Assembly (NCBI GenBank): GCA_009103225.1
Contig: RHPI01002262.1
Location: 875,478 to 939,477 of the forward strand
Length of the DNA stretch: 64,000 nt
Origin: Chlorokybus atmophyticus
Lineage: Eukaryota > Plantae > Mesostigma and Chlorokybus algae
Direction: 5' to 3'
Below are positions 1 through 64,000 of the stretch, piece by piece (position 1 is the first letter of the stretch; the number at the start of each line of letters is the position of its first letter). The notes beneath the pieces were generated by a model. The model was not told the DNA's origin and ran no database searches. It saw only the letters and a program-made list of their open reading frames with translations. A program made the position numbers and the translations under genes.

Positions 1-2825
1 ACAACGGCATACATCAGGTTGATTGCTTCATACATTGGTGCCTGTTGCCTGTCCCACCCACCCACCATGGCATCGCATAGCACATAGGTGGAGCACTAGG
101 TGTATTGTGGAGTAATGGCACCGGATGCATGTAAGGTGCCTACCTGTTTGCCCTTCCTTGCCTTGCTATTGCGGTGTATGTTGTATGTTAGACATATTGA
201 GCACATATTGCATGGTTGATGTTTAACATAAAGCATATACATGCAAGTGGTTCAGCATGACCAATTTCTGAATTGTCGCCAGCATGGCTGCAGCCAGTTG
301 CACTGCTATTCATGTCACCCCGCGGCACAATCCCGCTGGACGCCACCTACTGCAAATGCCATGTCCCGTGCAACTTGCTTTAAATGTGTAATGCGTGCAT
401 GCAAGTTGGAGTTGCTCAACGCTATCACTACAACCATTCTGTTGATGGCAACGACCGTCAAACTGGGACGACATCAACAGCCAACAGGATTCAATGTTCC
501 AAGAAAAGCCATGTATTGCTACAGAATTTTCATAGGAGCGCCGGCCGAATAGTCAAGTTTAATTGCACGAGTCGCGCGACACTAATAGAAACACAAGTAT
601 CATTACTAGTATAAATTCTAGTCTAAATAAATAGAATCATGATGCATAAAGTAAACAATGTTAGTTCAGATTCCGTAAGTTGGTTTTGGGGAGTTGATGT
701 GGATGTTTTGCTGTTGTTACACGTATGTGACTATTATTTTTAAGCCATCGCAGCATCGCGTGCAAACGGATTGTGCACAATGCCAGCGTGATGCAAGCGT
801 GCGCGATTGCATGAATCGTCACATCGTTGAACCACCTAACAAGAGCTGTGACAGCACTTGCGGCACGATTGTAAAAAGACTTAATATCATAAAAGTTCGC
901 ATCAGGAATTTGGTACCACTTGAGCACTTAAGGCATGACACTTCAAGAAATACATGATACACTTAAAATTGTGTACACCATGCATTGTATATAATAGATA
1001 GTGGCATAATGACGTGCAACAGATGACATGCATTTCGTATTTCGATAAAGAAGCGAGATATTGCGTGAATAATTTGACTGCAATGAGTTCATTTGCATAA
1101 ATGTAACCAACAGCCATTACCATTGCATCAATTGTCTACCTTTAAACCACATGCTTCGCTCGTCTAGCCATGTTGCTATGAATTATCTAGCAATTTGTGC
1201 ATTGATCAAGTGTTCATTGTGTGCTGCCTGAATTGCATGTGACCATGCGCCGTTGTGCAGGTGGACCGCTGGGTCCTACCTCCACCTGCTCTGCCTTGCA
1301 CGCCCGTAGTGGCATGCACTTAGTGTAGCCTTTCCCCCGGTTGGTAATCGTGCTTGCCTTGCTTGTTAGGCTGTCAATGCGACGATCTAAACCACTTTGA
1401 AAAGTCGCCGCCTCATCGCGGCCCCACCGTTGTCGCGCCTCCATCGCTTCTTTATCGCGCCTCCATCGCGCCTCCATCGCCGTCGCGGCTGTTTTGCGCC
1501 ATCGTTGATTTAACATCATCGTCACAACGCCAAATTTCGCGGCATTTCATGACACTGTCATGAAGGTAAACGCGATAATGGCAACATTCATGATATGGTG
1601 AATATCGAATGATGAGGTGAACATCGCGTCACCAGCGGGGTCCAAAATGTGCAAAGCCGCGTTCAGCCTCCATCTTAGTTCACTTACTGTGAGTGCGTAA
1701 GTGCTATGCATCTTCGCATCGTTGGAATGCTTATGTATATCTTTGAGTTATCACCTTCCAATAAATTGCAGACTCTGATCATGACCTCGATACAGATCGG
1801 CAATGCCACGCGACTTGGTAAGGACGCCTTTTGTAAAGCACGTGGCACATGCGTAAACGACACATCACAGGCTCGCCAAATGATCACGAATCTGCTTGGC
1901 AAACATGTGACTGGAACGGATTCAAGCCCCCTCAATCCAGTTCCAATGACATGCCACTGCTTGCCAAGCAGCAGCGTCGGAGCTGGCTTGGGCATGTCGC
2001 ATGCAACGCCGGCGCTGGCTTGGGCATGATGGGGGCGGCGGCGAAGGCAGCGCCGTGTGTCGTGGTAGGGTAGCGGCAGAGGAGCTACATGTGATAAAAC
2101 TGTTGGAAGCTAGTGGAAGCAAGCTAGTGTCGCTGCATTTGCCCACACGCACGCACAGTAGCTTATGCTGAAGGCTGCTGCATGCACAGTGCGATTGAGC
2201 GCGTTGCCATCTCAAGGTGCAGGTTGCTGCGATGCCAGCTGTGTTTAAGGTATGAGCTTGTCGAGTCGATAGTAAGCTGTTGAGCTCTTAGGTGGTAGGC
2301 TGGCTTGTCTGCTTTGACGGCCGGCGTTGACAACGGCATGACACGCAAGTGAAACACGTCACCAATTGAGGCGCCCAGCATGGCTGCAGCCGGCTGCACT
2401 GCCATTTTTGTCACACTGCGGCGCAAGTTCGCCGGATGCCACCTTACTGCACACGCCACACCTGCTTCAAAGGTGCTTATGTCCAATGCGCGCATGCCAA
2501 CTGCATTTGCTTACACGTTATCACTACGATCGCTCCGTTGGTGGCAACAACAGTTCAATTAAGACGACAGCCAGCAACAGCCAACAGCAGCACAGCTTGC
2601 TGTAAATGCTGGTATTGCCGACGTCGTTGCTGTGGATGTGGCTATCGTCGTGGTTGTCATCTTTGCTGCTTGTGCATTACAGCAAAGGCAGCCACGAACA
2701 CAATTGCACAATTGCACAACATCACAACTGTCGCTATTGTCAGTGCCTTTGTTTGACGTCTTCATGGCTGTCGTGTGTGCTCTTGTCAGCATTAACAACC
2801 ACAACAATAACAATAACAACGACAG

Positions 2826-5800
2826 GGGTGTGATAAAGTTGAGACCGAAGCTGGTGCTGGTGCTGGTGCTGGTGCTGGTGCTTATCATGCCTGTGCTGAG
2901 GGCGGGCACACGCGGTCGACCGATGAAGTTCTCAACAGTTTACATGCACAGGTGCAAATCCTCGTTATACATGCCTTATCTAGGCTGCTTTAACACTGAC
3001 TGCTTGGTGCAATGACAGTTCGAAGAGTGGGACTTGCGCCAGAAGGGGTACAGGCATCTCATTGCTTTTATGCTGTTTACAGGACTCTACTTTGCCGTGC
3101 TGTTTATGCAACGGTGAGCGTATATACCGTACATATACTCATATGTGACGTATGGGCGTTTGTGTTGATGCTTATCAATATGTATACGCACGCACGCACG
3201 CTCGCACGCACGCACAATACATCAACAAGAAGAACATGTAACCACGACATGTAGGTCAACAGCAACGCGTCGGTGGTGTACGGCGTCAACAGCACCATAT
3301 CCACGCTGCTGCCGACTGACAGCAACGGCAACACCCTTACAGAATTTCAGGACACGACCAGCCTTCTCGCCTGGTATGGCATTGAGCTTTCATGCTAACA
3401 AAAATGATGAGCAACAACAATAACAACATTGTCTTGGAAGGGTGAGGGGCATGTTGGTGGACACGTATACGGAACCCGTGTGTGGTGGTGGCGTGTGCGA
3501 GCAACCATACGAGTTTGAAGGCTACGGTCGATTTGGCTGTCCAGAGGCAAGTGGTCCACACACCACACGAACGCACGCGCGCGCGCACGCACGCACGCAC
3601 GCACGCATGCAGGTGTAACCATGCCCACACGCACGATAATCAGCCAGAAGGGTTGTACTACAGTCACTGGACTTGTTATGTGGTCTGTACTACAGGATTG
3701 CGGGTGGTCTCGCTCGCTTACCAATGTCACTGTGAGGTTTGGCTTCAACTTCCGTACCGCAACTGACCAGTCGCGGTCTTTCTGGAACCTATGGTAAGAG
3801 CTATTGTAATGCTTGTGGTGTGTGTGCGTGCGTGCTGTTATAAAGTCATGTTTTTTGTGCAGTGCACCAGATGACTGTTCCTTCTCCTCCATGACCGATC
3901 CCAACACGAAATGCTGGTAACTGTGACGTTGTGGCCCTGACTGACCCAATATGTACGCAACATGTTAGGCCGCAACGACCCCATTGTGTCCACAGGTTTA
4001 GTACCCCAAACAACTTCTCAGCCAGCGGGTTGACGGGAACGCAGACGACTACCCTGTAAGACAACGTTGCTTGGTGTTTATGGTTATGCACATGTGCGCA
4101 ATAACGATGTACTGGTAGAGTCCGACTCTAGAGTCTTGTCAACTGTTGACTTATTCTGTTTTTACAGGTTCATGGTGGATGGCAACTACTCCGTCTGCTT
4201 GCTTGCCCCTGGTATGATCAGGCTCTCTGAAGTACTACACCAATGCACGCAGGCGACGCAGTGCTCAGAGTCTCTCTCTACGTGTGCGTGCATTCGTGTG
4301 TGTGTGTATGTGTTTGTGGCTCAGGTGGCGGAGTAAAGGGACAAGTCCTTACCTCGCCCGCAAATGTTACCGGCATTGCTGTGGGTAAGATGACATCATG
4401 GCTGTGTGCTCCGTACATGTCCTTGCGCAACTCATCATGTTTTACATGTTGAGTTGCCCACAAATACGCGCGGACACCCACACGCACACAAACAACACGC
4501 ATCGCAGGCATTGCAACAACAACAACAGTGTTGGAGGGCGACTCTGACTATGTTGACCTGAACGTGACAACCATCAGCGATAGCGATGTTGACTCTGAGA
4601 TAGCAACAAGCTGGCAGTATTGTGGGAAAGCAATAACTCGTTGTGAGAAGTTGTGCGCGCGGATCGTGGCGTGCTTCATGCGATGTCCCGGCAACGTCAC
4701 GGCGAGCGCGAACGACATCTACACACGCTGTGCGCAGGGCATGTGCACACCCCTACGCTTGTTCCCCAGAGTCACCGTCATCAGCAACCACGAAATGTGT
4801 GTGCTGGTACGTGCCAACACCATCGCTACTGGATAGTTCATTCAGAGAACCAACAAACATACTTGTGCGCACACACACCCGCACAGAAAGAGAGAAAACC
4901 CAATCACACACGCGCACACACACACAATCTTGTAGGCGAGGCAGCCCATTCTGGAGTATCTCAGCATTCCTGGCGCGAACGGCACGCTAGAGGACCCTTC
5001 AGATAGTTTGTACGGGTGTCCAGCAGCTTATTATGATCGCGTCAACTACCCAGGCCTCCGTCCCAATGGTAACTGGAAGTAAAATTGGTTGTGGGATTGC
5101 ATACACAGCTACACATTCGTGAAGGTGATGTGTCCTTTTTTTCTCTTTGTTGCAGATTATTGCAGAGAGCCTGTGGTGAACGGTGACCCAACGGACTACT
5201 GCCAATGGCAAAATGCGGGTGACTCCATCTGCCAGCCCAGCTGTTTGTACCCCAATTGCGGGAACGACTACCAAGTGAGATGTAGCTGCTTGTTGGGATG
5301 CGTATGCTCGTTGATGCCTTATGAGCCAACATGTGTGATGACAAGTCTTCTGGTGCACAGGACTGCTGCTCCCTCGGGTGGCCTCTCAATGGCACAGGTA
5401 TGTGTGTACGTGTGTGTGCATATGTATGCGTGGGCGCGTGTGGACGTGTGTTAGCCACATGCACGTACGCATGCGCACACGCAGGTATAGTTGATGGAAA
5501 CGTTGATGAGACAAAGCTGGTCATGGCAACCGCTGATTGTCCGTCCATGCGCCCGTTGTCCAGATATGGCCTGCTGCAACCTGGTCGCCAGCGACGCCCA
5601 CGCCCCGCTCTCTTTCACTTTCAGCTTCAACAACTACATGCCCAATGACATGGGCTTGTCCAACGCTACGACCACCACCACCCACAGCCAGCGCCCTATG
5701 TACGACGTGGGCCTCACCAACCGCATCCTGGCAGGCATCCTGCTTCACACCACGCGCTATCACATCGACAACTGTTCGGACATCAGCAGGTTCGCGAAGC

Positions 5801-8800
5801 TGCTGCCCGATGCGCGGTGTCGCTCGTGGGAGGGAGACATCAACCCGTACGGCGCAGACCCGGGTACACACACACGCACATGCACAAGCACGCGTGCATG
5901 TTGTCACGTCTCCCCTTTGCAGCTGATATGTTCAGCATGTGCGCATGCATGGGTGTGCTTACCTCGACTGATTCCATACTTATCTCACCTGTATCAGTGT
6001 ATGTGAGAAGCAGCAAGTTTTATAGTGAGGCAGCAGCCAGAGATCCCAACAAGTACTACAGGTAAGTCCGTGGCAAGTTATAACGGTATTATCATGTACA
6101 CATGCATGTGTGTGTGTTTAAACTGAAGCGAGGCGGTGCACGTACAATGTGAACGTGCTGCTTATGGTATGACATGTTTGGTGTTCGCATAGCAAACAGC
6201 GCAAGTTTCTTTTATTGCAGTCCGTCGGACATAAACAATCACGGAGTCCCGTACGGCTTCTTCCCAATGCCTGCAGTGGTGAGAATATGATATGATGTTT
6301 GACATTCACTCCGCCCCAACATGTGTGGTGTGCACACAGGATGGGCAGCACAGGCGCATATACGCATCTAGTAAAGGTTCAACTGTTTGCAGAAAAACTT
6401 CAGACCAGCGGGCTTCCCAACAGTAGTAGCGGTCGACCTTGACGCAGGGGAGGCCGCACGGTATGTATGTGCGTGCATGTGATGGCTGCTTGATGAAGTT
6501 GGCAGATAGATACACATCATACTTGTCCTGAACCAGCAAGCACACGCAAAAGCTTGATGCACTCCCAACACAGGTTTATTGATTACCTTGAGGACGCATT
6601 CTTCATCGATGATGTCCAGACCAAAGACCTCTACGTGCAGTTTGTCACCTACAATGGTACGGGGAACCTTTAGCGTTGTATGTAGCATACTGTTGTTTTG
6701 TTGTTTCCGCGCTTGTTGGCTCTCACTCCTGAAGTCACATACTTGTGTGGCACATGGCACAGTGGTGCTGCAACTCTTCTCCAACTTCCGGGTGACCTTT
6801 GGTTTCAACGACGGCGGGAGCGTATCGATCAAGCCGTCCATAGTCTCAGTATCTGTGGAGCATTACAACAGTATGATCGAGTGCTTCCGTGCAGTGAGTT
6901 GACTTGATGATACCACATGCACAGCTGCAATTTGTTGACACACGCACACACATATGCCTATGCAGGCGCTAGAGGTGGTCTTGCTGTTGGGCATAGCGGC
7001 CGAGGTGTACTTTGAGGGTTCAGATATCTACCGCACGTGGGTGAGGACGGGATCGGTCCTCGCACACTATGGCAGCTTCTGGAACTATATTGATGCAGTC
7101 TCCATTGCGCTGCTGTTCACTGCTGTCATCACGTGGGTCACATTTGTCCTCAAGTACGCCACCCGCTTTGACACGCCAGGCTTCTACAACATATATGCGG
7201 CAGCGGAAACCGGCTCGGGCCGCTTCGGGCCACACGCGCTGAAGCTCGACGCGGATGGAGAAGGCATGCGGGACTTTGTGGCAATGCTCGCGCAAGTCAA
7301 CACGCTTGTAAGGATGTGGCGCTTTTATCTCGCCGTCAACAGCATCAAGTACGTGTGCACGTGCGTGTGCGTGTGTGTGTATGTGCCTGCCATGTGACAT
7401 GCATGCACGCGTCCTCAGCTTGTGTGTACGTGTGTTTCAGTATTGTTTTGATGTTGCTGAGAATGCTCAAGCTATGTGACTTCCAACCACGCATGGGCCT
7501 GCTCACCCGCACGCTCGACCGCGCCGCCGTTGACCTTGCCCATTTCTTCTTCTTGGCAATCCTCGTCTTTCTATGCTACGCCACGCTCGCTCTCATCGCC
7601 TTTGGTGAAACCATCAAAGACGTGAGTGCGTTGGTGTGTGTGCGTGCGCGTGCGTGCTTGTCTCCACCTGCATGTGACACAAAGCAACAACTTTGTTTGC
7701 AGTTCTCACAACTGTGGCTAGCCTGCGTGACTCTCTTCCAGATGCTGCTTGGAGACACTGATGTAAGTCTCAAAGTGAAGCCTATTCTGCGGCCTATTGT
7801 GTGTATGTTATCTTGCTACCAGCAATTGTGTGATCGACATTGATACCGTGCAGTGACAAGACTGCGTGCCGCAGGTGAACAGCCAGCTGATGCAGCAGAA
7901 CGGACTTATGTACTTTGTCGGTGTCGTGTTCTTCTGGTCATACATAATCCTTGTCTTCTTCATTCTTTTCAACTTCCTCATAGCCATCGTCATAGGTCAG
8001 TAGCAGAAGCACATATTGCTTGCAGTTCCACATGCTGATGGACTGATGAAATTAAGCACACATTTCTTATTGCAGATGCATTTGCCGATGTGAAGGCCGA
8101 TGCGAAAACGTCGCGCTCAATGGGTTATGAGCTGCTGTTCATTATGATGGACAAGTGGCGTGCGTGCTGGCGCAGTTACTTCCGCTACAACTACCTTGCG
8201 GATCGCCAAGTGTACTTGTATCTGCGCAAGTTGCGCAGGTCGCGCACGCCTGCCGTGTGTGACAAGGTACTTACAACACAACTCACGCACATACACGCGC
8301 ACGCACGCACGCACGCAGAGAAATGAGTGTGACCACACTTAGGCTAGAGAAGCTGCTCCCAAGGACAAGTTGACTCTCGGCGAGATGACATTGACGAAAG
8401 AGGAGTTGGCACATGTGTTGTTCAACGCTGGTGTGGACCAAGCGCCTTCACAGGTTGGTGTGTTGGTGTCTCAGCTTGCTTGGGCTTTCGGTGGATGATC
8501 ATGTTGTGTTATTCCATTACACAGAGAGCGGCTGATAACCCTCAAGCTGTGGCGGAAGCCGTGATATCCCGTATCAACAAGTTGCAACATGCCCGCATAG
8601 CTTCGGTAAGTGGTAGTGGTGTAATACTTGCGTCTTACTGGACTGGACTTGCTGACTCATTTGAGTTACCAATAGGGACCGGACCCAGTGGAGCTACTAG
8701 AAACATGCTTGAAGAGGATTGAAGACCAATCACAACAGATTGGGCGCTTACAGCAGCAAATATTTGCATCGCAAGGCACTCCAATGGCAACAGGCATGTC

Positions 8801-8990
8801 GTCTATGCGACAACACTCGCAACTTGAGCACACCACGCCATACGGCGTGCAGTTGATTGCGCACGACGCCAATGTTGCTGCAGTCGATTTATCCCTCCAC
8901 CAGGTGGCACCGCATCAGCATATTAGTCATGCTGATGATGATGAGCACTGCACAGAGGATCACCAGATTGGTGAGAATAAGGTTGAGTAG
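2826..8990 (+). CDS. PKD2: Polycystin-2/PKD2-like TRP cation channel, green-algal type with a large Cys-rich extracellular loop; about 25 exons; true 5' end upstream of 2826 not resolved
   Basis: Spliced exons with GT/GC-AG boundaries give S1 (YRHLIAFMLFTGLYFAVLFMQR, 3020-3113), EPVCGGGVCEQPYEFEGYGRFGCPEDCG, NRILAGILLHTTRY...PYGADP, DAFFIDDVQTKDLYVQFVTYN, FWNYIDAVSI, LRMLKLCDFQPRMGLLTRTL, the pore FQMLLGD and S6 FFILFNFLIAIVIDAF, then a coiled-coil tail ending TAG at 8990. These are polycystin-family motifs. Confidence 0.88.
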
Positions 8991-11909
8991 TCCATTGCGT
9001 TCATACCCATGACTGAATAAGCTATGAGCAATGCGAATATAGCCATTGGTAGCGACTTAGCAATGAATGGCATTTAAATAGTAAAAGTAGTAGCAGTGTC
9101 ACCACTGCCTAAACTTATACGGACACGCGTGCATGCATGCGCCCACCATATGCTTGTGCGCTACCACCTGCAGTGTGGTAGGAGGTACATGCGGTACATG
9201 CGGTAGGTGCGTGCGTGATTCAGTCATGGATACGCAACGGCAAAATGTAGCTGGCACCATGTGCTACTGCTCATACAACTTCACATGCTGCATACTTATC
9301 ATGTACACAAAATGCGGGACATGCATGCGCATGCACATGATGCAGTGAAGTCAGCACACAGCAGCGCATGCATGGTACACATCATCAAGTTGAGTTGAGT
9401 TGACCATTGGGCTACTGTTTAACGCTACCCTACTGCCGCTACCCCGGTAGACATGCAGCAGTCAACATGCAGAACTATCGCCCGCCCACACGGGCCCTGT
9501 GTCCGTGTAACCGTGCATTCCAACTTATAGCGGGTGTGTCATGTTATGCATGTGGCCTTCGTGCCATAGTCTCGCAGCCATGTTCAAGCACTGCATATTG
9601 CAGCCTGGGCAGTGCTTGTCTCGCACTCATTAAGTACTGGACGGTACGGCAGGCATGGCAACCGGTAGGAATGGTAGTGTCAACCCAACCTTGTACATAA
9701 TTGTTTCTTGTGCATACAAGCAAGTCCAATGGCCTATCGTACTTGCCTATGCCGGGCAAAACCTCTAGCAAGTTAAGATGTACAGTCATAGGCAGGCAAG
9801 CAACCGCGCAGTGCCTGGTAGGAGGAAGCCGGGGGAGTGATAGGCGATTGGCAGGCATAAAAGGTTGGTGTTAGACCAATGGGGCATGGGCAATGCGCTG
9901 GGCCCCACAGCCGCACGCCAAGCTAGGAACGGACAGGATAAAGCAGACAAGCACCACGCCACAACGTAGATGCATGCCTATTGTTACAACATTGTCACAT
10001 GTAAATCGTATTGCATGTATATGTTCTCCCTCTCGCAATGCCAGCGTACATGTTGAGCAGAGTAATTAAACATATCTGAAGGCAATGGCGATGATGAATC
10101 TTAAAAATGTAGCGCTGTTGCATGCTATAGGGTAGAATAGAACAGGGCCACAAAGCAATACTTACACCATGTGTAACACTGTGCCCACCAGGGCCCAGCC
10201 TTTTCAACTCTCATGCAATCATGCATAAGTACATGACTCATGCACATCATGCATGCCCTTTTATCATTCACATGTCAACCATACATGGATCACGATCACA
10301 AGTCTGCACAATGTAGACACCCAGGTCTACTGTGCGGACAGTCACATGCATAGTGCTCCCTTAGTGGAGAGGGAGGCGTGTACAGGCAAAGGGAGGCTAA
10401 GGAACACGTTTCCTTCAACTCTGCAACGGTGGGAATTTCATCGTGCAGCTTGTCGCAGACCTTGGAGCTTCCAAAACGGTGTCAACCTCACATGGCAGTT
10501 CTTTCACAATTTTCACAAGCAACCCACCCAATATAGGCCAGGAAAGGCCCCTTCAACAGTAACACCAAGTACCCTAAACTCAGTATGTGGAAGGACCTTG
10601 ATAATGCTCAGCTAAGGCGTGCACAACGGTGCCAGCGCCATTCCCAATGTGTACAACAACAACTGTCCTTGCCTTGGGCGTGCCAACGCCCTTAAGGCAG
10701 CTGATGCTGAGGTAGCTGTCCCAATCCCCTTCCTAACGCCTTCCCACTTGGCCACACATTCCCTCAAGAGGAATATTCCCGTAAGGACGTGCGCCAAACA
10801 ATTAACGTCCACCACACTACACAGTGCTTGAACGGCCATTTGCCATCATGGCAACATGTCACACACTTAATGTGACTCACTCAGTGCTGTCACACCATGC
10901 CCTGTGCCATAGATGTCCCATCTTTGCTCATGCTTAATGTGACATGCAGCTGCACTTCACATGTGCGTACTTACAAACTTCCTTACAAGCATGTGCACTC
11001 TATGCACATGCATGATGTGAACTACACATCACACAGCTTGTCACACGCTTGCATAAGCTACCAGACTCTGAGTGTAAGCGCTCATGACATGTGGCGCAAC
11101 ACTACTGTATACACCAGCATGTACAGTACACTGTACTATGTATGACATTTGTTACAACATGTGACAATGTCTCGCATTGTGCACATACATGCTCACACTT
11201 ACCAGCTCTGTGCAAGCTTATCAGTGCCTTGTACAATTCATGCCCAAGGCTCATGAGCTCAAGGACCGACTGAATGAGCGAACCATTTAGGTATTGCACA
11301 CACCAAACCAATTAAACTCCCATACAATCATGCTGGCATATGTCGCAACATAGCAGCTGAGAGTGATGATGCCTTGCCTGTTATGCGTGACACTATGTGT
11401 ACTCGAACGCGGTGCACATTTACTAATATGGTTATACAATGTGTATATACACACACATTATTACGCCATAAGTACACGACCGCAATGTATGCATATTTAT
11501 TATTATAGTCGTATATATATATATATATCTCTATTAATATATGGTTTAATGATATAATTCGAAAATGTATTATAATAAATGTGATATAGATATAATCTTT
11601 AAATACTTGCTACATAAGCGTTGCGACCATTGTGATTTAATGAAATAAACATCATTACTATTAAGATGTATAATGCACGCTTTGTATTTATCAAAGTCCT
11701 CGCGTTGATGCATATGACATGTCATGTCTTCAGCAAATGTGTTGTTGTTATGTAGCTACATTTGATCAAATTCAAAGTAGCAGAACCACACCCGCATGCA
11801 CGTGTACTTGTGATCATATAATGGAAATCACAACGCGTTTGATGATATATACCCAATACTTATAAACGCGTTAATAAGTTTTGTGCGAGTTTACACGTTG
11901 TGTAAGCTC

Positions 11910-11935
11910 TGTGTGTGTGTGTGTGTGTGTGTGTG
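11910..11935. repeat. (TG)13 microsatellite upstream of the OGDH gene
   Basis: Read directly from the sequence. Confidence 0.95.
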
Positions 11936-12138
11936 GACGTCACCGACAGCATATGCGTCGGTGATGCCTCCGCACAGTCGACGCAGCCCTGTTCGTTCCA
12001 GGCGGCCTCAGCCAAAGCAAAAAGCCGTGCGCCACGTGGAAAGGGCTGCCTAAGCTAGGCTACGGCTATGATTGGCGATTCAACAAACAGGTCGTTAGTA
12101 CAGTGTTGCACTCTGTGGTCTAGACCAGGGAGCCAGGC

Positions 12139-12146
12139 TAGGGTTT
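12139..12146 (-). promoter_or_regulatory. Telo-box (AAACCCTA) about 35 nt upstream of the OGDH start codon
   Basis: TAGGGTTT on the + strand in the 5' leader; matches the plant telo-box consensus. Confidence 0.45.
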
Positions 12147-12181
12147 GTGCGCCTTGGGGCGGGAAGCTTGCGGCGGCGGCG

Positions 12182-15100
12182 ATGGCGCTGGGCCGGGTGC
12201 TCGGCGCCGGCCGGGTGGGCCTCCGGAGGGCCTGGCCGACCGGGCTTCACCGCTTCAGGGAGCTTATGGTGGCTTCCTCCTCGACTTTGTCGTCGGAATC
12301 TTCTATATACCGCAGACACTTCTCCTCCTCTGCTGCCCCACCACCACCTCCTCCTCCTCCTGGCCCTGCCACCGCCGCTGCTCCAGGTAGACTTACTAAG
12401 TGACCAACGTGCTGACTCTTCGTGACTTGTCATGAGCAGCATTCACCGCATGGGAGGTCGCTTTCAACATGCATAACAAGCAACTACTTGTTAACGGCCA
12501 GTTTCTGTTTGGTGTGTCTTGCATGCTAAATTGTTTCGGTTGCAGCGGTCTTGAACTCATGCGTGTCACTTGCATCAGCAACAAGTTGCTGGTTGACAGT
12601 AAGGGTCAACTCAGTACAAGTGCAAGCATGCGTCTCCAGATCCAGCGCTTGGCATATTGCATGCTGTTCTCAAACACCGCCGCAGTCATGATCTGATAAA
12701 GTTGGCATGTGCAGTGTCCTTGCAGAAGTTGCACGATAACTTCCTTGATGGCACGAGCAGCACGTACCTCGAGTCGCTCGAGAAGGAATGGGCAAAGGAC
12801 CCGTCCTCGGTGCACCCTACATGGCGCACTGTGTTTGACAGTCTTAAAGAGGGCACAGTTGACAACGAACGCTACCGAGCATTCTCACAGGTATGATATT
12901 CCTACTTCATCACTGTCAAAGTTATTCGCAATGCATGCAAGGACATTGCTCATCAGCATACGTGTTGCACTTGCAGGCTGTGGCATTGAAGGCAGCGTCT
13001 TCTGCTGATATCCGCCCGGATGAATTAGGCAAGGTGATTCAGGAGAGCATGCGGTTGCTGCTGTTGGTGCGCGCGTACCAGGTGCAAGGCCACATGATTG
13101 CCAACCTGGACCCACTTGGATTGACGCAACCCAAGATGCCGGCCGAACTTGACCCCGCGCTGTACGGCTTCAGTGACGCAGACATGGATAGGAAGTTCTT
13201 CCTCGGCACGTGGCGCATGAAAGGCCTGTTGCATGAGCAGACCCCCGTGCGGACGCTGAGGTCAATACTCGAGCGGCTGAAACGCGTATACTCCGGCAAC
13301 ATCGGGTTTGAGTACATGCACATCCCGGATCGTGACCGGTGCAACTGGCTTCGGGAACGCATTGAAGACCTCAATCACAGGCGCTATGGCAAAGCAGAGA
13401 AAGAGGTGCTTCTGGACCGGCTCATGTGGGGCACAGAGTTCGAGAGCTTCCTGGAGTCCAAGTGGACATCAGCTAAGAGGTTTGGTCTGGAGGGCGGTGA
13501 AACCCTCATTCCAGGGATGAAAGCTCTCATTGATCGAAGTGCTGATCTCGGGGTGGAGAGCGTTGTCATTGGCATGCCACATCGCGGGCGTCTTAATGTA
13601 CTTGCAAATGTTGTGCGCAAGCCCATGGCGCAGATCTTCAGCGAGTTCTCAAAGGGTGTGGCGCCCATCAAGTCCGAAGACCCCGCGCAGTTCATTGGCT
13701 CCGGTGATGTCAAGTACCATCTCGGTACGTCATACGATCGCCCAACGCGTGGCGGCAAGCGCGTGCATCTGTCTCTCATTGCCAACCCAAGCCACCTCGA
13801 GGCTGTGGATCCGGTTGTTGAAGGCAAGACGCGCGCGAAGCAGTACTTTTCGCAAGACTTCTCACGTGACAAGAACATGGCTGTCCTCCTGCATGGCGAT
13901 GGTAGCTTTGCTGGTCAAGGAGTTGTTTTTGAGACCTTTGATATGAGCAACCTGCCGGAGTACACTACTGGTGGCACTGTGCACATTGTTGTCAACAATC
14001 AGGTACACAGTCTGCATGTGCTCTGTACATTTGTCATCAAGTTGTGTTTGTGATTGGAATTCAAGTTTAGCTTGCTTGCTGACTTTGCTGGCAACAGGTG
14101 GCATTCACAACGGATCCCAAGTACAGCAGGTCCAGCGCTTATTGCACAGATGTGGCCAAGGCGCTTAATGCACCTATATTCCATGTCAATGGAGATGATC
14201 CAGAGGCTGTCCAGTATGTTTGCGAGCTGGCGGCCGAGTGGCGTCAGCGATGGAAGGAAGATGTGGTCATTGACATTGTAAGTGATCATGCACTGCATAC
14301 CCTGCACATGCTGCATGTTGCATAGCCCGCTTGCAGCAGCTCATAATGCAACCATTGTGCAGGTATGCTACAGGAAGTTTGGTCACAATGAGATTGATGA
14401 GCCGTCCTTCACACAGCCATTACTTTACCAGCGCATCCGATCGCACACACCAGCTCTGAGTGAGTGCTTACTGCAATTGGTGGTTTGCACTGCTTGATGC
14501 TGTGCTTAACTCCTCTCTGCATGTGACACAATGGCCACTCTGTACAAATGGCTGGTCGGAAGGTCAGTGCGTTGACTGATGCAGTTGTCTCCGTGCAGGT
14601 TCTTACTCAAAGAAGCTGATTGATTCTGGGGAGTTTACGGATGCAGAGGTCAAGGCCATGGACGACCGCGTGAGGTCCATCCTGAATGAAGAGTTTGAGA
14701 ACAGCAAGACTTACACGATGAAGGATGTCGATTGGTTGGCGTCTCATTGGAAGGGTTTCCGCGGCCCGGGCCAACTGTCTCGTATCAGGAACACGGGTGT
14801 ACCAAAGAAGATCCTTGAAGATGTTGGCCGCGCAATTACCACCCTACCTGAGGGTTTCAGTGCACATCGGTATGTGACGCGTTGCCAAGGGCGATCCCAG
14901 GCTACGCATAGCCAATTGTCTAGCTGGTGCTAATGTGTCATTGCCTCTGCAGTGCGCTGAAGAGAGTGTATGAAGCAAGGCGGCAGATGATTGAGACTGG
15001 TGAGGGTATTGACTGGGGAACGGCGGAGGCGTTGGCATTCGGCACGCTGCTTGTCGAGGGCAACCACGTGCGTTTGAGTGGGCAGGACGTGGAGCGGGGA

Positions 15101-16231
15101 ACATTTTCCCATCGCCACTCTGTCGTACATGATCAGAAGACGGGTGAACGCTACATTCCCTTGAGTCATGTTGTTCCTGACGCCCCTCCCGGCTTGTTCA
15201 CTGTTTGCAATAGCTCCCTCTCTGAGTTTGGCGTGCTGGGCTTCGAGCTTGGCTACTCAATGGAGTCGCCCAATTCGCTCGTGTTGTGGGAAGCGCAGTT
15301 TGGGGACTTTGCCAACGGCGCACAGGTCATTATTGACCAGTTCCTGTCTTGTGGTGAGGCCAAGTGGCTGCGGCAGACCGGGCTGGTGTGTTTGTTGCCC
15401 CACGGGTACGATGGACAAGGGCCAGAGCACTCATCGGCGAGGTTGGAACGGTTCCTGCAGCTTGCGGATGACAACCCTGCAGAAATACCCCCCATGGACC
15501 CTTCAGTCCGCACGCAGCTGCAGCAGTGCAATTGGCAGGTCTGCAACGTGACCACTCCAGCAAACTACTTCCACGTGCTGCGACGACAAATTCACCGCGA
15601 CTTCCGTAAGCCTCTCATCATAATGTCGCCGAAGAACCTCCTTCGCCATCCCAAGGTCAAGTCCCACATCACCGAGTTTGATGACGAGCAGGGCCATCCC
15701 GACTGGGACAAGCAGGGCACCCGCTTCAAGCGCATAATCAAGGACAAGGGCAACCACCAGGCCAAGGAGACGGGCTTCAAGCGACTGGTCCTGTGCAGTG
15801 GCAAAGTGTACTACGAACTTGATGAGCTGCGCGAATCGCTCGGCCTCAACGATACGGTCGCCATCTGCCGCGTGGAGCAGATCTGCCCCTTCCCTTGGGA
15901 CCTCATCCAGCGCGAGATTAGGCGCTACGAGGGTGCGGAGATAGTGTGGGCACAGGAGGAGCCCATGAACATGGGAGCGTGGAGCTACGTCTTCCCTCGC
16001 ATGCACACAGTGCTCAAGGTATGGCTGCTGAGATGTCAATTGCAGGTAATCCTGACGTGTTGTATGCATTGTAACTTAACATATAGCGCATCATTGCAGG
16101 GAGAGGGCAGGAGTATTGATGAGCTGAGGTATGTTGGACGGCTGCCAGCCGCATCTCCTGCAACAGGCTATCTGGAGCAGCACAAGAGAGAGCAGACGCA
16201 GCTGGTCAAGGAAGCAGTCACCTTGGAGTAA
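12182..16231 (+). CDS. OGDH: 2-oxoglutarate dehydrogenase E1 component, mitochondrial; 7 exons
   Basis: Arg/Ser-rich presequence exon 12182-12387, then [58 protein letters not shown], the ThDP motif [11 protein letters not shown]...[32 protein letters not shown] and [14 protein letters not shown]; stop TAA at 16231. Confidence 0.98.
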
Positions 16232-16926
16232 ATGGGGCAATTTTGTGTGCAGTAGCAGTGTGACGTTGTGTACTGTGTATAACTACCAAGCATGCTAGGC
16301 TTGTAATGCTACGAAGCCGGTGGCCTGCCAGTTGCTGCTGGCCTTCCTGCATGAATAGCTATAAGACCGGCTTCTGCACAGTTTTGCATTGAGCAGTTGC
16401 TGTTAAGGCGTGCGCATCATCCTGCGGGTGCAGGATGCACTGCAGTTCAACGATCTTAATATGTGAACCACTGTTGCCACGTGCTGTATTGCATTTGCTG
16501 TATAGATCTCAGTCCGGTATATACACATGGACAAGGTTGGGCTACCGTTACCTACCTACCAGTAGTAGCCGTGTTTGCCATATTGTGAGGTAATTACTCG
16601 TATTCACACGTGTACTGGGTAGGCAGTTACGTGTCCCTGCGTAGCACACAACAACAATTACTGCAAAGTATGCACTCAGCATGCACGATACAGCTCTTGG
16701 ACATGGCTGCACGTAACCACTGGGCGACGGCCACAAGTTCAACATCACACACCCTTTTTGACCTGAAGTCATCATCTGTAAGGACACATGAAGATCATGC
16801 AATGGAGTTGTATAAGCAATTGCACAGGGTATCAGCTACATTTAGCGTTTGCCTTCCATCCTGGGGTGGGGGGTGATCCTAGGTCACACACACGCACCGC
16901 GTGTACCTTGTACAAAGGATATGCCC

Positions 16927-17614
16927 NNNNNNNNNNNNNNNNNNNNNNNNNNNNNNNNNNNNNNNNNNNNNNNNNNNNNNNNNNNNNNNNNNNNNNNNNN
17001 NNNNNNNNNNNNNNNNNNNNNNNNNNNNNNNNNNNNNNNNNNNNNNNNNNNNNNNNNNNNNNNNNNNNNNNNNNNNNNNNNNNNNNNNNNNNNNNNNNNN
17101 NNNNNNNNNNNNNNNNNNNNNNNNNNNNNNNNNNNNNNNNNNNNNNNNNNNNNNNNNNNNNNNNNNNNNNNNNNNNNNNNNNNNNNNNNNNNNNNNNNNN
17201 NNNNNNNNNNNNNNNNNNNNNNNNNNNNNNNNNNNNNNNNNNNNNNNNNNNNNNNNNNNNNNNNNNNNNNNNNNNNNNNNNNNNNNNNNNNNNNNNNNNN
17301 NNNNNNNNNNNNNNNNNNNNNNNNNNNNNNNNNNNNNNNNNNNNNNNNNNNNNNNNNNNNNNNNNNNNNNNNNNNNNNNNNNNNNNNNNNNNNNNNNNNN
17401 NNNNNNNNNNNNNNNNNNNNNNNNNNNNNNNNNNNNNNNNNNNNNNNNNNNNNNNNNNNNNNNNNNNNNNNNNNNNNNNNNNNNNNNNNNNNNNNNNNNN
17501 NNNNNNNNNNNNNNNNNNNNNNNNNNNNNNNNNNNNNNNNNNNNNNNNNNNNNNNNNNNNNNNNNNNNNNNNNNNNNNNNNNNNNNNNNNNNNNNNNNNN
17601 NNNNNNNNNNNNNN
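16927..17614. other. Assembly gap (688 N)
   Basis: Run of N characters. The ORFs listed across it are artefacts. Confidence 1.
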
Positions 17615-19772
17615 CGCCCCCTGGCGCTCTCTATGTCTCTGTGTGTGTGTGCATGTGCACACACACGCAGAGAAATTGTTGGTAGTAGAGTAGGTAGGAA
17701 AGTTAGCAAGTAATAGTAGCCCGATGGTCTACATAAGCGGTGTGAGCTGCATGTTGATATCATGCTTGGTCCATTGCACGTGTTGCACATATTCTGTACA
17801 CAATGTCATTTGTATGACACCTTGCATGTGTTGCTGCGTGCTGACTGGACTACACGTTGTGCATGCGCATGCATGTCCAGCATTTAATGTACACCTACCG
17901 CGTGTACCTGCACAAAAACTGCCTCTAGCATATCCTGTACAAAGGTTATGCCCCGCCCCCCCCCCCCCTTGTATCTCTATATCTCTCTCTGAGCGCGCAA
18001 GCGCGCATGCTTACGTATAGTAAATGCATAGGGGAATTGCCCATTGAAACCACACCACGCATGCAACACGCTGCATAACGTGTACAAAGAATGCAATGCG
18101 GTGATATGAGTATAATTAGGGTAGGTTGACATTGCTATTTGTATAGTTGGGTGGCATTCCATAAGAGGTAACTACCAATGGCGGTTGAGTAAAAAGGCGT
18201 ACCTGCTTTGAAGTGGAGCGCCGGCACCACCTACGATAGCGACTATAGTAGGGCTGGAGCGCCTTCACTCGATGCCTGCCATCGAGCTGCCATCTAGAGA
18301 AGCATCATTCGTGCCGTCTGCCTTTGTGGAGCTGAACTCGACTATGCTCTGGGAGGCACTGGTGACGTCGAAAATGTTGGCAACCGATAAACATATAAGC
18401 ACTAAAACCTATTCCTGGATAGGCCCGCAATGTACTTGGCAACGTTCCGGCATTGAGCCGCTTATGGGGGCATAAGGAAATTGGGAGTTGCAAGTAATGT
18501 ACATGCTCCTCCTTTGTGTGTATAGTACCCGCTGCAGCTGGTTCGCTGATACAATTAGTCCTTGTGCTTATGAGTTTTGGGCAAGATGAACTGTGCCAGG
18601 TGCTGATAAGCAGCTTGCATAGAGCTAATCAGTATGTATGCCAGCAGTAACTACTGATGTGACATGTTGAGACTGAAGAGACATGTCTTTCACAGATGTA
18701 TTGTGCGATACAATGTCTAACCTTGCTGCAATCATAAACATTTTGTCAAGAGTGGGCATTGTGTTACTTGTCATAATACATTTACGGTTGAACAATGCAA
18801 GACAATGCGCGAAAGTTGAGCGCAGCGTCATCATGTGCGACACATTACGCCAACGTCAAATCGGGTATGCGATTATGAATATAATAATATAATAATATCA
18901 CCCGCAAGTTCAATGTCATATTATGCATCAGGTGTGCAGTGTGTGTCGAATGTGTCATCTATACATATTGCGCTGAAGTGTAACAACAAATTCTATTTGC
19001 TCGCTTGCATATGTCTCATTGTCACACACACACAATATGCTGTTATGAGCACTCTATCGCAATCAATTTTACAACTCAAGCACTCATGATAGAATGCTTG
19101 TGTAAAGTTAGATGCGCAGAGCGCTGTTTTGCTGTCGCATTCGAATTTCCCATATCTTCGCGAAGGGCAATGGAATCTCTTAGATGCATACTTAGAACTG
19201 TACTCTATGCATGTTATTATATAATTGCAAGAATACGGCGGCAACCTGCCTGATTCGGGAGGAATTGGTGCAATTGAGGCACCCATCGACCATGTTCATT
19301 ACATACTATCATTATATCATATGCTCATGCATATTACGCAGTGATGCGCAATCATTTTAGAATACTACATGTACATTTGGCCGATATTGAGAGGTCTGCT
19401 TATATAGAAATCGTGCAAGCGTCCAACTGGCTTGAGAATGGGATGGACATTCCTTAACAGAATTACTTGTCAATGACAAGTTGTCATCAGTATGGTAGGC
19501 ACGCTGTTTTCGGCAAGGCTTGTGCCAGTGGCATGCATCTTGATTGATGGAGTGGCTTGCATGCGCCACAATTCATGAGTTGCCATACATGTAGCATTCC
19601 AAAACCTGACATGTCGCAACACGTGACTTGCGAGAGGGCCATCCGTACCAAAACCCAGAACGGTTTGTCTAGAGCAAGCCAAGCCGCCCTGGACGCGACG
19701 GCCGCGGCGGGCGAGGCCGACGCCGACGCCGACGAGGAGGCGGAGGACAAGGAGGAGGACCAAGGGTAGGGC

Positions 19773-22700
19773 ATGATGAAGACGGCCGGTGGCGGTGCGG
19801 GCATTGCGACGGTCACGGCGATCCTCCTGGCCGCGGCCCTGCTGTCTGCCCTTACGCCGCCCGCTTCTGGTATGTGCTTTGCTGCTGCTGCGGACGCGGG
19901 TGTTGTTGTTGATGATGAGGATGAGGCCAAGGAGGCGGAGTACAAGTAGGAGGTAATGGCTGTAAGCAACTGACTGGATCTTGCTCGTCCTGTGCAGGTA
20001 ATGTGTATTACACTAGCTGGCTGGCCACCATAGTGCTGGGGCACAACTTCACGGACTACCTGCAGTCGCCAGTGGCCTACCGGGCGGGCCTGGCCGGCGA
20101 CATTGCCGCTGCCCTCAATGTCACCCTCAGTGACGTCGTTCACGTGCGTGGCGCCTTCTACCACGTCAAGGGCTTGCAAGCCGTTATCCAATTTGTCAAC
20201 AACCATGGCGCCGGTCACTCCCCCCGGAATCTGGCTGAAACCCTAGTGGCTGCAGATTACACCCAGGCTGGAAGGTATTGTATGACACACATAACATCAG
20301 TGTGGCTTGCGCCCCTAAGCTACACATACGCGTGTGCCAACTTCATGACTACGGCATGTCATGCTTGTCCTGAGAGATTTAAGCTTCGCGTGTCGATAGT
20401 ACTTGCTGTTGTCGCCTCGTGCGATTGAGTCTGAAAAAACATTGAAGCGAAGAGTGTGATGCCTGTTCATCGCATTGCTTACATACATTGTCTGTAGGCC
20501 ACTAACACTAAACGATAAACATTCAACTTGTTGTGGTCGTCTATTGAAATTGTAGCATAGGTAAAGGTTGTTTGACTATCTTTGTGTTTATGCGTGTGCT
20601 TTCTGCAGTTTGTGCCTACACATTGCGGGCTGGTTAGTCACATTTGTGCGCGCGCAAGCATGCGTGTCCTGACTTCTGCTTTACTAAGTGCTTGAGTGTG
20701 TATTCAATAGGTATTTAAGAGAAGCCATCCGCGGGTTGGATGTTGGTTTGGGTGCAATTGGCGCGAGAGCTGTCCCGCAATGTGAAAGCTGTTCAGACAC
20801 CTATCAGATGCGTCCTCCGCCGTTCTTCGAGTGCAACTGCGTGCGTGCATTGGACGTGCACTTGCGTCTGGGCCGGGCGGTACCCAACGCAACGCTTGCG
20901 AGCATGACTCTTGGCTTCCGGATGGCGGCGGTACTAAAGTCCCGCCCCAACCTCTTGAGCTTTGACTACAACCCAACCAACAAATCGATGATCATACATG
21001 TGTTCCCGCCGCCGGGGCAGCATGTGGTCCCGCCGGTTCACACGTCCGAAATGGTCAAAATCATGACAAAGAGGACCACCAACATGCAGCGCGTGCTCGG
21101 GTCTTTTGTTGTGCAGATGATCGCACTTGGGAGCCACTTGCCGATGAAGTATTGGGCCCCGCCGCAGTATGACTACCCGTGCTACGTGGACTGTGGACCC
21201 ACGCCAAACGTGAACACCGAGCCGTGGCTCGCGCGTGTCACGCTGCTGCGTGGGTACTCTGCGTACAAAGACAACCCCGCGCAGACCTTTGCGCAGCTTG
21301 CTGCCGACGCTGAAGTACTTATGACGCGACTCACCCCTGCTCAGGTGAGCTGCTGCTACTGCTGCTGTTGTTGTTATTGTTGTAACTATGTCTGTGTGTA
21401 CGTGCTTCTTGTGTGAAGTTTCCACCAACCTTGTAGTCAATGTCACCGTCCACATCAACATTATTGTCATTATCGCCGTCATCATCATCAACAACAACAA
21501 CAACAACAACAACAACATCGTATCATGGTCATCAACAGCAGTTGCAGCAACTCTATCACCATTAAGAACATTGGCATCATCACCGCGTTACGGGTTGAGG
21601 CTTACATGTGTTTTTGTGTGCGTCAGTTGCAAGTGGCAGGGGTTATTCCTGTCGAGCAAGATGCAATGCTTGTGGTCCTCGAGGTGTCGTATGACGAGGG
21701 GCAGTTATGGAATCCCGGCAACTTGACCCGACAGCTGGCAAGCCGCTTGCTGTCAATGAGCCCGATCCTGCAAAACACCACATTGTTCAGGTTCTATGAC
21801 AACTCAACCGCACCCGACTTGTTACCAACACCCGGTGAGTATTATACATACAGTGTGGTGTTGTTGTGTGTATGTATTCTGTGTGGAGGTGTGGCGCGTG
21901 CATGCGCAACTGCGCACGTGCGAGGCACACAATTTACGACAAATCCGATACATATTAACATGTGTGCGAACTGTGCAGCTTGCGCGGCGTGTTCAGACCC
22001 ACGCAAAGAGCTCAGGCCGCCACCTTACTTCACATGCGATTGCGTGGCGCCGTTGTTCCTCAACATCACGCTCTCGGACACATTGAGCGCGGCTTATCAT
22101 GCCTCAGGCCAGCTGTCTGTTCGCTTTGCCGACGCCATCGGCACCGACCCTTCCTTAGTCACCATCGAGTACTTTTCTCCCACTCTCGCGCAAGTCATTG
22201 TGTTCCCGCCTCCCATTGCAACCTTTGCTTATGATGCCGACATCGCACCCGTCGTGCGGCTATTCAGAGGCGCCAACGGGCCGATACCGATGCAAGACGT
22301 GTTATCGGGGCCTCAGGCCTTGATATCGGCCTCATTCGGTGGGAAGATTGTGTTCGAAATCAATGCCGCCTCGCCATCGCCCCCGACTTTCGACCCACAT
22401 TCCAATGCACCCGTTGTGATGGACTTAATGTTGGCATCCCCGTACAGTTCTTATTCAATCGACCCGCAGGCGTTTGAAGCCAGCTTTATTTCCGATCTCA
22501 TGAGTATGGCTAAACGTGCGATTCCTAACCTTGTGGCCGTCACAACCAAAGTCACAGGCGCAGCGCCTACCGACACCGGGATGCAGGTGTGTATATGTTT
22601 TGCTTGTGTGCAAGTGCATGGTAAGACAAGCTTTTGTGCCCACGGCGACATTCTGTGCATCTCCGAGCGACTGCATACTTGTGCGCGTGCGCGTGCGCGT

Positions 22701-24055
22701 GCGTGTGCGTGTGCGTGTGCGTGTGCGTGTGCGTGTGCGTGTGCGTGTGCCTGTGCATGGTATGTATGGCCAGGTAGATGTGTGGCGACGCTGTTTTTGT
22801 ATGTGCATACAGCAGACAATGTCTCATATACCACAAGTGCAGCAGTGTCTTGCGCACGCCATTGCATGCTTGTGTGCCACACATACACACGCGTCTTTTT
22901 GGGAAACAAAGCACAACCTTTGCGCAGGTTTCACTCGTCATCAGTGACGTGTTGGGCAGCACGCCAGGCGACGTGGCGGCATATCTTCGTGACGCGTCGA
23001 CAACATACCCACCCGTGCTCCCGAGCATCATCGATCGGAGCTTCATCCCAACATTGAGCGCAGTCCCTTCCTGTGCGGCGTGCCCACCGTTGCAGGCCAC
23101 AAGGCCACCACCGACATTGCACACATGCGAGTGCGTGACACCTGTGACGGCCCAAATTACTCTCACCAGCCCTCGCGCATACCAACACAACGACTCGCTT
23201 TGGCTTCATGAGCGCCTTGCGGAAGCGTTGGGTGTTGAGCCGAACCTCCTCGTGAGCGTTCTTGACGACAAAGCCACAACCCTCACAATCCAGGTGTTCC
23301 CGCCATCTCCGGCAAACGCCCTTCGCGGCCCCGATGTTGCCCACCTTCTGGACCGCCTCCTCCTTCGTCTTCATGGCCAACACACCCCACTTGAACTGTT
23401 ACTTGGCAGGTACGTGTGTTTGCATGCGCATGTGTGCACGCGCGCGCGCGCGTGCGTGACTAACACCACACACCACATTGGCCTAACATAACATCTTGAT
23501 AACTTGCTGCCCAAAACGCTTATAGAATTTGTCGCATCGCATAACATGTGCATGGTTGTGTTCATCCAACATGTTTGCAAGATTGACTGAGTTGTTGAGT
23601 GCGTGTGTGCAACATGCGTGACACTTCCAACTGACATCCTTGCGTGGTGCAGTTTTAGGCTGGAGACGCTGTATGCGGGCGCGGAGTTGTGGTACAGTGC
23701 GCCCGCGCTGGACTCGCAGAGGGCGGGAGGGTCCAACATGGTGCTGGCGTCCTCCGCGGGGGCATTGCTCGGGACATTGGGTGTGTGCATGGCGGCGACG
23801 GCGTGCATGATGCTCTGTTTTGCATTGGTGATAAGGTGTGCTATGTGGCGTGGAGGAGGAGCACACATGCCCAACAAACTCTCCTACACGCCTGCGCCGC
23901 ACACCCACAAAACCCAACCTCATGTCGAGGTTGTGATGCACACCAAACGTGTACCAATCTCGGAGATTTGTGAAGTGGTGTCACCCACCAACCATCAGGT
24001 GTTCCCAATGACTCTGGTTGCCAGGCCAACACCCGGCATGGCAGTGCAACAGTAG
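19773..24055 (+). CDS. Type-I membrane, kinase-less receptor-like protein: signal peptide, (SEA-like module B + Cys-anchored SEA-like module A) x3, TM helix, short tail; 7 exons
   Basis: Signal peptide MMKTAGGGAGIATVTAILLAAALLSALTPPASG (19773-19869). Three CxxC-x6-7-RPPP-x3-4-CxCV...VFPP modules alternate with three L-x2-3-[YF]xxYxxxP modules. TM segment GALLGTLGVCMAATACMMLCFALVI. All intron phases are compatible; stop at 24055. Confidence 0.75.
22681..22752. repeat. (GCGTGC)/(GCGTGT)n alternating purine-pyrimidine intronic repeat
   Basis: Read directly from the sequence. Similar tracts occur in most long introns, e.g. (TG)n at 27393-27435. Confidence 0.9.
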
Positions 24056-24453
24056 TCATGTGTAGCAAAACAGTCGCGATGTCATAAAAGGATGCGCATT
24101 TGTGGTTTTGGCAGTAGAAAGGTTGGAATAAGGATACAATATTTGTCCATAGGCAGTGGTATGTAAATAGTTACTATATTTGGAATTAATCGGACACCGC
24201 TTTGTGGGTGCAGCTAAATTATGAACTTGAGTTGGTAGCAGAGCGCTCTTTACGTTGTTGTGGGGGTGTTTATGCAAGGTGGCTTGGGTGCATGTGGTTG
24301 TACCATGTAGAGCGTTGACACTTGACGATGTGCACATATACATTTTATGAGTTATCAACTTATGTCGAAATTCGCGTGTATTACAATGCCCATAAAGTCT
24401 GCCCCTTGACTGCTGCCAACGCTGAGCTACATGATGTACACGTGCACACGCAT

Positions 24454-27389
24454 CTACATCACGCGCGCGGGCTCGTTGCTATCTATCCTCGATGTCCGTG
24501 GCGACAACAAAGGTGTCGGCGTTAGCGAGCACGCCTCGAGGTAGCACGCCACAAGTGCGAGAGATTCCACCTGACACGCGCACACACACGCACACGCACG
24601 CGCACACGCGTTCCCCGCAATCAGTCTTATGGCCAACGTATGATCACACAACAACTTCTTGCAAGACACGTATATCACTCACTGTCAAAGTTGGCGTCGT
24701 GCTCATTAACACCCTCGCCGTGACCTTGCCGGCGTTCGGCCACGTCTTGGCTGCCCACAGCTGATATAACACACAACTGCATGTCAGCCTGTTGGTACTG
24801 GAACCCTCCACTTGAGTGGCACTCAAGTTGATATTACATACCAGGAAGTCGTCTCTCGTGAAGGGTCCCTCCTGCGCGTGCCGCCACTTGAGTATCTTCA
24901 TCCACTTCTGCTGCCTCAACCTGAAGCAAACATACAAATCACCTCACACATATACGAGCACACAACACCCACGCATACGTACTCAAACACACCCACGCAC
25001 AAGAGCGCGCACACGCACAACAATGACTCAACAGAGGCGTCAAGTCCGTTATTATGGAGTGGTGGTGGTGTTACTACTACTACTAGTAGTAATAGTAGTA
25101 GCAGCAGTAGCAGTAGTGTCACCGTCGTTGTTGTTGTTGTTACTATTATCAACATACAACTCACTCTGTCCCTTCCAGCAGTTGACTCGTCAGATGTTCC
25201 ATCTCCCTCCTCCCCCTCCTCCCGCACTCCTTGGCTATCCCTTCCAGCTCGTGCGGTTTGGCGGACGGGTAGATCGCGCGGAGGGCGCGCAACACGACGC
25301 TATCTGTCGATGATGTCGTGTCGTCGCGTGCGAGGGTGTGGAAGGGAGACAGGACGCGGCGCCAGTGCATCGGGTAACGCCAGGTGGCGTCGTCGCAGTG
25401 GCCTGAGGGTAAAAGAGTGGATTACAGGTGAGACTCTTGCACGCGTGTATGTGTGCATCTGTGCGTGTGCGCGCTCGCGTGAGCGTGTGTATACCTGTGC
25501 GTGAGCGTCTGTGTGTGTGCGTGTCACCATGTGCGTGTGCATGCGTGAGTAGCTGTGCATGTGTGCGCTTGCACACATGCACATATACACATACACACAC
25601 TTGCACACATACACACTCACACAAGTACATGTTAACATGTGAGCCTGCACGCATGTATGACTGCATGTCCATGTGTGCGCTTGTGCGTTTGTGTTTGTGT
25701 GTCTCTGTGTGCGCAAATGTGCATGTTTCTGCATATGCAGTTGAGATCATGCCTTCAAGTGCAAGGGAAAACAGTCGGACGATCGCGTTGGAAGCACGGT
25801 GCGTGTCGATGGCTTGCAACATAGCGCGCGCGATGATCACAACCGTCGCTCGCACATTCGCATACCTGTTCAAGAACAACATATTGGGTTCTCGCTCCTC
25901 GCCCACTTTGTGCCAACACACTCATCAGAGCTCACCTCGACAGCAAGAATGTGTACAGGAAAGCGTGCAGAGGTGACGGCGGGTCCACATGCTTGACGAT
26001 GAGATCGGGGTCTTGCGGCTGCGGCAACTGCAATTGTTGGTGTGAGTGAGATGACGCGTCCTCTTTCCTCGCCAACAGCGCCGTCTCCTCCCGCTCTATG
26101 CGCCACTTCTCTGCCCACACTTTCTCTATCAGATAGACCAAATCCTGCAGTCAACAAACACTTACACACATACGTAGGCATGCACGCATGCGCACACATG
26201 CACATGCGAGCACGCGCACACATGCACACGTATAGCTCAATGCTCCTGCAGAAGTTTTACTGATATTTGCACAAATACATTCACACTGTGACATCCACTT
26301 ACTGCGAGCGACATCTGCAAGTGTTGCCCTTCGCAGAGTGTTGTGTCGGCGAACTTGTCTTCGGCGAGCTGGGTGGCAAGAAACGACGCATACTGTTTGT
26401 GTAGTGGAGATGCTGGTGTGTTTGGGACATCTTCATGTGTTGTTGTTGTTGTTGTTGTTGTTGTAGTGGTGGTGGATGGTCGTGTCTCAGCGCTCTCTTT
26501 GCTCGGCGTGGTATTCGTATCACTGCGTATATCGCCCGCACTCTCCACCCGCATGGGTACAGCATACTCCCGCAATCGCCTCTGCAATGGAGATAAGCTT
26601 ATCGGATCAAACCCTTGCACACACCCCCACCCACCCCCACACTCTTACCAACTCTTCATGCACGGGTCCCACTTCCTCCCCAAACCTCTTCTTCACCGTT
26701 TCCCTCGCGTCTTCGTCTCCTTCCCTCTCATCCATCTCCGCCTCGAAGTCACCCACGAGTGCTTCGTGCGCTACCAGCAGTTGTCTTTCCAAGTGTATGG
26801 CTTCGCCTAGTAGGGTTGAGTCTTTGGGTGAGAGAGAGTGGGAGGGTGTGGTGCGGCTGCGGTCGCGCTCGAGTTGGGCGAGCGTGTGGCGGATCTCACG
26901 CTGACGAGAGAGGGTGTTGAGGAGGGAGGAGGACGTGGACTTGGAGGACGTGGACTCGTGCTCGGCACGGCGGACCTCGCCCTGAGAACATGTTGGTGTG
27001 CGTGCGGGCACTGTTGCATGATGACACAACTATATGGTAGACTGGTATTGGGGTACACATGCGCCGCGACATGCAGCGCATGCGTGCATGTGCATGTACG
27101 CCTGCCGCACGCACACGCACATGTGCTACAACAAGATATGCAAATTACACCGATACCGCTCAACGTTCTTATTGTTGGGCATACAAGGCATACAATGCTG
27201 TTGATACATGTCAGGATGCCACCCGATAGAGTGTGGGTTTATGTTGTGTTCCAATCTCTACCTGCATGGCGAGTAGCTCTCGTCGGTGTCGCTCGCGTGC
27301 CTCCTTAGCCTCCGCCGCAATGAGGTCACGCTCTGCGATGGCCTGAGCAGCCTGATACTCCGCTCCCAACGCACGCGCCTGCATGGATG

Positions 27390-27436
<47 letters not shown>

Positions 27437-27931
27437 TGCACACCACACAAACACCTCAGCATCCTGAGCTCGAGCGTCCTCTGCGCCACGTCTCCCTGCT
27501 CCATCTCGTCCCTCTGCTCGTGCATTTCTCTCAACCATTGCCAGGGTGTCCTTGGCGGCGGCCGCTGCGTCGTTGGCATCTGCGGCCTCGTCCCGTGCCC
27601 TGGCCAGGAGGGCGAAGTAGGGCAGTCCGCCGATGGAGTGGGCGTCCGTGGGGTCCGTCGTGAGGTCCTCCCCGGCGCAGTAGAGACCGACCATCACCTC
27701 GCTGTACACCTGAGCCATAACACGCTGCGCTGCACCCAACACACCCGCAGACAGGACCTCGCGGAAGGCGGCCACGTGGCAGGCGAGCCGGGAGACGCTG
27801 GGCTGCCCGGGAAGAAGACTCTTGCCGACGCCGGCATTGCCATCCCCGCCACTGCTGCAAGCAGTCAACCGCTCTGCAAGACGCACCTCCACCTCCGTCA
27901 CCGCTGACCTCGGCGTCCTCATCCCTGATGC

Positions 27932-27964
<33 letters not shown>

Positions 27965-27985
27965 TGCCGCTGCCGCTAAGGTCAC
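24454..27985 (-). CDS. Coiled-coil protein resembling TSNAXIP1-like ciliary proteins; about 9 exons; start uncertain (ATG at 27923, or an upstream exon)
   Basis: Spliced exons give RLACHVAAFREVL, the coiled coil ERDLIAAEAKEARERHRRELLAMQ, DLVYLIEKVWAEK, LHAFLYTFLLSR-YANVRA...VRLFSLALEGMI and VLRALRAIYPSAK. This pattern recalls the C-terminal half of TSNAXIP1. Family call from memory only. Confidence 0.5.
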
Positions 27986-28644
27986 GTGACCTGTGTCGAT
28001 TACGCTATATACGGATTACGTGAAGGGGTTCCAGGCACACCTGACACTAACCTGACATCGTGTTTCAGGTAGGATACGCCGCAGGTGTAACAGTAGAGCT
28101 TCCAGATACGTATCTTGCAGGCCTTGCGTGTCTTGCGTATCTTCCCGCCAAAAAGGCCGATGTTGTACGTGCAGCTATAGGTCTCTTTCAATGCTATGCA
28201 GTGTGGATAGGCAGGTAGGTACAACCGACAGGCGGGAAATCTCATGTTTTCGCGCGAATTCTACTGACCGCATTTCTGACCGATCGGTTGCTTTGCCGCC
28301 GGTTAAAGCCCGTGCCTTCTGCCACGGTAGCGATTCGTTTTGAGCCTGCAACAAACTGCACAAACAGCCCCGATATCGCTCGCACATGACCAATATCCAC
28401 CCTCTCAGCGCCAAATGGGCGCCGAATCGGTTACCTAAGTCAACGAGTCAGAGTGACCTAAGCCTGACAGCGTTCAAGTTTGGTACGGTTTGATTGTGCG
28501 GCTAATTTGGTGCCTAACAGTAAAGGCGCCAGATTGAGCTAAAGCAAAAGGCATAGGCGTAAAGGCACTATCAGCGGCGGTGGCGGTGTTGTTCTCCTCC
28601 TCCGCGTCGTCATCCGTCAGCATTGCCAAGGATAGTCTACCGTC

Positions 28645-30218
28645 ATGGAGGCAGCGACGGCGTCGTCTGCGATGTCCTCGTTGGTGCGCGGGAGGGGCTT
28701 AACTTCTGTCCCCTCCCGCCGCCCGCAACAATCCTCTACACATGCTCGTCCTCGCCCTCATCAGCATCACCAGGCCACCCGCATGAAGGCGAACTGGAGC
28801 TTCCTGCCTGACGAGACCAACAAGAACAACAAGGCGCCGGTGGCCACGACAACGGAGAAGGCCACGAGCCATGACGCCAAGGCCACCACCCTCGTTGCAT
28901 CCAGGGAAGAGGTGAGGGTGATGACTGTGTCAACCGTTGCTATTGTAAGAGAGATTGATTGTCAGTTTCATCCACTGATGTGGGTATGTGTGCAGAACAA
29001 CAGCAATGACAACAGCAATGGCGTCCATCAGGAGACCAACGGCGTGCATCTCAACGGCCACGCCAACGGCCATGTCAATGGCTACGCCAACGGCCACGTC
29101 AACAGTCATGCCAATGGTCATGTCAACGGCCACGTCAATGGCTATTCCAACGGCTATGCCAATGGCCATGCCAACGGCCATGCCAACGGCCACGTCAACG
29201 GCCACGCCATCAACATCATCAGCAATATTGAGGACAACACCCACGCCAACAACAGCAACAACTCTTCTGGTGCCAACGACTGGCCGATGCTGCGTCCAGC
29301 CACACCTCAAGCCTCAACTACACGCAAGCCGACAACCACAGCAACAACAAACACAACAGCATCACCAAGCACAACCAGAGCCACATCCACAACGTCTTCC
29401 TCTCAAAGTCAGTCTCTGCCACCACAAGCGGATCTGTCGCAGAGTTATGGGTGGAGTGTCCTGCCTGATGCCTGCCTTGACCCGCACGACATCGCCAACA
29501 GCATCGCCCTCGCCGACAACAACAACAACAACAACCACAACAGCAGCAACAATAATGGCACGGCTGTCGTTGATGACGACGCATTCTGGCAAGAACAAGT
29601 AAGCGAGCACTGAGACTGTTGGCGTGCTGTTACACCAACGGATGCTGTTTGATGTTGATGCACGGCAGTTGCTTGTTGGCTTGCAAGAATGGTTGTGCGC
29701 GGAGTGTGCATGTGCGTGTGTGATAGTGTATGCGTGTGTGTGCATGCGTACATGTATATGTGCGCGTGTGCGGGATGCTCCAATAACTACTGTGCATGCT
29801 ATGTCAAAGCACTCTACCATTCACACTGTGCCTTAAAACCAACCACACAGCCACCCACTCTAACACGTGCACGTATCTCTCCCAGCAAGCGCGGCGTCAG
29901 CGTGAGCGTCAAGACTGGGAGTCTCAGAAGTCCCAATTGGAGGACGAGGCCGCATCTTTGCGCGCCCGCATCGCCTCTCTCCACGCTCTCGTCCCCGCCC
30001 CCTCCGCCGACCGCGCAAAACAACTCGCCGAAGCCGCCGTCGCGCCACTCACACGCGCGGCATCCACACTCACAACAAAAACAACCACAAAGAAGACGAC
30101 CACGAAGAAGGGTGCGGCCACGTCGGCGTACACGTCGCATGAGCTCAGAATGGAACGTGTGACAGCGCGTGCGGATAGCTTCTTTGCGGCTCTCTCCAAC
30201 CAGTTGCATCATGACTGA
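28645..30218 (+). CDS. Unknown protein with a plastid transit-peptide-like N-terminus, 13 tandem N[GS][HY]x tetrapeptides and a C-terminal coiled coil; 3 exons
   Basis: Exons 28645-28911, 28997-29597 and 29886-30218 join at phase 0 with GT-AG sites. The N-terminus is Ser/Arg/Ala-rich and the codons are GC3-rich. Confidence 0.7.
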
Positions 30219-31256
30219 GAGGTGCTCTCGTGTGTCGGTGTGGAAGGCGTGTCCACGTGTTGGTGGTATGTGCTCCACACAGAGGGCTAATGCGCTCTGT
30301 GTGAAGAAGAGAGAGAAAAGACGAGAGATACATATGCTGAGGTGTGGGGTTGGGTGGGTGTGTGGCAGTGAGGGGAGGCAAAAGGATGATGTTGTACTTT
30401 CTACATCGGAGGTCATGTCTCCTCGCCTCACTGCACTTGTAAAGTTGATGTTGTTGGGGATTTTTTACCTGTACCTCTAAGGACCAGTTTGTGTGGGTTT
30501 TCTTCTTTACTAGGAGGGCGGTGTACTAGTAGGGAAGCCCCACCCCTGTAAACAGGAGTTGGGTTGTAGTAGTATGAACTCATTATTGAACCTTGAATTA
30601 CATTTCTTGGTTTAGAGTTCCCAAATGCAAGGTCCTCGTGGTTGCCTGCAGCCTGTGCGAATGAAGTGGGTCGATGTGTTACCGTTGAATGAGTACGCGC
30701 GTGAAGTTATTGTGCGTGACAAATGAGACACAACGTACAACTGCGCAAGTAGATGTGCGCGATCCATGTTTCGCATGCATCAGTGCACTGAACAGTGATG
30801 AAGTTTTCATCACTGGTCAACGCACAACGTGTGTTGGCGTAACATGTCATTGATTGACCCCACGCACACACACGCAAGCCATACGTGAACAACCTGTTGG
30901 AATTGCATGCGTGTGTTTGCTGCTTGGTTGTATTCAGAAACACAAGTGATGAGATCGTGTATGCATCGCATAAGAGCACTTGGCTACCATAATTTGACCG
31001 TGCATGCATTCAACAACTTAACACCACTAACAATACTGCTACACAGTGAGCACTCGGCAAAGTTTTCTCAACAGCAGCATGACGCACGTAACGACAACAT
31101 GGTTCTCCTGCAAAGTACAATGCTCTTGTGTGCATGCACCAATGAACCAAACGGGTGATTGACGACGCACATGTGTGTGCGCATGTGTACGTTCGTGTGT
31201 CACACGGTTCAACTCTTCACCAGCAACCAAATCCCATCACTTCACATCACATCCAT

Positions 31257-31895
31257 TCACTGGTCTTCTAATCTGACTTGGAACCACTGTATGGACCCCT
31301 TCCCCGGCCCTAGTACCAACTCACACGCCGAGTCAATCAGCTCCTCTGCCGCAGCTTCCCTATCCTCATGCCTCACTATAGCCGGAGGGAGAAGCTCCTC
31401 CTCCTCCTCATCAACCTGCATGTCGCCCAGGACCTCAGCCAGCATCGCCGCCAGCTCGGAACGATCGAGGAACTCCTCGTCGGACCCGTGGCGGACGACG
31501 ACGTAGGTGCCGCCGCCGTCGCCGTAGTTGAGAGCACGACGCTGGCCTCTCTGAGGAGGACAAGGACAATGACGACAAGGACAAGAGCAAGGACAACGAG
31601 CATGAGAACAGGGTCACCCATGCGTAAGTAATGTCGCTAATGGCGCCAACCACACCCCTACCAGCGTGTGCGTCGACCAGCGTTGCCTCCACGACGACGA
31701 CGATGACGTGGAGGAGGACGGCAAGGAGGAGGAGGAGGAGGAGGAGGAGGAGGGTAGCCTAGAGACCAAGGCGGGTCTGAGGGTGTGAGGCGGCGGCGGC
31801 GGCGGCATTTGTGGAGACCTTGTGGAGGCGACGGCGTTGACAGCGACCAACCTCGCCGCTGCCGCCGCCAACCGTGACGTCATGGCCACCGACAT
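31257..31895 (-). CDS. CRR7: Chlororespiratory reduction 7 (chloroplast NDH assembly factor, DUF3571); 2 exons
   Basis: Exon 1 (31895 or 31883 to 31662) is a Ser/Arg/Pro-rich transit peptide. Exon 2 (31550-31257) reads TYVVVRHGSDEEFLDRSELAAML...LPPAI...EELIDSACELVLGPGKGSIQWFQVRLE, matching the CRR7 consensus (EFLT..EL, LPxDL, CELxxGPG...QW[YF]xVRLE). Confidence 0.88.
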
Positions 31896-31953
31896 CGCCG
31901 CCGATGCACTGCAGGATTGAGACTGCGTCCCTCAGCCTGTCTGCGAGGTTGTG

Positions 31954-32205
31954 ATGGGGGCGGCGCCGTGGGTGCGTTACGGTGCGCCGATGGTCGGTGC
32001 TGTGGTGGCTGGTTGGCTTGGACTTGCGCACTTCCTGCAGGGGAGGATAGACGTCCACGACGCGCAGGACGCAGCACGACGCACCCACATCAACAGCGAT
32101 CACAACAGCAACAACAAGACGGACCTGGCGCAGGAGCTGGAGAGAACAAGGGCGCAGGTAGATATTGATCGGTACGAGAACAAACCAGTGCCGAAGCAGT
32201 ACTGA
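31954..32205 (+). CDS. COX16: Cytochrome c oxidase assembly protein COX16 (intronless, 83 aa)
   Basis: PWVRYGAPMVGAVVAGWLGLAHFLQG...LAQELERTRAQVDIDRYENKPVPK matches plant COX16 (FVRYGLPM...LLQG...VDINTYEYKKIPK). Confidence 0.88.
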   Translation: MGAAPWVRYGAPMVGAVVAGWLGLAHFLQGRIDVHDAQDAARRTHINSDHNSNNKTDLAQELERTRAQVDIDRYENKPVPKQY

Positions 32206-33027
32206 TGACAAGGAGGACAAGGACAGGGACAAGGACGACAGCAGCAATGCTTGCGGCAGTGAGAGATTGTGGCAGTGAGAAATTGAAAGGAAAGGATCGA
32301 TGAGACAATGCAGGTGAGGTTCTTGTTGATAAACTTGTGCTGTGTGCAGGGTGGGTGAGCGTGTGCTGTGCGTGGTCTTGGGTGTGATGGGGAAAACGCC
32401 ACAGTTAATGGCTGAGTAGTTATCATCATATGCATAACGTTCTTGTTTGCTATTCAGGTGATTTGCAACAGATGGATGTGTAGAACCCAAGGCTAAGAAA
32501 AGGCGACCATGCATGTGCTAGCTGGAGCGGCAGCATACACTTGTATATACCCACATGCGGATGAGCAGTAGTAGTGTGACGAACCTGACTACTTGTTGTT
32601 GAACATGTGTGTGCTTGTGCACAACATTGTATACATGAAGATGTGCACGCGCACACACACACACACACACACACATACATGCGTGCTCGCATGCGCGCAC
32701 CTGTACATAGCTACAGATGCTGCGAGTAGTGGTGAAGTTGGTAACCATGCGTGTACACGTTTGACACTGTATGTTTCAACACACCCATGCACATGCACAT
32801 GCACCAGCATGCGCGCAAAGCGTGCGCGAGAACACGCACACATTGCGTCCCGCTGCATTTCCAAAACTGCATGGCTGCATGTATGCCCTTCACACCACAC
32901 TATTCTCAACAACATCCAGAGCGCAATCTTGAGAACACAACACGCACCATGTCACGCATCTATGTGACACACGAGCGCCCAGCCGCACAAAAAAAAGAAC
33001 CTCTTGCAACCTACTACACTGCATCAA

Positions 33028-35435
33028 TCACATGTCCCTCCAGTCAAACTCCTTTGCATAATACGCGTTCGGCAGCCCGAGCCAGAACTTGAACCTCTGC
33101 AACGCCACCACTCCCGCACTATCATGTTGCTGCTGCTGATGCTTATACCCATGCCCCTTCTTATGCCCCAAACCGGACCCCGAGCTGTTGTTGTTGTTGT
33201 TGGGTGTATTGTTGGCGTACATGGCAGTACTCAACTTGTTGCTATGTGTTGTGTTTCCGGGAAACAGCTCGATGAACAGCCTCTTGAACTTGAGTCTATC
33301 GGGCGCTATCCCGCTCGCTTCCATCTGATCGACGAGGTGTAGCGCGGCGTTGAACCTGCGCGCGCGCAAGCACACGTCCACGAGGGCGTCGTACGCCTTC
33401 TCGTCCACGCCCTCCGCGCCCAACTCGGCACGCATCGCGTCGTACACGCGCATCGCGCCGTCCGCGTCACCCGCCTTGCCGTAACACTTGATGAGAGCGC
33501 CGAAAGTGGCGACGGTGGGACGGACACCAGAAGACCTCATGCGCTGCACACGCACACGTACATGTTGTGAGTAGCTGCGTGTGACAAGTACAGTTGCTGT
33601 AGTGGGTGTGTGCGCACTAGATACATGCATGGAGGTGTGTATGTGGGTAAGGCAGGCTACAAGACAGTGTGATGAGAACACACACGCATGTACATCAGCC
33701 ATACTCAGTCATGCTGTTGGGTTTGTTGACTGCATACCACTACAAGCACACACAACTACACACCTGCGCGCACATGCACACACAAAAACACGCATGCACG
33801 CACACGCACTGTACACATGCATGCCAACACAAGACTACTCACCTGGTAGATTGCATTCGCATCGACAGCCCGTCCCACCCGCGCGAATGCATCAATGACC
33901 GTGTTGAATGCAACCACATCCGGCCTGATGTTGTTGCTGTTACTATTGTTGTCATCGCTTTGCATCTCCTCGAACAGTCTCAACGCGTCGTCCGGCTGTC
34001 TTACACACGCGTACCCGCGCATGAGCGTGGTGTAGCTCGTTACGTTGGGCCGCACGCCACCACCCGCACGCATCTCGTCGAAGAAACGTTGGGCGGCGGG
34101 AAGGTCCTCGTGGAGCACGCACGCCATAAGGAGAGTGTTGTAGGTCACGACGTTGGGAAAGGTGTCAACCTCCTTGTTGTTGTTGTTGTTGTTGTTGTTG
34201 TTGATGGTGTTGGTGATGATGATGTTGTTCACCTTGTTGGTGTTGTTGTTGTTTCTCGCCTCCTCCTCCTTGTTGTTGTTGACCTTCTGCTTGATGTTGT
34301 TGGTGACCTTCTTCTTCATGTCATTGAAGAGTGCTATTGTCTCATCCAGTCTTCTTCTTTTGGCAAAGCCTGCCAGTAGCGCGTTGTGAACGGCTGGCGT
34401 GATGTCGATGTTGGCGATGTTGGCCTCGTCGTACACGCCGAGGGCGAGCTCGAGGTTGTGCGCGCGCACGCACCCGCTGATAAGGTTGGTGTACGTCACC
34501 GCGTTGGGTTTATGCGTTGTGTTTGTACGCATCTTGCGCAGGAGGCTGAACGCGCTCTGCATGTCCGCTGCATCAGTGTAACCCTTCAATAGTTGGGTAT
34601 ATGTCTGAGCTGTTGGTTGTAAGCCCGCTTCGACCATGTTGTCGCACGTCGTCACGGCGTGTGCGACATCTTTAAGAGCCACAAACGCGCCGATGAGGGC
34701 GTTGTATGTCACCTCCGTGGGGGCTATGTTGGCTTCGCGCATGCTTTCAAGCACACGAGAGGCCTCTTTTCTCCTCTTGTGCTTGCCATAAGCGTATATG
34801 AGCGTGTTGAAAGTGCGCTCGTTGGGTTTGAGACCCCTCTTTTTCATATCTTCAAGGATGCCTTCGATATCGCGCCAACTGCCTGCACGCGCGAACGCGT
34901 ATATCGCCGCATTGAAGGCCTGGATGTCAATATCGACCGGCCCTGAGGTGGATTTCAGCTCCTCCCACAGCAATATCGCCACGTGCTTGCGGGCCGCATC
35001 GCGCGCGAAACAACTCATTAGAGAGGTGTAAAGAGGGGGAGTGAGCTTCACGCCTTTCGCGCGTGCACGTAATAACAACTCCTCCGCGGTGTCGATGTCG
35101 CCAGCAGCCGCCGACGCAGTCACCAACGCCCTGAACGCCGCATCTGATATCGGCGCATCGCCCATATCAACCAACCTCCTCGCATCACGCAGCCTCCTCT
35201 TGCGACAACACAACATGACCAACTTGTTGTACAACTTCGCCTCGGGCGGGACGCTCATCGCTTGCAGCTCCGATATCACCCCCAGCGCGTGAGACATCCG
35301 CCCCTTCTCGATGCAGAAAGCCAGCTTCTTGTTCAGTGTCAAGGATGTCTTCTCGGGGCCGATATCACCCTCTCCCGCTGATGTTGACGCATGTGTGGCT
35401 GTCGCATCCTCACTCTCAGTTGATCCTTTCTCCAA
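33028..35435 (-). CDS. HCF152: P-class PPR protein, HCF152-like; 2 visible exons; first exon and transit peptide not identified
   Basis: About 13 PPR motifs (e.g. PNERTFNTLIYAYGK, PTEVTYNALIGAF, PNVVTYNTLLMAC, RPDVVAFNTVIDAFAR). The C-terminus DVCLRA...GIAPDRLKFKRLFIE...RFKFWLGLPNAYY is the HCF152 signature (FKFWLGLPNSYY). Exons 35435-33843 and 33543-33028. Confidence 0.85.
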
Positions 35436-35654
35436 CTGCAAAACAACAATACCAATATGCCCACATACTCAGCAACATACACACACTTGGAAGCACGTGG
35501 TAATGTTGTCCAAACCGGTCACGAACATGACCCCGACATACTTGTTATGTGTACGTGTGTACATGAGTGTATCTCTGTCGAACCTCTATCTCTGACTGTG
35601 CTACGTGTGTCTACTACTCAGGCAACCAAAACTGTGTCACAATACTGTGTTGTC

Positions 35655-38469
35655 TCATCTGCCGACGATGGCGTCTAGAGCATGGCGCACGGTGCTGTAC
35701 TTGAACCTAAACCCGAGCTCCTGAGCCCGCCTCGGGACCACCCTCTGACCCTCCAACACCTACGCGACAACAACAAAACACACACATTCGCATTCCTCAC
35801 CAGACACTCAGAAGCGACCTTGACACCGGAAAGTCCCAATCAGACAACACCCACATGCCCCACAAACACACGCACACGCGTGCGCGCGCGCTCACGTACG
35901 CATGCACTCACGCTCGCATGCCTACACGCATGCAAGCACGCACGCACAATAACGCGTGCACGCACACGAATGCGTACACACACGTACGTGCACACATATA
36001 TGCTCAAGCCACATACACATGCACACAAATGCGCGCATCCGAACACACACGCACACACATCCCCCGCCCTCCCACGCGCACGCGCACACGTGCATGCTCG
36101 ATAACAAACCACTCACCACTTTGGCTCCTTCTCCCAGCGCCATCTGCAGCGCAAACTCCGGTACCGGCAGCCAGCTCGGTCTCCCCAAGGCACTCCCCAG
36201 CTCCCTGCACATCTCGTCCATGCGCACGGGGTTGGGCGCGGTGCCGTTGAGGACTCCGTCGTAGGAAGGGTTGGAGAGGGACTCGAGGATGAGGGAGACG
36301 AGGTCGTCGCGGTGGACCCAACTGAACCACTGGCGACCGGAACCGAGGGGGCCGCCGGCGAAGAGCTGGAAGATAGGGAGCATCTTGGCTGGGGGAGGAG
36401 GAGACACAACAGGAGGTGAGAGGCAACATAAGAGGTGGATGCGGGCGTGCGCACGTGGAGTGTCCTATCGGGTGTTATTGTTGATGTTGTACGCACGCGC
36501 ATGCGTGTGTGCGAGCGCGTGCGCGTGCATGCATCAACGTGTGCGGGTGCGGGTGCGGGTGCGGGCGCGTGTGAGTGCGTGCGTGCATGCATGTGGGTGG
36601 ATGTGGGTGTGGTACTGTGATGAGGTGATGTTGTGAATTCTCACCTAATGCGCCACCATCTTTGTCGAGGACAATCCCAAACCTGATGGTTACGCGTCGG
36701 ACGCCGTCGGTGACTTTGGCGGCCTCGCTCTCCCACGCGCGGCACACCTGATGCGTCATAACTCATGACATTCAACCACACAAACGCATGATAACGCCAC
36801 ACACGCATGATAGGGCCTCGCACGGACGTGCACGCAGCACATACACGTGCGTGTGCGTGCACGCAAGTGCGCGAGCATGCATGCAACCACGAATGCATAC
36901 AAACATGCACACACGCACACATTAATGGCTCAATCACCTCAGCGAGGTAGTCGCTGCCGCTTGCTGCCCGCTCGTCGAACTCTTTCGCATCATCGCTCGT
37001 GCCGTAAAAGCCAACAGCCGAGGCGGACACGAGCACATTGGGCCGGTTCTTTGCACCGTTGATGGCCTCAACGACCTGACGTGTGCTTGTACGTGGGCGT
37101 GTGCATGTGGTTGTTGCGACTCTACACTTGTCTAAGGTACATTGTGAGTGTAAGAACCCCAACACATGTACATACCCTCTTTGTGGCTTCAGTTCGTGTG
37201 GTCTTGATGCCGGCCTTGACCTGCGTCAACCGGCCGTCGTGGGAAACCTCCTGCTGGCTAACCGTTGGACAAACATATACCCACATACACCCACACACCA
37301 GCACGCAGGCACATACCCACACTTTGACACACAGCATACATGCACGCACCCACGCGCCCACACCCAAGCACGCGCATGCACGCGTGGGTATATACGTGTG
37401 TGTGCATGCATGTGCGCACACTCACACGCAAATACCCCACGCATAAAGCCAAACATGCATGTGCGCGCGCACGCACATATTCCCACCCACGCCCTCGCAC
37501 GCACGCATGCACAGCGCCCTGTATCATCCTCCCACACCAACCCAACATGCACGCATCCACCAACGTACGGTGTCGTTCCAGCGTGTAGATATGGGCGCAC
37601 CCGCCAGGTTGACCACACTTGTGGCGCCCTCCACGCCACGCGCCCAGTCTTTGAGCTCGTAATAAGACAGCGCATCCTTTCTCCTCTCTGCAAGGCAACA
37701 ACACATTTTCATATGTGTTACTCTTGCAATGGTGTTGTTGTTGTTATCGTTGGGTCGCTGCTTTACCTCCTTTAAACAAGTTTTGTGCATTGGAGGCGTT
37801 TCGCGTCAGCACGCGCACTTCATGCCCGCCTGTAAAACCAACTTGCATGGTGATGCTGTTGTCGTTGTTGTTGTTGTTGTTGCACCATCGCAGAGCTCAG
37901 AAACTTGAGAATGCAGTGTGGGTACGACTGTGTGTGTGTGTACGACATGCATGCAACCAATGCATCACCAAGTAAACACAGACACTTGCCTTGCAGCAGC
38001 TTTGCGACAAGGCGCGAACCCACAAAGCCTGTGGCACCCGTCACGGCCACAACCATCTGCAGACATGCGAACCAACAACAGTGAATACAGAGCAATTAAC
38101 ACAACAAATTCAATAAAGATCCATGTGTATCAGCCTTCGTATTGGTTTGACGTATCCGACCTTGCCGCTTTGTGTCTGTGTCGCTTGTTGCTGTGTTTGC
38201 TGCTGTGCTTGGCAGCGAGGTGGTCGCCATGCACGATGCAACGGTACTCTCTGTCCACAGCTGACCCTCTCACCAACGACGCCGACAAGGACGCCGCCGC
38301 CGATGCGTGCCTCGCCGCCCAGGAAGCTGGAGGAAGGGGTGGCGGCGGCGGTGGGAGTGGCGTCCTTGCGCTGAGCGGGAGTGACTTCTCCCCGCAAGAC
38401 ACTTGACGACAACGACAACACCCTCGGCGACCCGACCGCCGCGGCCGCCGCCGCCGCCGCCGCCGCCAT
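35655..38469 (-). CDS. GC1: Plastid NAD-dependent epimerase-family protein GC1/AtSulA (SDR39U1/YfcH family); about 9 exons
   Basis: Transit-peptide exon 38469-38161, then [79 protein letters not shown] and [21 protein letters not shown]; stop TGA at 35657-35655. Confidence 0.95.
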
Positions 38470-38719
38470 GTTGCTGCACTCCTCTCTGCAAGCATGGCTG
38501 AAGGCGTGGATATCTTGAGATCCGCTCGAAGCCGTCCGATGATGGATTGGACCAGATCGAACGCCTCTTCGTGTGCCCACGTGGGCTGATGAGCACACTG
38601 TATCACCGCTCGCTTGTCAGCGCAGTTGTTGTTGGCATCAGCGGCGGCGGCGTTGGTGGTCAGGGACATTGACAAAGCGGAGCAGCAGGAGGTTTACGCA
38701 AGCGGCAGGAGCGGTCACC

Positions 38720-40347
38720 ATGGCGGTGGTAGCGACAGCCTCTGTGGCCTCCTGCTCGTCCGCGGCGACGGCGTCTTTGTCCTTGTCGTCGTCCAGGGCG
38801 GCGGCGGGGGCGGCGGCGGCCGCATGCAAGTTCAGGAGCAGGAGAGGGGTGTTGGCTACCTCCAGGCGGTCGGCAGGGCTGTCGCTGCGAGGGCGGCGAT
38901 CGTCGGTGCTCCAGGTGTGCGCCAGCGCAGACACCACCTCGAACGCAGACAGCACCACCACCAGCAACGCCGCGAGCAATGCCGCCGACACCGTCAAGAC
39001 TGCCGCTGACACCGTCAAGACTTCTGCTAACAAAGTCAAGGAGGAGCTTGTTGCGGATACCTCCTTCAACCTCGCCAAGGTGGTGCCTAATGCACTCATC
39101 CCACACAAGCAGCGCTTGCATTGTGTGCATTTTGCACCAAACAACACAACACACCAGCGGATCAGAGAGTAATATGTATGCATGGACGCCTCCCATGTTG
39201 TGCTTGTTGAGATGTTGCGCTCATTGTGTGCGTGTGTGTCTCTCACAAAACAGATCTCGCTGGGCACTGTGGGCCTCAGTCTCGGCTCCTTCCTGCTGAG
39301 GTAAGTCATTGATATGCCGCGTACGTGTGGGCATATGCTGCTTACCAGGGAGTGTGTGGGTCCTTCCCAACCCACATTGTACAATTTGTGTATGCGTGTG
39401 TGCCGACCACATTGAGACAGTTGAGACAACATGCCCACGTTGTGTCAGTTTCGGTTTCGGCGCCTACTTTGATCTCCTCCCCGGCGGTGCTTTCTCCGCC
39501 ATCATGTTGACGTACGGTTTCCCTCTCGCCCTGATCGGTTTCGCGTTGAAGTACGCGGAGCTCAAGCCCGTGGGTTGCGCCACGACGGGATCGGCCCTCG
39601 CCCTCCGCGACGCGCAGGCGACGGACATCCTGAAACAGGTCCGGAATGATGTGACCAGGTATAGATATGGAGATGAGCAGCATCTGGACGAGGCACTCAA
39701 ACGCATATTCCGATATGGACAGGTGGGTGGGTGTGGGCGTCTGTGTGTGCGTGTATTATACGTGTTGTGGGGTGCGAGCAAGTTCAAGTGTGCAAATGTC
39801 CATGTGAGAGTTGTGGCCATTGGCAGCTGTGTGTGTGCTTCTGTGTCTGTGTGCAGTTGTCCCTAGTGCATGCCCACGACCATGTGGTTGTGCGTAACGT
39901 GCGCACACGGAATATGCACCATCACAGCATGCACTGAGTAAGATTTTATGTTGTTAACGTGCGGGAGAGTCTCTCAAGCATGACAGCAGCATCTGCATCT
40001 GCCCATGCACACAGACGAACTACTCGCGTGTGGATTACTGCGCAGAACACGTGCAGCAGCATGTATGTATGCGATTCGTGGCTGTCACTTAATTGTTGTG
40101 TCATGTATCTATGCAGGCCGGAGGCATCCCGAGGCGGGGTGCCCCTGTCCTCGTGGGCATCCGCGAGGAGGTGCAGGATGAGGGCCGCTACACCCTCGTG
40201 CTGGAATTCGACCTCAGGCAGAGCAAGGTGGAGGACTTCACCTCACGTGAGGCCAAGTTCACGTCCTTCTTCGGGCCCGGCGTGCAAGCGCGCATTGTGG
40301 ATGCTGGCAACAACCGCGTGGATGTGGCACTTGTTGCCACCGCCTAG
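38720..40347 (+). CDS. APE1: Acclimation of photosynthesis to environment 1 (thylakoid DUF2854/slr0575-like protein); 4 exons
   Basis: Transit peptide, then LLSFGFGAYF..LPG..FSAIMLTYGFPLALIGFALKYAELKPV, QVRNDVTRYRYGDEQHLDEALKRIF, YTLVLEF and KFTSFFGPG. Confidence 0.93.
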
Positions 40348-41488
40348 TAGGTTGATGAAAAGAAAAGTTTTGCGTATGGAGTATATACTTAGAGACCACA
40401 TTGCCTCCCTGCATGTTTGGTTGTTTTTGTACATCCAATTGATATGATGCTTGTCTGCTTGTCTGTTTGACCTCACTTGATTTTTACTAGGACTCGACCA
40501 AATTGACTTGTATGTGTGAACCTCTAGATGTGGCATGCCCATTGAAACCAGTTGGCAAGCCCACTGATTCTGCAACCATGCCAGCCTGTGCTTGTTCCCA
40601 CAAATCTGATTTGATTACTTCATCATGAAACAAGCACAATCCGGTGGTGCGGCCATGCGCTGGGCGGCCCATCCCGCCGACCATGGAGGCAAATGCGGCG
40701 CTGGCTTTTGCAGTAGGTAGCTGGTCGGGTGCCAATGACGATGATGGCAGAGACGGCGGTAACTGTGCTGTGTGGTGGGATGCGGTAATGTGTACAAAAG
40801 ATGCAACTGGGTTGGGTGTACTGGATGCTGATCAGACATGCTACCGCACGGTATGTTTATTTGCACACACTGTACACACAATGCGCTACGTCATTGCTCA
40901 TGCATAGTGTCATTCATCACACGTATTGGAAAAAGCATATAGTCCGCACTTACTCTGCCATATATGTACACTGAGTTATACTGCTACACTATGTACATTA
41001 CCTACACTACCTACACCACCACCCCGTTAGTCATGCAAGTTATGCATACATCACAATGTAGTTACCTGCAGCAGGCAAGCACGCAAGCAAGCACGAGTCG
41101 CTGTCTTGCTATATGGCAGATTCACCGCATTGCATTCTTTGTACAAATGCATGTGTACAACAGATGGTATGCTACCATATGTGCTTGTGTGCGGACAAGG
41201 TGGTGTGCAGCAGTGAGCTACGGGTGCTGTGGTGTAAGTTTGTAGATTGTAGGTAGACTGTTGCTTTACATATGCATTACGAATGCACGGCCTGCCCCAC
41301 TACGCTACGACATCCAAAATGGTTGAATGCATTCTGCTGAGTACAGCTTGTTGAACACTCCACAGGTTGCAATCTGTTGAGCACAACACAGCAGACACGA
41401 TGAGGTAGGTAGCCAGGCCAGGCCACAACAGCTCAGCCCAGCTGATAAAATTGCAGCAACATCTTTGAAGCTCACACGCACTCATGGC

Positions 41489-44400
41489 CTAGTCTCCATA
41501 CAGAACCTCTTCCTGCACATCAATGATCTCTTCAACCTCAACTTCCTCAGCGTTGAGCTCTTCCTCCTCATCGGAGAGCGCGCCGTCCCGCAATTCAATG
41601 CGAGCCTCACGCTCTGCTTGCCGCTGGGCAAGGCGCTCTGCGTGCCACTTGCGGAAAGACTCCAATGCTTCGCGCCGTTCCTGTTACAAAGTAATGGATG
41701 ATAAGATGAGGTCGGGTCATGCGCACACAATAAACCGGGTATAAGAGCACTGACGTAGGCTATGCAGTGCATACCAGACACACGGCATGCATAAACGGTG
41801 TACACACAGATAGAGGCTTGTTTGGCTCAGACAATGCAGCAGCGTGATCACAGTAACAGATCCGCACCTGAAGGACAGCAGTGTCCTGCTCTGTGCGCAT
41901 AAGCTCATCCTCCTCCTCGTATCGCTTGCTGTATCGTTTCAAGTTCTTGATGATCTCCTGCTCCTTTTCAGGCGGGAGCAATGACGGCGGACGCGGCCTC
42001 CAGAGATACTGCAGTGAAATCACAGTCATCAACATGCAAGTACAACAAAGTGAATGAGACATGCACACACGCGCACACATGCTCTCTACGTAATGAGATG
42101 AAACAAGTACCTGGAAGAACCGGTCTCTCCTCATCTTGTACACAAGCTTCCCGTGGAACGACCACACGTTGAAGCCATTCTCCATCTGGTGAACGCTGGT
42201 CACGCTCGTGGCGACAAACCGCCCGGTGGGGTCCCAGTCCACGTCCGTGCACATGAAGTGCTCTGCAACAGCCATCGTCTCCAACTCATCCACGTTAAAA
42301 AACTCCAACTGGCCGTTCATGGTTTTAAGACCGGCCAGAATGAGATGCTTGCCCTGCAGTAAGTACTGATCAGCAAAGAAGCTCTCCAGCAGAAAGCCAA
42401 ACACCAACCGCTTGTGGTTTTGTTACTTTTGCAAATATGCACACACCTGCGGTGACCAGTACAGCATGTTGGCAGTCTTGCCCTTCAGTGTGGTCAGCAG
42501 CGTGACTCGCCCGCTCTTGCTGCCCTTCATGGTGTAGATGCTAACATCAGGTCGAGGGCCGTCGCCATGGATGATGGCAAACCTGTGGCCCTTGGGCTCC
42601 CACGCAAAGGCCACAATCTTGTCATTCTTGTTTTCCAACTCAAGGACCTCAATGGGAATGTCGCGCTCTGCAAAGCAAGCGCATGAGCAAACACAGCACA
42701 ATGCTACTCACCAGTCATCTGTGTTACTAACTGAATGAACCATGAATCATGAACTTACCATGCACACTGAGCAGTTCAAAGCCTGTGTACACGGACTTCT
42801 TCGTCTTGGTGTAGCGGTCCACTTTGACAGCGAGATACGCGCCCTCCTGCTGCCAGTACATCTTGCAGTCGCTCACGCTGAACAGGTTCTTCTGCCTCAC
42901 CTCCTCTTTTGATGGGATAGCGATCAAGCTTATCTAAAGGATTACACAACAGTAACTCAGCAACATGACTTGCCAACATGACTTGTGCAGTCTGCACAAA
43001 GGTGGGATGCGCAGCAATGGACATCATCAACAGCAACCTGCATAATAGACACCACATACCCTCGCTGGCTGGTTGCCGCCGTTGGACTCGGGAACAAAAA
43101 TGGCCATCATAGGGTCTGATGGAGACCAGCTGTAGTCGGCGAGCCCCTCGATCTTCAGCGACTTCTTATCCAGCAGGCCCATGCCAGGGGTTTCGTATAT
43201 GCTGATCTGGTTCTTGCCCATCTTGGAGAAGTACTTGTCATCCTTGCCGCCGGCCCACTTGAACACAGGCCACGCCACGTGGCCTCCCGTTGCAGGACCG
43301 CCGGGCACGGCAAAGTCCTCAGCGGGACCTTGGAACTGCCGCATGAGCTGCCCGGTGCGGATCTCATAGATGTTCAGCGTCACTGTCTGCATGACAAATG
43401 AAGATGTTGATGACCATGACATCTTCTGTTGCTCAGTCCTACACCGCCATATGCAAGCAGCGTGCACGTACTGCACTCTCAGACGGTCGTCGCGGTTCCT
43501 CACTGCTGTACGTAGCCATGTACACTTCGTTTGGTGAAAAATCAAGCAGACGAACCTGCAACAATCAAGGTTGCAAAAACGAAACTGCAGCTGCAGACCA
43601 CCAAGCCAAGCCATCCATACAAGGCAAGGCAAGGCAACTATGTATGCCAATCAGCCGCTACCAACCTGCTGGTGGCTGAAGCGGGAAAGTCGAGCCCATG
43701 ATGGTCCTCCCCACAGTGCTGCACCTTGCCTATGCACGGTCGCAAGATATGTACCCTTCGGTGACCACTGAACAAAGCTTTCTGTCCAGCACTGCGTTGC
43801 AAAAGATCCTCGTCACACATGCAAGCCACAATCATTTGATGCGGTAAGCTTGAGCCAGCAAAGGCGAAGGCTCACATTTCTCCTGTACACAGGATCTGGT
43901 TGCCCCTTCTTGGGATCATTCCAGTAGATCTCTGTCTCATCTGCATAACGAATGGCAAACTGGTCCCTTCCGCGCTCATCCAGCATGAACCCAAGCAAGT
44001 TCTCCTGCAATCACAACATGGCGTGAAGATAAGTAACTTCAACCTGAAGCCATTTATTGTTCAATCCACACCTCCTACCTTTGGTTGATACGGCTGGGGC
44101 TCTGGCGTATGATACTCATCAGGCACCTTAGAGTACCTCTCGAAGTCATCGAACATGTTGACCTTAAAGACGTGACTCTTATCAAGCTTGTAACCATCAG
44201 TGTTCTCCTTGGCGGCAACAGCTTCCTGTAAGACCAGGACATCAGCCACCATGACAGCCCGGTATACAAGCATGTACCGGTGGCTATGGTTAACTTGCCT
44301 GCGGCGTCATGAATTCCACAAACGCATAGCCTTTGGTTTTGCCACTCTCATCGGTTGGCATCCAAAGGCCATTATCGCGAATCGTGCCAAGCTGGCCGAA

Positions 44401-45270
44401 GATCTTCTTCACCACAGTGACCAGCTTGTCAAACTTTTCGTGAGGGACTTGAGGGAGATGATCGACAACAATCACGTTGCCAAAACCGCTCTCCGTTTGC
44501 GGCAACTCATCTTCATCTTCTTCCTCCTCATCACTGACAATCATCACCAAAGTATGGGAGAGCTAAACTTGAGGACTAATTGGCAACACGACATCAAGCA
44601 ACGGTTGCATGCAAGTGTGACAACATGCTTGCTGATTGCAGTACACGGCCAATCAGATCTGATAGCAGCCTGAAAAGCCCAGCATCCCTAATTGCATAGC
44701 GACGAGAAAAGGGCAACAGCTCGTAGAAGTATTGTGGCTGCATGTATGCAGCCGGGTCGCAATCATAGCACCCATCCCCTGACTTGTACTGACTGCAATT
44801 GCTGTGCAAGCAAGCGGAAAAGACGCCAAATCACCTGAGTACCTCGTGTTTCAATTGCATGCATGCAGCAGCAGCCAGACCACTGTAGACCCGACATTAG
44901 TCCTTGAGAATGAGAGATAACCGTCGCATCCCAAGCTTGTATGCAGCAACACCAACATGTCGCCAACGACGTTTGCCAGTAGCGGGCTACCTCTCCAGTA
45001 CAGACCCACGCTGTGCAGACTCTTTATCGCTTGCAAGCATGATCTAACAGCAGCACGCAAAGTCTAAAGATCTGTGCCTGACAAAGTGGGAGACACCTCC
45101 TTGCCTGGGCGAAAGTTGCCAATAAGAATCCCGCACCTGTGAATGCCCATGTCATCGCCGGCAGGCAGCTGGATGCGGTCCAAGTCGACCTTGCTCCAGT
45201 CTATGTGGACTTCATCCTCCAGCTGCTTGCTGTTGGGCGCAGCAGGCGCCGACACATCAAGCGCCGGCAT
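41489..45270 (-). CDS. eIF3b: Eukaryotic translation initiation factor 3 subunit B; about 14 exons
   Basis: RRM ([11 protein letters not shown]...[10 protein letters not shown]), [82 protein letters not shown] and an acidic C-terminus; stop TAG at 41491-41489. Confidence 0.97.
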
Positions 45271-45396
45271 GGCGGCTTTGAAAAAGCGGCAGCAGTAGAG
45301 GCTACACGTCTGTAGCCTCTACTGCCAACGCGCTCGTGCTTGCCTTTGATGACGCCGCCGCCTGCAGCGTTGCCGCCGCCACCGCCACCGTCGCCC

Positions 45397-45418
45397 AACC
45401 CTAATCTCTGGTTAGGGC
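45397..45418. promoter_or_regulatory. Inverted pair of telo-box-like motifs (AACCCTAA...TTAGGGC) about 130 nt upstream of the eIF3b ATG
   Basis: Read directly. Telo-boxes are characteristic of plant translation-apparatus gene leaders. Confidence 0.5.
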
Positions 45419-46521
45419 TTTGCCGCCATACTACGTCATCCCGTAGGCCGCTGCTTGTGGCATGGACATCGCTTGTCCTACTATTCTCGCATTTCACGTC
45501 CGTTATATTCATTTAGACAATTATGTCACTTGTAGACTACAAGTTGTAGTGTAAACTCCTAAAATGATTAGAAGCTGTTGTGCATGCAACAGTGGCAATT
45601 ACACGTAAGTTACATTACAAGATACAGAAAGCAATGCGTTGAGTTGAGGCCATCATGCACAGTATTGATAATGTTATTATGTAATAAATGATTACGATAA
45701 TCATGTTAAACAAATATGACGGTATTTACAATGTATAAGTATGGCGTGAGCTAGACGATCACATGTAACATTATATCTACAATAAGGCACTCAACGGTTT
45801 ATAGCCCGTGAAATATTGACGAATGTTTTATTCATTCATTGAAAATGCATTTTGTACTTTTGATGCAACATGCAGCTTACTTTGTATACCAATGCTCTTT
45901 TATACCAGTTAGATTTGAATTTGTTACACGATGTATAATGCAACTGGAATCTAATGAACATTACCAGTCAATTAACAAGTAAGCACATTTTTATTTTTTG
46001 TGTTTGCTCAAAAGATGTAATGATTGCAAGTAATGACAACACTTGCACATTGACCATGTGATGTTTATCGACTCATCATGTGCATGCGTACATGTAGTAC
46101 CTGCTATACTCGTGGAATATTGTACTGGCATATATATACACTTTGTTGCTGTTGCTATGTGTGCTATTGCGCTTGCTTGTGTGAACGATGACAGCACTAG
46201 GTGGGTCACATGCTGAGCGCGCCTGTCTTGATCATGAGCGGTGAGGCTGTGTATAAGAGATGGTATGCTGGATTAGTTGCTTGTGTGTGTGTGTGTGTGT
46301 CTCTATGTGTATGTGTGTGTGGGTGTGCAAACTTTAGCGTCTCATAACTCATTACTCTCATTACTCCTGCACTGTGTGCATGTGCATAAATCTGAAGCCT
46401 TGAGGGGCCAGGTAGCAAATAGGGGCCAGGTTGGAATGCCACGCAGTGCTTGCTAACACACCCAAGCACAAGCCACGCACTCACACAAACACCAGGCCGC
46501 TCACATAAACGTAATAGCACC

Positions 46522-46666
46522 AGAGGCAAGGGGGCCTAGGCTAGGACATCAGTAAGTGAATGCAACGGCGGTCAAGTAGTAGAGGCAGTAGCCAACGTAC
46601 CTGCCACAACCCCAGAGCGACGTTAGCAACCGCAGCCACGCACTTAGCCTAGGCCCCCTTGCCTCT
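46522..46666. repeat. 145-bp element bounded by a perfect 22-bp inverted repeat (MITE-like or hairpin)
   Basis: AGAGGCAAGGGGGCCTAGGCTA (46522-46543) and TAGCCTAGGCCCCCTTGCCTCT (46645-46666) are exact reverse complements. No target-site duplication is seen. Confidence 0.6.
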
Positions 46667-47694
46667 TGCATGCTTGCTTGTGCTTGTGTGTGCTTGTACT
46701 TGTGTACTTGAGTGCGGACTTGCATCATCAGTACTTGGTCAACCTATACACTTGCAGATCTTATACCCTTAGTAACTACTGGTTAGTTATGATGCGCACA
46801 CACATGTCGTCATGTCGTCACGTAATTCATACCTACATTATTACATAAGCTTATGTGCATCTGTGCATTGGCATTGCGTGTGAACAGAGTAACCACATCA
46901 TGTCACTTTGCGAGTAGTCGAGTGACGTATAAGTGGCAATCATGGACACTGGCAATCACTCTTTACATAGGGCCTGTAGCTGTACATGTTGCTAGTGATG
47001 TACGCCGGTGTTGAAGCTAATCACCATTTGATAAGCAAGCCCAATGTAGTGCTGCATTTCTCTACCTACAGCAAGTATTAGCATGCTAGCATAAGGTATA
47101 AGCCATAGGGCAAAGAAGCAGTCCAAATGCACAATAAGCAGCACCACAAACAATAACCAACCTAGCCACAAAGACAAGCACAGGCAACATCAGCATGTCA
47201 ATTATCACAGAAGTTTTACAACTATGTGCACTACGTGCTCTAGGCGGGGCGGTGGGATGCAATGGCAAACAGCAAGGCAGAAACAACCATCCAACCAAAT
47301 TTGAGCACACATGCACATGCGCAAGGTCCTTTGGAGAGCGGCGCAGCAGCAACAGCAAGTGTGTGAAGGCAGGAGTGCTGCTGCATAGAATGCTTTAGTC
47401 AGCCTGACAACACCTTGATTACCAGATAACCTCCTCCCTTGACAAGCAAGACCTAGAATGGGACCTCTTTTACCTCCACACCCTAAGGTTACGACTAGCA
47501 AAGCATGGCATAGCATGCTATATACTTACAGCACCTCTTCGTAGACAACCTCCTTCCTTAACCGGCAAACCCTACATCTAAAACCTCTATGACTTGACCG
47601 CACTATGGAACCTATTAGAACAACAAACACTTTATTCAGCACAAGACCGACATGCAGCACAACGGGTCCATTGATGGGTATGCATACAAGCAAC

Positions 47695-50432
47695 TCAGCG
47701 AGGTCTTATACTCTTGGGTGCTTGATCAGGAACCAGTGTCCTGTTAGCTTGTGTTTCTGCGTCAGCCCGCGCGAGCCCACGCGCGGGCATAACACCATTA
47801 TTACTTGAGCGAGCTGGCAGCAGTAAACTCGGGTCCGAACTTGACTCCTTCAATGACGGTTGTGACCGGCCCTTCAGTGCTGTGACTACTGTGCTGCAAG
47901 CCACCGCAACCGCACCCGCCATGCCATACACGCCTAACAACAACCACAATGTCGCAGGAATCCGTCAAGTTCACGCTCATTTCCAGAGAGCATGTATGTG
48001 TGCCTTACCTGGTATTTCATCTAGCAACAGAATTCCAGAGATGTACGCAATGGGCACCTGAGGCAAGTAGAAGTACGCACCAACTGTTAACAGCCAAGCT
48101 GCAAGGCTGTAAAACCGATTGAAAAACTTGACTGCACATTCTTACCTCAGCATAGCTGATGGCCAAGGCGCTTGCAGCGCTTTGCAGCTGAAGGCCTCCT
48201 GCGCACAAATGAGAACAGTGTTGTGAGACTTTGGCTGACTGCACGCAAAGCAACTCCATGTGAAGAAAGTCAACATGCTTCTAAGCTGTCACTTACGGTT
48301 TACGAAAAAGATGGACACCGCAGAACAAAGGCCAAGAGTAAATATGTTAGGTATATCCCTGCACGGGGCAGTAAGTTTGTCCAACATGCCTACAGCAACA
48401 ACATTCAGAAGCTTGCCACTGGCCATACCGTAGTGAGGGTAGTTGATTGTTGCCCTGAATAAACATGCCCATGAGTGATGCGGGTATCGACAGCAAAGCG
48501 AAGTAGTGAGCCACAACCTGCACACAAGCATGATTGGTCACAAATGCAACAAACACATAATTTGTCATTTTGCGACAGGAAGCTCTTGCATCCCCCTGCA
48601 TGTATGCCCATCGTGTATTGGGTCACAGAAGGCTCACCAGCGAGTGTTCGCCTGTGCCGATTGTGCGCACCACAACATATGCAGCAGCAGCAAACACCGC
48701 CCCGGCAAGAGCAACAGCCACTCCCATCAGCTCACTGTGTGTCCGGTCCGCGCCGAACGCTTCTGCTGCGCCAAACAGGAACTGCGGTCTCGCTATCAGA
48801 CTGCAAACAATAAACAAGTTTGCGAGCAAAAATGGTACAGCAGTCCAACTGACAACACACAACCGAGAGCTGCAATATGCGTGTGCGGGCGCGAGCGCGT
48901 ACGCGCGCGCGCGCGGGCGGGCGGGTGTGTGTGTGCGTGCGTGAATGTGTGTACCAGACTCCTGTCAAGCCAGAAAGGCTGGAAAACACATCCACGAGCG
49001 TCCACGGCTCCCGCAGCAAGGCCCAGGCAAGCATGGCGCCCCAGATCGGGTTCGTGAAGTACAAAACCTGTTCACGTACACACATGATGCTGAGGACACA
49101 GGTGTGGGTATGCTTTGTTCTGTGTGTAGACATGACAGTTTCCACAACATACCTCAGTGTCAGCCAATGGCAACTTGTTCAATGAGTAGAAGATGCACTG
49201 TGTTGCAGAGAACCCGAGCAACGCACGCGCAACGAGCAATTTTCGGTTCTTGGGCTGACCCCTGAACACTCAATGATGTCTATGCGTGCTGCATCTCATG
49301 CGAGTTGGGAACACCAATATGCAACACCCGATTGCCTTACCAGAATGGAATGCGGCAGTGCCACAGGGCCAAATCAATAAATAGTAACATGACCATGGAT
49401 CGCAACAACACCACCTGCCACAACATGTGGATGTGTTGTGAGCCACATGAACAAGGACAGTGGTGCTCTGCATGCATTGCTGGCTGTATTGGCTTCCATC
49501 GGTCAAACCGTAAATGTAAAATTTGGCAACACCTTCAACTACATTGCCGAACCAACATGTACTACTGTATACCTCTGATGATGGCATGGTGCGTCCCAAA
49601 ACCTGGAGTCAAGTGAAACTCTGTTAGGCGTTATATAATTTTATTGATGCAATGGCGCTGAGCGTGTCATCACTTGCCTTGGCTACCAACGATGAGAATG
49701 AGAAGCCAAAAGCTGACACGATGACGCAAAGGAAACCGGATCCCCACAACGCCTTCCGGAAGCCATCCACCAGTTGCCAGCCCCTTCAGGCATGAACAGA
49801 TTAGGCGCTCAGAGCAAGCCGTTGAGCACGGTGCTAAGCAACCAAACCTTGCAGTAAACGTCGCTCATTGCTCATATGCATGACTGTACAAGGATGAAGC
49901 CGCATAATAACTACACACAGTAGCATTTTTTCCCTTTCAAACACAAACATGTAAATTTGCTCAAGTACACATAGCTGTCTGTGCAGACATGCGCAGGTAC
50001 TGCAAGGACCCATGCATGCACTTAATGGTTGATGATTTGTGCGTGTGATGCCTACAGAGCTTTGTGGGCATTGACTGTGTGTGTATACATGCATACATGG
50101 TTCTGTGCCCACATGCCTTGAGCAGCTGAATGCACAGGTGGTCGCATGGTTATACTTGGTCGTATGTTCATATGCACACGCATGTACGCACCAGGAACCC
50201 ATGCACGCATTGTCACATACCTACTGGATGCAGACAACGGTTGCAAGGCTGTTTTCGTCCGGCGCGTGCGTGGCATCTTTGAGCCCGAGCCTTGGCTAGA
50301 CAAGGTGCTGCCATTGGCCTTTTTTACAATTCGGCTGCTGGATTCTGCGCCCGTGCCTTTCCGCTTACGAGTCTCGTCATCGCTGCTGAACACTAGCGCA
50401 CTGTCCCTAATATCCACTACAGCATGTGTGCC
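47695..50432 (-). CDS. EamA/DMT (SLC35G-like) drug-metabolite transporter; about 10 exons; 5' exon(s) upstream of 50432 not resolved
   Basis: Exons give GFLCVIVSAFGFSFSSLVAK, SEVVLLRSMV, NRKLLVARALLGF...FYSLNKLPLADTEVLYFTNPIWGAMLAWALLREP, LIARPQFLFG, AAYVVVRTIG, GLQLQSAASALAISYAEVPIAYISGILLLDEIP and a terminal TM. Confidence 0.85.
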
Positions 50433-52186
50433 CTGCACAAAAGAAAAGGAACAGACAACTCGGGTGAAGCACTACTGAGATACACGTGTGAACTGTGCAG
50501 TGTCAGATGTGACATAAGCACGCATATGTGACACGTGGATATCTACGCCCCACCTCCATATGCGCAGTAAAACACAAAAGAAATAAAGCACAACTAGAAT
50601 GAGTTCAACTTGCTTCAGGTTCTATTGTCCTTACCAGTAACAATCGCAATGCAAACATCCGTGAAGATCAGTTTGAGTGGTCAGCGATTAGCAACATCAG
50701 TACGTGGCAGCTAGATGCATCATGTTGAAGTTGGCGTTTCATCACCACTTCATTTGCGACTTTGTCGATCTGTGGCTTGCACCATGCTTCAACACAATGC
50801 GCCACTGCTTTAGACTGATGAAATTGCGTGACACTGAGCTGAGAGTTGTTGTTGATAGCCTATCTCTTCTCAGTTTGTTTCAATATGGCAACTAGCCTGC
50901 ACATGGCGCAAGTTGACTTAACAAGTAAGCAACTGTCAACCAGGTCAGCAGCAAAAAGCTAAAAGCCAGCATGCTTGATCTTGCAGCAGTTAAGCAAAAA
51001 CCCACCTGCTTCTCCTGCTGCGGCCCCTGAGCCCTCATGCTTTGCACCAATGACAGCTACAGCAGCAACAACAAGCACACCGGCAGGCACGCCTTGCCGC
51101 CTCATGCCGGCAGCATGCTCCTCCAACAGCTCTGCTTCAGCTGCTGCTGCTGCTGCTGATGATGATTAATGTTCAATCTTCTCTCTCACCAGAAAGACAC
51201 TTCCAAAATAGCTGACAGCAGTTGGTGGTAGTGTTGTAATTGAACAGACGACCTCTCCAGCTGTTTCAACCATCAAGCAAGCTTGCAACCGTCCGAAGCA
51301 TCTAGAGCCACACCAAGGTGCAACTCCGACCCAAGCCAAACCAAGCTGGGCCTTGCTAGCACCTTACAGCTTGCAGGCACGCGTGAAGGCAGCCTTGAGT
51401 ACTACTGGACTGTCACTGCTGCTGGTTTCACCACCCAGCTGGCAGCCACAACCAAACCCACCCACCCACTCTGTCACACTCTGAGGCGCGCTGAGACAGA
51501 CTGGGCAGCGAGGTGGGTGCGTGAAAGTGACAGCAGCAGCAGCATGATTCTTGCCACCCGCTGATGTGACCTGATGGTGATCTTCCCGCGGTGTAAGCAA
51601 GAGGTACATCGACGGCGGACGTGCTTCTTTCATTGACATGCACCAGAGTGCAACGACCCGTTGTTGCCCTTTTCATTGCCCTATGATTCAGTGCGCAACT
51701 TCACCAAGCATCAACATGACATTCAATTGTGTGGTGTTGGTCTTCATTTGGTCTAGATGTGGCAGAATGCATAGAATGCCTTGTGAATGGCGCCTTGCTT
51801 AAGTGTAAGTTACGACCATGCGTAACAAAAGCCCTTGCGCAAATTGCATGTTTTGCAACACTTCAACGCTACTGCGAAAAAAAATGGATAAGCTATGTAT
51901 CACGCATACATGTATGTATACACAAAGGGAATTGTGCTGTGTGTAATATATTCCATCCAATGAGTGTCGTGGTCAACTATACTCAACGCATCAAAGCATT
52001 TAACCTGCTAATAATTGCAAGATACCGAGACATTGCTAAGACGCGCTGAGGTGTATATCTGAGATAGTATGCTAGGTTCGTCACATTCATGGTAACAAGC
52101 ACAACATGCAATATCATGCATGCACAACATGCAGCATGCAGCATGCGACACCTGCAATGACATGTCGATATTTATATCACCGGCTG

Positions 52187-52212
52187 CCCTAACCCTAACC
52201 CTAACCCTAACC
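52187..52212. repeat. Interstitial telomere-type repeat (CCCTAA)4CC
   Basis: Read directly from the sequence. Confidence 0.9.
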
Positions 52213-53682
52213 ATATCCAACTTACGAACCCCTACGCCGTTTGTTCACACAGCGTGCATGTTGTCAAGTATTTACTTGCCCACACGTGCAATGCTTTAGG
52301 TATGTATTCATCATTTGTAATCCATATCGTAATATAATATAATATATATCAAAAACAATTACATGAGGTTGTAGATTGTATTTGTGGATAATGTTTGTTG
52401 GAATACATTCATGAAAAAAGGGATGTCATGTTGGTTTTAAAGCGTATATATGCCAAATATTAGTGATAAGTAGCATTATACAGTGTTTACATTGATAGCC
52501 TATTACTGCAATAACGGCGTTATGCAGCTTATTATAAAGACACACGCTGGTTGACATCAATTACACATTTCGTTGCGCGCAATGTACCAATGTATGCACA
52601 AGATTTTCTGTTCATAGATTGAAGGTTTGTGCGTGCATACGTTTTATTACAAGAAACACACATGATGTTACGAAGTGCATTGACGGTGGACAACATGTTC
52701 AGGCAAATCCATTTTTCGTAGTCGCACCAACTTTGGTAAGAAGTGTTGAAAACCGTCATTTAGCTCGTGACTATACGGCATGTACAGATGTGAAATTTAT
52801 GGCCAAGTGTGACTTGATGATATGATGATAACATTTATGCTTTTATGTTTCTCAATCCAATTATCACAAGGATCCGTGTCAAAGCCATAATTCAAAAACA
52901 TCATAAATGACATCAATGTTGATATTGCAAATTTTATTGATAATAGCATATAGTCGCAATACCTACCTGTCACTTCCACCTAAAGCGCAACAGCTGATGC
53001 TTTCCATGTGTGCAATTGATTGCAGTCATGGTCTGTACAACTACTGATTTGATGTTGTTCACGTGTATAATTGTTCATGCAGATGCTGACCTACCATGTT
53101 CAATGCGAAACATGTGCCATTGGTTGTTCATAAGACCCATGTCAGCGCTAAAGTAGCACGCTTCTCAGCCTGCACATAGTACTGGCAATGCGAGAATGGA
53201 GACAAGCAAGTTACATATGCCAGCGCATTACTAGGATGAGCCGCATGATGGATCCACAACAAGCAAGTTACCCACTCAACAAGGACCACATAGTTATACA
53301 CTACACTTACCTAGCGTGCAGCAATATACCACACCAATACCTACCTCACTACACTGGTACACAGACCCTCGTCACTGAACCTGGTGATGCCTGGATCAGG
53401 CAGCCATACAATGTACATGACGCAGCTGCATGAAACTGTGCTGAACAAAAGTGCCATTGCGCGCAGGGGTTGGGTGCGAACAACTTGGGTGAGCAATCTG
53501 GAACACAACAAATTTTAGTAACTCAGCATGCAAAGCCAATATTGGAAGTTGCGAGTCGCAACTGCACCAAGGAGAATTGAATACGATGCACATGGCTGCG
53601 TGTACATGCTAAAATACAGACTTACCACTCAACGTGAGGAACTCCACATGCAGGCTTTGTTAACTGATATGTGCTTCTGCCA

Positions 53683-54482
53683 GCCGAAGAGCCCGCACGG
53701 CAGCCATGGCACGAGCAAATGCCGTGGCCAGGTTGTGCGCGAGGTGCGGCGGCACAACCTGGAGCTGTATTACCTGCGCAGCAAGCTCTGCAACCTGCAC
53801 GCAAGCACAATGGTCATGCATAAAACATTTTTTGCACTGCACCCAACCAACATCAGAAAGATCGGGAGATTGTGAATGTCTATGCTTGCAAAGGCTCCAC
53901 TGCAAGGCAGCTGATGCGCTTTGCCAAAGATGCTTGACAAAACAAAGCGCTTTCAGGCACTTGCGTGTTGGTGTTGTGCAGCAGGACCTTGCGCTGATCA
54001 ATCAGGACTCGCAAAAGCAAGCATTGCCGGTCACTGTGATTGACAGCAGTGCACATGCTTGAAGTTAACTCACGTCTTCAGGACTCCCAAGCGCAAGCGT
54101 TTGAGACAATAGAGCGCATAAACACACAACCCTTATGCTCAATGAGGGCTTGACGGCGACACATCGAGCAGAGGTCGCCATAATCCTATTCAATATTTGA
54201 TTACATAGTTTACGAAACCAATAGTTAAGCACCAGGAGAACTTATGCAAATTAAAAATTGGATGCTCAACCTCAGTGCTCTCAGTTCGACTTGGGAAGGA
54301 ACGTGCTTTTACTGCAGAATTGCTGTGCAGAAACAGCCAGCCGCTTATAACACCACTTGATCTTGTACGAATGTTTTGTGAGGTACCTCAAGAGGGTCCG
54401 GCGGTGGTGCGCCTGGGAGGTCAAGGTCCTGCAGTTGCAGCTCCGCATTCTCCCACTCCGGGGACAGCCTTGGGTTCACTGA
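53683..54482 (+). CDS. Hypothetical multi-exon coiled-coil protein; probably extends 5' to about 53190
   Basis: Strongly GC3-biased + strand segments VVREVRRHNLELYYLRSKLCNL and YLKRVRRWCAWEVKVLQLQLRIL. Phase-compatible exons QDLALINQDSQK, AHKHTTLMLNEGLTATHRAE and ENLCKLK...KERAFTAELL can be joined; stop TGA at 54480-54482. No family recognised. Confidence 0.4.
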
Positions 54483-54815
54483 CGGAACCATCCGGCAGAG
54501 CGGTAGACCCAGAACCACTCAGCCAATCACAGGAGAATCTCTATATCAGACACAGATGTCCACTTCCTCCTGTTCCTGCTCCTCCTTCTCCTCCTTCGTC
54601 GCCGCCGCCGCCGCCACCGCCGAAGTGATCACTAAACCAAGGGAGCTAAAACTATTGAATCACCGATCGCACTAAACTCTGAGTGACACTCATCACAAGT
54701 TGAACACAGCTGATCCAGGCTAAACGGATCACATTCGTTCCCGAGCACGGTGCCACCAGCTGATCCCATCTCTGTCATCTACTGCCACGTGGCGGATCTG
54801 TATTCAAAGGCGTTC

Positions 54816-56321
54816 ATGGCGGCGATGGCGCCTCCCAACGCCGCGCCCTCGCCACCCTCCTCCTCAAGACCTCTCCAGAACATCAGCATCGCCATGTCTA
54901 CCCTCGCCGCTGCAACTGCAGCAAAGGTGCGTACAGGCACACCCTGTCTGAGCCCTACACCATATTTGTAGAATGCCAGCTTGCATGCTGGTTGTCGAGC
55001 TGCTGTTACTGATGGTTTGTCGGACTGCTCTTTTACAATGAAGGGTGGGGAGGTGCCTATGAGGGAGTTTGTGGGGCTATGCGACGCCATTGCCCACATC
55101 TTCAGCTACTTCGGCCTGGTGTTCAAGTTTGCGGAGTCGGACTTCGTTTTCAAGACAAACGACCTCCGCTCTGTTGCTGACAAACCCTACCACACCCTCG
55201 GCCCAATGGTCGACGACGACGTCAAGGTATGAAGACATGCATGTACACGTATAGACACAACAATATGAGTCGATGATATAAGTCTGCATGTACACGAATG
55301 TATGTGCCGTAAGCACAGACAGTGAGGTGTTTATGTACACATGCAGTGACGTACGTGTAGTCCAATCTCCAGTGGTCGAGTCATTGTTTGATGAGTGCAA
55401 GTTTGTCTGGACAGTGACTGTGAAGGTCGAGTGAATGCACGCTTGCGTGCATGCAAGCATCGGACACAAACTTGTCAGAGTTTCCTTTAGCTCACACAGA
55501 AGGCGGGAATAGTGGGAGCTAACCAGAGTAGGAGTCAAACTACTGAACTCGTGTGCTGGTTGAATGACATTGACATACTCACCTGCGTGTTACCTGGTGA
55601 TTATGTCAACGGGCAGCGGAGTGGCGGGTTGCAAGTCTCGAGTGAAGTGCAAGAATTGACCTTTGGTTGCAATGCAGAAAGGCTCAGTGAAGAAGAAAGA
55701 TAGCCATGCACGCAACCTGTTGCGAATAAGACGGGGCCTCCATTTTGTCCAGCTGCTGTTGTCACAACTGCTCGCAAGGTATGCATATGCTCAGTGCACT
55801 CATCCGTTGTACGATTACGCAACATACCAGCCAGTCACCGCTGCTTTGCGACGCAACAGCACGCCGCAGTCGTCACTAAAGGAAATGGCGGGCCATGCAT
55901 ATGAGAAGTCCCTCGCGCCGTACCACCCATGGTCCATACGACAGGGCGTGAAGGTGGGGTTGTATGCTGCACCCACACGGGCTTCCTTCATGCACTCGGC
56001 AAAAGAAGATGGTGAGTGATGCGTCTGATCTCTACCAAGTTGCATGCATGGCTTCGCGTACGTGCGTGCGCATGCATGCGAAGCCCATGCATGCTTACGT
56101 ATCTCTACAAAACACACAGACGAACTCGTAGCCCTAGTTGTCTGTGTGCGCGCAGGTGTGCTTACGTGCTTGTGTGCTTGTGTGTTAACTATATCTTCTT
56201 GAAATTCTTTGCAGAGACGTCTTTTCGAGAGCCGGTGAGGCTGTTTTTGGAGCAGGTGCAGCCACTTATATCGCACATTGACCAGTTGTTCGTCTCCAGA
56301 GGTTTTGACCTGGAGTGGTGA
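54816..56321 (+). CDS. ACD11: ACD11-like ceramide-1-phosphate/glycolipid transfer protein; 5 exons
   Basis: RPLQNISIAM, FGLVFKFAESDFVFK, SHARNLLRIRRGL, LAPYHPWSIRQGVKVGLYAAPTR and the C-terminal LFVSRGFDLEW align to Arabidopsis ACD11 (SHTRNLLRVKRGL, ALPTR, GIDW). Confidence 0.93.
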
Positions 56322-56629
56322 GTTTTGGGTTTGGGGCACTGACATTGGGTACCTTTATTCTATTGCCGCTGGTGGTTGTTGCGTGGAGGCCGCGCATTGT
56401 ATGGCTGTGGTAGCTTTGATTGAAAGCCAGCATCTGATGTACAGTTAGCATAGAGTCAGTTGGTTTGTAAGCTCGCTGTCTGGGGACAGCTTTGTATGTC
56501 CGGGACGGCCACGCGCGTGGCTGGTTTCTTTACCAGACATGAATCCTTGCCACCAAGCTTTCATTGACTGTGGTTTCCATCGCTATTGGCTGTGCGGGAG
56601 AAGACCTGCATGCAGCAGTTTGTAGCGGG

Positions 56630-57780
<1,151 letters not shown>

Positions 57781-58640
57781 CCACACTTTGTACGTACAAT
57801 GCGAAACGGCAACGCACATGCATAGTGGCATGTATACAGAAAATGCAAGCGATGAACTCATACTCATATTACCACATATGCATATGCAATGGTCCCGTGT
57901 ATCATCCATACCTAACGCAACAGCACAGCTAATCAACAGCGCGCTAGCGCACCTACTGCCACGTTACGCTGCTCACGCCCTCGCGAGGACGACGTCCTCC
58001 GCCGTCACCACACCTGTATTGTAAAACATCAAGAGCAAATCTCTCTCCATACCAATTTACAAGCACATACTTCAACACCTGTGTACAACATTACAGCAAG
58101 GCGACCCTTTGAACCGATTACACAGTACTCACTGTGAATGTTGCAGAAGGCACAGGTCAGTGCAGGTGAACGCATATGCATGCTTGCATGGCTAACGGGG
58201 TAGTAGGGGTAGAGTAATGGGTTAGGTAGTGAATAAACCCGGTGGTTAACTTGACAACAGTGTGGTTGGCATGCGTTGTGTCTCTGCATGCTGCTGACTG
58301 TGCATGTGCATTGCCGTTTCGCATTGTTTGTACAACAGTAGAAGTAAGCAGGAAACAAATTCAGCATGCAGCAAGCAACGGGGACCATACTGCTAACATT
58401 GATGAGTTACTATGCAAGTTGGCGCGCACTGTTACAACTGCAGTGCAGGGTAACGCAGATATTTATCTAGTACAAAGCAAGTTCTAGTGTTGCGAGCCAG
58501 CTTCCCTAGCTGGTCCGTAGTGTCCTCTGGGCAAGGTAAAGACCTCGCCACAACGTATATATAAACTAATGTTGTACAAAAAGGTGATGCTACTGCCGGT
58601 GGTCCAACATGTGTGGAAAATTGCTGAAGCCTTGATTTGT

Positions 58641-60756
58641 TCATTCCCGTTTGCCACTCAACGCCAAGGCAACCAAACCAGCTGCGACAATGACGGACAG
58701 CACCGCACTGCCATACCCGGCCACTAACGCCGCACCCCGCAGCGTCTGAAAAGTATATTGGTTAGTGCAGACCAGATTCTCTTGGGACGCTACCCATCCA
58801 TCTGAGTGCTATTGATGCAAGCATGGCATAACAAACTGCAGTTACACCTCTGATGTGTAGCTCTCACCTGTGCAAGAACGAGTGCATTGGAGTTGGCATA
58901 GCTGTCTGCCTGGCCAGCCATAATAGCATCAAAGTTGCTTGTAACATAGTAGGAAAGGATGCTGCACCCAACAGTCGGTCACGTATACCACTTGCGCTCA
59001 ACAACAAAGCATTACTCCAACATGCCACACAGCAATACAACAGCACCAAGGAAGGGTCATAACTCACCCAAACACCACGCTTATGCCTGCTCCAACCAGT
59101 GCCTTCTCTGGTGTCAATGTGACCTTGATGGGTCCCAGCTGTTGACAGACGACGTAGACAAATTCAGCCAGAGTGTAAACTTTGCCCTCGGAGTCACCCT
59201 CAAGGACACAAACCTTACCGCCCACTCAGGAGTGGCAACTGCAACACCTGTTGTTTGTGTGTCGGGCACAGTTTTGGCCTTCTCACTCACAGTTTGTGCA
59301 GAAGAGTCCAGCGATCTGGCCAGCTGGCATATGGATGAAAATATGAGCGACACCTCACAGTGTATGAGTGCATTGTGCATATGCACTCACCTCAGCTATT
59401 GGTGCATTGTCACGCGAGCCTGCGGGCAGCGCGTTTACTGCTGTTTTCAACGAGCGAGCAGCGTTTGTTAATCTCCGAGCCAACCCTGTTAGCGGCAACA
59501 GCTGTCAAACTTGAGGTTGATGCGACCAAATGGCACACTATTCAGGCAATGAGGTTACTCGACTTCATTCACGAACCTGCATAGTTTGTGCCCTCTGGGA
59601 GTGATGGGACCAACCTTTTAATTGTCTCGGCAGCTGCATGAGCATCCTGCATGCACAAAAGCACATGAAGCATGCATCAAGACAGATGCGTTGACCAGTT
59701 ATAACATGGTTACGGTTGAAAACTGACATATATATCGCGAAGAAAACCAACTATCCAAAATGCCCTTGCCGTTTCTACGTACTAGTCAATTAACTATGCT
59801 CGCAGTCAGAAGACGCGCAATGACAGATGTGGACTCCGCTTGCCACACCCAGGACAAGTAGCCGAAAGTACTGTGACTGCAGCACTGGGGAGTGCAGTTG
59901 CTGTAACAAGTGGTGCCTATTGGTCAACTGTGCTAGCGTCTTCACACAGTCTGGTACCTCAGCTCTCTTCTACACAACTTCCAATGCTTGTGCACTCAGT
60001 GAAGATTGAAACGCACCTGTGCGTCTGCACGGCCCTCAAGCGCTTCCCCTGCTTTTGCAAGCGCGTCGGCCAGCTCAGCGCCAGCTTCACGAGGAGACAC
60101 GCTGGAGGTCAGCGCCCACGCGGCATCGCGCACCTGTTGTCGTTGTTATTAGCAATGTTGACCATGAACGACATATGTAGAAAGTGACGTAAAAGTGAAA
60201 AAGCCAAGTGCCACGCATTGCAAACAAGCGCGCATGCAACACAACTGCAAGTGGCGTACAAGCAGCAGCGTTGCTCAGGCAAGTTGGACGCCATGGCCCA
60301 TTGACTGTTTCTACCCACCGCTGGCTGACGTGCAAACGAACAACTGCCTGTGTACTACTGCAAAGTCAGCACCAATCAATGCTCAGAATGGCTGCTAAAG
60401 GCTGGCAGCGGGTAAAGACACAGTGCACTGTGCAGCTTGCCGCATGCCGCACAACTTGCAGGAGCTGCAAATCGGCACTGTTTACTGCAATGCATGCAGC
60501 ATGATGAAACACACATTCTCACCTCTTGCTTAACGTCGCTGGGCAGCGTCCTGAAGTAGTCCTTGTCCAGACCTGCCTGAGCAGAGGCTCTCACACCAAC
60601 CAAGCGAGATCCTCTCCTGCTGCGCAACGCTGCGGATCGCAACGGCAAGCTGGACAGCGAGGTACCACCAGCCTTGGCGTTGACCAGACGCAAGCATGGT
60701 CGCACTGACCTCGCCGGCGCCGGCAACGCCAACGACCCCGCCACCGCCGCTGACAT
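58641..60756 (-). CDS. Plastid-targeted membrane protein resembling Arabidopsis At4g24090 ('homer protein' annotation); central exons uncertain
   Basis: Transit peptide, then YFRTLPSDVKQEVRDAAWAL...GAELADAL, LGPIKVTLTPEKALVGAGISVVFGILSY...SYANSNALVLAQTLRGAALVAGYGSAVLS. This parallels the recalled plant sequence LPEDLKQDLRDAAF...VTPQKAYAGAAI...QYANDNALLIGKSLRG. Stop TGA at 58643-58641. Confidence 0.7.
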
Positions 60757-61014
60757 GGCTAACGCAATGCACCACATGCATTGCGCAAACTGAATCTTTC
60801 AAAACCCTGATTGATCGCAGATATCAGTTATTAACTTGGTATCAGTTATTTCTGGATATCGGTCTGTTGAGCAGTTATACCTTCGCCGCGTAATTTAGTG
60901 CTTGCTCAGTAATCCTCCGTGTTGATTCCTCACGTGCGCTGATATCACTGCTTGAGCTTGGGGACAGGCAGGGATATCTTGGTAACATTTGGGTATCGGT
61001 CGCGTGGCTCTCAA

Positions 61015-61023
61015 TTAGGGTTT
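61015..61023 (-). promoter_or_regulatory. Telo-box (AAACCCTAA) in the divergent intergenic region, about 115 nt upstream of the 61139 ATG
   Basis: TTAGGGTTT read directly. Confidence 0.45.
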
Positions 61024-61138
61024 GGGGCGATAAGACGGCGTGACGAAACTGCGTGGACACAGGCAGGGCGGGGCGGCGGTGGCGGCGGCGGCGGCGGCGT
61101 GCTGTCAGCGGTGTCGGTGCAGGCAGAGTTGAGGGACG

Positions 61139-63005
61139 ATGGCGCGTTTGCGTGTTGCTCGTTGGGTTTTGGTCGCCGTGGTGGCCTGCGTGGCCGTGTC
61201 GGTGGTATGCGCCACTGCCGACGAGAAGGACAACTTGTGGGACGTGGAATACAGCGTCGACGAGTATGCGCCTGATGTTGCTGCTTCTGAGGTGTGCCTG
61301 AAGTGTAATCAACTGGACTGGTTTGCGTTGTGCGTTTCTTCTGGCCAGCTGGCAGTTTGTGTAGCATGCGAACCGTTCTCAAGCTGTGGCTCCCATCACG
61401 AATTTGCTGGCCATTGTCACACATTGCGTCTCCTTGGTTTCGTATGCTAGCCTGAGTTTTGTGCTTGTGCAAGCTTCAGCATCAAACCATCTAGCATGCT
61501 CAAGCAGGTCTGTCCAAGCGTCAGTGAGAAGTGGGACAGCTAGTTGGTTTTTATCAGCCGTTTGCCATTTAATCAGCCTGCTCAGCCCGCCTTGTCTTTG
61601 CAGGTGGTGAGTACAGAGCCAGAAGTGTATTCTACTGGCGGCGGTGCAGATATAACCGGGGATCCCGAACCGATATTTGCTGATGATGCTCTCTACCATT
61701 ATGTTGTAAAGCCTATGCTGGACTGGTCTGCACAAGACCCGGCACAAGTTGAACCTTACGATGAGAATCCGTATGCTGAAGAAATCAGATCAGTTTATGC
61801 AGATGCTGATGAGTATGTCTATGACTACTACGAGCAAGTAGATAATATAGTGCCGGACTTTCCCGGCTCGACTGAACCGTATGACTCGTCGGAGGCAGTG
61901 TCCAGCAATGACATGGGCTTGTACTCGTCGTACAGCGTGTTCAGCCGTTCTTCCACACTACAGCTACTGTCGGGACTTGAGCGTGTCCTTGAGCTGCATT
62001 TAGACATCTTGCGTGCGGCTGCACCTGGCTTTGTAGCTCCACTGCGCCCTGACTCGCCTGCGCTTATCCAGGTAGGCTACATGTTGTTGAAATGTCTGCA
62101 TCTATCCAAGCACGTGCCACTGTGTTGCCTTCATGCGGATCCACGCATTGTTAGCAGTAAGCTTAATCTTGTGTCCAGGCTCGCACGAATGCCCTACAGC
62201 GGATGGCTTGCGGGCGTGGCTCCTGCATGCCCCAGGTCGGTATCACGCAGGTCTGGTTTGCCATCATCAATCACATGCATGGCGCACATGCATGTTGTTG
62301 TGTGCACCTGTTGGTCATGGAGTTTTCTGTTTGATAGGTGCAGACTTTGTCCATTGTTGTGGATGGGGACTCAATGTCAGCGACAGCAACCGCAACGGAG
62401 TACATTACCGTTTATGACAACGAGTACATGAACTACGAAATGGAGACGAGCAGCGGCAGCATGGAGGATAGAACAGCGATGGAGTTCCCCGACTTGTATG
62501 ATGACATCCAACCAGAGCCTTCCATGCTAACCCTGCCGCCACCAGACTTCACATTCAGCAGTAAGTGGCGTGACACTGCATGCTATCTGTGCTGCGATGT
62601 ATAATCGTGAGTGCATGTGCACTAGTAGGTGCACACACGCAGGCGTGTATGGATGTGTGGTGTAGTTGTGTCTCCACATTCGTCCGTGGCATGCATTGAT
62701 GTATACTATGTTTGTCTGCAGAGTATGTGTCATCTAGGGAGTTCTTTATACAATGGGCGTGTTTGGCGGGGCTCGTGGCCTTCACAGTCTGCTTCTGGGT
62801 GCGCAACTTTGTACAGCAGCGCCGCGATGCAGAGACCATACTTGTTGTGTCGGAGGCTACATCACTATTTCAGCAGTCATCCAACATGACAAACCCTCTT
62901 CTGACGTCTCAGCCCGAGTACATTACTATCACGACAGAAACTCTCCCGCTGCTGCCTTCTGGCAAACAGGCCCCCCGCGATTACTCCCCTCCAGAGATGG
63001 TTTGA
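61139..63005 (+). CDS. Unknown type-I membrane protein with an acidic, Tyr-rich ectodomain; 4 exons
   Basis: Signal peptide MARLRVARWVLVAVVACVAVSVVCATA. D/E/Y-rich exons at 61139-61291, 61604-62071 and about 62344-62561. TM segment FFIQWACLAGLVAFTVCFWV. Tail contains NPLL and PLLP; stop at 63005. Confidence 0.7.
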
Positions 63006-63959
63006 TTACTGAGGTTGGATGGTTTCCTCATTTTAGTCAAACATTGACAGCCCTATCAGGCAGGTAACTGCTATGAAGGGGATGCTGTGACAGATGCAAT
63101 GCGGAGTGTATGTCACAGCATTGCACCGTGTGTAATCTACTAGTAGAAACAACTTGCGTTGAAGGTAGTGATCACGCGTAATAGTTGCTCCCAACCCACT
63201 GTACATTGGAAATTTATAAGGAATTTGCCCATGCATTGATAAAAAGAGCCAAGTGCACATGCTGTGTGTTGATTGTTGTGGGTGGGCAAATGTGTTAAGC
63301 ATATATAAACACCAATCAGGACAGCTGGGATATGGAGGATCCAACATTTGCTTGTTCGCGAACAGCTGTGCTCAATCTGATCACAGCAGTGTTGCGCATG
63401 TGCATACGCGTCGCGCATGTTCTGAACAATGTGCGGCAGCCCTGGCTTGGTGCCTGCCTGTGACAGGCCGCCACATCTTGTGTTTGACGCCTTGGTCAAC
63501 AACTTGAGATTGCTTTGTTTTGTGAGTTCCACGGCGAGCATTGCCTTGGATGCTGATTGCTGCACCAAAGAAGTAGAAAGCATGATGCGTATGCGGCCTC
63601 AATACTGTCTCTGCATAAAAACCTTTGCACACACGATGTGTGCTCACATGTCTATAGCAATAGCGGCCCGCATGCGCTCTGGAATGCTGTGCATGCAGCA
63701 GGAGCGCACGCACATGAGCGCATAAGCATCACATGATGCGCAACTGAGTTACCCCAATGTATGGTTATCAACACATGAAAGGGACTCCACAGCAAGACAA
63801 ACACTCAGCACAGCATATAGGCAAGTGCTGTGTGAACGACCGCATGCAACATGCACTTCAGCTCCTGGAGCGCGTTTACACCTACGTACTTTGCAATCTG
63901 GTTATTTTGCGCACAAAAAAGACTGTACTACAGTCTTTTTGCGCAAAATATCAATTTGT

Positions 63960-63960
<1 letters not shown>

Positions 63961-64000
<40 letters not shown>
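63961..64000. repeat. (CA)n microsatellite running off the window end
   Basis: Read directly from the sequence. Confidence 0.95.

Follow-up and report, generated by a model that had tools for sequence, protein, structure and literature searches.

The locus poses the question of where an HCF152-type PPR gene of Chlorokybus atmophyticus obtains its start codon and plastid transit peptide, and whether these might be supplied by the GC1/ThyD-like epimerase gene that lies just upstream. Within the window (the whole 64,000-nt stretch of DNA analysed), the PPR frame opens, where the original prediction had placed it, at a phase-0 acceptor (ttgttttgcag/TTGGAG, first exon base 35435, minus strand), and the exon begins with TTGGAGAAAGG. 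The interval separating it from the GC1 stop codon on the same strand, predicted to be about 220 nt, measures 219 nt. The visible PPR gene consists of the following features.

33843..35435, minus strand: first visible exon of the HCF152-type PPR gene, 531 codons; Pfam PPR matches at E 4e-69; X1 RNA contig over 34286-35436
33544..33842, minus strand: PPR intron, 299 nt, GT-AG, phase 0; joint 33543->33843 found in X1 and X3
33028..33543, minus strand: last PPR exon, 171 codons and a stop; encodes the C-terminal HCF152-orthogroup motif RFKFWLGLPNAYY..FDWRD

Both exons contribute repeats to a P-class array revealed by Pfam matches to PPR_2 (E 4e-69) and PPR (E 1e-59), and helical hairpins start at residue 27 of the exon in the AlphaFold model. 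The FKFWLGLPNxYY..(D/E)W tail is present as RFKFWLGLPNAYYAKEFDWRD in exon 33543-33028, and occurs also in 69 fetched orthologs that include proteins named At3g09650; the best matches of the Chlorokybus protein are Mesostigma and Spirogloea members whose land-plant relatives carry that same name. Array and tail together place the predicted protein in the HCF152 orthogroup. HCF152 binds and stabilises processed psbB-operon RNA, a role that is predicted for the Chlorokybus protein by orthology. A 51-residue Asn/Lys-rich insertion (34316-34164) lies within the first visible exon, and the 3' untranslated region extends to 32964 in an X2 contig. Word and exhaustive searches with the 531-residue exon returned no Chlorokybus protein, the best match having at most 39% identity, and exact look-ups of the partial protein that the X1 PPR contig would encode, and of Spirogloea, Mesostigma and one Trebouxia protein, gave no match.

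The visible exon cannot readily supply its own start. Upstream of the acceptor the frame meets a stop codon 12 codons back, and the earliest in-frame ATG within the exon is codon 47 (35297-35295), inside the first repeat. Residues 1-21 are acidic and disordered by composition and in the AlphaFold model, in which residues 27-43 and 47-59 form helices with pLDDT of about 96; from about residue 32 the exon can be aligned to the first helix in 14 of 16 orthologs, and third codon positions are raised in G+C across the 46 open codons upstream of Met47. Since a conserved helix precedes Met47 and no in-frame ATG occurs before it, the alignment and the modelled fold indicate that PPR coding must begin further upstream, in an exon beyond 35435.

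These observations also bear on the proposal that this PPR copy lost its 5' end by rearrangement, leaving a transcribed remnant, or a gene whose translation starts at Met47 or a non-AUG codon and whose product lacks a normal transit peptide. Such a loss would explain why the search for a first exon yielded none, and HCF152 genes of three other lineages do encode transit peptide and first helices contiguously, with no intron at the Chlorokybus position. All three Spirogloea gene models, moreover, begin at the Met homologous to Met47. These models are probably truncated annotations, however, because bryophyte orthologs are 110-260 residues longer overall. The Chlorokybus frame remains intact for 702 codons, in which repeat array and C-terminal motif are both conserved; RNA contigs show expression and splicing of the gene; and the open codons before Met47 retain raised third-position G+C and the conserved helix, so that loss of the 5' end is judged quite improbable.

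The neighbouring gene was reconstructed from exons that were searched individually, the joined coding sequence being built locally for length and stop-codon count. Its features, and the stretch that separates it from the PPR exon, are as follows.

38469-35655, minus strand: GC1/ThyD-like gene, nine exons; coding sequence 1221 nt, 406 aa; joined frame open
38161..38469, minus strand: GC1 exon 1, ATG at 38469-38467; 309 nt, 103 codons; donor AAG/GTCGGA, phase-0 end; joint 38056->38161 in X1 and X2
38056-37990, 37829-37767, 37687-37569 and 37220-37176, minus strand: GC1 exons 2-5, from spliced RNA contig joints
37075-36938, 36747-36645, 36388-36117 and 35759-35655, minus strand: GC1 exons 6-9, from RNA contig joints; stop TGA at 35657-35655
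35531..35654, minus strand: GC1 3' untranslated region; contigs end at 35548 (X1) and 35531 (X2)
35437..35530, minus strand: stretch without RNA contig cover, ending in a polypyrimidine tract and the acceptor AG; intronic or intergenic for PPR transcripts

The TIGR01777/ThyD profile is matched from position 1, at the exon-2 Met, to position 305 of 305 in exon 9 (positions 1-21, 104-148, 184-273 and 274-305 in four exon pieces scanned singly), and a DUF1731 match was found at E 5e-12. As the profile begins only at the exon-2 Met, exon 1 would be a pure 103-codon module of targeting type. Its composition (A 0.18, S+T 0.17, D+E 0.04, net charge +7) looks like that of a transit peptide, and it has no Pfam match and no similarity to HCF152 N-termini. 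GC1 is thus a complete stand-alone mRNA, with its eight joints in single long contigs and its profile matched end to end, as would be expected were it a gene separate from the PPR gene.

A first exon for the PPR gene was sought in the surrounding sequence. Neither the 219-nt gap nor the GC1 introns contain a candidate combining an ATG, transit-peptide composition and an in-phase donor; ORFs within those introns are Cys/His/Arg-rich translations of TG/CA-rich repeats. A scan for ATG-to-donor phase-0 ORFs on the minus strand over 35437-40500 gave GC1 exon 1 as the sole transit-peptide-like candidate, and over more than 6 kb upstream on this strand it is the only coding exon of that kind. The Mesostigma HCF152 N-terminus had no tblastn match in the 64-kb window. 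The gap itself has no G+C-rich 5' island, in agreement with the original prediction, its G+C being 0.47-0.52 vs 0.66-0.70 at two bidirectional promoters; the sequence 35437..35530 is unique within the window, and no Rfam family is found in 32800-38800. If the PPR gene stands alone, its own promoter and first exon must fit into about 95-110 nt, or sit inside or beyond GC1.

The gap does contain the mini-exon that had been noted as weak and unlike a transit peptide, MYTRTHNKYVGVMFVTGLDNITTCFQ (35564-35487), followed by a 51-nt intron. The PPR gene might start at this 26-codon exon or at a shorter form, such as 35564-35532 (11 codons, donor GGG/GTCATG, 96-nt intron), from a promoter overlapping the GC1 3' untranslated region, which itself overlaps the start of the mini-exon (ATG 35564-35562). 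Both forms are in phase with the PPR exon, and the 35532 donor ends in ..GG, consistent with the G at which the PPR contig ends (see below), while the X2 GC1 contig ends at 35531. However, 35487-35547 is without contig cover in X1, the 35487 donor ends in A, mismatching the contig end at G35436, and an intron of 51 nt would be below the size range of the nine confirmed ones (79-357 nt). Neither peptide resembles a transit peptide or has a Pfam match, and acidic residues follow directly, which leaves a start at the mini-exon very unlikely.

The RNA evidence consists of cleaned de Bruijn contigs from four runs, in which minor short junction paths may be dropped. Every one of the eight GC1 introns, and the PPR intron as well, is borne out by spliced contigs from two runs. 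Past the GC1 stop codon, contigs extend a further 107-124 nt, to 35548 in X1 and 35531 in X2. In X1, the PPR contig has a length of 1254 nt at depth 49 and reaches upstream no farther than G35436, with which the acceptor AG closes. Since none of the other X1 contigs overlaps it there, the upstream graph neighbours were dead-end tips and not a kept link into the GC1 contigs (depth 387-424). Contig cover over 35437-35547 is zero in X1, though PPR depth is about 49 and GC1 depth about 387, and the depth of 66.7 in the X1 bin 35383-35573 is fully explained by the PPR contig up to 35436 and the GC1 contig from 35548. Two further pieces were considered and set aside: a contig of X1 with depth 4.3, at 35818-35998 within the last intron of GC1, adjoins a donor-like AAG/GTCG but has an in-frame stop and no ATG, and is best read as pre-mRNA; a 16-letter loose end at 38341, absent from the window, follows a GCC repeat and was taken as a repeat-mediated join.

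The uncovered stretch argues directly against the originally suggested bicistronic transcript, an unspliced read-through in which one mRNA holds both ORFs and the 219-nt spacer between them. The two ORFs do share a strand, and their spacer is close to the chlorophyte median inter-ORF distance of 212-260 nt (PMC7896298). Green-algal polycistronic mRNAs arise from one promoter and end in one poly(A) tail, with ORFs of equal abundance, small upstream ORFs and a downstream AUG (PMC7896298, PMC11291117). Here, 35437-35547 lacks contig cover although both flanks are covered, GC1 contigs terminate within the spacer, and GC1 and PPR depths are unequal. Reading back from its exon, the downstream frame is closed by a stop 12 codons away, and it offers no AUG of its own before codon 47, and a 1221-nt upstream ORF with many AUGs is ill-suited to leaky scanning (PMC7896298, PMC11291117). 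The bicistronic reading is close to refuted by these observations, and read-through of this form is almost certainly not how the PPR protein is made.

An assembly fault, in which the reference lacks sequence between 35437 and 35547 that holds the promoter and first exon of the PPR gene, would account for both the unusually short gap and the absent exon. Yet the RNA contigs flanking the gap have zero mismatches to the reference and no loose ends into unfamiliar sequence, and the 3' end of the intron is present with its pyrimidine tract and AG; a fault here would be most surprising.

The remaining alternative is that some transcripts from the GC1 promoter continue beyond the poly(A) sites of that gene and are spliced from one of its phase-0 donors (38161 and/or 36117) to 35435, which would yield HCF152 headed by a transit peptide and/or a GC1(1-372)-HCF152 fusion. 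In favour, coding sequence must precede the PPR exon, and GC1 exon 1, with a phase-0 end and 103 codons that look like a targeting module, has no transit-peptide-like rival nearby. Both donors are indeed phase 0 and in frame with the PPR exon, as originally predicted, but so are five of the eight GC1 donors (those of exons 1, 4, 5, 6 and 8, the last being 36388-36117), and for this reason the phase match is cheap, weak evidence. The end of the PPR contig at G would fit two feeding exons ending in ..AG and ..TG, whereas a single donor, exon 1, together with the unspliced form predicts an end at 35437, not 35436. GC1 exon 1 (..AAG) together with exon 8 (..GTG) would produce such a fork at G35436; for two separate genes, the same end needs a fork of upstream paths that share only that G.

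Neither of the joints 38161->35435 and 36117->35435 occurs in the cleaned contigs of the four runs, and GC1 contigs run unbroken through both donors. As assembly clean-up removes just such minor short junction paths, the missing chimeric joint is weak evidence. Contig depth is a rough measure, and for GC1 vs PPR it is 387 vs 49 in X1, 20 vs 4-13 in X2 and about 260 vs 3-5 in X3, giving ratios of about 5-8, 2-4 and 60-80, a range of about 2- to 80-fold between runs that is not as expected from one promoter. A splice from exon 1 to the PPR exon would also skip eight exons with good splice sites. Finally, the HCF152 orthologs of a Mamiellales-like contig, Trebouxia and Marchantia paleacea each have their own start, and in none of the three is a GC1-like gene found within 8 kb, so that the linkage looked for as a check on the original prediction is absent in these green-lineage genomes. 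A depth ratio that varies in this way, and the absence of synteny in the other genomes, make one shared promoter less likely. Splicing of GC1-promoter transcripts into the PPR exon is considered possible but unlikely, and it is similarly doubtful that Chlorokybus HCF152 has no first exon of its own and takes start and transit peptide from GC1 exon 1, possibly with exon 8 as well.

The best explanation, given about an even chance of being correct, is that GC1 and the PPR gene are separate tandem genes and that the first exon of the PPR gene is unassembled. GC1 would be transcribed from its own bidirectional promoter, its eight splices and its end about 107-124 nt past the stop codon being shown by the contigs, and the PPR gene would be a separate, differently regulated unit in which the exon at 35435 is internal (second or later). 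Its first exon would provide the start codon and some 30-100 residues of plastid transit peptide, and may be short or thinly covered and thus trimmed from public RNA assemblies. We infer that this missing exon belongs to the PPR gene itself and that the PPR protein is plastid-targeted.

If the genes are separate, the locus presents an annotation problem, a first exon missed by gene finders and short-read assemblies, and the three Spirogloea HCF152 models are probably truncated in the same way. Should the GC1 exon be shared, a plastid epimerase-like protein and a plastid RNA-stability factor would depend on a single promoter and a single targeting exon, and a nuclear gene of an early-branching streptophyte alga would have gained its transit peptide by alternative splicing. 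Gain of a transit peptide in this manner is known to date chiefly from grass organelle genes that moved to the nucleus.

Among known systems, the closest to exon sharing is grass sdh2-rps14, whose shared targeting exon was reportedly described by Kubo et al. in 1999. There, one targeting exon serves two proteins by alternative splicing, and chimeric mRNAs are documented (PMC1543663). The Chlorokybus locus is similar in having a startless downstream coding exon, on the same strand as and in frame with an upstream targeting exon; it differs in that rps14 lies inside an sdh2 intron, whereas the PPR exon lies beyond the last exon and 3' ends of GC1, with no chimeric RNA in the contigs. Green-algal polycistronic loci resemble it in two same-strand ORFs and a spacer of about 220 nt, but the single spanning transcript, equal abundance and downstream AUG of those loci have no counterpart in the contig data here. 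With HCF152 of Arabidopsis (At3g09650), a plastid P-class PPR protein, the Chlorokybus gene has the P-class array and C-terminal tail in common; compared with HCF152 of other lineages, it has a lineage-specific intron before the first helix, no start or transit peptide found at the locus, and the 51-residue Asn/Lys insertion. The upstream gene shares with GC1/SulA-like epimerases (TIGR01777, cyanobacterial ThyD, DUF1731) the Rossmann GATGFVG start, ThyD positions 1 to 305 and the DUF1731 C-terminus, and is set apart from that family by a 103-residue N-terminal extension encoded in a separate phase-0 exon.

The minus-strand PPR gene downstream of GC1, a GC1/ThyD-type epimerase-like gene, encodes a P-class PPR protein (Pfam E 4e-69), and its two visible exons joined give an open frame of 702 codons by local frame count, the only step in which a joined spliced model was used; exons were otherwise searched singly. 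The features concerned, in window positions, are as follows.

35435-33843, minus strand: first visible exon of the PPR gene, 531 codons
33543-33028, minus strand: last exon of the PPR gene, 171 codons and stop
38469-35655, minus strand: GC1 gene, nine exons, CDS of 1221 nt and 406 aa (local frame count)
38469-38161, minus strand: GC1 exon 1, 103 codons, ending in phase 0

The C-terminal tail of the PPR protein, RFKFWLGLPNAYY..FDWRD, is the signature motif of the HCF152 family of orthologs, being present also in proteins of Mesostigma and Spirogloea (the best relatives of the PPR exon among the proteins searched) and in 69 fetched orthologs, many named 'At3g09650, chloroplastic'. Because this motif is common to the orthogroup, and with the PPR repeats, the label "HCF152-like" in the original prediction is supported. 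A 51-residue Asn/Lys-rich insertion between PPR repeats (34164-34316, minus strand), encoded by AAC-type repeats, is missing from the Mesostigma, Spirogloea and Mamiellales-like orthologs that align across the region; RNA contigs break at these repeats, and unrelated contigs join through them.

That the first visible PPR exon cannot contain the start of the protein was also confirmed. The exon begins at an acceptor (ttgttttgcag/TTGGAG) with a same-frame stop 12 codons upstream, and its earliest in-frame ATG is codon 47 (35297-35295). Residues 34-45 (LNKKLAFCIEKG), upstream of Met47, align with the first helix in 14 of 16 orthologs, and in an AlphaFold model built on the ortholog alignment (mean pLDDT 89.5) residues 1-21 are disordered and helices span 27-43 and 47-59 (pLDDT ~96). 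Within the first 144 nt of the exon, the third codon position is richer in G+C than the first two. The upstream stop, the lack of an ATG before codon 47 and the conserved helix preceding Met47 together indicate that an upstream coding exon is required; the orthologs suggest that it should supply roughly 30-100 residues. A start at Met47 would cost the first hairpin its opening helix; a 5'-truncated or internally initiated PPR copy is considered improbable. All three Spirogloea muscicola HCF152 models (P0168, P0268, P0269; 601 aa) start at the Met homologous to Met47, and the bryophyte orthologs exceed them in total length by 110-260 residues; these models are probably 5'-truncated, as a gene finder would truncate the Chlorokybus locus. 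The Mesostigma viride ortholog Mv06513 has four isoform models (P0001, P0273-P0275; 605-761 aa) differing in their N-termini, one with an unrelated Pro-rich start.

The earlier account of GC1 proved correct. Four of its exon pieces, searched piece by piece, matched the TIGR01777/cyanobacterial ThyD profile, with exon 8 covering positions 184-273 and exon 9, which also matched DUF1731, reaching position 305 of 305. Profile position 1 is the Met opening exon 2 (37990-38056), and exon 1 is therefore a pure N-terminal extension; rich in Ala, Ser, Thr and Arg, poor in acidic residues (4%) and carrying a net charge of +7, it looks like a targeting module placed ahead of the ancestral start. The second GC1 intron (37830-37989, minus strand) is GC-AG (CAAG/GCAAGT...ACAG) in spliced contigs from two runs. 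The fourth (37221-37568, minus strand, 348 nt) is kept in one contig of run X1 at depth 21 versus 387 (~5% of GC1), and the remaining introns have little or no contig cover. Between the GC1 ATG and a plus-strand ORF, which opens with the transit-peptide-like MAVVATASVASCSS, a G+C-rich stretch (0.63-0.70) of ~250 bp at 38470-38722 resembles a bidirectional promoter; the RNA contigs leave 38439-38600 uncovered.

RNA evidence came from assembled contigs of four public sequencing runs, of which X1 and X2 are taken as RNA because they contain spliced contigs; all 12 X1 contigs on the window were accounted for. Spliced joints in the contigs confirm each of the eight introns of GC1 (one GC-AG), as well as the PPR intron of 299 nt. 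The contigs of GC1 stop at 35548 (X1, depth 387) and 35531 (X2, depth 20), 107-124 nt past the stop codon, with no A-tail visible; the two ends possibly reflect alternative poly(A) sites. The X1 bin 35383-35573 (depth 66.7) is fully explained by two contigs, one of the PPR gene reaching 35436 and one of GC1 ending at 35548, and by this accounting no X1 contig covers 35437-35547. With GC1 contigs also ending before the PPR gene, the contigs clearly argue against the proposed unspliced bicistronic mRNA, which retains hardly any probability. The GC1 ends lie within the 26-codon mini-exon (ATG at 35564) put forward as a candidate PPR start. The evidence also speaks against it as the main 5' exon: it is without contig cover, its donor ends in A whereas the PPR contig has G before TTGGAG, and none of the nine confirmed introns (79-357 nt) is as short as its intron of 51 nt, making a start there highly unlikely.

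The X1 PPR contig (1254 nt, depth 49) terminates on the G of the AG acceptor (35436), and none of the 12 X1 contigs overlaps that end. On a general understanding of assembler behaviour, this dead end is best explained as a fork whose branches were trimmed in assembly clean-up, and the acceptor at 35435 is thus very probably in actual use. The one-base G overhang fits any pair of upstream paths sharing G alone, for example an exon of the PPR gene's own with (C/G/T)G at its end, together with unspliced RNA; GC1 exon 1 with unspliced RNA alone predicts an end at 35437, not the observed 35436.

Sharing of GC1 exons with the PPR gene, or a GC1-PPR fusion, is possible though rather unlikely. In a scan of every in-phase ORF running from an ATG to a donor between the gap and 40.5 kb, GC1 exon 1 was the sole transit-peptide-like candidate, and exon 1 (..AAG) paired with exon 8 (..GTG) would also suit the G overhang. 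However, no 38161-to-35435 or 36117-to-35435 joint occurs in contigs of the four runs, and the frame match is cheap because 5/8 GC1 donors are phase 0. Short junction paths with a depth far below that of GC1 are of a kind that contig assemblers tend to discard, so that the missing joint is weak evidence against sharing. The GC1:PPR ratio in contig depth, a rough measure, is ~5-8 in X1, 2-4 in X2 and 60-80 in X3, and this wide spread argues for separate regulation. Synteny was not found either, with no GC1-like sequence within 8 kb of the HCF152 ortholog in a Mamiellales-like contig, Trebouxia or Marchantia paleacea. Each of the three orthologs has an N-terminus of its own that runs without a break into the first helices; the Mamiellales-like and Marchantia genes are intronless, and that of Trebouxia has introns, none at the Chlorokybus pre-first-helix position. 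The gap sequence is unique in the window, with no Rfam family and, as described earlier, no G+C island; the next minus-strand gene upstream, a WD-repeat gene resembling a translation initiation factor, begins beyond 41.5 kb.

The original observation was thus real and well described, but its interpretation leans negative. Two separate genes, the first PPR exon being unassembled, is a reading with about an even chance of being right; an assembly fault at the locus is given little credence, and a small share of the probability goes to none of the readings considered.

Polycistronic mRNAs of chlorophytes come from one promoter and carry one poly(A) tail; their ORFs are equally abundant, the upstream ones being small (median 444-600 nt) and followed by a downstream AUG (PMC7896298, PMC11291117). 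The GC1-PPR pair has none of these features. Grass rps14 lies inside a host intron with chimeric mRNAs documented (PMC1543663), whereas the Chlorokybus PPR gene lies beyond the GC1 3' ends and chimeric RNA is absent from the contigs. The frame logic of the pair is nonetheless like that of grass sdh2-rps14, where a targeting exon is common to both through alternative splicing (PMC1543663).
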